Of a stretch of DNA of 64,000 bases, positions 1 through 64,000 are shown in pieces (the stretch's first letter is position 1; each line of letters starts with the position of its first letter). A program made the position numbers and the translations under genes. The stretch spans positions 224,001-288,000 of the forward strand of contig CAVSGM010000002.1 in assembly GCA_963727485.1 (NCBI GenBank), given 5' to 3'. Under the pieces are notes generated by a model. It was not told the DNA's origin. It worked only from the letters and a program-made list of their open reading frames with translations, and ran no database searches. The stretch is from an uncultured delta proteobacterium. GTDB lineage: Bacteria; Myxococcota; Myxococcia; SLRQ01.

Positions 1-2699
1 AGGCCCGCGGCGGTGGCCCCGCCCGCGGCGTCGGCGAGGGCCTCCACGTCGGCGGCGGCCGCCCCGTGGGCGCCGGTGGCGGCGTGGAGCCGGGCCAGGG
101 CCAGGCGGCTCACGGTGTCGGCGGGGTCGGCGGCGATGACCGCCTCGAGGCACTGGATGGCCCGGGGCGGGTCGTCGAGGCGGTCGAGATAGAGGTGGGC
201 CAGGGACCGGTAGACCGACGGGCGGGTGGCCGGTGGCGCCGCGGCGAGGGTGCGCTCGTAGACCTTGGCGAGCTCCCGCCAGGCGCCGGCCCGGGCGTAG
301 AGCCGGGCGAGGCCCTCGAGGGCCCCGGCGTCCGCGGGCTGGGCGTCGAGGGCCTCGACGTAGAGCTCGGCGGCCTGGTCCGGCCGCCCCGAGCGGCCCG
401 CCCGGACCTCGGCGGCGCGGGAGAGGATCCGTGCGCGCTCGGCGGGCTCGCTGACCACCTCGGCCTCCCGGCGGAGCACGTCGACCACCGGGTCCCACTC
501 CCCACGCCGGGCGTGGAGGCGCTGGAGGGCCCGGAGGGCGGGGAGGGCGTCGGGGCGCTCGTCGAGGACGGCGCGGTAGGTGCGGATGGCCTCGCCCTCG
601 TCGAGGAGCTGCCCCTCGAAGAGGCCGCCCATCTTGAGGAGGAGGGCCACGCGGTGGGAGGTGTTCTCGGTGACCTCGAGCTCCCGCCGGTACATCTCCA
701 CCAGCTCCCCCCACCGGCCCTTCTGGAAGTAGAGCTTCCCCAGGGCCTTGAGGGCCGGGAGGTAGGCGGGCTGGAGCACCAGGACCTTGCGCCAGGCCTC
801 GATGGCCGCGTCCCGGTCGCCGATGCGGCGCTCCAGGAGCTCGGCGACCTCGTGGAGCAGGGCCACCACCCGGCGCTGGTCGTCGACCAGCTCGGACTCG
901 CGCTCGGTGAGGCGGACCAGCTCGTCCCAGCGCTCGAGGCCCCGGTTGAGGCGCTGGAGCTGGCGTACCGCCGGCAGGTGCTCCGGGCGCACCTCGAGGA
1001 CCCGCTGGTAGGTGGCGATGGCCGCCTCCCGGTCGCCCTGGCGCTCCTCCTGGAGGCGCGCGATCTGGTCGAGGAGGTGGATTTGCTGGTCGACGTCCTC
1101 CCCGGCCTCGGTGAGCTCGAGCTCGTGGAGGGCGATGAGGTCGGCGAAGCGCCCGGTGGCCTCGTAGAGGCGGTTGAGGCTCTGGAGCGCCGGGAGGTAG
1201 CCGGCGCGGATCTCGAGGATGCGCCGGAGGGTCTCGATGGCCGCCTCGGGCTGCGCCAGCTGCGCCTCCTGGACCTCGGCGATCTTGAACAGGCGCATGG
1301 CCTGCTGCTTGGGATCGGTGGCCGCCGCCAGCTCCTGCTCGAAGGTCCAGATGAGGTCGTCCCAGCGCTCGGCGCGGAAGTAGAGCTTGCCCAGGGCCGA
1401 GAGGGCGTCGGGGGAGCCCGGGCGGGCCTGGAGCATCTGGCGGTAGGCGGCGGCGGCGTCGTCGGCGCGGTGGAGGCGCTCGTCGAGGAGCTGGCCGAGC
1501 TGGTGCCACACCTCGCCGAGGGTGTGGGGATCGATGACCCGCCCGGAGAGGTCCTGGAGGATGCCGACCAGGTCGTCCCAGCGCTCGTAGGCCTCGTAGG
1601 CCGGGGCGAGCTCCTGGAGGACGGCGACGGCGTCGGGGGCGAGCTGGCGGGCCTTCTCCAGGAGCGCCACGGCGTGCTCGGGGCTCCCCAGGCGTTCCCG
1701 GGCCACCTGGGCGGCGTGTCGCAGGGTCGCCGCGGCCTTGCCGGCGTTCTCGGTGGCCTCGGCCTCCGCCTCGAGGATCCCCACCAGGGCCTTGGCGTCG
1801 CCGGCGGCGTCGTGGAGGCGCTCGAGGGCCAGGAGCGGCACCGGGTGGGCGGGGTCGACCTGGTGCGCCTGCTCGTAGAGGGCCCGGGCCTCGTCGGCCT
1901 GGCCGAGGCGGTCGGCGTGGAGGCCGGCGGCGGCGCAGAGGAGGGCGAGCTTCAGGGCCGGGGCGCCCTCCGCGGCGTTGGCCAGCGCCTGGTAGCGCGC
2001 GGCGAGGGCGGCGTGGTCGCCCTCGCGGGCGGCGACCTGGGCCAGGTAGACCGAGGCGGCGCGCCCCTCGGGATCGAGGCGCTCGACCTCGGCGAGGATG
2101 GGGAGGGCGTCGACGGGCTTGCCCAGGCGGTCGTGGAGGAGCACCGCGCGCTCGAAGAGGAGCTGGGCCCGCTTCCTTGGGGCCGGGTCGGCGTCGGCCT
2201 CGGCCTGGAGGAGCTGGGCGACCATGGCCCAGTTGCCCACGCCGGTGAACAGGCGCCTGGCGGCGCGGAGGTTCGGGCGGTAGGTGGCGTCGGCCTTGAA
2301 CGCCGACTGGTAGCAGACCGCGGCCTCCCGGGGCTTGTCGAGCCAGGCCTCGAAGACCTGGCCGGCGGCGTGCCACAGCCGCGCGGCCGCCGGGTCCCCG
2401 GCCCGGGCCTGGGCCTCACGGCGGTAGCTCTCGGCGAGGTCCTCCCAGCTCCCGCCCTCGAGGAGGATCGAGGCGTCGGGGCCCGGGTCAGCGGCGTCGG
2501 TGGGGCCGTCGGCGCCGTCGGGCGCGGGGGGGGGCGCCGCCTCGGTGGGCCCATCCCCGGCCGCGGCCACGGGGGGCACGCCATCGGCCGCCGCCCCGGG
2601 CTGGGGCGGTGACTGGGGACCGTTGTCGAAGAACGACGCCTCGAGGGGGTTGTCGGCCGGGCTCCCGCCCTCGCCCGGAGCCTTGGGCTCACCTGCCAT
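1..2699 (-). CDS. Large tetratricopeptide-repeat protein (myxobacterial gliding-associated TPR type), partial; runs off the left edge of the window
   Basis: Antisense to the 66..2612 shadow ORF. ATG at 2697-2699 ([26 protein letters not shown]...) follows a GGGGAGG RBS. The frame contains repeated TPR-like helical units. Confidence 0.75.
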
Positions 2700-2807
2700 G
2701 TGGCCTCCCCAGGTGGCCGCGGGGCCACCCATCACAGGCCACGGTAGCATCCCCCCCGGGGCCGGTACAACGTCCCGTCCCGACGGAGGAAAGCGGTCCC
2801 CGGGGGA

Positions 2808-4353
2808 TCAGCCCAGGGGGCCGGCGGCGTGCTCGGCCGCGCCGAGGATCACGCCCTCGTCGATCAGGGCGCACAGGGCCTCGATGTCCTTGTGGAGGGT
2901 CCGGTCCCCGTCGAGGGGGGGAACCTTCCGGCGGATGGCCGCGTGGACGGGCACCACACCCTTCCCGGGCTTCACCGGGAGCCGGTACTCCAGGGCCTGG
3001 GCGGCGCAGAGCATCTCGATGGCCGAGGATGGTCCGCACGTTCTCCACCACCGTGCGCAGCTTCACCGCCGCGGTCATGCCCATGGACACGTGGTCCTCG
3101 CGGCCGGCGCTCGAGGGGATGGAGTCGACCGACGCCGGGTGGCAGAGGATCTTGTTCTCGGCGACCAGGGCCGCGGCGGTGACCTGGGCGATCATGAAGC
3201 CCGAGTCGAGGCCCGGCTCGTGGGCGAGGAACGGCGGGAGCCCCGAGAGGCTCGGGTTGACCAGCTGCTCGATGCGCCGCTCGCTGATGCTCCCGAGCTC
3301 GGCGACGGCGATGGCGAGGAAGTCGAGGGCGAGGGCCACCGGCTGGCCGTGGAAGTTCCCGCCGCTGACGATCTCGCCGGTGTCGGGGAAGACCAGGGGG
3401 TTGTCGGTGGCGGAGTTCACCTCGCGCTCCAGGACCTGCCGGGCGTAGGCGATGGCGTCGCGGGACGCGCCGTGGACCTGGGGCATGCAGCGCAGGGAGT
3501 AGGGGTCCTGGACCTTGCCGCAGCTCCGGTGGCTCTCGACGATGCCGCTCTCGTCGAGGAGGGCGCGGAGGTTGGCCGCCACGGTGGCCTGGCCCGGGTG
3601 GCCGCGCACCGCGTGGAGGGGCGCGTCGAAGGGCTTCACGCTGCCCATCAGGCCCTCGAGGGTCAGGGCCCCGGCGACGTCGGCGGTGCGGGCCACCGAC
3701 TCGGCGCGCAGCAGCGCCAGGGTGCCCACGGCGGTCATGGCCTGGGTGCCGTTGATGAGGGCGAGGCCCTCCTTGGCCCGGAGGGTCACCGGCGCCAGGC
3801 CCGCGCGCGCCAGGGCCTCGCCGCCGGGGAGGCGCTCGCCGTCGTGCCAGGCCTCGCCCTCGCCCACGAGGACCAGCGCCAGGTGGGCCAGCGGCGCCAG
3901 GTCGCCGGAGGCGCCGAGCGACCCCTTCTCGGGGACCACCGGCACCACGTCCCGGTTGAGCATCTCGACCAGGAGGTCGACGATCTCGGGCCTGGCCCCG
4001 GAGTGGCCCTTGGCCAGCACGTTGGCCCGCAGCACCATCAGGGCGCGGGCCTCGTCCTCGGAGAGGGGCTCGCCGACGCCGCAGGCGTGGGAGCGCACCA
4101 GGTTGAGCTGGAGGCGGGCGAGGTCGTGGGGATCGATCCGGACCTCGGCGAGCTTCCCGAAGCCGGTGTTGATCCCGTAGACGAGCCGGTCCGAGGCGAG
4201 GATGTCCTCGACGACGGCGCGGGCGCGGCCCACGGCGGCGCGGGCCTCGGGGGCGACCTCCACCGAGGCGCCGTCGCCGGCGACGAGGGCCACCTCTTCG
4301 AGGCGGAGGGTGTCGCCGTCGAGGGCCACGTGACGGGGATGGGACGCGGGCAT
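2808..4353 (-). CDS. hutH: Histidine ammonia-lyase, with one apparent frameshift near 3025
   Basis: Contains [12 protein letters not shown] (MIO-forming ASG), [16 protein letters not shown] and EDHVSM. The C-terminus [11 protein letters not shown]... continues in ORF 2808..3014. Confidence 0.95.
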
Positions 4354-4471
4354 GTCCGGCGCTCTAGCACCGGCGGCAGGCTCCGTAAAGCGCCGCCCCC
4401 CGCCGCCGCGCCGGCCGCCCGCGGCGCGCCGTTGACCCGCCGCAGCGCGTCAAATACCCTCCGTCCCGCCC

Positions 4472-5709
4472 ATGGCGCTCCTGGTCCAGAAGTACGGCGG
4501 CACCTCGGTCGGGTCCGTCGACCGCATCCTCAACGTCGCCCGCCGGTGCCTCGCCGCCCGGGCGCGTGGCGACGACGTCGTGGTGGTGGTGAGCGCCATG
4601 GCCGGGGAGACCAACCGGCTGCTGGGCCTGGTCTCGGAGATCACCCCCCGGCCCGCGGAGCGCGAGCAGGACGTGGTGGTCTCCAGCGGCGAGCAGGTGA
4701 GCGTGGGGCTCCTGGCCCTGGCCATCCACAGCCTCGGGGGCAAGGCCCGCAGCTTCCTCGGCCACCAGATCCGCATCCTCACCGACTCGGCCTTCTCCCG
4801 GGCGCGGATCCAGGCCATCCAGGCGGACAAGCTCTACGAGGCCCTGGAGCGGGGCGAGATCGCCGTGGTCGCCGGCTTCCAGGGCGTCGACGACGCCGGG
4901 AACATCACCACCCTGGGCCGCGGGGGCTCGGACACCTCGGCGGTCGCGCTCGCGGCCGCGGTGGGCGCCGACGCCTGCGAGATCTACACCGACGTCGACG
5001 GGGTGTTCACCACCGACCCGGGCATCTGCCCGGCGGCGCGGAAGCTCGAGCGGATCTCCTACGAGGAGATGCTCGAGCTGGCGAGCCTGGGGGCCAAGGT
5101 CCTCCAGATCCGCTCGGTCGCCGCCGCCATGATTCACAACGTGCCGCTCTGGGTCCGGTCGTCGTTCAACGACGACCCGGGGACCCTGGTGGCCGCGGAG
5201 GACAGCGCCGTGGAGCAGCTCGTCGTTTCCGGCATCGCCTACGATCGCCACCAGGCCAAGATCGCCGTCCGCCGGGTGCCCGACACCCCGGGCGTCGCCG
5301 CGGCCCTCTTCGACGCCCTCGCCGAGGAGGGGGTGGTGGTCGACATGATCGTCCAGAACGCCTCGCGTGGAGGGGCACACCGACGTCACCTTCACCGTGC
5401 GCGAGGACCGACCTCGATCGGGCCAAGGAGATCGTCGACCGGGTCGCCGCCGAGCTCGGCGCCGGCTCGGTGGAGACCGACGACCGGATGGCGAAGGTCT
5501 CGGTGGTCGGGGTGGGGATGCGGACCCACGCCGGCGTGGCCGCGCGGATGTTCCACACGCTCTCGCAGGAGAACATCAACGTCCAGATGATCTCCACCTC
5601 GGAGATCAAGGTCTCGGCGGTCATCGACGAGAAGTACGTCGAGCTCGCCGTCCGCTCCCTCCACACGGCCTTTGGCCTCGACGCCGCGCCGGCGACCCCG
5701 GCGGCCTAG
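4472..5709 (+). CDS. lysC: Aspartate kinase, with an apparent frameshift near 5370
   Basis: Contains [27 protein letters not shown] and IYTDVDG. The ACT tail [20 protein letters not shown]...ISTSEIKVS is in another frame ending at 5709. Confidence 0.95.
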
Positions 5710-5717
5710 GAGACGCC

Positions 5718-6261
5718 ATGCGCCGGGGGCCGGTCATCATCGCCGGGATCCTGCTGGTGGTCCTCACCGGCCTCGGGATCTGGCGCTACGTCGCCCGCCC
5801 GGGGGAGGGCGCCCAGGTGCCCCTGCCGGGTCGGCCGAGCTGCCCCGAGGTCATCTCCCTCGAGCGCCCGGAGCACCGCGCCGAGCTCGTCTGCCTCGCC
5901 AACGGCCCGGGCCCGGGCGACGCAGGTGGCCGCCCGGCTCGGTTGCACCCTCGAGAAGCTGCCCCACCTGGTCGCCGGAGATCGCCTGGTCGTGGAGCCG
6001 GGCACCCCCGACTGCAAGACCACCGTGGCCCGGATGAGCGGGTCGAGCCTCCTCGCCCTGGGCCTGCCCGTGGACCTCAACCGGGCCACCGTCGACGACC
6101 TCGAGGCGCTGCCGGGGATCGGGCCCACCAAGGCCGAGGCCATCGTCGACGACCGCCTGGCCCACGGGCGCTTCCACTCGATCGCCGACCTCGCCCGGGT
6201 GAAGGGCATCGGGCCGGCGACGGTGAGGCGCCTCGCCGGGAAGATTTCCGTCGAGCCCTGA
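5718..6261 (+). CDS. ComEA-like helix-hairpin-helix DNA-binding membrane protein, with an apparent frameshift near 5915
   Basis: N-terminal TM helix (MRRGPVIIAGILLVVLTGLGIW). C-terminal VDLNRATVDDLEALPGIGPTKAEAIV...RVKGIGP (HhH_3). Confidence 0.8.
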
Positions 6262-6276
6262 GGCGGCGCCTCGAGG

Positions 6277-7093
6277 TCAGCGCACCACGGTCCCGAAGCC
6301 GGCGAAGAGCTCGGCGGCCAGCCGACTGGCCGTGGCGGCCCCGGCGCAGGTAGCTGTTGACCACCCGGTGGGTCTTCGGGTCCCGGTGGCGGTGGGGGTG
6401 GGCCAGGTCCAGGTAGGCCCGGTCGACGCCCCGGCTGCCGTACTGCACCAGGACCACGGTTCCGTCGGCGCGGATGCGCTCGACCAGGGCCACGTGGGTC
6501 AGCGGGTCGTCCCGGCGCCCGTCCCGGTTCCGGTCGAGGGTGTCGTGGAAGAAGACCAGGTCGCCGGGGTGGGGGCCGTCCCGGTGGAGGCCGCCGCGGC
6601 GCCGGACGTAGCCGTAGATGATGGCGACGCCGTTCTCCCGGCGGTGGGAGGCGCCGTCGGCGAAGAGGTCGATGCCCTCGCTGCGGTAGACCGCCTGGGC
6701 GAGGCCCGAGCAGTCGGCGCGGTAGCGGTGCCCGTGGAGCCGGAGGCGCCGGCGGCCCACCAGGCGTCCGGCGAGGTCGGCGAGGGCGTCCTGGCGGGCG
6801 AGGATCCGGGCCCGGGCGTGGGCGACCTCCCCGGGGGCCTCGGGGGAGAGGCTGGCGAGGGCCGGGGTGGGGCGGGGGGCCCGGGCGGTGGCCGCGGCGG
6901 GGGCCGGCGCCGGGGCGGGCACCGCCGGGGGCGGCGCGGGGTAGTGGGTCGGCGGGGGCGGGGGCACCGCGTCCTGGAACCGGCTGGCGAGGGCGGCGGC
7001 GTCCAGGGGGGTGCGCACCGGGGCCACGGCGCAGCCGCCGGCGAGGAGGGCGGCGGCGGCGAGGAGGACCAGGCTCGAGGTGCTGCGTGACAT
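6277..7093 (-). CDS. NlpC/P60 (CHAP-like) peptidoglycan hydrolase lipoprotein, with an apparent frameshift near the C-terminus
   Basis: Lipobox LAGGC, catalytic DCSGL, PGDLVFF and THVALV. The probable true end, RLAAELFAGFGTVVR*, lies at 6277 in a shifted frame. Confidence 0.8.
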
Positions 7094-7242
7094 CTTCCGC
7101 CGCCTTCCAGGGTACCGGGGCGGACGATCCGGTCAACTTCGGGGCCGGGAGTGTGGCCTCCGTCCCCGGGCCCGTGGTATCCCCTCCGGACCCGCCCCTT
7201 CGGGCCCTCGGGGAGACGGCGATCCTGGAAAATGCTTCAAGG

Positions 7243-9122
7243 ATGACGCGCAAGTACCTGATCTGGAGCGCCTTTCTCCTTCTGCTCCTCGGCGGCGGCG
7301 GCTGCGCCAGCGCCTTCCAGGAGGCGGCGCGGGCGGACACGCCGGCGGCCTACCGGGCCTTCCTCGCCAGCGGCCAGGGGACCGACGCCGAGCGCCAGTC
7401 CGCCAGGAGCCGCCTCGACGCCATCAGCTTCGACCGGGCGCGGAAGGCCGGGACCCTCGCCGGGTACAAGCGCTACCTCGAGGCCTTCCCCCACGGCGAC
7501 CACGCCGAGTCCGCCGCCGCCGCCCTCGAGGCCCTGCGCTTCAAGGCGGCGATGGGCACCCAGGGGCCCTGGGCCCTGGAAGACTTCCTCGCCCGCTACC
7601 CCAGCGGGCCCCACTCGGCGGCGGCGCGCGACGCCCTGTCGGTCCGGACCCGCAAGGCGGCGCTGGCGAGCAAGGACCCGGCGCGGTACCGGGCGTGGCT
7701 CGACCGCTACCCCGACGCCCCGGGGGCGGCCGCAGGTCCGCCGGGCCCTCGCCCAGCGCGCCTGGGCCCGGGCGTCGAAGGCGGGCACCTTCGCGGCCCT
7801 GTCCCACTTCGTCCACGCCTTCCCCGGCGATCCCCACCAGGCGGGAGGCGGCGCTCCGGATCCGGGCCCTGGAGGTCCGGGCCGGCGTCGCCGCCGGGAA
7901 GCTCGACGCGGCACGCAAGGTGGTCGCCGGCACCGGCAACCCCGAGGGCCCACGCCCGCCTCCAGGCGGCCTTCGACCGGGCGCTCCTCCACCGGGCCCT
8001 CGTGGACCTCGACCCGGCGGCCCTCGGGGCCCTCGCCGCCGAGCCCGGGGTGGGGCCCCGAGGCCGCCGCGGCCCTGAAGGCCCTCCGGGCCCGGCCCCG
8101 GCATGGGCGCCGGCTCACCGCCGCCGCCGAGGTCCTGGCCACCCCCGCCGCCGGGCCTCACCGAGGTGGAGATCACCGCGGGCCTCGCCAGCACCGACCC
8201 CCGGCGCCGCCGGGTCTCCGTCCGGGCGCTCGGCTACACCCGGGATCCGGACCGCCTCCGGCGCCTGGTCGACGCCCTCGGGGACCCGGACCTCCTGGTC
8301 CGCCTCGAGGCCCAGGGGGCGATCCGGCGCCTGGCCGCCAGCCTCGATCCCCTGGTCCGGGACGTGGCCTTCGCCGCCAACCTCCAGCGCCTCCACGCCC
8401 GGGCCGCCGGGAGCAGGCTGCTCACCGCCGAGGGCATCGTCCTCGAGGCCGCCGGCCGCCCGGGGGCCCGGGACGCCCTCCGCCGCGCCGCCGCGAACCC
8501 GGGGCGGATCCTGGCGCCGCTCCACCTCGTCGACCTCGAGACCGACCCCGAGCGCCGGTGGGTGGCCCTGACCCAGGCGGCCCACCGGATCATGGCCGCC
8601 GTCCACGACCGCCTCGGTGCCCTGGACCGGGCCCGGACCAAGGGGCCGGTGGACGTGGCCCTCCTGCGCCAGTGCGCCGGCTTCGACCAGGTCCTCGGGC
8701 AGGTCCTCGCCCACACCGCCGGCGTCGCGAAGGCCCGGGCCCAGGCCACCGGCCTCCCCAAGGTCGAGCCGCTCCCCTGGGCCGCCGACGCCCGCACCCT
8801 CGAGGCGCGCCTCCACCGGATGCGGGCCGACGCCGAGGCCCGGGCCCGGGTCGTCGACCGGAGCTACCTGTCCTTCGACGTGGACGAGGGCGCCGGTCGG
8901 CGGGCCGCGGCGGCGAAGAAGAAGCTCGCGGCGGTGAAGGTCCTCGCCCGGGCGCCCGGGGTGCCTGGGGTCCACGCCGCCCTGGCGCGCGCCGCCCGGA
9001 GCCCCCTCGCCGCAGTGGCCGCCGCGGCCCGGGGGGTGCTCGCCGCCGAGGCGAAGCCGGCGCCGGAGACCGCGGCGAAGACCGCGAACCCGGCGCCGAA
9101 GACCGCGGAGGGCGCCCGATGA
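7243..9122 (+). CDS. Putative lipoprotein with helical and HEAT repeats, with several apparent frameshifts between 7740 and 8100
   Basis: Signal peptide MTRKYLIWSAFLLLLLGGGGC. Repeats of the Y..YL..FP.G.H type and a HEAT-like segment LVDALGDPDLLVRLEA. Confidence 0.6.
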
Positions 9123-9541
9123 AGCTCCCGGACGCCCTCTGCCGGGACGTCGCCGGCCTCCTCCAGGGCCGGCACCAGGACCGCCTCGGCCCCGGTGAGC
9201 TGTTCACCGTCGCAGGCGAGATGGACGCCGACGGGGTCGAGGTCACCCTCGTCCTCGACGCCCCGGGCGGCCACGACCGGGCCGAGGCCGTGTGCCGGGT
9301 CGCGGTGCCCAAGGGCGCCCCCGACGCCGACGCCGCCCTCGACCGTGCCCTCGACGCCGCCGACGCCTTCCTCGGGAGCTGGCTCGAGGGGGACCGGGCC
9401 GAGCACTTCCCGGTGGACTTCGAGGAGTACGAGTACGGGGGCGCGCCGGTGAGCCTCCGGTTCCGGCGGTCCCGGCCCACGGTCGAGACCGAGGCCGACC
9501 GGCTCCTCCGGGAAGCCGGCCACGATCCCGACGACGTCTGA
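9119..9541 (+). CDS. Hypothetical protein (140 aa)
   Basis: ATG overlaps the upstream TGA. Starts MKLPDALCRD... with typical GC3 bias. Confidence 0.6.
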   Translation: MKLPDALCRDVAGLLQGRHQDRLGPGELFTVAGEMDADGVEVTLVLDAPGGHDRAEAVCRVAVPKGAPDADAALDRALDAADAFLGSWLEGDRAEHFPVDFEEYEYGGAPVSLRFRRSRPTVETEADRLLREAGHDPDDV

Positions 9542-9578
9542 TCCGGCCGTCGGCCCGGCGCCGCCGCCGGCGCGGCGG

Positions 9579-9878
9579 TCACGCCTCGCCGGACCCCTCG
9601 GGCCCGCCCTCGCCGTAGCCGTAGGGGGCCTCGGGGAGCGCCTCGCCCTCGGCGAGACCGAGGAAGACCTTCATCTGGACGTCGAGCTTCTCCGCGTCGG
9701 CGGCGCTCGCCAGGTTGAGCCGGAACTCGTTGATCACCTTGGTCTGCATCACCTGCCAGGCCCGCCAGCAGGAAAGGCACACGTGGTCCTGGATCTCCTG
9801 ACCCGAGGGCCCGGGCCAGGGGGGCGCCGGCAGGGCCTCCCGCGCCTCGCCACATCTCGCACACTTCACCGTCGCCAT
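9579..9878 (-). CDS. yggX: Fe(II)-trafficking / oxidative damage protection protein (YggX family)
   Basis: Contains TVKCARCG...PPWPGPSGQEIQDHVC..CW..W...QTKVINEFRLNL. Confidence 0.85.
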   Translation of the reverse strand: MATVKCARCGEAREALPAPPWPGPSGQEIQDHVCLSCWRAWQVMQTKVINEFRLNLASAADAEKLDVQMKVFLGLAEGEALPEAPYGYGEGGPEGSGEA

Positions 9879-9937
9879 GGGTTCCTCCGAGGACTGCACT
9901 GACATTCAGGGGTGCGTGCTATATCACTGTGTTGCTC

Positions 9938-12049
9938 ATGGCCAGCCGTCGCTACACCCTGAAGTCGCACGTCCCCGCCGTCAACTGGCGCATCGACTAC
10001 GCCCAGGATCTCAACGCCGAGCAGCTCCGGGTCGTCGAGGCCGGCAACGGCCCGCTCCTGGTCATCGCCGGGGCGGGCTCGGGGAAGACCCGGACCCTCA
10101 CCTACCGGGTGGCAAGGCTCCTCGAGTCGGGGGTCCGGCCCGAGGAGGTCCTTCTCCTCACGTTCACCAACCGCGCCGCCCGGGAGATGATCGGCCGGGT
10201 GAACGAGCTCGGGGGCGAGGCCCTCGGCAACGACCTGCGCCGCCTCTGGGGCGGAACCTTCCACCACGTGGCGGCGCTCACCCTCCGGGAGCACGCCTCG
10301 GTGCTCGGCTACGGCGAGCGCTTCGGCATCCTCGACCGCGAGGACTCGAGCGAGCTGATGAAGGCCTGCATCGCCGAGCTGGGCCTGGCGAGCCTCCCCC
10401 GGCGCTTCCCCAAGCCCGACGTGGTGGTCAGCCTGGTCTCCAGCGCGGTGAACACCCAGACCCCCATCGCCGACGTGGTCGCCGACCGGACGCCCCAGTT
10501 CGTGGTCCTCACCGAGGAGATCCTCCAGGCCGCCGCCCGGTACATGGAGCGCAAGGTCGCCCTCAACGTCATGGACTTCGACGACCTCCTCCTCAACTGG
10601 AAGGTGCTCCTCGCCGAGCACCCGGCGGTCCGCGCCGCCCAGGCCGGCCGCTTCCGCCACGTCCTGGTCGACGAGTACCAGGACACCAACCAGCTCCAGG
10701 GCGACCTCGTCGACCTGGTGAGCTCGGTCCACGGCAACCTCATGGTCGTCGGCGACGACGCCCAGAGCATCTACTCGTTCCGGGGGGCGCACTTCGCCAA
10801 CATCTTCGAGTTCCCCGAGCGCCATGCCGGGGCCCAGGTCTTCCACCTCACCGCCAACTACCGGTCGACCCCCCAGATCCTCGAGCTCGCCAACGCCTCC
10901 ATCGCCAACAACGACAAGCAGTTCGAGAAGACCCTCACCGCGGTCCGCGACGCCGGGGTGCTCCCGGCGCTGGTGCCCACCCGGGACGTGTTCCAGCAGG
11001 CCGAGTTCGTCTGCCAGCGCATCCTCGAGGTCCGCGACGAGGGCATCCCCCTCAAGGACGTGGCGGTCCTCTACCGGGCCCACCACCACTCCATGGAGCT
11101 GCAGGTCGAGCTCTCGCGCCGGGGCATCCCCTTCGTGGTGCGCTCGGGGCTGCGGTTCTTCGAGCAGGCCCACATCAAGGACGTGCTGGCCCACCTGCGC
11201 CTCACGGCCAACCCCCGCGACGAGCTGGCCTTCAAGCGCACCATCCGCCTGGTGCGGGGCATCGGCAGCGCCATCGCCGAGCGCCTCTGGACCTGGATGC
11301 GCGCCCGGTCCGAGGGCGCCGGCGACCCGGTGTCGGCGATCCTTCGCCGCGAGGCGCTCGAGGAGGTCCCGCCGCGGGCCCGGGCCAGCGTGGGGCGGTA
11401 CCAGGGGCTCCTCCGCGAGCTGGGCAAGCCGTCCCTCCGGGACACCCCCGGCGAGATGATCCGCCTGGTGCTCGAGAGCGGCTACGACGACTACCTGAAG
11501 GACACCTTCCTCAACGGTGAGTCGCGCCTCGAGGACCTGGAGCAGCTCGCCACCTTCGCCGACTCGTACACCGACCTCGACACCTTCCTCGGCGAGGTCA
11601 GCCTCCTCACCGAGCTCGAGGGCGAGGAGGTCGTCGACGGTGTCGAGCCCGACGAGCACGTGACCCTCTCCACCATCCACAAGGCCAAGGGCCTCGAGTG
11701 GCGGGCGGTGTTCCTGGTGTGGCTCGCCGACGGGCGCTTCCCGGTCCCGGCGGCCTACCGCACCGCCGACGGCCTCGAGGAGGAGCGGCGCCTCTTCTAC
11801 GTCGCCTGCACCCGGGCCAAGGACGAGCTCTACCTCTGCCACCCGATCATGCACACCCAGCGGGACAGCGAGCGCATCGTGATGAAGGCCTCGCCCTTCG
11901 TCGAGGAGCTCCCCGAGGGGGACGACGCCCCGTATGAGCGGTGGAGCCTGGAGGTCGAGGCGGTGGATCCCGGGCCGGCGCTGGGGCCCGGGGCGGGGAT
12001 CGCCGGCGCCCTCGGCGAGGGGGGCGAGGGCCCGGATTCCGCTGATTGA
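9938..12049 (+). CDS. UvrD/PcrA/Rep family ATP-dependent DNA helicase
   Basis: Contains AGAGSGKT, TFTNRAAREM, VLVDEYQDTN, VGDDAQSIY, NYRS, TIHKAKGLEW and EERRLFYVA. Confidence 0.95.
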   Translation: MASRRYTLKSHVPAVNWRIDYAQDLNAEQLRVVEAGNGPLLVIAGAGSGKTRTLTYRVARLLESGVRPEEVLLLTFTNRAAREMIGRVNELGGEALGNDLRRLWGGTFHHVAALTLREHASVLGYGERFGILDREDSSELMKACIAELGLASLPRRFPKPDVVVSLVSSAVNTQTPIADVVADRTPQFVVLTEEILQAAARYMERKVALNVMDFDDLLLNWKVLLAEHPAVRAAQAGRFRHVLVDEYQDTNQLQGDLVDLVSSVHGNLMVVGDDAQSIYSFRGAHFANIFEFPERHAGAQVFHLTANYRSTPQILELANASIANNDKQFEKTLTAVRDAGVLPALVPTRDVFQQAEFVCQRILEVRDEGIPLKDVAVLYRAHHHSMELQVELSRRGIPFVVRSGLRFFEQAHIKDVLAHLRLTANPRDELAFKRTIRLVRGIGSAIAERLWTWMRARSEGAGDPVSAILRREALEEVPPRARASVGRYQGLLRELGKPSLRDTPGEMIRLVLESGYDDYLKDTFLNGESRLEDLEQLATFADSYTDLDTFLGEVSLLTELEGEEVVDGVEPDEHVTLSTIHKAKGLEWRAVFLVWLADGRFPVPAAYRTADGLEEERRLFYVACTRAKDELYLCHPIMHTQRDSERIVMKASPFVEELPEGDDAPYERWSLEVEAVDPGPALGPGAGIAGALGEGGEGPDSAD

Positions 12050-12155
12050 CCGGGCCCTTGGGCGCCGATACGATGCGGCCCACAGTGCCGGGCCGCGAAG
12101 CATCAGGGGGGGGCGTCGGGTCCCCCACGGGGGGTGGAAACGTCGTGCCGCCGCG

Positions 12156-12820
12156 GTGGCGCGGGGCCTGGCCACGGCCCTGGCGTGCCTGTCCCTCGGC
12201 GCCTGCGCCACGCCCACCTCGGGCCTCGCCGCCCCCGGCGCCGACACCGCCGGGAGCGTGACGCCCCCGGGGCGCGCCTTCCCCACCGAGGTCACCTTTC
12301 CCGACGGCTACGGCCGCGCCTGGGACGCCACGGTGGCGGTCCTCGCCTCCCGGGGCTTCCCCCTGCGCTCGGTGGCCCGGGCGTCGGGGATCGTCCAGAC
12401 CGGGTGGCGGGTCACCGCCGGGCGCTACGAGACCCGGGTCGGCGGGGTCCTCTACTACGGCCGGAAGGTCGAGCGGCTCACGGTCCTGGTCCGGCCCCTC
12501 TCCCACGGGACCGCGGTCTCGGTGCAGGCCCAGGCGGCCCTGGTGAGCCCCGAGTGGAGCGCCGCCGGCACCCCGGCGCCGGGGCAGGCCGCCGACGTCC
12601 CCGACGACACCATCACCGACTACGGGATCCTCCATGACCTGGGGCGGGTGCTCCGCCGGCCCCTGGCCCGGGCGCCCGACGCCGGCTACCCGGGGCCCCT
12701 GGCCGGCGGCGGGGTGTTCACGGCGCCGGTGAGGGCCGCGGCGCCGGTGAAGGCCGCGCCGCCGCCCCAGGCCCCCACCTCGCCGCCGCCCCCGCCGCCC
12801 GCCACCGCCGGAGGGACCCC

Positions 12821-12824
<4 letters not shown>
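12156..12824 (+). CDS. Putative lipoprotein
   Basis: GTG start, lipobox LGAC, Pro/Ala-rich tail. Stop overlaps the start of the next gene. Confidence 0.6.
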
Positions 12825-14422
<1,598 letters not shown>

Positions 14423-14425
14423 GCG

Positions 14426-14698
14426 ATGGGTATGAAGGACAAGGCCACCAACCTCGGGATGAAGGTCATGAACGACATCATGACCGACCCCGAGAAGGCC
14501 CAGAAGCTGGCGAAGGCCATGGGGGCCTACCAGAAGGGGCGTGACTCGGTGCGCGAGAGCCAGGAGAAGCTCCTGCACTCGGTGGGGCTGCCCACCACCG
14601 GTGACGTCGAGGGCCTCACCAAGCGGATCTCGAAGGTCCGCCGACGCATCAAGGACGTGTCCAAGCGTCTGGGAAAGGTGCAGGGACGACTGGCTTGA
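14426..14698 (+). CDS. Small basic helical hypothetical protein (90 aa)
   Basis: Preceded by an AAGGAG RBS, with typical codon bias. Predicted amphipathic or coiled-coil. Confidence 0.7.
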   Translation: MGMKDKATNLGMKVMNDIMTDPEKAQKLAKAMGAYQKGRDSVRESQEKLLHSVGLPTTGDVEGLTKRISKVRRRIKDVSKRLGKVQGRLA

Positions 14699-14723
14699 CA
14701 GGCGGCCGAGCCAACACCATACT
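14695..14723 (+). promoter_or_regulatory. sigma70-type promoter for tRNA-Val
   Basis: TTGACA-N17-CATACT, about 20 bp upstream of the tRNA. Confidence 0.7.
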
Positions 14724-14743
14724 CCGCCGCCGTTTCACGGTTT

Positions 14744-14818
14744 GCGCGCGTAACTCAGCGGTAGAGTGCCACCTTCACACGGTGGAAGTCGCTGGTTCGA
14801 ACCCAGCCGCGCGTACCA
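14744..14818 (+). tRNA. tRNA-Val (anticodon CAC)
   Basis: Acceptor stem GCGCGCG/CGCGCGT, D-arm TAACTCAGCGGTAGAGT, anticodon arm CCACC-TTCACAC-GGTGG, T-loop GGTTCGAACCC and an encoded CCA. Confidence 0.97.
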
Positions 14819-14822
14819 TCTT

Positions 14823-14865
14823 CCCGCGCCCGCTCCCCCAGGTTGGGGGGCGGGCGCGGGCTTCT
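14823..14865 (+). terminator. Intrinsic terminator-like hairpin after tRNA-Val
   Basis: CCCGCGCCCGCTCCCCCA-GGT-TGGGGGGCGGGCGCGGG followed by CTTCT. Confidence 0.65.
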
Positions 14866-14882
14866 CGACGCCGCGCCTACTG

Positions 14883-16421
14883 ATGGCTGCTTCCGAGCGC
14901 AGGCCCCGGGCCCTGGTCGTCGACGACGACGACGGGATGCGTGGGAACATGGCCCACATCCTCGAGGCCGACGGCTTCGAGACGGTGGGCGCGGTCGACG
15001 GGATGGACGCCCTGGGGCGGCTCGAGCGCGCCAGCTTCGACATCGCCCTCCTCGACATCCAGATGCCGGGCATCGACGGCCTGGAGACGCTGAAGCGGAT
15101 CCGGGAGAAGGCGCCGGAGGTCGAGGTGGTGATGGTCACGGTGCTCAAGGAGATCCCCAAGGTCGTCGAGGCGATGAAGCTCGGGGCCTTCGACTTCCTC
15201 ACCAAGGACTTCCGGGCCAGCGAGCTGCAGCTCAAGGCCCAGCAGGCCCTGACCCACAGGCGCACCGCCCGGCAGATGGCCTACCTCCGCGACGAGGTGG
15301 AGCGACAGGCCCCCGGCGAGATGATCATGGGCGACGGGCCGGCGATGCGCGAGGTGTCGACCCTGGTCGACAAGGTGGCGCCGCTCCCCGCCACGGTGCT
15401 GGTCCTCGGCGAGAGCGGGACGGGCAAGGAGCTGCTGGCCAGGCGTCTCCACCGCATCTGGTCCGGGGGCGACAAGAAGAAGCCCTTCGTCACGGTGAAC
15501 CTGGCGGCGATGCCCGCCAGCCTCATCGAGTCCCAGCTCTTCGGGCACGAGAAGGGGGCGTTCACCGGGGCCACCGAGCAGCGCCTGGGGAAGTTCGAGC
15601 TCGCCGACGGAGGCACGCTCTTCCTCGACGAGATTGGCGAGCTGCGCCTCGATCTCCAGGCGAAGCTCCTGCGCGCCATCCAGGAGCGCGAGGTGGAGCG
15701 CCTCGGGGGCAAGCGTCCGGTGCCGGTGGATGTCCGGCTCATCACCGCCACCAACGTCGACCTCAAGGAGGCGGTCCACGCCGGTCGCTTCCGTGAAGAC
15801 CTCTACTACCGCATCAACGTCATCCCCATCCGGCTGCCGCCCCTGCGCGAGCGCATCGAGGACGTGCCGGTGCTGGCGCGGCACTTCGCCCGGAAGGCGG
15901 GGCAGCGGTTCAACCGGCCAGTGCCCGAGCTCACCGACACGGCGCTCGAGGTGCTGATGCGCTACCCCTGGCCCGGGAACGTCCGGGAGCTGGAGAACCG
16001 CATCGCCGGGCTGGTGGCGGTGCAGGACCGGCCGGTCATCGACGACGTGGACCTGCCCATCGAGTTCAGCTACCCGCGCTTCTACGACGAGGCCCGGCGC
16101 AAGAAGGCGGACGGGCTGGCGGTGGCGCTCACGGCCTTCGAGCGGTCGTTCATCGCCATGACCCTGGAGAAGACGGGGTGGCACCGGAAGCAGGCGGCGG
16201 CGGAGCTGGGCATCGGCTACTCGACGCTGAAGAAGAAGCTCAAGAAGCTGGGTGCTCGCGCCGCCCGGGGGGCGCCACGCCGACGGGGACCCGGACGGCG
16301 ACGACGACGAGGGGTGAGCCCTCACCGGCGCCGGAGGGACGTGGCGCGCGTGGCCGGCGTCGTCAGGCGGCGTCGGGGGACGACTCGGCCACCGGGGGAC
16401 TGGCGCGCCGGGGCAGGGTGA
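14883..16421 (+). CDS. NtrC-family sigma54-dependent response regulator (receiver, AAA+, HTH). The true stop is probably at 16317 after a C-terminal frameshift.
   Basis: Receiver LVVDDD...LLDIQMP, GESGTGKE, GAFTGA, FLDEIG, FREDLYYR, WPGNVREL and HTH AAAELGIGYSTL. Confidence 0.95.
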   Translation: MAASERRPRALVVDDDDGMRGNMAHILEADGFETVGAVDGMDALGRLERASFDIALLDIQMPGIDGLETLKRIREKAPEVEVVMVTVLKEIPKVVEAMKLGAFDFLTKDFRASELQLKAQQALTHRRTARQMAYLRDEVERQAPGEMIMGDGPAMREVSTLVDKVAPLPATVLVLGESGTGKELLARRLHRIWSGGDKKKPFVTVNLAAMPASLIESQLFGHEKGAFTGATEQRLGKFELADGGTLFLDEIGELRLDLQAKLLRAIQEREVERLGGKRPVPVDVRLITATNVDLKEAVHAGRFREDLYYRINVIPIRLPPLRERIEDVPVLARHFARKAGQRFNRPVPELTDTALEVLMRYPWPGNVRELENRIAGLVAVQDRPVIDDVDLPIEFSYPRFYDEARRKKADGLAVALTAFERSFIAMTLEKTGWHRKQAAAELGIGYSTLKKKLKKLGARAARGAPRRRGPGRRRRRGVSPHRRRRDVARVAGVVRRRRGTTRPPGDWRAGAG

Positions 16422-18141
16422 CCACGAAGACGGCGCCGCCGCTGGGGCGGTTCCCGGCGGAGACGGTGCCCCCCTGCTCCTCGACGATGCGACGGACCAC
16501 GGCGAGGCCGAGGCCGAGGCCGTTGCCCGAGCCCTTGGTGGTGCGGAAGGCGTCGAAGAGGTCGTGGAGGAGCGCCGGGGGGATGCCCGGGCCGTCGTCC
16601 TCGACCACCACGGTGACCCGGCTCGCCTCGAGGCCGACGCGGAGGGTGACGTGTCCCCCGTGGTCGCGGAGGGCGTCGAGGGCGTTCTCCACGAGGTTGC
16701 GCACGGCGCGCTCGAGGGCCAGGGCGTCGACCTCGACCATGGGGTCCCCGTCGCCCTCGACGACCAGGGCGAGGGAGATGCCGCGGGTGCGGGCGGTGGC
16801 GGTGAGGCTGCCCTCGAGGCGACGGAGGAGGTCGGGGAGGAGCACCGGCGCGGCCTCGGCCTCCCGGGGGTTGGCGAACTCCGAGAGGTCGGCGAAGAGC
16901 CGGTCGATGTAGGCCTGCTCCCGGTCGAGGTTCGCCTCGAGGTCTTGGCGGGTGGCCTCGGTCTCGGGGATGTCGAGGAAGGTCCGGACGTGGGTGATGA
17001 GGTGCTGGAACGGGCGCTTGAGATCGTGGGCCAGCCCGCCGGCGATGCGGCCGAAGAACGCCAGGCGCTCCTGGCGGCGAATCTCCTGGGTGAGGGTGCC
17101 GAGGTCCTCGGCCATGTGGTTGAAGCCCCGGGCCAGGTCGCCGAGCTCGTCGGGGCGGTCGTGGTGGACGCGGACGGTGAAGTCGCCCTCGCCGATGCGC
17201 CGGGCGCCGGCGGCGAGGCGCTCCACGGGGTTGACGATGGTCCGGGCGCCGATGAAGGTCACGGTGCCCACGGCGAGGAGCGCCGCGAAGAGCACGATGA
17301 GCAGGCCGAGGCCGAGCGCCCGCGCCTGGGCGAAGGCGTCCCGCGCAGGTGTCTCCACCACGGCGACCCAGTCGGTGCCCGGGACGGAGGCGGCGGCGCC
17401 GACCACCTGCAGCCCGTCGCGGCGGTCATAGGTCGCCGACACGGCGCCGCCGTCCTTCTCCACCTCGTTCACGATCTTCGGGGTGGGGTAGGGGCGGCGC
17501 TGGATGGCGTAGACGAGCTCCTTGGCGATGCCGTGGGCGAAGAGGTGCCCGTGGCGGTCGACGAGGTAGGTGTAGCCGGTGCGACCGAGGCGCAGGTCGC
17601 GGACCATGGACCACAGCTCCAGGGTGTCGACCTCGGCGGCGAGCGCCCCCACGGTCCGCCCGAGGCGGTGGACCGGCACGGCCACGGCCATCACCGGCAG
17701 CAGGTCGTCGCCGATGACCACCTGGGTCACCTGGGGCTTGCCGGTGGCCAGGGTCTTGTCCGCGGCGCCGCGCACCAGCTTGGAGGGCCCCTTGTCCGGC
17801 AGCAAGGTGCTGAAGGTCCGTTTGCCCCCGTGGTCGAAGTCGACCAGGTAGCGCAGGGTGCGGTCCTCGAGGAGCGCCCGCGCCAGCACCCGGTCGGTCT
17901 CGGTGGCGTCGAGCCCGTTGCCCGGGCTCACCGCCGCCCCCACCGCCCGCACCACGTCCACGCGCCCGCGGACGAAGGCCCCGACCCGCTTGGCCACCTC
18001 CGACGCCGCCGCCCGGGTCCCGGCGGTCACGCCCTCCTGCGCCCCGCGGATTCCGGACCAGGTGGCGTAGACCCCGTAGGCGCCGAGGGGAAAGAGCGTG
18101 GTGAGCGCCAGGAAGAGCAGGAGCTTGGCGCGCAGGCGCAT
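16363..18141 (-). CDS. Membrane sensor histidine kinase (TM, Cache-like periplasmic domain, TM, HAMP, HisKA, HATPase_c)
   Basis: Two TM helices, Cache-like GYTYLVDRHG, HAMP DELGDLARGFNHM, H-box LAHDLKRP, NLVENA, DDGPG and GLGLAVV. Confidence 0.93.
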   Translation of the reverse strand: MRLRAKLLLFLALTTLFPLGAYGVYATWSGIRGAQEGVTAGTRAAASEVAKRVGAFVRGRVDVVRAVGAAVSPGNGLDATETDRVLARALLEDRTLRYLVDFDHGGKRTFSTLLPDKGPSKLVRGAADKTLATGKPQVTQVVIGDDLLPVMAVAVPVHRLGRTVGALAAEVDTLELWSMVRDLRLGRTGYTYLVDRHGHLFAHGIAKELVYAIQRRPYPTPKIVNEVEKDGGAVSATYDRRDGLQVVGAAASVPGTDWVAVVETPARDAFAQARALGLGLLIVLFAALLAVGTVTFIGARTIVNPVERLAAGARRIGEGDFTVRVHHDRPDELGDLARGFNHMAEDLGTLTQEIRRQERLAFFGRIAGGLAHDLKRPFQHLITHVRTFLDIPETEATRQDLEANLDREQAYIDRLFADLSEFANPREAEAAPVLLPDLLRRLEGSLTATARTRGISLALVVEGDGDPMVEVDALALERAVRNLVENALDALRDHGGHVTLRVGLEASRVTVVVEDDGPGIPPALLHDLFDAFRTTKGSGNGLGLGLAVVRRIVEEQGGTVSAGNRPSGGAVFVVTLPRRASPPVAESSPDAA

Positions 18142-19494
18142 CTAGTGGGCCTTGGCCGGGCGGATGGAGAGGGCCAGCGAGTAGGGCTCGGTCGAGTCGG
18201 GCTTGGGATGGACGAAGCGGAAGCGCTTGGAGGTGACGGCGACGCGGGGGAGCACGCCCAGCGGCACGAAGGGCGGGTTCTCCGCGAGGCGCTTGCGGAT
18301 GTCCTTCCAGGTCGCGCCCTTGGCGAGCATGGCGTCGAGGACCGGGTCGTGGTGGTGGCCGACGTTCAGGCGGGCGCTCGATGGCGACATACAACGTTGG
18401 GGCCCGAGCGGGTGGCGCAAGTTGATGAAGCTAGGCGGAGGTCGAGCTTCCATGGGCTGGCCAAGTCGCTGCTTGGGCCACATGCTGTCACATGAGCCTG
18501 GACTCCTGCATCCGCTAGGCTCACGAAGAGGTCTTCGGTCGCCATGCGCGATCTCCTCGAGGTTGACGATCTCGAGGTCTAGCGGCTTGGTGATGGTCTT
18601 CAGCATCCTCTTGCACCCAGCGCGGAGGGGCGTGTCAGAACCGACTTGCCGATGGACCCGTGCGGGCGTCGGGGCCAGCCCATAGGCGACCTGCCAACGC
18701 CCGGAAGGCAGGAGTGATGGCTCTGGCAATGCACCGCCGGACCGCCGTGACTTTGGAGTAGGGGCTCATCTTCGTTGAAGACGAGCACAGCCTCGGTGTT
18801 CCTCTGCAGTACGGAGTCACCAGTCCTACCCGAGGCAGCGAGCAGGCGATCGTGCTGTAGGGGGAGCCCGCCGGCCACGTCGGCGTCGCCGGCTAGCAGG
18901 TGGGCGAAGACGGCCACGCGGCCCCGAGACGTGTCGGACGACCATCAGCCGAGGGTCGTGCATGGGCTGCACGGCGCGCGAGACAGATCCGGCTGGGCGC
19001 TCTGGGAGCGACCCGGTACGGGCCTGCGCCAATCCACGCCCCGTCCCGACCTCTTCGGGCAACGGGTGCCCACGGGACCGCGTGCATGTCCGGTGTCGGC
19101 AGGTGCAGGATACAGCCTGCCGTTGCGCTGCCAGTGCCAGCTCTCGCTCTGGGACCCCAGATGCAGCTCACGGCGGATCGCGCTGACGAGGTCGCGCGGC
19201 CGGATCGGGGAGCCGTCCTGGAAGTACCAGGTCGGCTTGAGGTTCGACCGCACAAGGATTCTCGCTGGGGCAGTGCAGGGCAGCCGGATAAGACGTGATC
19301 CGAGTGGAGGCGCAATTAGGTCGAGCAGGGTGGCCGAGTCGCCGTTGTGGGGCATGCCGGGAACGAGCGGCTCGAGAGGGCGGGGTGAGACCCACACGAG
19401 CGGTCGCTCCTGGCGCTGGCGGGCGTGGCCTGACACAGGCCGACAGGAGAAGCCCAAGCGCAAGCGCAAGCGGTACAGTCCTTCGGTGCCTCAC
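18142..19494 (-). CDS. Family-5 (Opp/Dpp-type) extracellular solute-binding lipoprotein, broken by several frameshifts in this assembly
   Basis: Assembled across frames: lipoprotein signal MRHRRTVPLALALGLLLSAC; LKPTWYFQDGSPIRPRDLVSAIRR (cf. LRxGVKFHDGxPLTAxDV); IGAGPYRV (cf. GTGPY); HLLAGDAD; LVFNEDEP..VRRCIARAI; DPVLDAMLA...LAENPPFVPL. Its stop directly abuts the kinase ATG. Confidence 0.65.
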
Positions 19495-19533
19495 CGAGAC
19501 AGCCTAGTCGTAGTCGCGCAGTCCGACGGAAGA

Positions 19534-19561
19534 CAAAGGCCCCCGTCGCTGACGAGGGCCT
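19534..19561 (-). terminator. Intrinsic terminator downstream of the small peptide gene
   Basis: On the minus strand, AGGCCCTCGTC-AGC-GACGGGGGCCT followed by TTGTCTT. Confidence 0.6.
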
Positions 19562-19588
19562 CTCGAATCTCAGAACGGTGACCGCGGG

Positions 19589-19657
19589 TTAGAAGCCGGC
19601 GAGGGCGTCGCAGGGGATGCGCTTCCGATTCCGCTTGTTGAGGGGCTTCTTGACCAT
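19589..19657 (-). CDS. Putative RiPP precursor peptide MVKKPLNKRNRKRIPCDALAGF (22 aa)
   Basis: ATG...TAA read manually, as it is below the ORF-track cutoff. Strong RBS GAAAGGAAGG about 6 nt upstream. Lies 121 bp downstream of the rSAM/SPASM gene on the same strand and is followed by a terminator. Single Cys. Confidence 0.75.
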   Translation of the reverse strand: MVKKPLNKRNRKRIPCDALAGF

Positions 19658-19778
19658 GGCGAACCTTCCTTTCGGGAAGTGGGGGGACTTCGTTGGGGGG
19701 GACTTCAGGGGGCAGAGGTCGGGCTTGCAGGTCCCCACACGTGGGGAGCCTCCCGGCCCCGGCGTCGGACAAAGGCGG

Positions 19779-21107
19779 CTAGGCCGCCACTTCCTCCGAG
19801 GGCATCCGGCCCTCGTAGAACTCGTCGAGGTAGCGCCGCTTCAGGGTCTCGCGGCCCACCGTGTCGAAGTAGTCGTGCTCACAGCTCACGCCGAGGGTGC
19901 CGTTGCGGCGGTAGGTCGTCGCCCGGCAACCGCCGGCGCACACGGGCAGGTACTCGCACTGGCCGCAGTCCTTCACCGGGTCGAGGCTCTCGAGGAGCTC
20001 GACGCGGGGCAGCCAGCGGTCGTCGGTGATCCGGCCGACGGCCATCTTCGGATCGCCCACCAGGACGTCGCACTTGTAGAGGTAGCCGCCGGCGTCGACG
20101 AGCAGGTACTGGTCCATGTGGAGGCCACAGGGGCCGAGGCCGAACTCGGGCTCGGGGCTGAGGCCCGAGCTCACCGCCTTCATCTGGAGGTGGACCAGGC
20201 CGTCGGGGTCGGCGTCGGAGATGCGGGTGGCGCAGTCGCCGTCGCCGCGTCCGTCGAGGACCGGCTTGAACTTCAGCTCGCTGATGGCGTCGGCGAGCCC
20301 CTCGCGGCGCAGCACGTCGGCGAGCTCGCCGTACGCGTGCTCGAGGCCCGCGGGCACGTTGCTGCCGATGTGGATGCGCACCCGCCCGGCGACCGCCTTG
20401 AGGTTCGCGAGGATCTGGTCCCAGGAGCCCGTCCCGTCCTTGCGAACCCGGCTCTGGTCGTGGTGGTGCTTGGGCCCGTCGAGGGTGACCTTGACCGACT
20501 CGAGCCCCAAGGGCGCCATGGCGTCGACGAAGGGCCGGTCGAGGAGGGCGCCGTTGGTGATGATCCGGCAGCTGAAGGCGCGACCGTCCTCGGCGAGCTC
20601 GCGCTGGAAACGCTCGGCGGTGCGGAGGATGAGGGGCTTCTTGAGGAGCGGCTCGCCGCCGAAGTAGGTGAGCTCCAGGGTGTGGAGGTCGTAGCGGGCC
20701 ATCCGGCGCCGGACCCAGCCGTGGAGCGCCTGCTCCACCGTCTTGCCCATCCCCGGCCCGCTGGGGCCACCCTCGGCCTCGTAGCAGTAGGGGCACCCGA
20801 AGTTGCAGTTCTCGGTGACCAGCACCCGCAGGCGCAGCACTCCGTCGCCCTGCTTCATCCCCAGCATGAAGTCGCGGAGGGCGGCGTCGTCGGCGACCTC
20901 GTCCTCGACGAGGAAGCCCTCGGCCGAAAGGTAGTCGACCTCCTCCTGCTCGAGGGCGCTCGCCGGCGGCCCGCCCGACAGGGACCCGACCCAGCCGAGG
21001 GCCCGGTCGTCGAGGCCGACCAGGTTGTCGGTCAGGGTGTTGTAGAGGACGTGCTCCCCGGGGAGTGGGAAGTCTCGGATGAGGACGTGGAACCGGGTGA
21101 GCTGCAT
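19779..21107 (-). CDS. Radical SAM/SPASM domain peptide maturase with an N-terminal RRE-like (PqqD-like) extension
   Basis: CNFGCPYC (CxxxCxxC), YFGGEP, IITNG and VTLDG. SPASM Cys set: C...YKC...CGQCEYLPVCAGGC...C. About 80-aa N-terminal extension. ATG at 21107 with an AGGGAG RBS. Confidence 0.9.
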   Translation of the reverse strand: MQLTRFHVLIRDFPLPGEHVLYNTLTDNLVGLDDRALGWVGSLSGGPPASALEQEEVDYLSAEGFLVEDEVADDAALRDFMLGMKQGDGVLRLRVLVTENCNFGCPYCYEAEGGPSGPGMGKTVEQALHGWVRRRMARYDLHTLELTYFGGEPLLKKPLILRTAERFQRELAEDGRAFSCRIITNGALLDRPFVDAMAPLGLESVKVTLDGPKHHHDQSRVRKDGTGSWDQILANLKAVAGRVRIHIGSNVPAGLEHAYGELADVLRREGLADAISELKFKPVLDGRGDGDCATRISDADPDGLVHLQMKAVSSGLSPEPEFGLGPCGLHMDQYLLVDAGGYLYKCDVLVGDPKMAVGRITDDRWLPRVELLESLDPVKDCGQCEYLPVCAGGCRATTYRRNGTLGVSCEHDYFDTVGRETLKRRYLDEFYEGRMPSEEVAA

Positions 21108-21137
21108 GGGGTGTCTCCCTGAATCGCCCCCCGAGAG

Positions 21138-21153
21138 AGCAGGGAGCGTGCCA
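21138..21153 (-). promoter_or_regulatory. sigma54 (-24/-12) promoter for the rSAM-peptide transcript
   Basis: On the minus strand, TGGCACG-CTCC-CTGCT (GG-N10-GC), 30 bp upstream of the rSAM ATG. Confidence 0.75.
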
Positions 21154-21163
21154 CCCGCCAGGG

Positions 21164-21558
21164 GGCTCCAAATCGAGCCCTCCCGACTCGGCTCAGCGGT
21201 CCAAGCTGGAAATCTCAATTGATTTCAACCACCTGTCACCAAGGCTCAAAATAGAGCCCCACGTGGCTACCCTCGCCCGAAGCGACACAAGCCACCGGAA
21301 TCACTGTGAATCGCCTGGACCAGGCCCCGAATGGGGCTTATCCCGACCCCAGGGGACTCTTCCAAAAAACACCTGTGATCACAAGGCGTTGGAAAGAGGG
21401 TGGCGACCCCGCCGGGGCACGTCGCCCAGCTTCGGGAAAGGGCTCCATTTGGAGCCCTTTCGTCCCGGGGCGGGGCCAGATCACGGGGAAATACCAATAA
21501 AAACCGTGATTTGGGCGCAGCCGCTCCTAGGCGAGCCCTCAGGTCTCACCCTAGAGCC
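21164..21558. promoter_or_regulatory. Array of GGCTC-N6-GAGCC palindromes (candidate enhancer-binding-protein sites)
   Basis: Perfect copies at 21164-21179, 21243-21258 and 21441-21456. One-mismatch copies at 21522-21537 and 21543-21558. Confidence 0.7.
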
Positions 21559-21563
21559 AGTGG

Positions 21564-21579
21564 TGGCACGCCGCTGGCA
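21564..21579 (+). promoter_or_regulatory. sigma54 (-24/-12) promoter for the divergent small-protein/kinase operon
   Basis: TGGCACG-CCGC-TGGCA (GG-N10-GC), upstream of the ATG at 21595. Confidence 0.65.
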
Positions 21580-21594
21580 AAAGAGACCAGTGCA

Positions 21595-21843
21595 ATGTCC
21601 AGGCTCGCCAAGGTCAAGGTCGTCGAGCTCGACGGGAAAAAGGTGTTCCTCCACTTCTACGAGGACGTCTCGACCCTCGGGACGCCCCGCTACTCGGTGG
21701 AGATCCGCTTCGGCCCCGAGGACCGCGTCGTCTTCGACGGCCCCAGCATCTCGGACCTCGAGGCGACCACCCAGGCCTGCCTCCCTGCCACCTGGGCCAG
21801 CCGGCGGATGCTCGCCGGCGCGGCCTACGGCGCCCCCCACTGA
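21595..21843 (+). CDS. Hypothetical protein (82 aa)
   Basis: Starts MSRLAKVKVVELDGKKVFLHFYED... with strong GC3 bias. Its TGA overlaps the next ATG (TGATG). Confidence 0.7.
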   Translation: MSRLAKVKVVELDGKKVFLHFYEDVSTLGTPRYSVEIRFGPEDRVVFDGPSISDLEATTQACLPATWASRRMLAGAAYGAPH

Positions 21844-22718
21844 TGCAACCCCTCGCCTCCCAGCCGACGCCCTCGCGTCCCTACCGCGCCGATCCCATGC
21901 CCCGCGACCCCGAGCTTCACGCCGCCCGCCTCGTCGAGCTGGGCAGCCTGGTACCGGGGCTGGTGCACGAGCTCTCGAACCCGGCCGCGGTCCTCCGGGG
22001 CAACCTCGGCGCCGTCGTCGACCACGCCGACACCCTGGGCCGACTGGTCAACGGCCTCGACCAGGGGCAGGACGCCTCGGCCCTGCGCCGGGACCTCGAG
22101 CTCGATGACACCGCCATCGACCTCGCCGAGCTGGTGGGCGAGTCCGCCGGCGCCCTCGACGAGCTGGTCTCCCTCCTCGGCGACATCCGTCACTACGCCG
22201 CCGGCGCCGAGGCCGAGGCCGAGGCCGATCTCGCCTCGGCCGTCGCCGCCGCCCTGCGCCTCGCCACCTACGAGACCAAGTACCGGGCCGCCGTGAGCGT
22301 CGGCGTCGGCGACCTCCCTCGGATCGCCCTGTGCCCCGTCCACCTGGTGCAGCTGGTGCTGGCCCTCATCCTCAACGCCGCCCAGGCCCTCGCCGACCAC
22401 CGGCAGCTCCACGGCGACCTGGGCCACGTGTCCCTCTCGGCCAGGGCCGAGGGCGACGACCTCGTCGTCCTCGAGGTCCGCGACGACGGCCCCGGCGTGT
22501 CCCCCGACCTCGCCGACCGCGTCTTCGAGCCCGGGGTCACCTCGCGGCCCGGGGCCAGGGGCATGGGCCTGTACCACGCCCGGAACCTCCTCGAGCGCGC
22601 CGGTGGCGCCCTCGTCCTCCAACCGCCCCGTGGCGGGGGCGCCGTCTTCGTCGCGCGCCTGCCCGCCCTCTCCGACGACATTCACAGTGAGGCCATCGGT
22701 CCTGTCCACAAGACATAG
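21843..22718 (+). CDS. Cytoplasmic histidine kinase without a sensor domain (HisKA-HATPase_c)
   Basis: Contains LVHELSNP, LILNAAQA, DDGPG and GMGLY. No TM or input domain. Confidence 0.85.
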   Translation: MQPLASQPTPSRPYRADPMPRDPELHAARLVELGSLVPGLVHELSNPAAVLRGNLGAVVDHADTLGRLVNGLDQGQDASALRRDLELDDTAIDLAELVGESAGALDELVSLLGDIRHYAAGAEAEAEADLASAVAAALRLATYETKYRAAVSVGVGDLPRIALCPVHLVQLVLALILNAAQALADHRQLHGDLGHVSLSARAEGDDLVVLEVRDDGPGVSPDLADRVFEPGVTSRPGARGMGLYHARNLLERAGGALVLQPPRGGGAVFVARLPALSDDIHSEAIGPVHKT

Positions 22719-22758
22719 GGTCTTGTGACCATGCCCCCCCGCAGAGGTCGATGGCCGG

Positions 22759-22793
22759 GAACCCCGCCGTGAATACGGCGGGGTTCTCTTTTT
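22759..22793 (+). terminator. Intrinsic terminator
   Basis: GAACCCCGCCGT-GAAT-ACGGCGGGGTTC followed by TCTTTTT. Confidence 0.85.
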
Positions 22794-22842
22794 CCGTCCC
22801 CCGCGCCCGTCGGACGAGGGGAGCGCAAGGCGCGGCCTGCGC

Positions 22843-23232
22843 CTACGCCTCGGGCGTCTCGGTCTCCCGCTTGCGCAGCATGTACTTCACCTTGCGCATC
22901 AGCCCGTCGAGGTCGAAGGGTTTCTCGATGAAGTCCTCGGCCCCGAGCTCCAGGCCGAGCTGGCGGCTGAAGGGGTCGCCCCGGGCCGAGAGGAAGAGGA
23001 CCGGGATCGCCCGGGTCTGGTCGTCGGCCTTCAGCGCCCGGCACACGTCCCGGCCGTCCATCCGCGGCATGTTCACGTCGAGGACCACCAGGTCGGGTTG
23101 GTCGCTCTGGGCGAGGGCGAGGCCCTCGACGCCATCGGCCGCGGTGATCACCGTGAAGCCGTGGCGCTCGGCGGTGCGACGGAAGATCGTGCGCAGCTCG
23201 GCGTCGTCGTCGACGAAGAGGAGGCGAGCCAT
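22843..23232 (-). CDS. Single-domain response regulator (CheY-like)
   Basis: MARLLFVDDD...PDLVVLDVNMP...FLSA...FIEKPF. Confidence 0.9.
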   Translation of the reverse strand: MARLLFVDDDAELRTIFRRTAERHGFTVITAADGVEGLALAQSDQPDLVVLDVNMPRMDGRDVCRALKADDQTRAIPVLFLSARGDPFSRQLGLELGAEDFIEKPFDLDGLMRKVKYMLRKRETETPEA

Positions 23233-23304
23233 GGCGGGCATTATAGGGATCGATCGCGTCCGCGTCTCTCCATCGGTCGCGCTCCGGTGATACGCTCCCG
23301 GGCC

Positions 23305-24546
23305 ATGCACCGCCACCTCGCCTGGCTCTGCGCCGCCACCGTCGTCTTCGCCGCCTGCAGCAAGGGGAACAGCGTCGTCCCCACGCCGGCCCTCAAGGCC
23401 CAGGCCGCCTACCACCAGGGCAACGCCAAGCTCGTCGCCGGCGACTTCAAGGCGGCGCTGGTGCTCCTGCGCCGATCGGTGCGCCTCGATCCGGGGCTGG
23501 TCCAGGCGCACCAGGCCCTGGGCGAGACCTACCTCGGCCTGCTCCGGGGCCCGGAGGCCGAGGAGCAGTTCCGCCTCGCTCTCAAGATCCAGCCCAAGAA
23601 GTACCTGGCGTGGGAGGGCCTCGGCGACGCGCTCCGCCTCGAGCACCAGCTCGACAAGGCCCTCGACGCCTACGCCCACGCCGCCACCCTCGACCAGACC
23701 CTCCCCGATCCCTGGACCTCCCAGGGCGAGGTGCTCCGGGACCAGGACGCCTACGCCGACGCCGCCGCCGCCTTCGAGAAGGCCGCGGCCCGCGCCTCGG
23801 GAAAGGACGTCGCCACCCAGTGGACCAGCGCCGGCGGGGCCTGGGGCAAGGCCGGCAAGTGGGACCGCGCCGCCGCCAATCTGGCCAAGGCCGCCGCCGC
23901 GACCCCCAAGGCCGCCAGCGCCTGGGACCGCCTCGGTCAGGCCCGGGCCCACGCCGGGGACATGAAGGGCGTGGCCACCGCCTACGCCCGGGCCGTCGCC
24001 GTCTCGCCCGAGGACCCGGTCCTCTGGGAGCTCCTCGGCGCCGCCCGCCGGGCCCTCGGTGACGCCGCCGGGGCCCGCAAGGCCTACGAGCGGGCTCGAG
24101 ACCTGGCGCCGCACCGCGCCTCGGTCTGGGAGGGGCTCGGGCGCCTCGACCTCGACGCCAAGGACCTCCCCGCCGCCACCCGGGACGCCCACCGCGCCCT
24201 CGACGCCCTGGGGAGCACTGGCCCGTCCCAGGGCAAGAAGGGCGCCGCCGTCGCCGCCGAGGTCGAGGACGACAACGTGGTCGCCAACGTCGCCAATCTC
24301 CTCGCCAAGGTCGGCGACCACGACCGCGCCGCGGGCCTCTACCGGATGCTCCTCGGAGGCAAGGGCGACCACGATCCCCAGCTCTGGATCGCCCTGGCCC
24401 ACGAGGACACCGCCCTCGGCGACAAGGCGGCCGTGGCCCTCGACTGCGCGACCGCCCGGAAGGACGCCGGAACGCAGGCGCTCACCGGCCTCGAGGTCTG
24501 CCCCAAGGCGCCCAAGCCGTCGCCGGGCAAGTCCCCGGGCAAGTAG
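23305..24546 (+). CDS. TPR-repeat lipoprotein
   Basis: Lipobox FAAC followed by multiple TPR motifs (AWEGLG, AWDRLG, VWEGLG). Confidence 0.8.
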   Translation: MHRHLAWLCAATVVFAACSKGNSVVPTPALKAQAAYHQGNAKLVAGDFKAALVLLRRSVRLDPGLVQAHQALGETYLGLLRGPEAEEQFRLALKIQPKKYLAWEGLGDALRLEHQLDKALDAYAHAATLDQTLPDPWTSQGEVLRDQDAYADAAAAFEKAAARASGKDVATQWTSAGGAWGKAGKWDRAAANLAKAAAATPKAASAWDRLGQARAHAGDMKGVATAYARAVAVSPEDPVLWELLGAARRALGDAAGARKAYERARDLAPHRASVWEGLGRLDLDAKDLPAATRDAHRALDALGSTGPSQGKKGAAVAAEVEDDNVVANVANLLAKVGDHDRAAGLYRMLLGGKGDHDPQLWIALAHEDTALGDKAAVALDCATARKDAGTQALTGLEVCPKAPKPSPGKSPGK

Positions 24547-24555
24547 ACGCCGGAC

Positions 24556-25242
24556 CTAGTGGACCCGGCGGTAGACGCCGACCACCACGCCCAGGATCTG
24601 GGTGTCCCGGAAGTCCTGCTGGTGGACGTAGATGGGCTGCATCGCCGCGTTCGCCGGCTGGAAGCGGATGCGGTCGCCCTCGGGGAAGTAGCGCTTCACC
24701 GTGGCGTCGCCGTCGATCATGGCGACCACGATGTCGCCGGCGTCGGCGGTGAGCTGCTTCTTCACGAAGATGTAGTCGCCGTCGAGGATGCCGTCGTCGA
24801 TCATGGACTCACCGCTGACCCGGAGGCCGAAGACCTTCTTGGTGGTCCCCCCGAGGAAGAAGCTGTCCACGTGCACCGTGTCGGTGACGTTCTCCTCGGC
24901 GAGGATCGGGCTCCCGGCGGCGACCCGCCCGAGGACCGGGATCGCGACCAGGTCGCCCTCGGGGAAGATCGCCGGCACCGCCACGTCGACCGCGGTGGGG
25001 TGGGGCGCCTCGCCGAGGGCGCGCAGGGCCGGGGCGGTGAGGGCGAGAGCCCGGGACTTCTTGTCGCCACGCTCGATGTACCCCTTGCGCTCGAGGGCCT
25101 TGAGGTGGTCGTTGACGCCGTTGGTGGACCTGATGCCGAAGGCGGTGCCAATCTCGCGGATGGTCGGGGGGTAGCCGCTCCCGTTGATGCTCTGGTGGAT
25201 GAAGCCGAGGATGTCCCGCTGCCGCTGGGTGAGCTCCTGCAT
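24556..25242 (-). CDS. lexA: LexA SOS repressor
   Basis: LTQRQRDIL...PPTIREIG...[11 protein letters not shown], cleavage site VAAG, catalytic GESM and TVKR. Confidence 0.96.
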
Positions 25243-25253
25243 GTCCGCCCTCT

Positions 25254-25304
25254 CCTGAAAACAGGTTCAGGCACAAGATACTGAACGGGCGCCCAGCGCG
25301 TCAA
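25254..25304 (-). promoter_or_regulatory. lexA promoter with two candidate Myxococcus-type LexA boxes
   Basis: CCTGAA-AACAGG-TTCAGG (25254-25271) and CTGAAC-GGGCGC-CCAG (25281-25296). Minus-strand promoter TTGACG-N18-TATCTT. Confidence 0.65.
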
Positions 25305-25355
25305 GAAATCCGGCGCCGCCTTCCGCCCCGGACGCCCCTGGGGTACACAGGGCCC

Positions 25356-26435
25356 ATGCGACCGGCGACCCGCCACCTGGGCCACGGGGTCAGGGCCACT
25401 CTCCGCCACCTGCCCCTGGTGGCCCTCCAGGCCTCCGTGGACCTCACCGCGAGCCTGGCGGCCCTGCTCCCGGCGGTGGTCGCCGCGGTCCTGGTGGTGC
25501 GCCACGCCGTCACGCTGGTCTCGGCCCTGCCCCCGACCCGCAACCCCCTGGCCCTCGCCGCGGCGGAGCTGCTGGGCTACCTCCTCTCGGCGCGCTTCCT
25601 GATGCCGGTGGTGGGCCTCGCCGCGGCCGGGGCGCTGCTGGTGGCGATGATGCGGGTCCTCTATCTCACCGGCGCCCTGGGCCTCCTCGCCGGCGACCTC
25701 CGCGCGGGTGGCCGGGCGCCGGCCGGCGGCTTCATGGACGCGGTGGTCGCCCGGTTCCCGGCGGCCCTCGCCGTGGTCGCCCTCATGGGGGTCGCGGGCC
25801 TCGCGGTGGCGGGCCTGGTCGCGGGCCTGGTGGGCGCCGCCGGCGCCGTGTTCGCCGCCGGGCCCTCGGTGGCGAGCGCCGCGGGCCTCGCCCTCGCCGG
25901 GAGCCTGACGGTGGTCCTGCTCGCGATCTTCGAGGCCGTCCGGCACCTCGCCCTGGTCCGCACCGTGGCCCTCGGCGAGGGCCCGGGTGTGGCCACCTAC
26001 GAGGCCGGGGCCCTGGTCCTCCGGCGTCCCGGGACCCTCCTCGCCCTGGGGGTCCTGCTCCTTGGCGTCGAGCTGGCCGTGGCGGTGATCTTCGCCAGCG
26101 CCACCGGGATGCAGGGCCTCCTCCCCGCCGCCGCCGCGGCCACCGGATGGGCCGTCGGCGCCCGGGTCGTAGGCGAGGTCACGGCCACCGTGGCCCTCGC
26201 CGTGGTCGGCGTGGTCGCCTGGGGCGCCCTGGTGTCCCTGGCCCTCGATGACGCCGGGGCGCTCCCGCCGGACCCCGAGCCCGCGCCCCGGTCGACCCCG
26301 CCCGCACCCGCGCCGGCGGTCCCGGCGCGGCGGGTGTCCCTCGCCCGGCCCGTGTCGGAGGTGTGGCCGCCGGCGCCGGCGCCTCAGGCCGACGCCCCGG
26401 GCGACGACGCCTCAGACGACGACCCCTCGGCGTAG
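25356..26435 (+). CDS. Hypothetical multi-pass membrane protein
   Basis: About 6 hydrophobic segments and a Pro/Asp-rich tail. Confidence 0.65.
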   Translation: MRPATRHLGHGVRATLRHLPLVALQASVDLTASLAALLPAVVAAVLVVRHAVTLVSALPPTRNPLALAAAELLGYLLSARFLMPVVGLAAAGALLVAMMRVLYLTGALGLLAGDLRAGGRAPAGGFMDAVVARFPAALAVVALMGVAGLAVAGLVAGLVGAAGAVFAAGPSVASAAGLALAGSLTVVLLAIFEAVRHLALVRTVALGEGPGVATYEAGALVLRRPGTLLALGVLLLGVELAVAVIFASATGMQGLLPAAAAATGWAVGARVVGEVTATVALAVVGVVAWGALVSLALDDAGALPPDPEPAPRSTPPAPAPAVPARRVSLARPVSEVWPPAPAPQADAPGDDASDDDPSA

Positions 26436-27316
26436 CACCCGAGCCGGTCCCGGAAGAACTTCTCGAGGCGCAGGTTGAGCAGCTCCGGCTGCTCGATGGG
26501 CGCCGCGTGGCTCCCCTTGGGGATCACCAGCAGCTCGGCGTCGGGGATGAGGTCGGCCATCTCCTCGGAGAGCCACATGGGCGTGAAGGTGTCGAGCTCG
26601 GCGCCGACCACCAGGGTGGGCACGTCGACGTGCCCCAGGTGGTCCCGGGTGCTGTGGGCCGCGGCGTGGGAGAGGAGCCGCACGAAGACCTCCGGGTCCA
26701 TCTTCCCCAGGTGGTCGAAGTAGGGCTGCATGTCCTCCCAGCGGATGAGCGAGCGGTTCACCTCCCCGGCGAGGAAGGCGAGGAGCCAGGCCATCCGCGA
26801 GGGGAGCAGCGCCCGCCACAGCCCCACCACCGCCCCGGGGAAGCCTTCGAGGATCCGGTTGATGTAGGGCAGGCCCTCCTTGAGGGCGGCGGTGCCGTGG
26901 AAGGTGTCCAGGGGCCGGCCGTAGCTGCCGCAGACCAGCACCAGGGCGGCGACGCGCCCGGGCATGCGCCGGTGGGCCTCGAGGACCACCTGCACCCCCA
27001 CCGAGTGCCCGGCGAGGATGGCGCGCTCGCTGCCGGCGGCGTCGAGGACGGCGCCGAGGTCGCCCACCAGGTCCTCGATGGCCATGCGGTCGAGGTCCCG
27101 GGGCGTCGCCGAGCGTCCGTGGCCCCGGTAGTGCCAGCGGATCACCCGGTGCCGGTCGGCGAAGGCGGGCACCACGTACTTCCACACGAAGCCGTCGCAG
27201 CCGATGCCGTCGCAGAGCACCAGGTCCGGTGCCGTGGGGCGGTCGGGCCCGGCGATGGTGTAGTAGATCGACGTCCCGTCGGACGCCTGGCAGAACCCCT
27301 CGGTGTAGCGCTCCAT
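26384..27316 (-). CDS. Alpha/beta-fold hydrolase
   Basis: Contains YRGHGRS, nucleophile GHSVG, acid D in AELD and GSH. Confidence 0.88.
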   Translation of the reverse strand: MERYTEGFCQASDGTSIYYTIAGPDRPTAPDLVLCDGIGCDGFVWKYVVPAFADRHRVIRWHYRGHGRSATPRDLDRMAIEDLVGDLGAVLDAAGSERAILAGHSVGVQVVLEAHRRMPGRVAALVLVCGSYGRPLDTFHGTAALKEGLPYINRILEGFPGAVVGLWRALLPSRMAWLLAFLAGEVNRSLIRWEDMQPYFDHLGKMDPEVFVRLLSHAAAHSTRDHLGHVDVPTLVVGAELDTFTPMWLSEEMADLIPDAELLVIPKGSHAAPIEQPELLNLRLEKFFRDRLGCYAEGSSSEASSPGASA

Positions 27317-27333
27317 GACCCCTTCCCGCGCCG

Positions 27334-28900
27334 TCAGCGTGCGGCCTGGCGCGGCTCCTCGAGGCCGTACTTCTCACACTTCGCGATGAGGTTCGAGCGG
27401 CTCACGCCCAGCTCGCGCGCGAGGCGCGACTTGTTCCAGTGGGTGCGGATGAGCCCCTGGTGGATCATCTCCCGCTCCAGGGCCTCGACGGCGTGCTTGA
27501 GCTTGCCGGTGGTCTTGATGGGGCTGACCCCCTTGGGCGTCCCCACCGCGTCGCGGATCCGGGGGCTGACCAGGTCGACCCCGAGCTCGCCGTCGTCGGC
27601 GCCGAGGACCAGGAGCCGCTCGAATCTCGTTCTCGAGCTCGCGGATGTTCCCGGGCCAGTCGTAGGTGCCCAGCAGCTCGAGGCACTCGCGCGCGAGGGT
27701 CCGGGCGTCGCCGTTGCCGTGCTTGCGCAGGAAGTGCTCCACCAGCAGGGGGATGTCGTCGCGGCGCTCGCGCAGGGCCGGGACGTCGATCTTGATGACG
27801 TTGATCCGGTAGTAGAGGTCCTCGCGGAACTCGCCGGCCTCGACCATCTTGGCCAGGTCCTTGTGGGTGGCGGCGATGACCCGGACGTCGACCTCCCTGG
27901 CGGAGGTCCCGCCCACCGGCGTGAAGGTGCCCTCCTGGAGCACCCGGAGGAGCTTGACCTGGAGGGTGGGGGACATGTCCCCGACCTCGTCGAGGAAGAA
28001 GGTCCCGCCGTCGGCGACCTCGAAGAGGCCCTTCTTGTCCTTGATGGCGCCGGTGAACGCGCCCTTCACGTGACCGAAGAGGGCGCTCTCCAGGAGGTTG
28101 TCGTTGAACGCCGAGCAGTTCTGGACCACGAACGCCTTGTCCTTGCGCGGCCCGTTGTAGTGGATGGCCCGGGCGACCAGCTCCTTGCCGGTGCCGCTCT
28201 CCCCGTGGACCAGGACCGTGGAGTCGGAGTTGCACACCTTCTCCAGGACCCGGTAGACGTCCTGCATCGCCTGGCTGGAGCCGATGATGGACTCGAAGCG
28301 GTAGCGCTCGGAGAGCTCGTCGGAGAGGTGCTGGATCTCCCGGTCGCGCTTGCCCATCTCCAGCTCGAAGGCGGCAATCTCGTCGGCGCCGAACTCGAGG
28401 AGGTCGCAGAGCTTCTCCACGCCCTCCGGGGGGATCACCGGGAGCCGCTGGACGGCCCGGTCGAGGTCGGTGGCCCCGGGGTTGAGCACCCGGATCCGCG
28501 AGCTGGCCTGCTCGACCTGCCGCTCGGTGAGATCCTCCCGGAGGAAGCCACCGACGAACATGAAGCCCTTGTACTCGGAGGCCACCACGATGGGGCAGCC
28601 GACGATGGTGAACCCCAGGTGGCAGTCGTGGAAGAGGCAGCGCCTGGGCTTCTTGCTGGCGCGGAACTTGTCGCCGACGAACTTCACCGACTCGTTGCAG
28701 CGCCGAAAGCCCTCCTTGGAGAAGAGCGAGAGGCGGCAGAAGTCGTTGTTCGGGGGGATGATCTGGCCGTTGGCGTGCTCGAGGACGTAGCCGGTCTTGT
28801 CGGCGAAGGCGAGCTCGAGGCCCCACCACTTGCGGATCACGTCCCGCAGCATGATGATGGTGTGCAGGTTCTGGTAGCGCTCGTACTCCTGCAACGCCAT
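27334..28900 (-). CDS. sigma54-dependent enhancer-binding protein with an N-terminal PocR-like sensory domain, with an apparent frameshift near 27625
   Basis: PocR-like FC...C...CHLG, then GESGTGKE, GAFTGA and WPGNIRELEN. The HTH (WNKSRLARELGVSRSNL) is in ORF 27334..27546. Confidence 0.88.
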
Positions 28901-29081
28901 GCTCTTTCTCCTCCCGGGACGGCCAGCGGTAAGGCGCCCCTTGGTGACTTGACCTGACCGGCGACACCCCACCGCCGGCTGCACAGAATCAGGACAATCC
29001 TACCGGCCCGATGTAGACAATCGCAAGGCACGATTGTCCTGATCCAGGGCAGACGCCGCCACCGAGGAGCGTTCCAAGACC

Positions 29082-30065
29082 ATGTCCGCCGTCGATCCGA
29101 TCCACCGCCACGTCCCGGCCCCGGTGGCCCACCGGCTCGGGGATCGCCCGGGGGTGACCATCCTCGGCCTCCGGGACGTCCTCCGGGGGCTCGAGGGCTC
29201 CGGGCGGGTGCTCCTGGTGGCGGTGTGCGAGTCGCCCCTGGCGGTGGCACCCATCCTCCGGGCCGCCCGGGAGCTCGACGCGGTGGTGGGGCTGGCCCCG
29301 GCGCTGCCCGAGACCGGACCCCGGGATCGCCACGCCTTCTTCGAGACCGTGTGCCGCGCCGCCGAGGAGACCGGGCACCGGCGGGCGGTGGTCACCGTGT
29401 CGCCGCCGGTGGCCCTCGGGCGCCCCGAGGACGCCGAGACCGTCGCCGAGCAAATCTACGGCCGGGTCGACGCCGGGTTCTCGCACGTGCCCCTGGACGT
29501 GTCGGCCCTCAATCCCGCGCGCGCCGCGCCCACCATCCGCCGGGCCGCCGAGGCCCTCCTCGACCTGGAGCTGGGCCTGGATCTGCGCCTGGCCCCGGGG
29601 CAGGAGGACGCCGCCGGGGAGCTCGCCGCGGGCCTCAAGCTCCTGGGGGTCGAGGTCGACCTGGTGGGCGTCGCCGGCGAGGAGGGCGTGGGCCTCGCGG
29701 TGGTCGCCAGCGAGGTGGACCCGGTGGGGGTGAGCTGGGCCGAGGGGGACGACGACGCCGACTTCCGGGGCGGGCTGCGCAACGCCGTGGGCGCCGGGGT
29801 GCGCCTGGTGAGCCTGCGCTCGCCGTTCACCCGCCAGGTCCTCGCGGGCCTGCCGCCGGCCCTCGCCCGGTCCCTCGAGGCCGGCGCCGGGACCCGGGGC
29901 AGCATCGCCGCCGCGCTCCAGGACCGGGGCGACGAGCTTGCGGCCCTCGACGCCGAGGCCGTGGACCGGGTCGAGGCCCGGGTCCACGCCGAGGCCGAGG
30001 AGCTCCTCCGCCTCCTGCGCCTCGACGGGGCCCACCGCCTGCTCCGGGACCGCCTGCTGGGCTGA
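29082..30065 (+). CDS. Hypothetical protein, possibly a degenerate class II fructose-bisphosphate aldolase-like TIM barrel
   Basis: ILRAARELDAVV and AGFSHVPLDVS resemble class II FBA segments, but the metal-binding His motifs are absent. Confidence 0.45.
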   Translation: MSAVDPIHRHVPAPVAHRLGDRPGVTILGLRDVLRGLEGSGRVLLVAVCESPLAVAPILRAARELDAVVGLAPALPETGPRDRHAFFETVCRAAEETGHRRAVVTVSPPVALGRPEDAETVAEQIYGRVDAGFSHVPLDVSALNPARAAPTIRRAAEALLDLELGLDLRLAPGQEDAAGELAAGLKLLGVEVDLVGVAGEEGVGLAVVASEVDPVGVSWAEGDDDADFRGGLRNAVGAGVRLVSLRSPFTRQVLAGLPPALARSLEAGAGTRGSIAAALQDRGDELAALDAEAVDRVEARVHAEAEELLRLLRLDGAHRLLRDRLLG

Positions 30066-30069
30066 CGCC

Positions 30070-30630
30070 ATGCGCATCATCGGCGGCAGCGCCCGGGGGC
30101 GGCCGCTTCGCGCCCCCAAGGGAACCGGGACCCGGCCCACCCTCGACCGGGTGCGCCAGAGCCTCTTCGACGTCCTGGGGCAGCGCTGCGACGGCCTGGC
30201 GGTCCTGGACCTCTTCGCCGGGACCGGGGCCCTGGGCCTCGAGGCCGTCAGCCGGGGGGCGGCGCGGGCGGTGCTGGTGGAGCAGGGGCGGCCGGCGCTC
30301 GCGGCCCTGGCGCACAACCTCGAGACCCTGGGCTTCGGGGACCGGGCGACGGTGGTCCCGGGCGACGCCCTGAACCTCGCCGGCCTCGCCGGGGCCCTGG
30401 GCCCCTTCGACCTGGTCCTCGCCGACCCGCCCTACGTCCTGGGGGTGGCGAAGGTCCTGGAGGCCCTCGCCGCGGCCCCCGGCCTCCTCGTCGAAGACGC
30501 CCGCGTCGTGGTAGAACACGCCCGGCGCGACCCCGCCCCCGAGCGGGTGGGGACGCTCCTCCACCGCGACACCCGCCGGTACGGCGACACCATGGTGAGC
30601 TTCTACACAGCGCAGGGAGCGACGACATGA
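30070..30630 (+). CDS. rsmD: 16S rRNA m2G966 methyltransferase
   Basis: Contains [34 protein letters not shown] and ADPPY. Confidence 0.93.
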
Positions 30631-31103
30631 AGGTGGCCATCTACCCCGGGTCCTTCGATCCCCTGACCAACGGCCACGTGAACATCGTCGAGCGTGGGCT
30701 GGCGGTCTTCGACAAGCTCATCGTCGCCGTCGCCAGCAACCCCCGCAAGAGCCCGATGTTCTCCGTGGCCGAGCGCCGCGCCATCCTCGAGGAGGCGCTG
30801 ACCGCCGATGGCCGCGTCGAGGTCGACGACTTCGAGGGGCTCCTGGTCGACTACTGCAAGCAGCGCGGCGTCCCCCTCGTCCTCCGGGGCCTCCGCGCCG
30901 TCTCCGACTTCGAGTACGAGCTGCAGATGGCCAACATGAACCGCAAGCTGGCCCCGGACATCGAGACCGTCTTCATGATGACCGGCGAGGAGCACTTCTA
31001 CATCTCCAGCCAGTTCGTCCGCGAGGTCATCAAGTTCGGCGGTGACGTGAGCGCGCTCGTCCCCGAGTGCGTCACCCGCCGCCTCAAGGAGCGTGAGTCG
31101 TGA
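30627..31103 (+). CDS. coaD: Pantetheine-phosphate adenylyltransferase
   Basis: Contains [12 protein letters not shown] and [12 protein letters not shown]. Confidence 0.96.
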
Positions 31104-32299
31104 TCCGCCTCTCCCGGCGCGCCGCCGCCGTCAAGCCGTCCGCCACCCTCGCCACCGCCGCCAAGGCCCGGGCCCTCAAGGCCAAGGGCGTCGACGTGGT
31201 CCTCTTCGGGACCGGTGAGCCCGACTTCGACACCCCGGACCACATCAAGATCGCCGCGGTGAAGGGCCTGCGCGAGGGTCGCACCCACTACCCGCCGCTC
31301 TCGGGGATCCCCGAGCTGAAGAGCGCCATCCAGGACCGCCTCCAGGTCGACCACGGGCTGTCCTTCGGGCTCTCGGAGATCCTGGTCACCATCGGCGCCA
31401 AGCAGGCCCTCTACAACCTCTGCCAGGCCGTCCTCGACGAGGGCGACCAGGCGGTGATCCCCGGGCCCTACTGGGTGAGCTACCCGGACATGGTGACGCT
31501 GGCCGGCGCCGAGCCGGTCCACGTCCCCTCGGATCCCGCCGCGGGCTTCGTCCCCCGGGCCGAGGACCTCGAGGCGGCGATCACCGGCCACACCCGCCTG
31601 CTCTTCCTCAACTCGCCCTCGAACCCCACGGGCATCCTCTACCCGCACGGGGCCCTCGAGGCCATCGCCGAGGTGGTCCGCCGGCACCCGCAGATCGTCG
31701 TCGTCTCCGACGACATCTACGAGAAGCTCATCTACGACGGGCAGAAGTTCGAGAACCTGCTCATGGTCGCCCCGGATCTACGCGACCGCATCGTGCTGGT
31801 GAACGGCGTCTCCAAGAGCTACGCCATGACCGGCTGGCGCCTGGGCTGGGCCGCGGGGCCCCCGGACGTCATCGCGGCGATGCAGCGGATCCAGGGCCAG
31901 AGCACCAGCGGCGCCACCAGCTTCGCCCAGCTCGGCGCGGTGGCGGCGCTCACCGGCGACCAGAAGGTGGTCGCCGACTTCCTCGCCGAGTTCGACACGC
32001 GCCGCAAGCACATGGTGGCGCGCCTCAACGAGATCGAGGGCATCTCCTGCGCCATGCCCGGCGGGGCCTTCTACGCCTTCCCCGACGTGCGCGGGGTGCT
32101 GGCGCGGCGCCTCAAGGGCGAGGTCATCGGTGACACGGCGCGCCTGTGCGAGCTCCTCCTCGACGAGGTGGCGGTGGCGGCGGTGCCCGGGGCGCCGTTC
32201 GGCGCCGAGGGGTTCCTGCGGATGAGCTTCGCCACGTCGATGGCGGAGATCGACCGGGGGCTCGACCGCCTCGCCGACTTCGTGTCGCGGCTCGACTGA
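31100..32299 (+). CDS. aspC: PLP-dependent class I/II (aspartate) aminotransferase
   Basis: Contains [17 protein letters not shown] and [12 protein letters not shown]. Confidence 0.9.
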
Positions 32300-32322
32300 C
32301 GGCGCGCGGAGGAGGGCGGCGG

Positions 32323-33290
32323 TCAGGGCGCGGCGGTGCACCTTGGGTCGCCGTCGTCGGCGACCTCCACGCCGGGGAGCATGTGGCACTTGGCCTTTCC
32401 CCGCTGGTCGTGGCGGACCTCGACCGTGATGGTCGGATCGGCCTCGTTGCCGGAGGCGTCCCGGGCCATGAGGTACACCTTATAGACCCTCGGGGTAGAG
32501 CTGCTGCCCTGGCGCTCGGCCCGAAGGCACACGTGGTCCGGCCGCACGAAGACGTCGGGGCTCGTGTTGCCGGAGCCGCGGCCGGTCGCCGGCTGGTTGC
32601 TCTCGGCGCCGACGATCTCGAGCTTCGGCGACGGGTCGCAGGTGTCCTTGACCGTTGCCGACAGGTCGCGGTTGGTACGGACCACGACCCACTTGTGGTT
32701 GGGCGGCCATAGGCAGAGCGGTCCGGTGTAGGCGAAGTCCGTGAGGTGCGGCGGCGTGGTGTCGCGCACGGTCACGGGGATTGTCGTTTCCCCGCTGCCG
32801 AGGACGTGGTCGTAGACGTGGAGCGTGTAGTCTGTCGTGCCCAGGGGCGCCTGAACGGTGACGGTCTCGGAGTTCCCGTCCCGGGCAAGGGCGCCGTCGT
32901 CGCCGGTGCCGAGCGGGTGGAACCACTGGTAGTGTGTGACGTGGTCATTCGGGTCGGGGTCGGTGGAGCCGCTTGCGGACAGGGTGACCTTGGCGCCCTC
33001 CGGGGAGGTGCACTCGGTAGGCTTTGCCGGCCCGCTGGCGGCAGCCGTGGGCGGGTGGTTCACGATGTGGCCGCGCAAGTGGAGCTCGATGGCATTGCCC
33101 GATGAGTCCTGCCCGGAGGCGGTGAGGGAGAAGGTGTTGTTGCCCAGATCGAGGGTTCCGGTCACCGGCGCCTGTGTGACGATCTCGGCTCCCTCCCACG
33201 CGCCGTTGTCCTTGGCGCGGACGACAATGAGCATCCGACCCGCGGGGATGGTGAACTTGGTGGCGGAGGTCAACCTTCCGTCCGTGGACG
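32323..33290 (-). pseudogene. C-terminal part of a secreted PKD/HYR-like Ig-domain protein; no clear start of its own
   Basis: NHPPTAAA...VTLSASGSTDPD...YQW, VTVRDTTPP and an LWPPNHK domain. Weaker GC3 bias than the flanking genes. Confidence 0.5.
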
Positions 33291-33755
33291 GGCTCGGGGC
33301 AGCCGCTCGCCCTTCCATTGGCAGTAGCGCACGGCCGCCTTGGCCGAGACGCCGTAGATCGGATACTTGCGGTGGGTCGGGTCGGCCATCTCCGCCTTGA
33401 GGTCTGGGACGAGGCTCGTCATCTCCCACGGCGTCGTGCAGAAGCCGGCGTCCATGCACTTCTTGTAGTCGCCGAAGGTCACCTCGTAGGTGTCGATGAA
33501 GTACGGGCTGAGAGTCACCTGGTGGACCGGCGCGAAGTCGCTGCACAGCACGTTGCCACCCTGCTGGTTGTCACAGGCTGGCGCGCCGGGCATCGGTGCG
33601 TGTCCCATCTCGAAGGTCCCGCCGGGGATGAACACCTCGCCCGGCGGAACCTTCGGTACCACGGGCTGGCACTCGCATCCGCCGACCGTCAACGCGACCA
33701 CCAGCATCGGGAGCCGTCCACCCCGTCCTCTTGCAGGTCGCCCCAGCGTCGGCAT
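33270..33755 (-). pseudogene. Truncated formylglycine-generating enzyme (FGE-sulfatase) domain lipoprotein
   Basis: IPGGTFEMG, PVHQVTLSPYFIDTYEVT and YCQWKGERLP, then it stops before the expected TEAEWE motif. Confidence 0.65.
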
Positions 33756-33941
33756 GGGCTATCTCCTAGGTGATCACGCTACCTGCCTGGAGTGGCCGCG
33801 GTCAAAGCGGCCTCTTGACGGACGCCACCGCTGACTTCCTTGGGTGACGGTCGCCGAGGCAGCTCCCGAGCCGACCGCCGTAGCTCGGTACAGCGCTCCA
33901 CCGCCGGTGTCACGAGCCGCGAGGGAGTAGCCTGCCCCCGG

Positions 33942-34778
33942 TCAGTCGGTGTACGCCACCGCGACCCAGCGGCCGTACTTCTTCTTGAACACCGCGACGT
34001 AGCCGTGGCCGCCGAGGTCGGCGATGGCCACCCAGGCGCCCTCGAGGTCCAGCTTGCCGAGACGCGCGGGCGGGGCGCCGTACTGCTTCACCATCGCGTC
34101 CGCCGGGAGTGTCTTCATCCCGTAGAGGGGCAGGCGGGAGAAGTCCTTGCCCTGGAAGAGCACCGTGAGCCGGCTGACCAAGTTCGACTTGGAGCGGAGG
34201 GTCTCGCCGTCGAGATCGAAGGGGAAGCCCGAGAGCTCGGCCATCGCCGCCGGGACCTGGCTGGTGAGACCCTGGAAGAAGAGCCGGGCGGTGGCGACGA
34301 GCTCGGGATTGGCGGCCGGAATCGGGGCCACCGGCGTCTTGGCCGCCGGGGCAGGCGTCGCCGCCCTCCGAGTCACCTGGGCCTTCGGCGCGGTCTTCTT
34401 CTTCGCCGGCGCGGGCGCCGGTGCCACCTTGGCCGTGGCGTTCTTCGCCGGGGTGGGGGACTTCGCCGCGCCGGCGTGTGCCTTCTCGGCGGCATGCCGC
34501 TTGGTCACCCCAAGCTGTTTGCCCGCCACGGCCTTCTTCGCCGGCTTCGCCTTCTTCTTGGCGACGGCCGGTTTCTTCTTCGCCGTTGCCGCCGTCTTCT
34601 TCGCCGGCGCGGGCGCCGGCGCCGCCATGGCCGCGGCCTTCTTCGCCGGCGCCGCGGCCTTCTTCGCCGGCGCCGCCCTGGCAGCCGGCGCGCTCGCTGC
34701 CCCGCCCCCATCCTGGGCGAAGGCCACGAGAGGGATCGACCCGGCGGCGACGAGGGCAGCGATCAGGCGCGTACGCAT
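33942..34778 (-). CDS. Secreted Ala/Lys/Pro-rich protein (PAKK repeats) with a C-terminal globular domain
   Basis: Signal peptide MRTRLIAALVAAGSIPLVAFA, then repeated APAKKA. Confidence 0.7.
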   Translation of the reverse strand: MRTRLIAALVAAGSIPLVAFAQDGGGAASAPAARAAPAKKAAAPAKKAAAMAAPAPAPAKKTAATAKKKPAVAKKKAKPAKKAVAGKQLGVTKRHAAEKAHAGAAKSPTPAKNATAKVAPAPAPAKKKTAPKAQVTRRAATPAPAAKTPVAPIPAANPELVATARLFFQGLTSQVPAAMAELSGFPFDLDGETLRSKSNLVSRLTVLFQGKDFSRLPLYGMKTLPADAMVKQYGAPPARLGKLDLEGAWVAIADLGGHGYVAVFKKKYGRWVAVAYTD

Positions 34779-34837
34779 CGCCCGCGAGGATGCCGAGGCC
34801 CGGGATGCCGGTCGACCATCCCGTGCCCCCGGCCCGC

Positions 34838-36257
34838 CTACTCGAATCCGGTGCAGCTTCAAGAGGTTCGTCGACTGCCGCTGGTTCGGCGGCACCCCGG
34901 CCACCAGCGCGATCGCCTCGCCCTTGCCGCAGATCCGCCGCTCCACCAGGTACCGCTCCACCGCGTCGAACATCTCGTCGGTGGACCCGAAGCGCTTGAT
35001 GGGCTGGGGCATCACCCCCCAGGTCAGGGCCATGCGCCGGAGGGTCGCCGGTACCGGGGTGAAGGCGACGATCCGCGCTTCGGGCCGGTACTCGGAGATG
35101 AGCACGGCGCTGCGCCCGGTCTCGGTGAAGGCCACGATGGTGTCGATCCCCAGGTCCGAGGCGGCGCTCACCGCGGCCCGGGCGGTGGCGTTCTGGAAGG
35201 TGGGCAGGTCCTTGAGGAACGCCCGGTTGGACTGGGCCCGGTACCGGGGGCTCGCCTCGACCTCCATGACGATGGAGGCCATCATCTCGACCGACGCCAC
35301 CGGGTGATCGCCGGCCGCCGTCTCCCCGGAGAGCATCACCGCGTCGCTCCCGTCGAACACGGCGTTGGCCACGTCCGAGACCTCGGCCCGGGTGGGCCGG
35401 GGGTTCTTGGTCATGGACTCGAGCATCTGGGTGGCGGTGATCACCAGCTTGCCGAAGGCGTTCCCCCGCTCGATGGCCGTCTTCTGGATCACCGGGACCT
35501 TCTCCGGGGGCAGCTCCACCCCCAGGTCCCCGCGGGCGACCATGATCCCGTCGGCGGCGGCGATGATGGCGTCGAGGCGGTCCACCGCGTTGGGCCGCTC
35601 GATCTTGGCGATGATCGGGGTCCCGCCGCTCATGGGATCCCCCAGGATCTCCCGGAGCGCGCGCACGTCCTCGGGCCCCTGGACGAACGACAGGGCCACG
35701 TAGTCCATCCCCAGCTGCTTGCCGAACTCGGCGTCGGCGATGTCCTTCTCGGTGAGCGCCGGCTGGCTCACCGCGCTCCCCGGGAGGTTCATGCCCTTCC
35801 GGTCCTTGAGGACCCCGCCGTTGACCACCCGGCACTTCACCTCGTCCTTCTTGACCTTGAGGACCTCGAGCTTGATCAGCCCGTCGTCGAGGAGGATGGG
35901 TTCGCCGCGCTGCACGTCCCGGGGCAGGGCCTCGTACTCGGTGGGGATCCGGGCGGCGGTGCCGATCACCTTCTTGGTGGTGATCGTCACCTCGGCGCCC
36001 TCCTCCAGGGTCACCTTCCCGCCCTTCATCTTCCCCACGCGGATCTTGGGGCCGCAGAGGTCCTGGAGGATCGCCACCGGCCGGCCGAGGCGCTCGGAGG
36101 CCTGGCGGACCCGGCGGAAGACCTCGGCGTGATCGTCGTGGGTGCCGTGGGAGAAGTTCAGGCGGGCACAGTCCATCCCTGCCTGGATGAGGGCTTCGAT
36201 GCGCTCCGGGGTGTGGGACGCCGGCCCCAGGGTGCAGATGATCTTGGTCTTGCGCAT
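34838..36257 (-). CDS. pyk: Pyruvate kinase; the stop is lost by an apparent 1-nt insertion near 34846
   Basis: MRKTKIICTLGPAS, ARLNFSHG, IAKIE, MVARGDLG, ATQMLESM and AVMLSGET. Confidence 0.96.
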
Positions 36258-36390
36258 GGGGTCCCTGCATAGGACGACCCGTGGGTGACGGCAATCACTT
36301 GACCGTGACGGGGGGGAAAACCTAGGCTGCGCCGCAGAGTTGGGTCCGAGCCGGGGGGACCGGCCGGACGTCGACCGGAGGACTCTTGAG

Positions 36391-36783
36391 ATGACCAATC
36401 CGACCCAGCAGACCAATGGCACCGAGCCCGCGGCCACGCCCGGGGGGCCGCTCGCCACCCAGAAGCGCGACCAGGACGGCGCGATGATCTTCCTGTCCTA
36501 CTTCGGGATCTTCTCGCTGATCCCGTTCCTCACCGTGAAGGACAGCGACTACATCCGCTGGCACGCCAAGCAGGGCCTCACCTTCACCGCGGTGTGGTTC
36601 GCGGCGTACATCGCCCTGTTGATCGTCAACGTCATCCCGGTGATCGGGACGATCATCGGCCTGATCGGCTGGGCGGTGATGGGCGTCGGCGGGTTCGTCC
36701 TCTGGATCATGGCCATGGTGAAGGCCTTCGGCGGGGAGCGCTGGAAGATCCCCGTCATCGGCGACCTCGCCGAGAAGTGGTAG
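36391..36783 (+). CDS. DUF4870-like small membrane protein
   Basis: LSY...YIRWHAKQG...GERWKIPVIG, with three TM helices. Confidence 0.8.
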   Translation: MTNPTQQTNGTEPAATPGGPLATQKRDQDGAMIFLSYFGIFSLIPFLTVKDSDYIRWHAKQGLTFTAVWFAAYIALLIVNVIPVIGTIIGLIGWAVMGVGGFVLWIMAMVKAFGGERWKIPVIGDLAEKW

Positions 36784-36829
36784 CGGCGGCGCCCGCCCGG
36801 GCGCCCCACCGTCCGGCGGGGACGACCTC

Positions 36830-37114
36830 CTAGAGGTCGTCCTCGTCCTCGTCGTCGTCGATCGCCACGCCGACGATGCCGTCGGCCGCGGGCAGGTCCT
36901 CCTCGCCGTTGACCTCCACGGAGATCACGAAGGCGCGGGAGAGGCGCGCGGCGGACGCCAGGAACTCCTCGAGGGTGGCGGCCACGTCGCCGACCTGAGT
37001 GGGGTCGGCCTCCACGCCGCACCCCTCGCACACGAGGACCGGGTCATCGGTGAGATCCGCGAGGTCGGCCTCGGTCTCCGCACCGCACTTCCTGCAGGTG
37101 AATTGGAGTTCCAT
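36830..37114 (-). CDS. Small acidic zinc-ribbon protein
   Basis: Two CxxC pairs (CRKC, CEGC) and an acidic tail. Confidence 0.7.
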   Translation of the reverse strand: MELQFTCRKCGAETEADLADLTDDPVLVCEGCGVEADPTQVGDVAATLEEFLASAARLSRAFVISVEVNGEEDLPAADGIVGVAIDDDEDEDDL

Positions 37115-37216
37115 GGACCGCCGGATAAGGCACGTCCCCGTCGGTGTCAAGCGCCGGAGCCGGGGGCCCACGGGGCGCCCGCGGCGGCCGGATCCGCGCG
37201 CGTCGGCCCGCCTTGA

Positions 37217-38419
<1,203 letters not shown>

Positions 38420-38425
38420 CCCAAC

Positions 38426-39595
38426 ATGAAGATCCACGAGTACCAGGCCAAGGAGATCCTCCGGCGCTTCGGGGTTCCGACCCTCGAGGGGCAGGTGGCC
38501 GATGAACCCGCCGATGCCGAGCGCATCGCCAAGGAGCTGGGGACCCCCGTGGTGGTGGTCAAGGCCCAGATCCACGCCGGTGGTCGCGGCAAGGGTGGCG
38601 GGGTGAAGCTCGCCAGGAGCCCCGCCGAGGCCAAGGCCGCACGCCGCGGCGATGCTGGGCAAGCCCCTGGTGACCCACCAGACCGGCCCCGAGGGCAAGG
38701 TGGTGCACCGGGTGCTGGTGGAGGCCGGGTGCGACATCGCCCGGGAGCTCTACCTCGCCGTCACCCTCGACCGCGACCGCGCCCAGGACGCCATCATGGC
38801 CTCCAGCGAGGGCGGGGTGGAGATCGAGGAGGTGGCGACCCACCACCCGGAGAAGATCCTCAAGGTGCACGTGGATCCCCTCATCGGCCTGCGCGACTTC
38901 CAGGCCCGGGAGCTCGGCTACGCCCTGGGCCTCGACGGCAAGGCGCTCAAGCAGTTCACCAGGTTCGTGCAGGCCCTCTACCAGGCCTACCGCCAGACCG
39001 ACGCCTCGCTGGCCGAGATCAACCCCCTGGTGGTCACCACCGGTGACGAGCTCATCGCCCTCGACGCCAAGATGAACTTCGACGACAACGCCCTCTACCG
39101 GCACCAGGACATCCAGGGCTACCGGGACGTCACCGAGGAGGACCCCCGGGAGGTGCAGGCCAAGGAGTACGACCTGTCCTACATCGCCCTGGACGGCACC
39201 ATCGGGTGCATGGTCAACGGGGCGGGGCTGGCGATGGCCACCATGGACATCATCAAGCTCCACGGCGCCGAGCCGGCCAACTTCCTCGACGTGGGCGGCG
39301 GCGCCGACGAGGCCAAGGTCACCGAGGCCTTCAAGATCATCCTCGGCGACCCGAAGGTGAAGGCCGTCCTGGTGAACATCTTCGGCGGCATCATGAAGTG
39401 CGACGTCATCGCCGAGGGCGTGGTGGCGGCGGCCAAGGAGGTCGGCCTCCAGGTGCCCCTGGTGGTGCGCCTCGAGGGCACCAACGTCGACCAGGGCAAG
39501 GCGATCCTGGCCAAGAGCGGCCTGAAGATCACCTCGGCGGACACCATGGAGACGCGGCGGCCAAGGTCGTCGCCGCGGCGAAGGAGCAGGGCTGA
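38426..39595 (+). CDS. sucC: Succinyl-CoA ligase beta subunit, with apparent frameshifts near 38640 and 39550
   Basis: [41 protein letters not shown] and NFLDVGGGA. Confidence 0.95.
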
Positions 39596-40470
39596 TGGCC
39601 GTTCTCATCGACAAGGACACCAAGGTCGTGGTCCAGGGGATCACCGGTTCGGCGGGGGGCTTCCACGCCGGGCAGATGGTCGAGTACGGCACCCAGGTGG
39701 TCGCCGGCGTCACCCCGGGCAAGGGGGGCCAGAAGTTCCAGGACACCGTGCCCATCTTCGACACCGTCGCCCAGGCGGTGAAGGAGACCGGCGCCGACGT
39801 CTCGGTGATCTTCGTGCCGCCCCCGTTCGCCGCCGACGCCATCCTCGAGGCGGCCGACGCCGGCGTGCGCCTGGTCATCTGCATCACCGAGGGCATCCCC
39901 ATCCGGGACATGGTCCCGGTCAAGCGCTACCTCCAGGAGAAGAACATCACCCTGGTGGGGCCCAACTGCCCCGGCGTGATCACCCCCGAGCAGTGCAAGA
40001 TCGGCATCATGCCCGGGCACATCCACCGGCCCGGCCGCATCGGCGTCGTCTCCCGCTCGGGCACCCTCACCTACGAGGCGGTGGCCCAGCTGGTCGCCGT
40101 GGGCCTGGGGCAGTCGACCGCCATCGGCATCGGTGGCGACCCCATCCACGGGATGGGCTTCATCGACGCCCTGACCCTCTTCAACGACGACCCGGACACC
40201 GAGGGTGTGGTCATGATCGGCGAGATCGGGGGCTCCGAGGAGGAGGCCGCGGCCGAGTGGATCAAGGCCAACATGACCAAGCCCGTCGCCGGGTTCATCG
40301 CCGGACGCACCGCGCCCAAGGGCAAGCGGATGGGCCACGCCGGAGCCATCATCTCCGGCGGCAAGGGCACCGCCGCCCACAAGATCGCCGCCCTGAAGGA
40401 GGCGGGAGTGCACATGGCAGACTCCCCCGCCGAGCTCGGGACCACCATGAAGAAGGCCCTCGCCAGCTAG
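39595..40470 (+). CDS. sucD: Succinyl-CoA ligase alpha subunit
   Basis: [22 protein letters not shown] and RMGHAGA. Confidence 0.97.
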
Positions 40471-40501
40471 GCGAACGGGCCCCAAACCCCACGGAGCAGC
40501 A

Positions 40502-40933
40502 ATGGCCACCGAACGGACCTTCGCGATCATCAAGCCCGACGGCCTGGAGAAGCACGTCGTCGGCAAGATCCTCGCCCGCATCGAGGAAGAGGGGCTGACC
40601 CCCATCGCCATGCGCATGGCGCACCTCTCGAAGCGGGAGGCCGAGGGCTTCTACGCCGTCCACCGCGAGCGCCCCTTCTTCAACGATCTGGTCACCTTCA
40701 TGACCCGGGGCCCGGTGCTCCTCATGGTCCTCGAGGGCGACGACGCCATCGCCACCTGGCGGCGGGTCATGGGCGCCACCGACCCGGCCAAGGCCGACGA
40801 GGGCACCCTCCGGAAGCTCCACGCCAGCAACATCGAGGAGAACACCGTCCACGGGTCCGACGCCCCCGAGACGGCGACCTTCGAGATCGGCTGGTTCTTC
40901 CGCCACAGCGACCTGACCCCGCCGGCGAAGTAG
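40502..40933 (+). CDS. ndk: Nucleoside diphosphate kinase
   Basis: [10 protein letters not shown] and NTVHGSD. Confidence 0.97.
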
Positions 40934-41203
40934 CCCCGGCATCGGCCCCCGCGGCCGGTCCCCGCAGTCCTCGCGCCCCCTCTGGATCCGGGAATCCGGC
41001 TCCGAGGGGGCGCGTTGCTGGGGTGGTCCCGAGCTGCTATCTTTCCCCCACGCGACATATCGACGGCGCGTCCTTCCCCGGGCCGGCTGCGGCCGGTCTC
41101 GGCCACGAGAGGCCGAGGGCACGACGTCATCCCCGGTGCCCGGGCCCTGGAGCGGGGGGAGCGCGGCGCGGAGCCGGCACCGGCGTAGAGGACATACCCG
41201 TAC

Positions 41204-42649
41204 TTGGACCCATCACCTGAATCGATCGCGGCCTGGCAAATCTGGATCCTCGTCGCGCTCATCGCCGGATCCTTCTTTTTCGCGGGGACGGAGACCGCGC
41301 TCACCAGCCTCGGCGAGGCCAAGGCGCGCCAGCTCCGGGACCGCCTCGGCCGCCGGGGCCGGGTCCTGGGGCTGTGGATCGACCACCCCCAGAAGGTCCT
41401 GACCGCGCTCCTCATCGGGAACAACGCGGTCAACATCGCCGCCTCGGCCATGTCCACCGCGGTGGTCCTCCAGGCCTTCGGCTCGACGGCGGTGGCCATC
41501 GCCACCGGCCTGCTCACCCTGGTGATCATCGTCATCGGGGAGATCATCCCCAAGACCCTGGCCCGGGAGCACGCCGCCAAGGTCGCGGTGGTGGCCCTCC
41601 GGATGCTCCAGCCGTTCTACGTGCTGATCTTCCCCATGGCCTGGACGCTGGTGAAGATGACCGGGGGCATCTCCCGGGCCATGGGCGGGGGCAAGAAGGC
41701 CCCGCCGGTGACCAGCGAGGACATCGACTACCTCATCGGCCTCGGCTCGGAGCTGGGCGCCCTCGAGGGGGTCAAGCGGGATCTGCTCAACAGCGTCCTC
41801 GAGTTCACCGACCTCCGGGCCAAGGAGATCATGGTCCCCCGCACCCAGATGGTCTCCCTGGAGGTGGGCGCGCCCTTCGACGAGGTCCTCGACCTGGTCG
41901 AGGAGACCGAGCACAGCCGGATCCCCGTCTTCGAGGGCACCGTCGACAACATCGTCGGGGTCCTCCACGTGAAGGACCTCCTCCACGGCCTGCGCCACGG
42001 CGAGATCACCGCCGAGCACTTCGAGCTGCGCCCCTGGGTGCGCGCCCCGTTCTTCGTCCCCGAGGTGATGAAGGTCAGCCGCCTGATGAAGGAGATGCAG
42101 CGCCGGCGCACCCACCTCTCGGTGGTGGTCGACGAGTTCGGCGGCACCAGCGGCATCGTCACCCTCGAGGACGTGGTCGAGGAGATCGTCGGCGAGATCC
42201 AGGACGAGCACGACGTCGCCGAGCACCCGGTGAAGATGCTCCCCGACGGCAAGCTCCTGGTCGACGCCGGGCTGCCCCTGCGCGAGCTCGAGGAGGTCCT
42301 CGAGGTCGAGTTCCCCGAGGACGGCGACTACGAGACCCTGGGCGGCTTCCTCACCGCCACCGCCGGGCAGGTGCCCCCCAAGGGGTCGCTGGTGGCCTAC
42401 GGCGGTTTCACCTTCACCGTCCGCGAGGCCGACGAGAAGCGGGTCCACGCGGTGGAGGTCAGCCGGGCCCCCGAGCTCCCCGACGAGCCCAAGGACCAGG
42501 GCGACGGCGGCGGCAGCGCCCCCGGCGGCGGCACCGGGGAGGTCGGCGGGGGGGACGCCGGCCAGAGCGCGGTCCACGGGCTCCGGGCCGCCGCCCCGGT
42601 CGGGGACCGCACCCTCGACGGCGCCCGGTACTTCTCCAAGGCCACCTGA
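41204..42649 (+). CDS. Hemolysin/CNNM (DUF21-CBS-CorC) family protein
   Basis: FFAGTETA, LLIGNN, GEIIPK, HSRIPV and VVDEFGGTSGIVTLEDVVEEIVGEI. Confidence 0.92.
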   Translation: MDPSPESIAAWQIWILVALIAGSFFFAGTETALTSLGEAKARQLRDRLGRRGRVLGLWIDHPQKVLTALLIGNNAVNIAASAMSTAVVLQAFGSTAVAIATGLLTLVIIVIGEIIPKTLAREHAAKVAVVALRMLQPFYVLIFPMAWTLVKMTGGISRAMGGGKKAPPVTSEDIDYLIGLGSELGALEGVKRDLLNSVLEFTDLRAKEIMVPRTQMVSLEVGAPFDEVLDLVEETEHSRIPVFEGTVDNIVGVLHVKDLLHGLRHGEITAEHFELRPWVRAPFFVPEVMKVSRLMKEMQRRRTHLSVVVDEFGGTSGIVTLEDVVEEIVGEIQDEHDVAEHPVKMLPDGKLLVDAGLPLRELEEVLEVEFPEDGDYETLGGFLTATAGQVPPKGSLVAYGGFTFTVREADEKRVHAVEVSRAPELPDEPKDQGDGGGSAPGGGTGEVGGGDAGQSAVHGLRAAAPVGDRTLDGARYFSKAT

Positions 42650-42707
42650 CGTCCTGGCCGCCTGACGCCTTGCGGCCGCCGCGACCCCGGCCTAAACCGA
42701 CCCCGCC

Positions 42708-43877
42708 ATGGACCGACGCCTCGACCTCAAGTCGCTGCCCCTCGACCGGCTCACCGCCGAGGTGACCGGCCCCCTCGGGGAGCGCCCGTTCCGGGCCAGG
42801 CAGATCTACAAGTGGCTCCACCAGCGGGGCGCCAACGCCTTCGAGGAGATGACCGACCTCTCCCAGGGCCTGCGCACCCGCCTCGCCGAGGCCTACCAGC
42901 TCTCCACCCTCGAGCTCGCCGAGGCCCGGGAGAGCCGGGACGGGACGGTGAAGTTCCGCTTCCGCACCGTCGACGACCGCTCCATCGAGTCGGTCTACAT
43001 CCCCGAGTGGCCGGACCGGACGGGCGACGCCGAAGCCCCGGACGCCCCCCCGGCCCGGCAGACCCTCTGCGTCAGCTCCCAGGTGGGCTGCGCCATGGCC
43101 TGTGCCTTCTGCATGACCGGCACCATGGGCTTCCTCCGCAACCTCCGGGCCGGGGAGATCGTGGCCCAGGTCCACCAGGTCAACGCCTGGCTCATGGCGC
43201 GGGGCGCCCCGGGGCCGCGGCCCCTGACCAACCTGGTGTTCATGGGGATGGGCGAGCCGCTGCACAACTACTTCGAGGTGAAGCGGGCGCTGGACATCCT
43301 GGTCTCCGTCGAGGGGCCCAACTTCTCCACCCGCCGCGTCACCGTGAGCACCAGCGGCCTGGTGCCGATGATGAAGCGCCTGGGCGAGGAGACCGACGTC
43401 AAGCTCGCCGTCTCCCTCACCGGCACCACCGACCAGGCCCGGGACCGCCTGATGCCGGTGAACCGCAAGTGGCCCATCGCCGAGGTCCTCGACGCCTGCC
43501 GGGCCTTCCCCCTGCGCTACGGCCGGCGCATCACCTTCGAGTACGTGCTCCTCCGGGGCGAGACCGACACCCTCGAGGACGCCGAGCGCCTCGCCGACCT
43601 CCTCCGGGGCATCCCCGCCAAGGTGAACCTCATCGCCTACAACGAGGGCCGCGACCTCGACGACCCCGACGCCCCCCCGCCGCTGGGGTTCTACCGCCCC
43701 GACGACGCCACGGTGGCGGCCTTCCGGCAGCGCATGGCCGACAAGGGGCTCACCGCGGTCATCCGCCGGAGCCGGGGCCGGGACGTCGCCGCCGCCTGCG
43801 GGCAGCTCGCGGTGGAGGGTGGGCGCCGGCGCCCGTCGGTGTACGATGGCCCCGATGGGAACCGTTCCTCCGCCTGA
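42708..43877 (+). CDS. rlmN: 23S rRNA m2A2503 methyltransferase
   Basis: CVSSQVGCAMACAFC, VFMGMGEP and AACGQL. Confidence 0.96.
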   Translation: MDRRLDLKSLPLDRLTAEVTGPLGERPFRARQIYKWLHQRGANAFEEMTDLSQGLRTRLAEAYQLSTLELAEARESRDGTVKFRFRTVDDRSIESVYIPEWPDRTGDAEAPDAPPARQTLCVSSQVGCAMACAFCMTGTMGFLRNLRAGEIVAQVHQVNAWLMARGAPGPRPLTNLVFMGMGEPLHNYFEVKRALDILVSVEGPNFSTRRVTVSTSGLVPMMKRLGEETDVKLAVSLTGTTDQARDRLMPVNRKWPIAEVLDACRAFPLRYGRRITFEYVLLRGETDTLEDAERLADLLRGIPAKVNLIAYNEGRDLDDPDAPPPLGFYRPDDATVAAFRQRMADKGLTAVIRRSRGRDVAAACGQLAVEGGRRRPSVYDGPDGNRSSA

Positions 43878-45710
43878 GGTCCTCGCCGGCGCCGACGTCC
43901 CGCGCACCGCGGAGGCCTTCGACGTCGAGCTGGTCGCCGGCATCCTCCACCAGGCCGGGGCCGTCGACGAGGGGACCCGCCGGGACATCCTGGTCCGGCA
44001 GCGGGCCCAGCGTGCCCGGATCCTCAAGGCCCACGGCGCCGGGCCCCGGGGCACCCGCTACACGGTGTCGCCGGTGGAGCTCATCGCCTCCCTCGAGCTC
44101 CCCGACGCCCGGCGCGAGGGCGACCTCCTCGACCAGGACCGGATCACCGAGCTGGTGGGTCAGGCGCTGCACTTCCCCACCCGGAAGATCGACCCCCTGA
44201 AGCTCGACATGCAGCTCATCACCCGGGCCATGAGCCGCAGCTTCGCCCGGAGCCACGGGTGCCTGCCCCTCACCCAGGTCGACGGGGTGGTGGAGCTGGC
44301 GGTCGCCAACCCCTGGGACCAGATGCTCTTCGAGAACCTCCGCCACGTGATCCAGGCGGAGATCCGGCCGGTGTTCTGCGCCAAGGCCGACATCCTCCAG
44401 GGCATCACCGACGTCTACGGCTTCAAGACCAGCGTCAACGCCGCCATGAACGAGTCGGTGGTCGACGTGAGCAGCCAGGTGGGCAACCTCGAGCAGCTCG
44501 TCCACCTCTCCGACCAGCAGAGCCTCGAGGCCAACGACCGGCCGGTGGTCAACGCCGTGGAGTACCTGCTCCACTACGCCTTCGACCAGCGGGCCTCCGA
44601 CGTCCACGTGGAGCCCAAGCGCGAGCACACCATGGTGCGGATGCGCATCGACGGGGTCCTCCACGACGTCTACAAGGTGCCGCGCGGCGTCCACGCGCCC
44701 ATCGTGGCGCGGCTGAAGATCCTGGCGCGGATGGACGTCGCCGAGAAGCGTCGGCCCCAGGACGGCCGCATCAAGACGCGGCGCGGGGACCGGGAGGTGG
44801 AGCTGCGGGTGTCCACGGTGCCGGTGGCCTTCGGCGAGAAGGTCGTGCTCCGGGTCTTCGACCCCGAGATCCTCCTCCAGGACCTCTCGGAGCTCGGCTT
44901 CTACGAGGAGGAGCGCAGCCGCTTCGAGTCGTGGATTGCGCGGCCCCACGGGATGGTGCTGGTCACCGGGCCCACCGGCAGCGGCAAGACCACCACCCTC
45001 TACTCGGCGCTCCTGGCCCTGACCCGCCCCGACGTCAACGTGGTCACCCTCGAGGACCCGGTGGAGCTGGTCCACGAGGCCTTCAACCAGATCTCCATCC
45101 AGCCGGGCATCGGCCTGGGCTTCGCCGAGGCCCTGCGCCACGTGCTGCGCCAGGACCCGGACATCGTCATGGTCGGCGAGATCCGCGACGGGGAGACGGC
45201 GCGCTACGCGGTGCAGGCGGCCCTCACCGGCCACCTGGTGCTCTCGACCCTCCACACCAACGACGCCGCCAGCGCCGTGGTCCGGCTCCGGGACCTGGGG
45301 GTCCCGCCGTTCCTCCTCTCCAGCACCCTGCTGGGGACCATGGCCCAAAGGCTGGTGCGCCGGATCTGTCCCCGGTGCGCCGAGCCCGAGCCCCTCACCA
45401 TCGACCAGCTCGCCGCCCTCGGCGTCGCCCACCCCGAGGACTACGCCGGGAAGATCCCGGCGCGGGTGGGCCGCGGCTGCAACAAGTGCCGGGGCACCGG
45501 CTACTTCGGCCGCACCGGGATCTTCGAGCTCCTCGACGTGAGCCCCAAGAATCCGCACGGTCATCGGCGACGCCGCCGACGACCGGGCCCTCTTCGACGT
45601 CGCCCGGGCCGACGGGATGCGCACCCTCCGGGAGCACGCCCTGCGCAAGCTCGCCGACGGGGTGACCTCCTTCGACGAGATCTACCCGGGCCACCGTGGA
45701 GATGGGATGA
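43846..45710 (+). CDS. GspE/PulE/PilB family secretion ATPase, with apparent frameshifts near 45550 and 45685
   Basis: ASDVHVEP, PQDGR, GPTGSGKTT, LEDPVE, LRQDPD..MVGEIRD, GHLVLSTLHTN and two CxxC pairs. Confidence 0.9.
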
Positions 45711-47173
45711 GCCTCGCCCCGACCACCCAGGAGCTGCTGCGCCTGTGGCAGGCCCAGTGGCCCTACGTCCACCTGGAGACCGAGGAGGAGGTCCGGGCCG
45801 GGCGGGCGGCCGCGGCGGCGGCAGCGTCTCTGGGGGTGCCGGTCTACAGCTGGACGGCCACCGGGGGGCTCGGCGGCCGGGATGATCTCGCCAGCCCCGA
45901 GGCGGCGCTCTCGGCGTTCGCCGCCGGGGAGGGGGCGGCCCTGCTCCTCCTCTACGACCTCCACCGGTGGCTCGACGACCGCCGCCTGGTGCGCCACCTC
46001 CGGGACCTGGCCCCGCGCCTCGCCGAGGCCGGCCGGTGCGCCGTGGTGGTGGCGCCGCCCTTCGAGCTCCCCCAGGAGCTCAAGGCCGAGTTCGCGGTGG
46101 TCCCGGTGCCGGCCCCGGACGCCGACGAGCTCGCACAGATCCTCGGCGTCGAACCTGGGGCGGTCGCCTCGCTCCCGCTCATCCAGGCCGCCCAGGGGCT
46201 CCCCGAGGCGGTGGCCCGTCGGGCCTTCGCCGAGGCCCGGAGCGTCACCGGCGGCGACGCGGTGGAGGTGGTCCTCGGGGAGAAGCGCCGCCACCTCCGC
46301 GACGCCTTCGCCCTGGAGGTGGTCCAGGACCGGGTGGGCTTCTCCGCGGTGGGGGGCCTCGAGGCCCTCAAGCAGTGGCTCAGCGAGCGCGCCGGGGCCT
46401 TCACCGACGAGGCCCGCCAGTTCGGCCTCCCGGCGCCCAAGGGGGCGCTCCTCCTCGGGGTCCAGGGCTGCGGCAAGAGCCTCTCGGCCAAGGCGGTGGC
46501 CGACCACTGGCGCCTGCCGCTCCTGCGCCTCGACCTCGCGGCGATCTTCGGCGGCGACACCCCGCCGGAGACGGGGTTGCGCCGGGCCCTCGGGGCCGCG
46601 GAGCAGATGGCGCCCCTGGTCCTCTGGATCGACGAGATCGAGAAGGGCTTCGCCGGCGCCGATCCCGAGGCCGAGGGCGCGGCCCCTGCCGCGGCCCGGG
46701 TCCTCGGCGCCTTCGCCACCTGGCTCCAGGAGAAGACCGCCCCGGTCTTCGTGGTCGCCACCGCCAACGAGGTGAAGGGCCTGCCCCCGGAGCTGCTGCG
46801 ACGGGGCCGCTTCGACGAGATCTTCTTCGTGGACCTCCCCGACGAGCCGGCCCGGGTCGACATCCTCGGGGTCCACCTCCAGCGCCGAGCCCGGGATCCC
46901 GCCCGCTTCCCCGTCGCCGCGCTCGCGGCGAAGACCGAGCACTTCTCCGGCGCCGAGCTGGAGCAGGTGGTGGTCTCGGCCCTCTACCGGGCCTTCGGGG
47001 CAGGGCGGAACCTCGACGGTGACGACCTGGTCCGCGCCGCCGCCGACACCGTGCCCCTCTACCGGACCTACGAGGAGCGGGTGAAGGCGCTGCGGGCCTG
47101 GGCCAAGGGCCGGGCGCGCCCGGCGGGCCGCGCCGAGGCGGTGGTCGACCTGCTCCGGGGCGGCGCGGGGTAG
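45707..47173 (+). CDS. AAA family ATPase (Ycf46-like)
   Basis: GGLEALKQW, GVQGCGKS, WIDEIEK and RRGRFDEIFFVDLP. Confidence 0.9.
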   Translation: MSLAPTTQELLRLWQAQWPYVHLETEEEVRAGRAAAAAAASLGVPVYSWTATGGLGGRDDLASPEAALSAFAAGEGAALLLLYDLHRWLDDRRLVRHLRDLAPRLAEAGRCAVVVAPPFELPQELKAEFAVVPVPAPDADELAQILGVEPGAVASLPLIQAAQGLPEAVARRAFAEARSVTGGDAVEVVLGEKRRHLRDAFALEVVQDRVGFSAVGGLEALKQWLSERAGAFTDEARQFGLPAPKGALLLGVQGCGKSLSAKAVADHWRLPLLRLDLAAIFGGDTPPETGLRRALGAAEQMAPLVLWIDEIEKGFAGADPEAEGAAPAAARVLGAFATWLQEKTAPVFVVATANEVKGLPPELLRRGRFDEIFFVDLPDEPARVDILGVHLQRRARDPARFPVAALAAKTEHFSGAELEQVVVSALYRAFGAGRNLDGDDLVRAAADTVPLYRTYEERVKALRAWAKGRARPAGRAEAVVDLLRGGAG

Positions 47174-47246
47174 GGCGCCTTGCGGGTGCCGCCGGGATGG
47201 GCCCCGCTGGCCCTCGCCGGCGGGTTCTGGTAACCAGCACGGCGCC

Positions 47247-48113
47247 ATGACCAAGGACATCCTCGGCGTCATCGGAGGCAGCGGCCTCTACGACTTCCCC
47301 GGCCTCACCGACGTGGAGCGCGTCTCCCTGGACACGCCCTTCGGCAAACCCTCGGATGTCTACGTCCGGGGCAAGGTCGGCGACACCACGGTGGTCTTCC
47401 TCCCGCGGCACGGGGTGGGGCACCGGCTCACGCCCACCGAGATCAACCACCGGGCGAACATCTGGGGGATGAAGAAGCTCGGGGTCACCCGCATCCTCTC
47501 CATCAGCGCCGTGGGATCCATGCAGGAGCGCATCAAGCCCGGCGACGTGGTGGTGGTCGACCAGTTCTTCGACCGCACCAAGACCCGCATCCCCACCTTC
47601 TTCGGCGACGGCCTGGTGGCCCACGTGGCCTTCGCCGACCCGGTCTGCGGCGAGCTCGCCGAGGTGGTCCACGCGGCGGCCAAGGGCACCGACGGCGGCA
47701 CCCACCAGGGCGGCACCTACGTGTGCATGGAGGGCCCGGCGTTCTCCACCCGCGCCGAGTCGCGCATCTACCGCCAGTGGGGCGTGGAGGTCATCGGGAT
47801 GACCAACGTCCCCGAGGCCAAGCTCGCCCGGGAGGCGGAGCTCTGCTACGCCACCTTGGCGCTGGCCACCGACTACGACTGCTGGCACGAGACCGAGGAC
47901 GACGTCACCGTGGACGCGGTGGTGGCCATCCTCAAGAAGAACGTGGCCCGGGCCCAGGAGGTCATCCGCGGGGTCGCAGCCAAGCTCCCCGAGGCCCGCG
48001 GCTGCGCCTGCGGCCACGCCCTCGACCACGCCATCCTCACCGATCCCACGACCATCCCCCCCGAGACCCGGAAGCGTCTCGCGCTCATCGTCGACCGGGT
48101 CCTGCCCCGGTAG
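47247..48113 (+). CDS. mtnP: S-methyl-5'-thioadenosine phosphorylase
   Basis: GVIGGSG, RHG, EGPAFSTRAES, IGMT and TDYDCW. Confidence 0.93.
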   Translation: MTKDILGVIGGSGLYDFPGLTDVERVSLDTPFGKPSDVYVRGKVGDTTVVFLPRHGVGHRLTPTEINHRANIWGMKKLGVTRILSISAVGSMQERIKPGDVVVVDQFFDRTKTRIPTFFGDGLVAHVAFADPVCGELAEVVHAAAKGTDGGTHQGGTYVCMEGPAFSTRAESRIYRQWGVEVIGMTNVPEAKLAREAELCYATLALATDYDCWHETEDDVTVDAVVAILKKNVARAQEVIRGVAAKLPEARGCACGHALDHAILTDPTTIPPETRKRLALIVDRVLPR

Positions 48114-48135
48114 CGCCACCTTCGGAGGTACACGC

Positions 48136-49071
48136 ATGTCCCTGCTCGTCGTCGGCTCCATGGCCCTGGACTCCATCGAGACACCCTTCGAGCAGCGCGA
48201 CGACGTGTGGGGCGGCTCGGCCACCTACTTCTCCGCCGCCGCCTCGCACTTCACCGAGGTGGAGCTCGTGGCCGTCGTGGGCAACGACTTCCCCGAGCCG
48301 GTCCTCGACTACCTGAAGAGCCGGCAGGTCGACCTCGCGGGCATCCACCGCGCCGACGGCCCCACCTTCCGCTGGAAGGGCCGCTACAGCTACACCCTCG
48401 AGGACCGCGAGACCCTCGACACCCAGCTCGGGGTCTTCGAGCACTTCGATCCCAAGATCCCCGAGGCCTACCGGGACGCCGAGCTGGTCTTCCTCGCCAA
48501 CATCGACCCGGACCTCCAGCGCCAGGTCCTCGAGCAGGTGAAGGGGCCGCGGCTGGTCGCCTGCGACACCATGAACTTCTGGATCTCGGGGAAGCCCGAG
48601 TCCCTGAAGCAGACCCTCTCCAAGGTCGACCTGCTCATCATCAACGACGGGGAGGCGCGTCAGCTCGCCGGTGAGCACAACATCGTCCGGGCGGCGAAGG
48701 TCATCCGGGAGATGGGCCCCAAGCGCCTCATCGTGAAGCGCGGCGAGTACGGGGCGACCCTCTTCGACGGCGACCACGTCTTCGTGGCCCCGGCGTTCCC
48801 CCTCTACGACGTGGTCGATCCCACCGGCGCCGGCGACAGCTTCGCCGGGGGCCTCATGGGCTACCTCGCCGGCGTCGAAGAGGTGAACAGCACCACGTTG
48901 CGCCAGGCGATGATCGCCGGGAGCGCCCTGGCGTCGTTCACCGTCCAGGGCTTCGGCCTCGACCGCCTCAAGACGGTGCACAACGGCGAGATCTCCGAGC
49001 GGGCCCAGGCCTTCAAGGCCCTGACCCACTTCGACGAGATCGGCGACGCGGCCCTGCGAACGGTGGCTTGA
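48136..49071 (+). CDS. PfkB family carbohydrate/nucleoside kinase
   Basis: GGSA and DPTGAGDSFAGG. Confidence 0.92.
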   Translation: MSLLVVGSMALDSIETPFEQRDDVWGGSATYFSAAASHFTEVELVAVVGNDFPEPVLDYLKSRQVDLAGIHRADGPTFRWKGRYSYTLEDRETLDTQLGVFEHFDPKIPEAYRDAELVFLANIDPDLQRQVLEQVKGPRLVACDTMNFWISGKPESLKQTLSKVDLLIINDGEARQLAGEHNIVRAAKVIREMGPKRLIVKRGEYGATLFDGDHVFVAPAFPLYDVVDPTGAGDSFAGGLMGYLAGVEEVNSTTLRQAMIAGSALASFTVQGFGLDRLKTVHNGEISERAQAFKALTHFDEIGDAALRTVA

Positions 49072-49212
49072 CCGGTCGGTAAGGCGTCGCCTAGAATCGC
49101 CTCGGACCGATCGAATATCACCGCCCACCGGGCTTCGGGACCCGGTGGGAGGCGTCGACCGGGGGTGACGTCACGGTGCCTGGTTCCGCGGGGGGGCGAC
49201 CCGCTGCAGGCC

Positions 49213-49587
49213 ATGACAGAAAGACGGCGCATCCATCAAAGGGCTCCCCTCCACCGGCGCGTCTGGTGCGAGAGCGGCAGCATCACGATCTACGCCCAGC
49301 TGGCCAACGTGTCGGAGGGCGGGCTCTTCGTGAAGACCTTCGCCCCCCTCTCCGAGGGGGCGCGGGCCCGGGTGCGCTGGGATCTCGAGGAGCAGGATGG
49401 CGAGATCGAGGCCGAGGCGGTGGTGGTCTGGCGCCGGCAGGGGGACGCGGAGAACCGCAACCCGCCGGGGATGGGCCTGCGCTTCGAGCACATCGACCCC
49501 GACGACGTCGATCGCATCCGCCGCTTCGTGGGCGGCGCCCTCGCGGACGCCGAGTCCGCCGAGTCCGCCGAGAGCGCCGACTCCTAG
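49213..49587 (+). CDS. PilZ-domain protein
   Basis: ERRRIHQR (RxxxR), NVSEGG and GMGLRF. Confidence 0.88.
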   Translation: MTERRRIHQRAPLHRRVWCESGSITIYAQLANVSEGGLFVKTFAPLSEGARARVRWDLEEQDGEIEAEAVVVWRRQGDAENRNPPGMGLRFEHIDPDDVDRIRRFVGGALADAESAESAESADS

Positions 49588-49692
49588 CCGGCGCCGGGAC
49601 CGTCGGCGCGGGTCCGGCCCCGGCGCCGACCGGCCGTCCCCGTTGAGGGTGGAGGCGGTGCGTGCTAGCGTCGGCCGACGGGTGCACGACTG

Positions 49693-50427
49693 ATGCGCAT
49701 CGGCATCTTCTCCGACGTTCATGGAAACCTCGAGGCGTTGACCGGGGTCTTCGCCGCCTACGAGGACCTGGGCGTCGACCGCTACGTGTGTCTCGGGGAC
49801 ATCGTGGGGTATGGCGCCCAGCCCGACGAGTGCGCCAGCCTCATCCGGGAGAAGGCGGACATCGTCATCCTCGGCGACCACGACGCCGCGGTGGCCGGGC
49901 GGATGGACTACTCGTACTACTACGACGCCGCCCGCCGGGCGCTGGACTGGTGTCGGGACCGCCTCACCCAGTCGAACCTCGAGTGGCTCCAGACCCTGCC
50001 CTACGAGGCCGCCGACGGGCCCGAGGTGAAGTACACCCACGGCAACCCCCTGAACCCCCCGGCCTTCGAGTACATCTTCGCCCTCGAGCAGGCCCGGGAG
50101 CTCCTCCCCCACACCGAGCGCCTGGCCCAGGCGAACTTCATCGGCCACTCCCACCTGTGCAAGAGCTTCGCCCTGGGGAACGACGAGGCGGTGGACGTGG
50201 TGGCCCAGCGCTTCGGCCTGCGCAAGGGCTTCCGCTACGTCATCACCGTGGGGAGCGTGGGCCAGCCCCGGGACTACGACAACCGGGCGTGCTGCGGGGT
50301 CTACGACACCGACCAGCACACCTTCGAGTACGTCCGGGTCGAGTACGACATCGAGTCGGCGGCCCGGAAGATCTTCGAGGCCGACCTCGCCCTGAACTTC
50401 GGCAAGCGGCTGTTCCTGGGCATCTAG
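49693..50427 (+). CDS. Metallophosphoesterase family protein
   Basis: SDVHGN, LGDIVGYG, GDHD, GHSH and GSVGQPRD. Confidence 0.92.
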   Translation: MRIGIFSDVHGNLEALTGVFAAYEDLGVDRYVCLGDIVGYGAQPDECASLIREKADIVILGDHDAAVAGRMDYSYYYDAARRALDWCRDRLTQSNLEWLQTLPYEAADGPEVKYTHGNPLNPPAFEYIFALEQARELLPHTERLAQANFIGHSHLCKSFALGNDEAVDVVAQRFGLRKGFRYVITVGSVGQPRDYDNRACCGVYDTDQHTFEYVRVEYDIESAARKIFEADLALNFGKRLFLGI

Positions 50428-50436
50428 GCCCGGGCG

Positions 50437-52718
50437 TCAGCCGCCCACCAGCGACAGGTGGGTGCCCAGGCTGGCGGCGTGGACCGCCCCCTCGGCGTCG
50501 GCGACGAAGAGGCCCAGGTGGTCGTCGACCACCAGGGAGGTGGCGGCGAAGGGCGGGGGAGCTCGGCGTGGCCCAACAGGTCCCCGGTCTCGGCGTCGAG
50601 GGCCACCACCTGCTCCCGGGCGGCGACCACCACCCCCCGGGCGGCGGCGAGGCGGGCGGGGCCGGTGGCCTCCCCGGCGGCGAAGGCGGCCAGGCCCCAC
50701 TGGGGGGTCCCCCGGCCGTCGAAGGCGGCGAGGTGGCCCCGGGCGTCGGCGGCGAAGAGGCGCCCCCGGGTGGGGAGCAGGGCCGGGGCGCCCTCGAGGC
50801 CCGGGAGGAGGCGGCGGGCGAGGCCCCCCGCCCGGAGGACCACCACCGCGGCCTCGCCGGCAGTGCTCCCGCCGATCCACAGGCGGCCGCCGAAGGGGAT
50901 GGCGGCGGAGACCTCGTCCACGGGCAGGGGGTGGAGGCGCAGGCCGTCGCCGGTGACCGCGTCGGCGAGGGCCACCGCCGGGGCGCCGCCGGCCTCTCCG
51001 ACCAGCGCCACCTCGTTGCCCAGGGCCAGGGGTGGGGTGGCGGCGTTGAGGCCGGTGCGCACCCGCCACCGGACCCGGCCGTCGACCGGGTCCAGGCCAT
51101 AGGCGAAGCCCGTGTCGGTGGCCACCAGGACCCCGCCGGGGCCGCCGCCGAGCTCGCAGCGCCGGGCCCCGGGGGGCACGAAGCGCCAGGCGACGGTGCC
51201 GTCGGCCTCGGTGAAGGCGATCACCGAGCGGCCGTCGAGGGACAGGACCAGGCGGTGGGGCGCGCGCAGGTACCGGGGCGCCCCCCAGGGTCCCCCGGGG
51301 CGCTCCGCCGGGGCCGACCAGGCCGTGGCGCCGGCGCTGGTGCACAGGTCGAGGCCCATGGGGCCGGCGAGGAGCACCGGGTCGGTGCGCCGGGGGCCCA
51401 CCCAGAGCGCCTCCACCGCCGGGCGGTCGAAGGCCGGGGCACCGGTGGCCCGGTCGAGGGCGAAGATCCCGTCCTCCCCGGCGACGAGCATCCGCCGCCC
51501 GAAGGGGACGAGCCCCGGGGCCAGGAGCGGCCCGGCGTCGAAGGACCACCGGCGGCGCCAGGCGAGGCGCCGGAGGCGGTGGGGGCCGAGGGGTTGTGCC
51601 GATCCCCGGTCGGTGGCGGCGGTCACGGTGGCGTGGCGCGGGGGCCGCCGGGCGGTGACGTCGCCGTCGAGGAGCTGGCGGCAGTGGGCGTGGAGCTCGG
51701 CGGCGTCGCCGGCGAGGTCCCGGAGGAAGGCGTTGCGGCCCTGGGCCGGGGCCCGGGCGACGAAGGATCGGGCGAGCTCGAGGGCCCCGGTGAGGAGGGC
51801 GTCGGCGAGCTCCAGGGCCCCGGCCTCGCAGGTCCCCTCGGGGCCCGAGACCCGCCCCGCGGCGAGGTCCACCTCGAGCTCCGCGCCGCCGAAGTGGAGG
51901 CGGACCACGTGCTCGTCGTGCTCCCAGGCCGCGAGCAGGTCGACGACCTCCCCGACCAGGGCCCGGAAGGCGAGGAACGGCGGGCCCTCCCACACGGCGA
52001 GGACCGTGCCCCCGGCCCGGAGGCGGACCCGGCCCGGGGCCAGGAGCGAGTGGAGGTCCCCCTCGCCGTCGGGCTCGCAGGTGTCGAGCTGGTCGCCGTC
52101 GTCGCTGAGCTCGAGATCGCAGGCGAGGCGCCCGGCGGGACCCTCGACCCGGGGGGCCGGGCGGGGCGCCGGGGCCTCGGTGGGGGCCGCCTCCCGGGCG
52201 AGGCCCCGGCGGCGCCGGCCCCGGAGGTGTCGCAGGGTGCTGGTCACCGCCGCAGCGTAGGGGCCCCGGGCGAGGGACGGGGCCAGGGCCTCCAGGTCTG
52301 CCAGGATCTCCTCGAGGCAGGCCCGAACCGCGTCGAAGAAGTCCGAGGCGTCGAGCTCCAGGTCCTGGACCCGGACCTCCGGCGGGGGGCCGAGCTGGAC
52401 CAGCGTCAGGGAGAGCGCCGGCCCCCGGCGGACCAGGAGCAGCTCCATGGGGATCGCCCCGAAGGTCACCGAGGCCTTGGGGGCGCCCCGGGCGAGGCGC
52501 TCGGCGGCCCGGGCGAGATCGCCGGCCACCCGGAACACGTCGTCCTCCCGGACCCCGGCGGCGAGGTCGACCCCGTCCACCTCGATGGCGAGGACGTCGA
52601 GGACCTCCGTCTCGGCGAGGGCCCCGCCCCCGGCCGCCAGGCGCAGGAGGGCCTCCCGGTAGGCGGGGTTCAGGCGCCAGGTGCGCCCGACGCGGAGGCG
52701 GAGTCCGGCGGCGTCCAT
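50437..52718 (-). CDS. Protein with a C-terminal PQQ-like beta-propeller, with an apparent frameshift near 50560
   Basis: Repeats ALDRATG, GLDPVDGRVRW and ALDAETG. The C-terminus continues in ORF 50437. Confidence 0.7.
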
Positions 52719-52827
52719 CGGGTCGATGCTAGGGCCGTGGCCACGGGCGGTGCAACCCGATCCCCCCGGATCCCGGGGCGAATCCCGCTTTACGCCAGGA
52801 CCGGTGCGGGCTAGATTCCGACGCCCA

Positions 52828-54024
52828 ATGACCTTCTACGAGGCAGCACTCGAAGTTCTCCGGCGCGAGGGCGCGCCACTTCATTTCCAGCGGATCACCG
52901 AGCTGGCCCTCGACGACAACCTCCTGTCCCACGTGGGCCGGATGCCCGAGGCCATCATGCAGGCGCGCCTGGCGGCCATGGCCCGGCGGGCCGAGGACCG
53001 GCAGGTGGTGGTCGTCGAGCCCGGGGTCTTCGCCCTGACCGACTGGGGCGTCGCGCACGATGACGCCGCCGCCGCCGAGACCGCGCCGAGGCCCCCGGAG
53101 GCCGGGACGCCGCTGCGGCGCAACGAGCGGACCCCGATCACCCTCCAGGACGCCAAGGCGGTCCGCGACGCCGAGCGCAACGGCAAGTTCGAGGCCGAGG
53201 ACCGCGAGGCCCGGCAGCGGGGCCGCAGGCGCCGCTACCAGCCGAAGGGCGACGCCTCCCCGGTGGAGGTCCTCGAGGGTCTCCTCTCCGAGGTGGGCGG
53301 CGGGCCCATCGACCTCACCTACCTGGTCGACGCCGCCGACGCCCACGACGACCTCCCCGAGGGCAGCCCCGCCGACCTCGAGGCCTTCCGGTCCGTGGCC
53401 GAGCAGGAGAACGTCCGCCGGGTGGAGGAGGGTGGGGTGCCCCGCTTCCTCCTCGAGGGCGACCGCATCGACCGGATCCCCGAGCCCGCCGGCGAGGAGC
53501 CCGCTCCGTCCGCCGAGGCCGTCCGCCCCCGGCGCCGCCCCGAGGCCGTCTCCGGCGTCGCCAAGGCCCTGGTCCAGGCCCTCGGTGGCCTGAAGCCCGC
53601 CGGCGTCGAGGCCCTGGCCCTCGCCCTCGGCGAGCACTTCGGGCTCACCGACGTGAAGGTCGCCAAGCGCTCGGCCAAGGGCAGCCCCCTGTTCACCGGC
53701 TTCGTTCGCCCCGGGGTGGGGCAGCTCCGGGTGGCGGTGCGGGTCCTGGTCCGGGGCCGCGACGTCCGCCCCGACGACGTCGACGAGGTCCGCGCCGACC
53801 TCGACCACTACAGCGCCGCCGGTGGGGTCATCGTCACCACCGGACGCGCCGACCGCCAGGCCCGCTCCCGGGTCGAGGACATGTCCCAGAAGCCCGTGGC
53901 GGTCCTCGACGGCGAGGCCCTGGCCCGGCTCTGCATCCGCGCCGGCATCGGGGTGCGGGTCCACCTCGAGGAGGCCCTCGAGGCCGACCCCGCGTCCCTC
54001 AAGGCCTTCGGAACCCGCAAGTGA
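52828..54024 (+). CDS. HARE-HTH domain plus C-terminal Mrr-like restriction endonuclease domain protein
   Basis: N-terminus MTFYEAALEVLRREGAPLHFQRITELAL. C-terminus V...DVDEVR...GVIVTTG...AVLDGEAL. Confidence 0.7.
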   Translation: MTFYEAALEVLRREGAPLHFQRITELALDDNLLSHVGRMPEAIMQARLAAMARRAEDRQVVVVEPGVFALTDWGVAHDDAAAAETAPRPPEAGTPLRRNERTPITLQDAKAVRDAERNGKFEAEDREARQRGRRRRYQPKGDASPVEVLEGLLSEVGGGPIDLTYLVDAADAHDDLPEGSPADLEAFRSVAEQENVRRVEEGGVPRFLLEGDRIDRIPEPAGEEPAPSAEAVRPRRRPEAVSGVAKALVQALGGLKPAGVEALALALGEHFGLTDVKVAKRSAKGSPLFTGFVRPGVGQLRVAVRVLVRGRDVRPDDVDEVRADLDHYSAAGGVIVTTGRADRQARSRVEDMSQKPVAVLDGEALARLCIRAGIGVRVHLEEALEADPASLKAFGTRK

Positions 54025-54521
54025 CCCGCGCCGGGCTGGTCCTCGCCTGCGGCCTGGTCGCCTTCGCCGGGGCCTGTCACCGGTCGCCGGCGGCGCGCCA
54101 GGGTGATCGGAACGCGCCTCTGGTGAAGCAGGCCATCACCGGAGGGGCCGCGGCCCGGAAGGCGGCCCTGGGCAGGCTCGCCGGCCGCCGGGACCCGGAC
54201 CTGGTCCCCGACCTCGCCGCCCATCTCACCGACGAGGATCCCGACCACGTGGTCCGGGCCATCCACGCCCTGGTGGCCGTGGACGATCCCCGGGCGGTGC
54301 CGCCCCTCATCGATCTCTCGCGCCTCACCGACCCGAGCTTCACCCCGGTGGTCCTCGCGGCCATCGGCCACCTCGGGGGCCGGGAGGCCCGGGCGTACCT
54401 GTTCACCGTGGAGACCGGTGGCCGGACCGCCGGGGTCCGGGCCGCGGCCCGGGACGCCCGGAAGGCCCTGGAGGCCCGCCTCTCGGCCCGGGCCGCCGCC
54501 GACACCGACCGCGGAGGGTGA
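54021..54521 (+). CDS. HEAT-repeat lipoprotein
   Basis: Lipobox AGAC and HEAT-like LTDEDPDHVVRAIHAL. Confidence 0.7.
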   Translation: MTRAGLVLACGLVAFAGACHRSPAARQGDRNAPLVKQAITGGAAARKAALGRLAGRRDPDLVPDLAAHLTDEDPDHVVRAIHALVAVDDPRAVPPLIDLSRLTDPSFTPVVLAAIGHLGGREARAYLFTVETGGRTAGVRAAARDARKALEARLSARAAADTDRGG

Positions 54522-54522
54522 C

Positions 54523-55140
54523 ATGACCCGCACGCCCCGCCTCGCCGCCGCCGTCCTGGTCCTGGCCCTCGCCGGCTGCGCCCACGCGCCGCCCCCGAAG
54601 CCAGAGCCCCCGCCGCCGCCCGTCGGCCTCGAGGTCCGCCCCTACTTCCCCCTGGCCGTGGGGAACACCTGGACCTACCAGGGCCACCTCCTGGGCGAGT
54701 CCGTCCGGCACACCGTGACCCTCGTCGCCCACCGGGACGGATGGTTCGTGGACAGCGAGGGGCAGCGCTACCGCCTCGACGGCCGGGGTCTCCGGGCGCC
54801 CCTGCGCTACCTCATCCAGGGGCCGCTGGCCCAGGGCCACACCTGGAAGGCGGTGGTGAGCATCTCCAGCACCGAGCACTACGAGATCACCGACACCGGG
54901 ATCCCCGCCTACGTCCCCGCCGGCCACTTCCAGGGGTGCCTCAAGGTCCTGGCCCGGAACCGTCACGACGCCCGGCGGACCCTGTTCATGGAGAGCACCT
55001 ACTGCCCGAAGGTGGGCCTGGTCCACCTGCGCACCTGGATGGACGTCGCCGACAAGGGCCGGGTGCCCCAGAGTGAGCTGATGCTGGTGCGCTACCACCT
55101 GGTGACGCCGGCGGCGGGGGCCCAGGGGCAAGGCCGGTGA
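54523..55140 (+). CDS. Putative lipoprotein
   Basis: Lipobox LAGC, YFPLAVGNTWTY, VPAGHF..C and YCPKVGLV. Confidence 0.75.
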   Translation: MTRTPRLAAAVLVLALAGCAHAPPPKPEPPPPPVGLEVRPYFPLAVGNTWTYQGHLLGESVRHTVTLVAHRDGWFVDSEGQRYRLDGRGLRAPLRYLIQGPLAQGHTWKAVVSISSTEHYEITDTGIPAYVPAGHFQGCLKVLARNRHDARRTLFMESTYCPKVGLVHLRTWMDVADKGRVPQSELMLVRYHLVTPAAGAQGQGR

Positions 55141-56474
55141 CGGCGCCCCGGGAGATCCCCGTCGGCCTCCTGGGCTTTGGCAACGTGGGCACCGGGGTCC
55201 TCCGGATCCTCGAGACCCACGCCGAGGCCATCGCCAGCCGCCTCGGCGCCCAGGTCGCGGTCCGACGGGTCGCCGTCCGGGACCCGTCCAAGCCCCGGGA
55301 CGTCGACCTCCCCGAGGGGGCGCGCCTGTGCACCGCCGAGGAGCTCCTCGCCGACCCGGAGATCGCCATCGTGGTCGAGGTCATGGGCGGCCTGGAGCCG
55401 GCGCGCACGCACGTCCTGAAGGCCCTCGAGGCGGGCAAGCACGTGGTCACCGCCAACAAGAGCCTGCTGGCCACCCACGGCGACGAGATCTTCGCCCTGG
55501 CCTCCAAGCAGGGCCTCGACGTCTTCTACGAGGCCGCCGTCGGCGGCGGCATCCCGGTGATCCGCACCCTCCGGGAGGCCCTGGCCTCGGACCGGGTCCA
55601 GGCGGTCTGCGGCATCGTCAACGGGACCACCAACTTCATCCTGAGCGAGATCGCCGCCACCGGCCGGGCCTTCGAGACGGTCCTCGCCGAGGCCCAGGCC
55701 CGGGGCTACGCCGAGGCCGATCCCACCATGGACGTGGACGGCCACGACGCCGCCCAGAAGCTCTCGCTGCTGGCCGCCATCGCCTTCGGGATCCGGGTCG
55801 CCCCCGGCGAGGTCCACGTCGAGGGCATCCGCGAGCTGACCCCCGTCGACCTCGCGGCGGCGGCGGAGTTCGGCTACGTGGTCAAGCTCCTGGCCATCGG
55901 CCGACGCCATGACGACGGGGCGGTGGAGCTGCGGGTCCACCCGACCCTCATCCCCGAGGCCTCGCTCCTCGCCAACGTCGGCGGCGCCTTCAACGCGGTG
56001 CTGGTCACCTCCGACTCCCTGGGCCCCTCACTCCTCTACGGCCAGGGCGCCGGGAGCCTCCCCACCGGCTCGGCGGTGGTCGCCGACGTCATCGACTCCG
56101 CCCGGAGCGTGCTCCTGGGCACCACCGGCCGCATCCCCCACCGGGCCACCCGGGACGCCTTCATCCAGGACCTCCGGCCCCGGCCCATGGGCGAGATCGC
56201 CTGCGCCCACTACCTCCGGTTCACCGTCCGCGACGAGCCCGGGGTCCTGGGGCGCATCGCCTCCATGCTCGGCGACTACGACATCAGCATCGCCTCCCTG
56301 GTCCAGAAGGAGCGCCCGGCGCAGGGCGGCGACCCGGTGGCGGTGGTGGTCATGACCCACGAGGCCCTCGAGGCCTCGGTGGCCGGCGCCGTGGAGACCA
56401 TCGACCGCCTGCCCTTCGTCCAGGCCCCGACGCGCCACCTGCGCATCGAGACCGAGCCCCCGGTGATCGCCTGA
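55137..56474 (+). CDS. hom: Homoserine dehydrogenase with ACT domain
   Basis: [29 protein letters not shown] and DAAQKL. Confidence 0.96.
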
Positions 56475-56878
56475 TGGTCCCCTGCCGGCTCCGGGTCATC
56501 TACGGCGACACCGACCAGATGGGGGTCGTGTACTACGCCAACTACCTCCGGTTCTTCGAGGCGGGCCGCAACGAGCTGTGCCGGGCCTGCGACATCCCCT
56601 ACCGGGAGCTCGAGGTCCGCGGCTTCCTGCTCCCGGTGACCGAGGTCAGTGCCCGGTACCGGCGCCCGGCCCGGTACGACGACCTGGTGGTGGTGGAGAC
56701 CCACCTCGGCCGCATCGGCCGCGCCCAGCTCCGCTTCGAGTACGCGGTGCGCCGGGAGGCCGACGGGGAGCTGCTCTGCACCGGACACACCGTCCACGCC
56801 TGCCTCGGCGAGGGGGGCCGGCCCACCCGCCTGCCCCGGGATCTCGTCGAGCGCCTCAAGAAGACCCTCGAGCCCTGA
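56474..56878 (+). CDS. Acyl-CoA thioesterase (YbgC/4HBT family)
   Basis: [20 protein letters not shown]. Confidence 0.92.
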
Positions 56879-56889
56879 AGGGGGACGTC

Positions 56890-57853
56890 ATGGATCGCAA
56901 CCTCGCTCTCGAAGTCGTCCGCGTCACCGAGGCCGCCGCCCTGAGCTCGGCCCGCCTCATGGGCCGGGGCGACAAGGACGGCGCCGACGGCGCGGCGGTG
57001 GAGGCCATGCGCAAGGCCTTCGACACCGTCCACATCCGCGGCGAGGTGGTCATCGGCGAGGGCGAGCTCGACGAGGCGCCGATGCTCTACATCGGCGAGA
57101 AGGTCGGCGCCGGCGACGAGGCCGAGGATCCGGCGGTGGACATCGCCGTGGACCCCCTCGAGGGGACCAACCTCTGCGCCACCGGCGGCCCCAACGCCAT
57201 CAGCGTGGTGGCCATGGCCGAGGCCGGGTGCCTGCTCCGGGCCCCGGACACCTACATGGAGAAGATCGCCGTGGGGCCGGCGGCCCGGGGCGTCATCGAC
57301 CTCTCGCTCAGCCCCACGGACAACCTCCGCCGGGTCGCCGACGCCAAGAGCGTCTACATCGACGACCTCACCGTCTGCATCCTCGACCGGGAGCGCCACG
57401 CGGATCTTCATCAAGGAGGTCCGGGAGGCCGGGGCGCGGATCAAGCTCATCGGCGACGGGGACGTCGCCGGGGCCATCGCCACCTGCTTCGACGACTCGG
57501 GGGTGGACGTGCTCATGGGCAGCGGCGGCGCCCCGGAGGGGGTCATCGCCGCCGCGGCGATCAAGTGCGTCCGCGGGGACTTCCAGTGCCGGCTCCTCCC
57601 CCACGACGAGGAGACCCGGGTCCGCGCCGAGGCCATGGGGGTCGAGGACAAGATCTACCGCATCGACGAGGTGGCCCAGGGAGAGGTGATGTTCGCCGCC
57701 ACCGGGATCACCAACGGGGACTTCCTGAAGGGCGTCCGCTACTTCGCCGGCGGGGCCCGGACCCGATTGGTGGTGATGCGGAGCAAGTCGGGGACCACCC
57801 GGTTCATCGAGTCGATCCACCACTTCGACCGGAAGCCGAACTACGGCTGGTAG
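56890..57853 (+). CDS. glpX: Class II fructose-1,6-bisphosphatase, with an apparent frameshift near 57405
   Basis: [35 protein letters not shown] and FAATGIT. Confidence 0.95.
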
Positions 57854-58199
57854 GCCGGGGAGGGGACCTTGCCCGGTAGGGCTTTGACGTCCCCGGATGC
57901 GGCGTTAGCTTGCAGATGTGACGATTTTCGTCCCAACTCTGCAAAGGCTTTCATACCCGGTGACCGGGAACCCCCCCGTGAAGAATCTGCATTCGCCGGG
58001 GCAGGCCCGGGAACGGGCCGGAGACGCCCCCGTGATTCCAGTGGGTTGCGCGGTGCTCGGCGAGAAAGTGGACCGGCCGACCCGGAATCGCGCATCCTTC
58101 TTGCAGATCGAATAACCTGAAGACCGGAGCCGTCGATCGGGGTACCAGCAGGGAAGATCAGGGCGGGCGGCTCGAAACGAAGCGCATCCTGGAGGCCGG

Positions 58200-58388
58200 A
58201 TGCTCGACACATTCATCATCGAAGAGATCAAGCGCCAGGAGCAGTCGAAGCGCCGGGAGCGCGAGGAACGTGAGCGCCCCCGGGTTCCGCTCCACATCCC
58301 CGAGGACGATTATCCCCGCCCGACCCGCCAGGGGGGCGAGGACAATCTGCCCGACCGGGGCGTGATCATCATCGACTACTCCATCTGA
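58200..58388 (+). CDS. Small charged hypothetical protein (62 aa)
   Basis: GGAGG RBS, MLDTFIIEEIKR...RGVIIIDY, and a downstream hairpin at 58403-58425. Confidence 0.75.
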   Translation: MLDTFIIEEIKRQEQSKRREREERERPRVPLHIPEDDYPRPTRQGGEDNLPDRGVIIIDYSI

Positions 58389-58525
58389 ATCAGGAGCAGC
58401 GACCGGCGGCACCCGGTGCCGCCGGCGACTCCGTTTCGGGGCGCTTCGGCCAGGCCGGGGCGCCCCGTTCGCGTTGAAGGAGGGCCCGAGGGGTGGGCGC
58501 GACGGCGCGCCGGGCACCAGGGGGA

Positions 58526-60317
58526 ATGTCCGAACGCAGTGCACAGGGGCGGCGCGAGGCCGTCTACCACCTGGCCCTGGGCCTCCTCGCCTGGGGTGTC
58601 CTCGTCGCCGCGGCCCTGGGGGCCGTCCCCGGCGTGCGCCCCCAGGCCGTGCCGCTCCTCGACGTCCTGCCCTTCCTGGTCTTCGGCCTCGCCGCCCGGT
58701 TCCTGGCCTTTCGCCTCTACGCCGGCGTGAGCGTCAGCGTCGACTCGGCCTTCTACATCGCCGCGGTCCTGACCCTCGGGACCCTCCCGGCGGCGCTGCT
58801 GGCCACCGCGAGCATCACCGTCGACGCGGCCTGGCGCCTGTGGCGCACCCTGGTCCGGGGTGGGGACGGGGGGCTCGGCCGGGCGCTGGCCTTCCTGGTG
58901 TTCCGGGGGGCGGTCCCCGGGGCGCTCCTGGTCTTCGCCGGGGCCGTCTTCGGGGTCGACCGGGCGGCCTTCACCCCCCACGCCGGGCAGGTGGCCACGG
59001 TGCTGTGGCTGGTCCCGGCCCTCTCCCTGACCCTCCTGGTCCCCCACTACCTGGCCCTGGGGGTGGGGCTGTGGTTCGAGGGACACGAATCCGCGGACGG
59101 TCGCCCGGCGGGTGTTCCTCCCGGCCCTGGGCGAGGAGATGCTCCTCATCCCCCTCTCGATGGTGGTGGTCCTGGTCTACGACCCGGGCCAGCCCTTCCT
59201 CTTCCTGCTCCTGGGCTTCGTCTTCGTCCTGGTGAACGTGGTGGTGAAGCTCCTCTCCGAGGCGCTCGCCCGCCACGAGCACCGGGTGGTGGAGCTCGAG
59301 GTCCTCGGCGAGGTGGGGCGGACCATCGTCGCCAACCTCGACCTCGCCGAGCTCCTGCCCCAGATCGCCCGGGAGACCATCAAGCTGGTGGGCGGCGCCA
59401 GCCAGTGCATGGTGGTGCTCCGGGACGACCCCGAGGGGGAGCTCGACCTCCAGGTCTTCGACGCCGAGGGGAAGCGGGTCCTCCAGGAGCCCCTGGGCCG
59501 GGGCGAGGGGCTCACCGGTGAGGTGATGCGCGGGGGCGAGACCCTCCGGGTCGCCGACCTCCAGGCCCGGTGGCGCGACTACGGGATCCCCGACGTCTAC
59601 AACGACCCGGCAATCCACTCGTGGATGGGGACGCCGCTGTCGGTCCACGACGAGGTCATCGGGGTGCTCAACGTCCAGGCGGAGGCCCCCGGGGCCTACA
59701 GCGCCGAGCAGGCCCGGGTCTTCGAGACCATCGCCGCCCAGGCCGCGGTGGCGATCCAGAACGCCCGGCTCTACGCCCTGGCCACCGTCGACGGCCTCAC
59801 CGGCCTCTACGTCCGCCGCTACTTCGACCTCCGCCTCCGGGACGAGGTCCGCCTCGCCGCCCGCTACGGGAGCGAGTTCTCGGTCCTGATGCTGGATATC
59901 GACGACTTCAAGGACCTCAACGACGCCCATGGCCACCAGGCCGGAGACCGGGTGCTGGCGGAGGTGGCGGAGGTGGTGCGCCAGACGGTGCGAGCCAGCG
60001 ACATCCCCTGCCGCTACGGCGGCGAGGAGTTCACGGTGATCATGCCCAGGACCCCGGTGGCCGAGGCGCTCGGGGTCGCCGAGCGCGTCCGCGCCGGGGT
60101 GGCCGCCCACCGGGTCGCCTTTGACGGGGCCGAGCTCGGGGTCACGGTCTCGGTGGGGGTGGCCGGGTTCGCCGCCGGGGCCCGGACGGTGGCCGACGTG
60201 GTCCGCCGGGCCGACGAGGCCCTCTACCGGGCCAAGGCGGCGGGGAAGAACCGGGTCGCCCGGGACGGGGTCGAGGCGCCGGACGAGGTCGAGGCGGCGG
60301 GTCTGTCCCCGGCCTGA
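58526..60317 (+). CDS. Membrane GAF-GGDEF diguanylate cyclase, with an apparent frameshift near 59090
   Basis: Multi-TM N-terminus, GAF domain, DGLTGL, DIDDFK, RASD I-site and RYGGEEF. Confidence 0.9.
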
Positions 60318-60376
60318 GCGGGGTGCCGGACGATGACCCGCGCGCGCGGCTCGACAGCCCTCGGCCCCGTTGCTAG

Positions 60377-61693
<1,317 letters not shown>

Positions 61694-61776
61694 GGGGGCG
61701 CGCACCGCTTCCTACCTGCGGCGCCCGAGTCGACCATAAGTTTGCGGGACCCTGGAGGCTGTGCGACCCTCGGCCC

Positions 61777-63680
61777 ATGGTGGTCACGAGGTCCATTAGC
61801 GCCGCCCTGGTCCTCGCCATGGCCCTCACGGCGTCCCCCCGGGCGGCCCGGGCGGCGGCGCCGGCCGACGATGGCTACGGCGCCGTCCGCGACGCCTACC
61901 TCGCCCTCGAGGGCAACCCCGAGAAGCAGAAGTACCGGGACAACTACCTGAAATCCTCGACGGGTTCGAGGGCTTCGTGAAGGCCCACCCGGACGACCCC
62001 CGGGCCCCCGACGCCCTCTACAACGCCGGGCGCCTCGCCTGGGACCTCTACCGGGTCTCGCGGGTAGCGGCCGACCTCGACCGGGCCGTGGGGCTCCTCG
62101 AGCGCCTCGCCGGGCAGTACCCCAAGGACAACCTCGCCGACGACGGCCTCTTCCTCGTCGGGCGCATCCGCCTCGAGCATGGGGACGAGGCCGGGGCGGC
62201 CAAGGCGTTCACCGCCGTGGTCGACCGGTTCCCCGGGGGGGACATGGCGGGGAAGGCCCGGGAGATGCTCGGCCGCCTCTCGCCGGCGGCCCGGGCAGCG
62301 GGGAAGGCCGAGGCCCCCCGCGTCGCGTCGGCCGTGGAGAAGCCCAACGCCGACGACGCGGCGGCCAGCGCCGAGCCCCAGGCGGCCAGCGCGAAGCCCC
62401 AGACGGCCCCCCCGGCGCCGGTGCCCGCCGGTCCCGCCCGGGTCACCGCGGTCTCCGCCCGGGACGCCGGTGACTTCACCCGGGTCACCATCGCCCTCAC
62501 CGGGCCGGTGAAGTGGAAGGAGGGCACGGTCCGCGCCGACCCGGCCCACCACCGTCCCCGGCGGGTCTACCTCGATATCGCCCCGGCGATCCTGGCGAAG
62601 GGTGCCCCGGCGAGCGTGAAGGTCCCCGGCCCCCGTCTCGCCCGGGTGCGGACCGGCCAGTTCGCCGAGCACACCGTCCGGGTGGTCCTCGACCTCGGCC
62701 CTCGGCGCGGCCTCCAGGTCTACCCCATGGCCGGCAGCGGCGCCCTGGTCATCGACGTGACCCGGGGCAGCAACCGGCAGGCCCCGGTGGCCCGGACCGG
62801 CACCACCGCCCAGGCGACGCCCCCCCGAACGACCCCGCCCCCCCGGAAGACCCCGACCCTCACCGCCATGGTCCCCCGGGCGCGCCCGGCCCCGGCGGAG
62901 CCGGACCAGAAGCGCCTGCGGCAGATGGCCGCGGTGCTCAAGCACAAGAGCGCGGTGCCGCTGGCGGTGCAGGCGGGCCTCAAGATCCGCCGGGTGGTCG
63001 TGGACGCCGGCCACGGAGGCAAGGACGACGGCGCGGTGGGCCCCCACGGCCTCAAGGAGAAGGACGTCGCCCTCTCCATCGCCAAGATGCTGGGCCAGCG
63101 CCTCAAGCACTACGGCCTCGAGGTCATCTACACCCGCACCGACGACCGGTTCGTGCCCCTCGAGGAGCGAACCGACATCGCCAACGCCAAGGGCGCCGAC
63201 CTCTTCATCTCCATCCACTGCAACGCCTCGACCAGCCGGGCGCGCCACGGGATCGCCACCTACTACCTGAACGTCACCAGCAACCGCTACGAGATGCGGC
63301 TGGCCGCGCGAGAGAACGCCACCAGCAAGAAGTCGGTCTCCGACCTGCGCCTCATCCTCGCGGACCTGGCGACCCAGGCCGACACCGACGAGTCGGTGCG
63401 CCTCGCCACCCAGATCCAGTCCCACACCGTGGGCGACCTGCGCCACCACTACCGGGGCGTCCACGACCGCGGGGTGAAGAACGCGCTGTTCTACGTGCTC
63501 CTCGGCGCCCGGATGCCCTCGGTGCTGGTGGAGACCAGCTTCATCTCCAACCCCCGGGAGGCGCGGCGCCTCCACTCCCACCGCTACCGGGAGCGGGTGG
63601 CCCAGGGGATCTTCGACGGCATCAAGGCCTTCCTCCGGGACCGCCGGGCGGTGGCCCTCGGCGCCCACGACGCCCACTGA
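61777..63680 (+). CDS. N-acetylmuramoyl-L-alanine amidase (TPR, AMIN, Amidase_3), with an apparent frameshift near 61955
   Basis: Signal peptide, VVDAGHGGKD, KEKD, FISIHCN and LVETSFISN. Confidence 0.92.
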
Positions 63681-63726
63681 GCCGGGGCCGTGGCAGGCTC
63701 GGCCCCCCTGGGCTAGGTTCTGGCCC

Positions 63727-64000
63727 ATGTTCGACGCCCCGCCGCCGGAGCCGCCGCCGGACGACCTCGACGCCGCCGTCGCCGGGCTCCCCGAGCTCAC
63801 CCTCGCCGGCGATGCCGCCGCGCGCCTGGCGGCGGCCCGGGCCTACCTCGCCGCCGGCCAGGCCTGGATCCGCGCCCGCCACGACGCCGGGGCCGCCGGG
63901 CGCACGGTGGTCCGGCTCCACTCGGCGCTCCTCGACCGGCTCCTGGCCGCCGCCTTCGCTGCCGAGGGGGCCGGCGCCCCGCCCATGGCCCTGGTGGCCC
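63727..64000 (+). CDS. glnD: Probable [protein-PII] uridylyltransferase, N-terminal part; runs off the right edge of the window
   Basis: IRARHDAGAAGRTVVRLHSALLDRLL...MALVA, as expected before the GGYGR motif, which lies beyond the window. Confidence 0.6.
   Translation, partial: MFDAPPPEPPPDDLDAAVAGLPELTLAGDAAARLAAARAYLAAGQAWIRARHDAGAAGRTVVRLHSALLDRLLAAAFAAEGAGAPPMALVA

Follow-up and report, generated by a model that had tools for sequence, protein, structure and literature searches.

The window, as the whole stretch of 64,000 nucleotides analysed here is called, is part of contig C2 in a 5.55 Mb genome that is 93% complete. In order along its minus strand it holds a gene for a radical SAM (rSAM)/SPASM enzyme, a 22-codon ORF (MVKKPLNKRNRKRIPCDALAGF; minus strand, 19657-19589, with ATG at 19657-19655 and TAA at 19591-19589), the broken remains of a family-5 binding lipoprotein gene and a histidine kinase gene, on which a gene for a sigma-54-dependent activator converges (Table 1). 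A tRNA-Val(CAC) gene at 14744-14818, directly upstream of the activator, borders this cassette. The original prediction had singled out the peptide and its enzyme and missed the larger unit around them, in which rSAM, peptide, family-5 binding lipoprotein, dCache kinase, NtrC-type activator and sigma-54 motif form a conserved set in four phyla.

Table 1 Features of the cassette and its borders in the window
Feature	Positions	Strand	Basis or context
Sigma-54-dependent NtrC-type response regulator (receiver, AAA+, HTH_8), convergent on kinase	14883..16421	+	Domain and ortholog matches
dCache_1-HAMP histidine kinase, cassette-kinase ortholog; start directly after binding-protein stop	16363..18141	-	Ortholog and domain matches
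Family-5 (AppA/OppA-like) binding lipoprotein gene, frameshifted colinear pieces	18142..19494	-	Profile and G001 ortholog alignment
13-bp stem-loop 3' of peptide; intercistronic hairpin or weak terminator	19535..19563	-	Hairpin stability versus shuffles
Precursor peptide, 22 aa (basic N-terminal part, Pro15-Cys16, tail DALAGF)	19589..19657	-	Codons, family comparison, strain contig
Shine-Dalgarno sequence GAAAGGAAGG	19664..19673	-	6 nt before peptide ATG
Radical SAM/SPASM maturase, 442 aa	19779..21107	-	Domain matches, alignment, structure model
Sigma-54 -24/-12 promoter motif GTGGCACGCTCCCTGCT	21138..21154	-	47 nt upstream of rSAM start; same place in G001
GGCTC-N6-GAGCC palindrome 1, candidate activator site	21164..21179	.	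Upstream of rSAM
GGCTC-N6-GAGCC palindrome 2	21243..21258	.	Upstream of rSAM
GGCTC-N6-GAGCC palindrome 3	21441..21456	.	Upstream of rSAM
Divergent 82-aa gene without Pfam family, syntenic in G001	21595..21843	+	Synteny

Judged by its sequence, the 22-codon ORF is a real gene. The strong Shine-Dalgarno sequence, the host-like codons and the position right behind the rSAM gene on which it had been proposed all held: the ATG lies 121 nt past the rSAM stop, GC3 is 21/22, and the codon score is 0.59 against 0.29-0.54 in nine window genes, a value reached by 2.9% of 5000 random windows (real genes among them). An exact look-up of the 22-aa sequence returned no entry in the protein collection. A 49-codon extension from a GTG was rejected as the start, as the Shine-Dalgarno sequence and the Met-to-Cys spacing of the family (16 residues in 33 of 37) favour ATG 19657. 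The precursor has no hydrophobic stretch before the Cys, and on this ground export by Tat or as a lipoprotein was dismissed as well. In the spacer between the two genes, positions 19681-19746 contain a tandem pair of GAAGTCCCCCC-like repeats together with a small hairpin.

The terminator ascribed to the ORF stood only in part. A 13-bp hairpin does follow it (z -2.4, with 4 of 200 shuffles equally stable), but a terminator scan called none after the ORF, and the binding-protein gene comes next on the same strand in relatives, so that an intercistronic stem-loop is more likely than a terminator. Hairpins 3' of the peptide were present in 52 of 58 relatives, a count made with no GC-matched control.

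Precursor family

Eighty related genome loci were taken, of which 72 had sufficient downstream sequence. A filter for Shine-Dalgarno-led, basic, Cys-containing ORFs of 18-60 codons, designed after the peptides had been seen, detected a precursor-like ORF downstream of the rSAM gene in 62 of these, and four more were recognised by eye (L045, L069, L077 and L080), giving 66/72; in the remaining six (L031, L034, L037, L056, L059 and L086) no precursor ORF was found downstream of the rSAM gene. As a control, the filter selected ORFs downstream of rSAM in 52 of 57 loci, as against one on the opposite strand and none upstream. Short basic single-Cys ORFs follow related rSAM genes in Myxococcota, Acidobacteriota, Nitrospirota and Desulfobacterota. 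This small-ORF search, which the original prediction had put forward as its check, recovered the expected combination of a basic N-terminal part that is conserved, a Cys that never changes and a tail that varies, and the alignment of relatives supports a bipartite RiPP-type precursor with a basic leader and a short Cys-containing core.

Among 37 Myxococcota precursors the Cys is invariant, with Met 16 residues before it in 33, Arg at -5 in 34 and Pro at -1 in 25, while 27 Acidobacteriota precursors follow the pattern CP(W/F)xxDxP. The window peptide retains Lys -13, Lys -8, Arg -5, Pro -1 and the Cys; the serines of the family are absent, and with them the S-x-R-K-S-x-R signature typical of most Myxococcota relatives. 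Under a profile of 39 relatives anchored on Met and Cys, it comes first among the 866 small ORFs of its genome, at only 9.4 bits, and with a looser profile it falls outside the top 8 of 19,729. These comparisons mark it, at the sequence level, as a divergent member of the family. Neither the window peptide nor 20 relatives reached an NCBIfam family. The enzymes yielded by a metagenome scan were all distant (23-33% identity) and came with peptides of other kinds.

The tails were compared in a core set of 76 sequences, which includes a few alternative-start duplicates and false positives. The tail is exactly five residues long after the Cys in 20 of the 76 and shorter in one false positive only. 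Positions +3 and +4 are largely aliphatic, +5 is Asp in 26/76 (mostly Acidobacteria) and Gly in 14/76, and Gly is found at each of +1 to +5 in some member. Asp at Cys+1 occurs once in the set, and the Myxococcota cores have no conserved Asp, Glu, Thr or Asn acceptor. In the window peptide, +3 to +5 are Leu, Ala and Gly; its single Cys lacks a CX3D/E context, as had been noted, Cys+4 being Ala.

Tandem near-identical precursor copies occur in several loci, with four in L050:5367-5669, three in L057:5578-6000 and two each in L038, L039 and L068, and L062 has one ORF with two cores. Core similarity and binding-protein similarity, given the rSAM enzyme, had partial correlations of 0.14 (15 Myxococcota loci) and 0.53 (17 Acidobacteriota loci), kinship being uncorrected. 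The basic leader tracks the binding protein over the enzyme (partial r 0.54 versus -0.07; 15 Myxococcota loci, alignment A3, kinship uncorrected), and if this tracking is real the receptor may see more than the core.

The maturase and the predicted linkage

The enzyme has a CxxxCxxC motif at residues 101-108 and SPASM cysteines at 327, 346, 381, 384, 390, 394 and 409 that are invariant in 26 aligned relatives, at least 90% of which also conserve Cys292. It matches PF04055 and TIGR04085 above cut-off, and in an AlphaFold2 model (pLDDT 84) residues 7-86 form three strands and three helices in the layout of an RRE. Its closest solved relative by both sequence (E 6e-35) and fold is CteB. The features that define RRE-dependent rSAM/SPASM RiPP maturases, namely the CxxxCxxC core, the SPASM domain, the N-terminal RRE fold and an adjacent conserved precursor, are all found here, and the 22-aa peptide is predicted with high confidence to be the substrate of the adjacent enzyme. 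The RRE-rSAM-SPASM layout is shared with the CteB/SCIFF ranthipeptide enzymes, PapB and NxxcB, but the window enzyme is only about 20% identical and scores far under their NCBIfam cut-offs (85.9 of 425 and 118.3 of 340), and its peptide has one Cys against six.

In a FastTree tree of 124 enzyme rows, from which split or truncated enzymes were omitted, the window enzyme falls in a 45-row Myxococcota clade (support 100) next to an Acidobacteriota clade (92), and the named relatives within its clade are Myxococcota; its own sub-clade includes P0002-P0005 and G001, a genome of the same family. Geopeptide enzymes form a separate clade (support 100).

Cys16 probably forms a thioether. A review (PMC8326336) describes for CteB a leader bound by the RRE and one SPASM cluster with an open site able to bind the substrate Cys. 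Given that description and the seven invariant SPASM cysteines, the window enzyme would likewise keep one open iron, which Cys292 could fill. As to the acceptor, no family tail has fewer than five residues and Gly occupies every downstream position in some member; if one register holds throughout the family, the bond must reach an alpha-carbon in the Gly-containing members. A sactionine-type link from Cys16 to the alpha-carbon of Cys+4 or Cys+5 (Ala20 or Gly21) is therefore put forward as a tentative assignment from sequence. Ranthipeptides are characterised by a conserved Asp, Glu, Thr or Asn acceptor, as in CX3D, which the window peptide lacks, and a ranthionine to Asp17 is unlikely given how rare Asp is at Cys+1. 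The acceptor may also lie upstream, or the chemistry may be other than a thioether.

Binding protein, kinase and sigma-54 activator

In loci with enough flank, the binding protein was found in 54 of 62, the kinase in 50 of 56 and the activator, counted either up- or downstream, in 34 of 40; the 4-kb flanks clip some loci, and the loci are related, so that the counts are not independent. G001 has the rSAM enzyme (53%), an intact binding protein, the kinase (44-47%) and the activator (71%), its peptide region falling in a contig gap, and three further genomes of the family (G002-G004) yielded neither rSAM nor kinase ortholog. The enzyme was detected in 44 of 368 genomes of the class, with 29/34 in family f6, 12/92 in f3 and 1/208 in f2. 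Within the window genome, the kinase is the best match for four of seven cassette kinase seeds and the activator for four of six activator seeds.

The binding-protein gene is broken in this genome. From 19494 to 18142 a lipoprotein signal is followed by segments matching profile positions 101-131, 171-207 and 424-491, in order and in differing frames, with at least four frame changes in all. This remnant is the sole match of the G001 ortholog, and no intact ortholog was found in the 93%-complete genome. GC3 is 0.62-0.81 in five homologous pieces and 0.94 in the last, against about 0.97 in the neighbours, and the codons are host-like in the last ~75 only. A foreign insertion or IS at 18400-19500 was considered and rejected, as the region is not repeated in the genome and is colinear with the binding-protein profile.

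Low-depth contigs of one related strain, from a soil run (X2), differ from the window by 26 bases and 8 gaps over 581 nt of the receptor gene but, over 1067 nt of the rSAM gene, by 6 bases without any gap, and are identical to it across the peptide ORF and Shine-Dalgarno sequence; 9 of 13 listed receptor-gene changes are GC to AT in X2. As read from these sequences, the pattern agrees with a receptor on which selection has been relaxed in the two strains and with a peptide and enzyme that are retained. The frame changes and lowered GC3 would also be expected if the whole cassette were dead in this lineage and the peptide ORF a vestige, yet this is very improbable, as the X2 changes cluster in the receptor gene and the promoter and palindromes are intact and common to G001. 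Some of the receptor-gene breaks may be assembly errors, since a net one-base difference in X2 near 18980-19010 coincides with one frame change, the activator tail is suspect and the contigs are shallow. At that tail (16248-16421) the activator ORF continues into the 3' end of the kinase gene, and reading on in another frame past the HTH yields a short acidic tail that ends near 16317, which suggests, on sequence, a one-base assembly slip.

The best solved match of the binding-protein profile is the oligopeptide-binding AppA (E 4e-70), followed by other peptide, nickel and heme binders. In 15 Myxococcota loci the receptor is the most divergent cassette protein, with a mean identity of 41% versus 58% and 61%. 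A family-5 binding protein with a fused N-terminal HTH lies directly behind a related rSAM gene at L031:5340-7247, the peptide not being found there. When a relative's binding protein (L016) was folded with the periplasmic dCache domain of its kinase, the complex scored 0.67 and the best of three controls 0.00, contact agreement between runs and partner pLDDT being at least 85% and at least 85. Of solved pairs 116 of 157 attain the mark for this score, of mismatched pairs 2 of 215, counts that apply only roughly to the alignments used. The model supports docking of the binding protein on the dCache kinase in this relative, with a predicted interface at residues 167-196 and 274-281 of the L016 receptor and 90-97 and 198-206 of the kinase, in the numbering of the model. 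Solved matches of the sensor-domain profile at E 0.001 are mostly chemoreceptor domains, and the score may reflect likeness to solved binding protein-sensor pairs.

Scored against a consensus of 13 positions, a sigma-54 motif of at least 11/13 was found no farther than 160 nt from the rSAM start in 36 of 76 loci, as against none on the reverse strand and 0.2 in shuffles; most Myxococcota have it some 30 nt upstream. At 9/13 or more, a threshold picked afterwards, it is present in 46 of 51 loci with the kinase versus 0 of 6 without, and the window genome has an rpoN gene. Three of the 31 GGCTC-N6-GAGCC palindromes in the whole genome fall within 280 nt upstream in the window, as do three in G001, and with one mismatch tolerated at least one is found in 21 of 38 Myxococcota regions (shuffles mean 2.2, maximum 6). 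These palindromes would be bound by the linked activator.

The divergent 82-aa gene upstream is a possible accessory or output gene. It is coupled to a kinase-like gene at 21843-22718 (+) with a HATPase match only; a one-round profile detected homologs in 6 of 71 loci, where Myxococcota have them upstream and Acidobacteriota after the kinase, and neighbour-gene clusters 7 and 10 may share its family. No shared exporter, protease/peptidase or outer-membrane receptor was found among 66 proteins from ten 20-kb loci and the window, a scan that omitted cassette genes and some short ORFs, and the neighbour clusters of the 80 loci contain no dedicated export or processing gene. In 25 Myxococcota loci (L008-L084) a gene for a membrane protein of the VTT/DedA family is located about 1.2 kb upstream of rSAM; it may be plain synteny or an export candidate.

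Three Polyangiaceae loci (L009:2522-2659, L011:5796-5924 and L025:5387-5512) carry the enzyme and longer precursors of 42-46 aa, without binding protein, kinase or sigma-54 motif. The L011 precursor sits between an S15 peptidase and a methyltransferase, possibly as part of a repurposed pathway.

Known systems and the self-sensing reading

The best NCBIfam match of the window enzyme is the geopeptide maturase TIGR04280, at 222.7 bits against a cut-off of 400 (ten relatives, 216-308 bits). The geopeptide precursor model TIGR04229 (cut-off 30 bits) was matched by neither the window peptide nor 20 relatives, and nothing in the genome exceeded its cut-off. Geopeptides (TIGR04229/TIGR04280, a hypothetical equivalog) resemble the window system in having a short basic-leader Cys peptide with a binding protein and a kinase, and sometimes a sigma-54 activator. 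However, in 25 genomes with over-cut-off TIGR04280 enzymes, drawn from 401 genomes of one phylum, the precursors lie upstream of the enzyme and carry a CC pair (at least 12 of the 25 loci, where the filter found them), whereas the window precursor lies downstream and has one Cys. Six geopeptide loci have a TonB receptor (6/6), a PF04392 binding protein (5/5 tested) and a kinase (6/6), in contrast to the PF00496 receptor and dCache kinase of the window. With its maturase below cut-off, one Cys rather than CC, no TonB receptor and a separate enzyme clade, the window system is, by sequence comparison, a sister of the geopeptide system in design and not a member of it. One relative, an Anaeromyxobacteraceae leader (L022:5393-5458), approached the methanobactin precursor model TIGR04071 (E 0.096 over residues 1-9, below cut-off); the scanned neighbours contained no MbnBC-type partner enzymes.

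The lack of an outer-membrane receptor or exporter, which sets the cassette apart from the geopeptide loci, could mean that the peptide stays in the envelope as a cell-internal or periplasmic self-signal, reporting the activity of the oxygen-sensitive Fe-S enzyme to the kinase. This seems improbable: the variable, lineage-specific cores and multi-copy precursors (up to four) are a better fit to cell-to-cell specificity, and a hexapeptide-sized product could pass porins.

The pairing of an SBP_bac_5 protein with a dCache-type sensor kinase recalls Vibrio CBP/ChiS, in which CBP represses ChiS until ligand binds, as set out in a review (PMC8050422). The ligands given there for CBP/ChiS and LuxP/LuxQ are, unlike a peptide, chitin oligosaccharides and AI-2, and no ribosomal peptide ligand appears among the sensor-kinase rows examined in that source. 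By this precedent, the binding protein and kinase might sense an outside cue (a nutrient peptide, metal complex or small molecule), the modified peptide being an output such as an antimicrobial or metal binder and not the ligand. Family-5 proteins also bind nickel, heme and opines, and NikA and heme- and opine-binding proteins rank high among the solved matches; streptococcal rSAM RiPPs are outputs of a separate signal, according to PMC8326336; and the three Polyangiaceae loci retain the RiPP without the sensor. The ligand range of family-5 proteins and the Polyangiaceae loci also count against self-sensing. The outside-cue explanation is given a real but minor share of the probability. What weighs against it is that the receptor gene stands directly behind the peptide in the same direction with no ABC permease beside it, that no other protein of the set is as divergent as the receptor, which is what a variable ligand would lead one to expect, that immunity or export genes were not found among the scanned neighbours, and that the sister geopeptide cassette pairs its peptide with different import and sensing genes, a repeated association.

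Peptide autoinducers are a textbook feature of Gram-positive bacteria. The Agr autoinducing peptides combine a short precursor, one Cys, a small ring, a dedicated kinase and regulator, and positive feedback; the thiolactone is made by AgrB, the membrane kinase binds the peptide directly and the regulator is of the LytTR type. The window cassette likewise joins a short one-Cys precursor to a kinase and a regulator, but with a radical SAM enzyme, a periplasmic receptor and a sigma-54 activator, and in diderm bacteria. As in autoinducing-peptide systems, putative signal gene, sensor and regulator are linked and the signal operon has a promoter of the regulator's type; a dedicated export or processing gene, also characteristic of such loci, was not found in the loci scanned. 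The remark in the original prediction that the macrocycle would be autoinducer-like in size gains support from elements it had not connected to the peptide: a receptor, a kinase, a sigma-54 activator and a promoter.

The reading favoured here, by a modest preference, is that the peptide is cyclised through a thioether and serves as a signal inducing its own production, with the binding protein, kinase and sigma-54 activator of its cassette as the readers. The enzyme would, very probably, bind the basic N-terminal part through its RRE-like domain, and is predicted to cyclise the peptide through its single Cys. The periplasmic AppA-like lipoprotein would then, somewhat more plausibly than otherwise, bind the peptide and dock on the dCache kinase as CBP does on ChiS, a contact suggested by the folding model. 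The phosphorylated activator would bind the palindromes and fire the sigma-54 promoter, closing a positive feedback. For export and leader removal the cassette offers neither an exporter nor a protease of its own. Since this genome retains peptide, enzyme and kinase but has a broken receptor gene, its loop is either rewired, through a kinase locked on or off, through direct sensing or as a cell that only sends, or starting to decay.

No description of an rSAM-peptide-binding protein-kinase cassette was found in the literature searched, which comprised largely titles and abstract openings, with subscription journals and supplements outside the search; within the same scope no geopeptide experiments were described, the papers listed under that word dealing, by title, with unrelated subjects, chiefly Bacillus lipopeptides. 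The present analysis adds the single-Cys precursor family of Myxococcota, an argument from Gly for a link to an alpha-carbon, a model of the contact between receptor and kinase, and a genome without an intact receptor.

A broader proposal, advanced with more reserve than the self-sensing loop itself, is that the cassette represents a widespread quorum-sensing chemistry of diderm bacteria, in which an rSAM-cyclised single-Cys autoinducer with lineage-specific cores works through a loop of orphan AppA-like lipoprotein, dCache kinase and sigma-54 activator. Such a chemistry would be near-universal in one uncultured Myxococcia family (29/34 genomes) and common in Vicinamibacterales, with the window genome as a receptor-less signal maker. 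The variety of cores, from all-Gly/Ala tails to CPWxxDxP, points to a tolerant single-site cyclase, and a 22-33-residue one-Cys substrate, one enzyme, a soluble receptor and a defined promoter make the system tractable in E. coli. If the reading is true, uncultured Myxococcota and Acidobacteriota that are abundant in soil and sediment would have a complete loop for making and sensing a peptide. Outer-membrane bacteria would gain a further class of signalling, and an orphan rSAM/SPASM clade would acquire a function.
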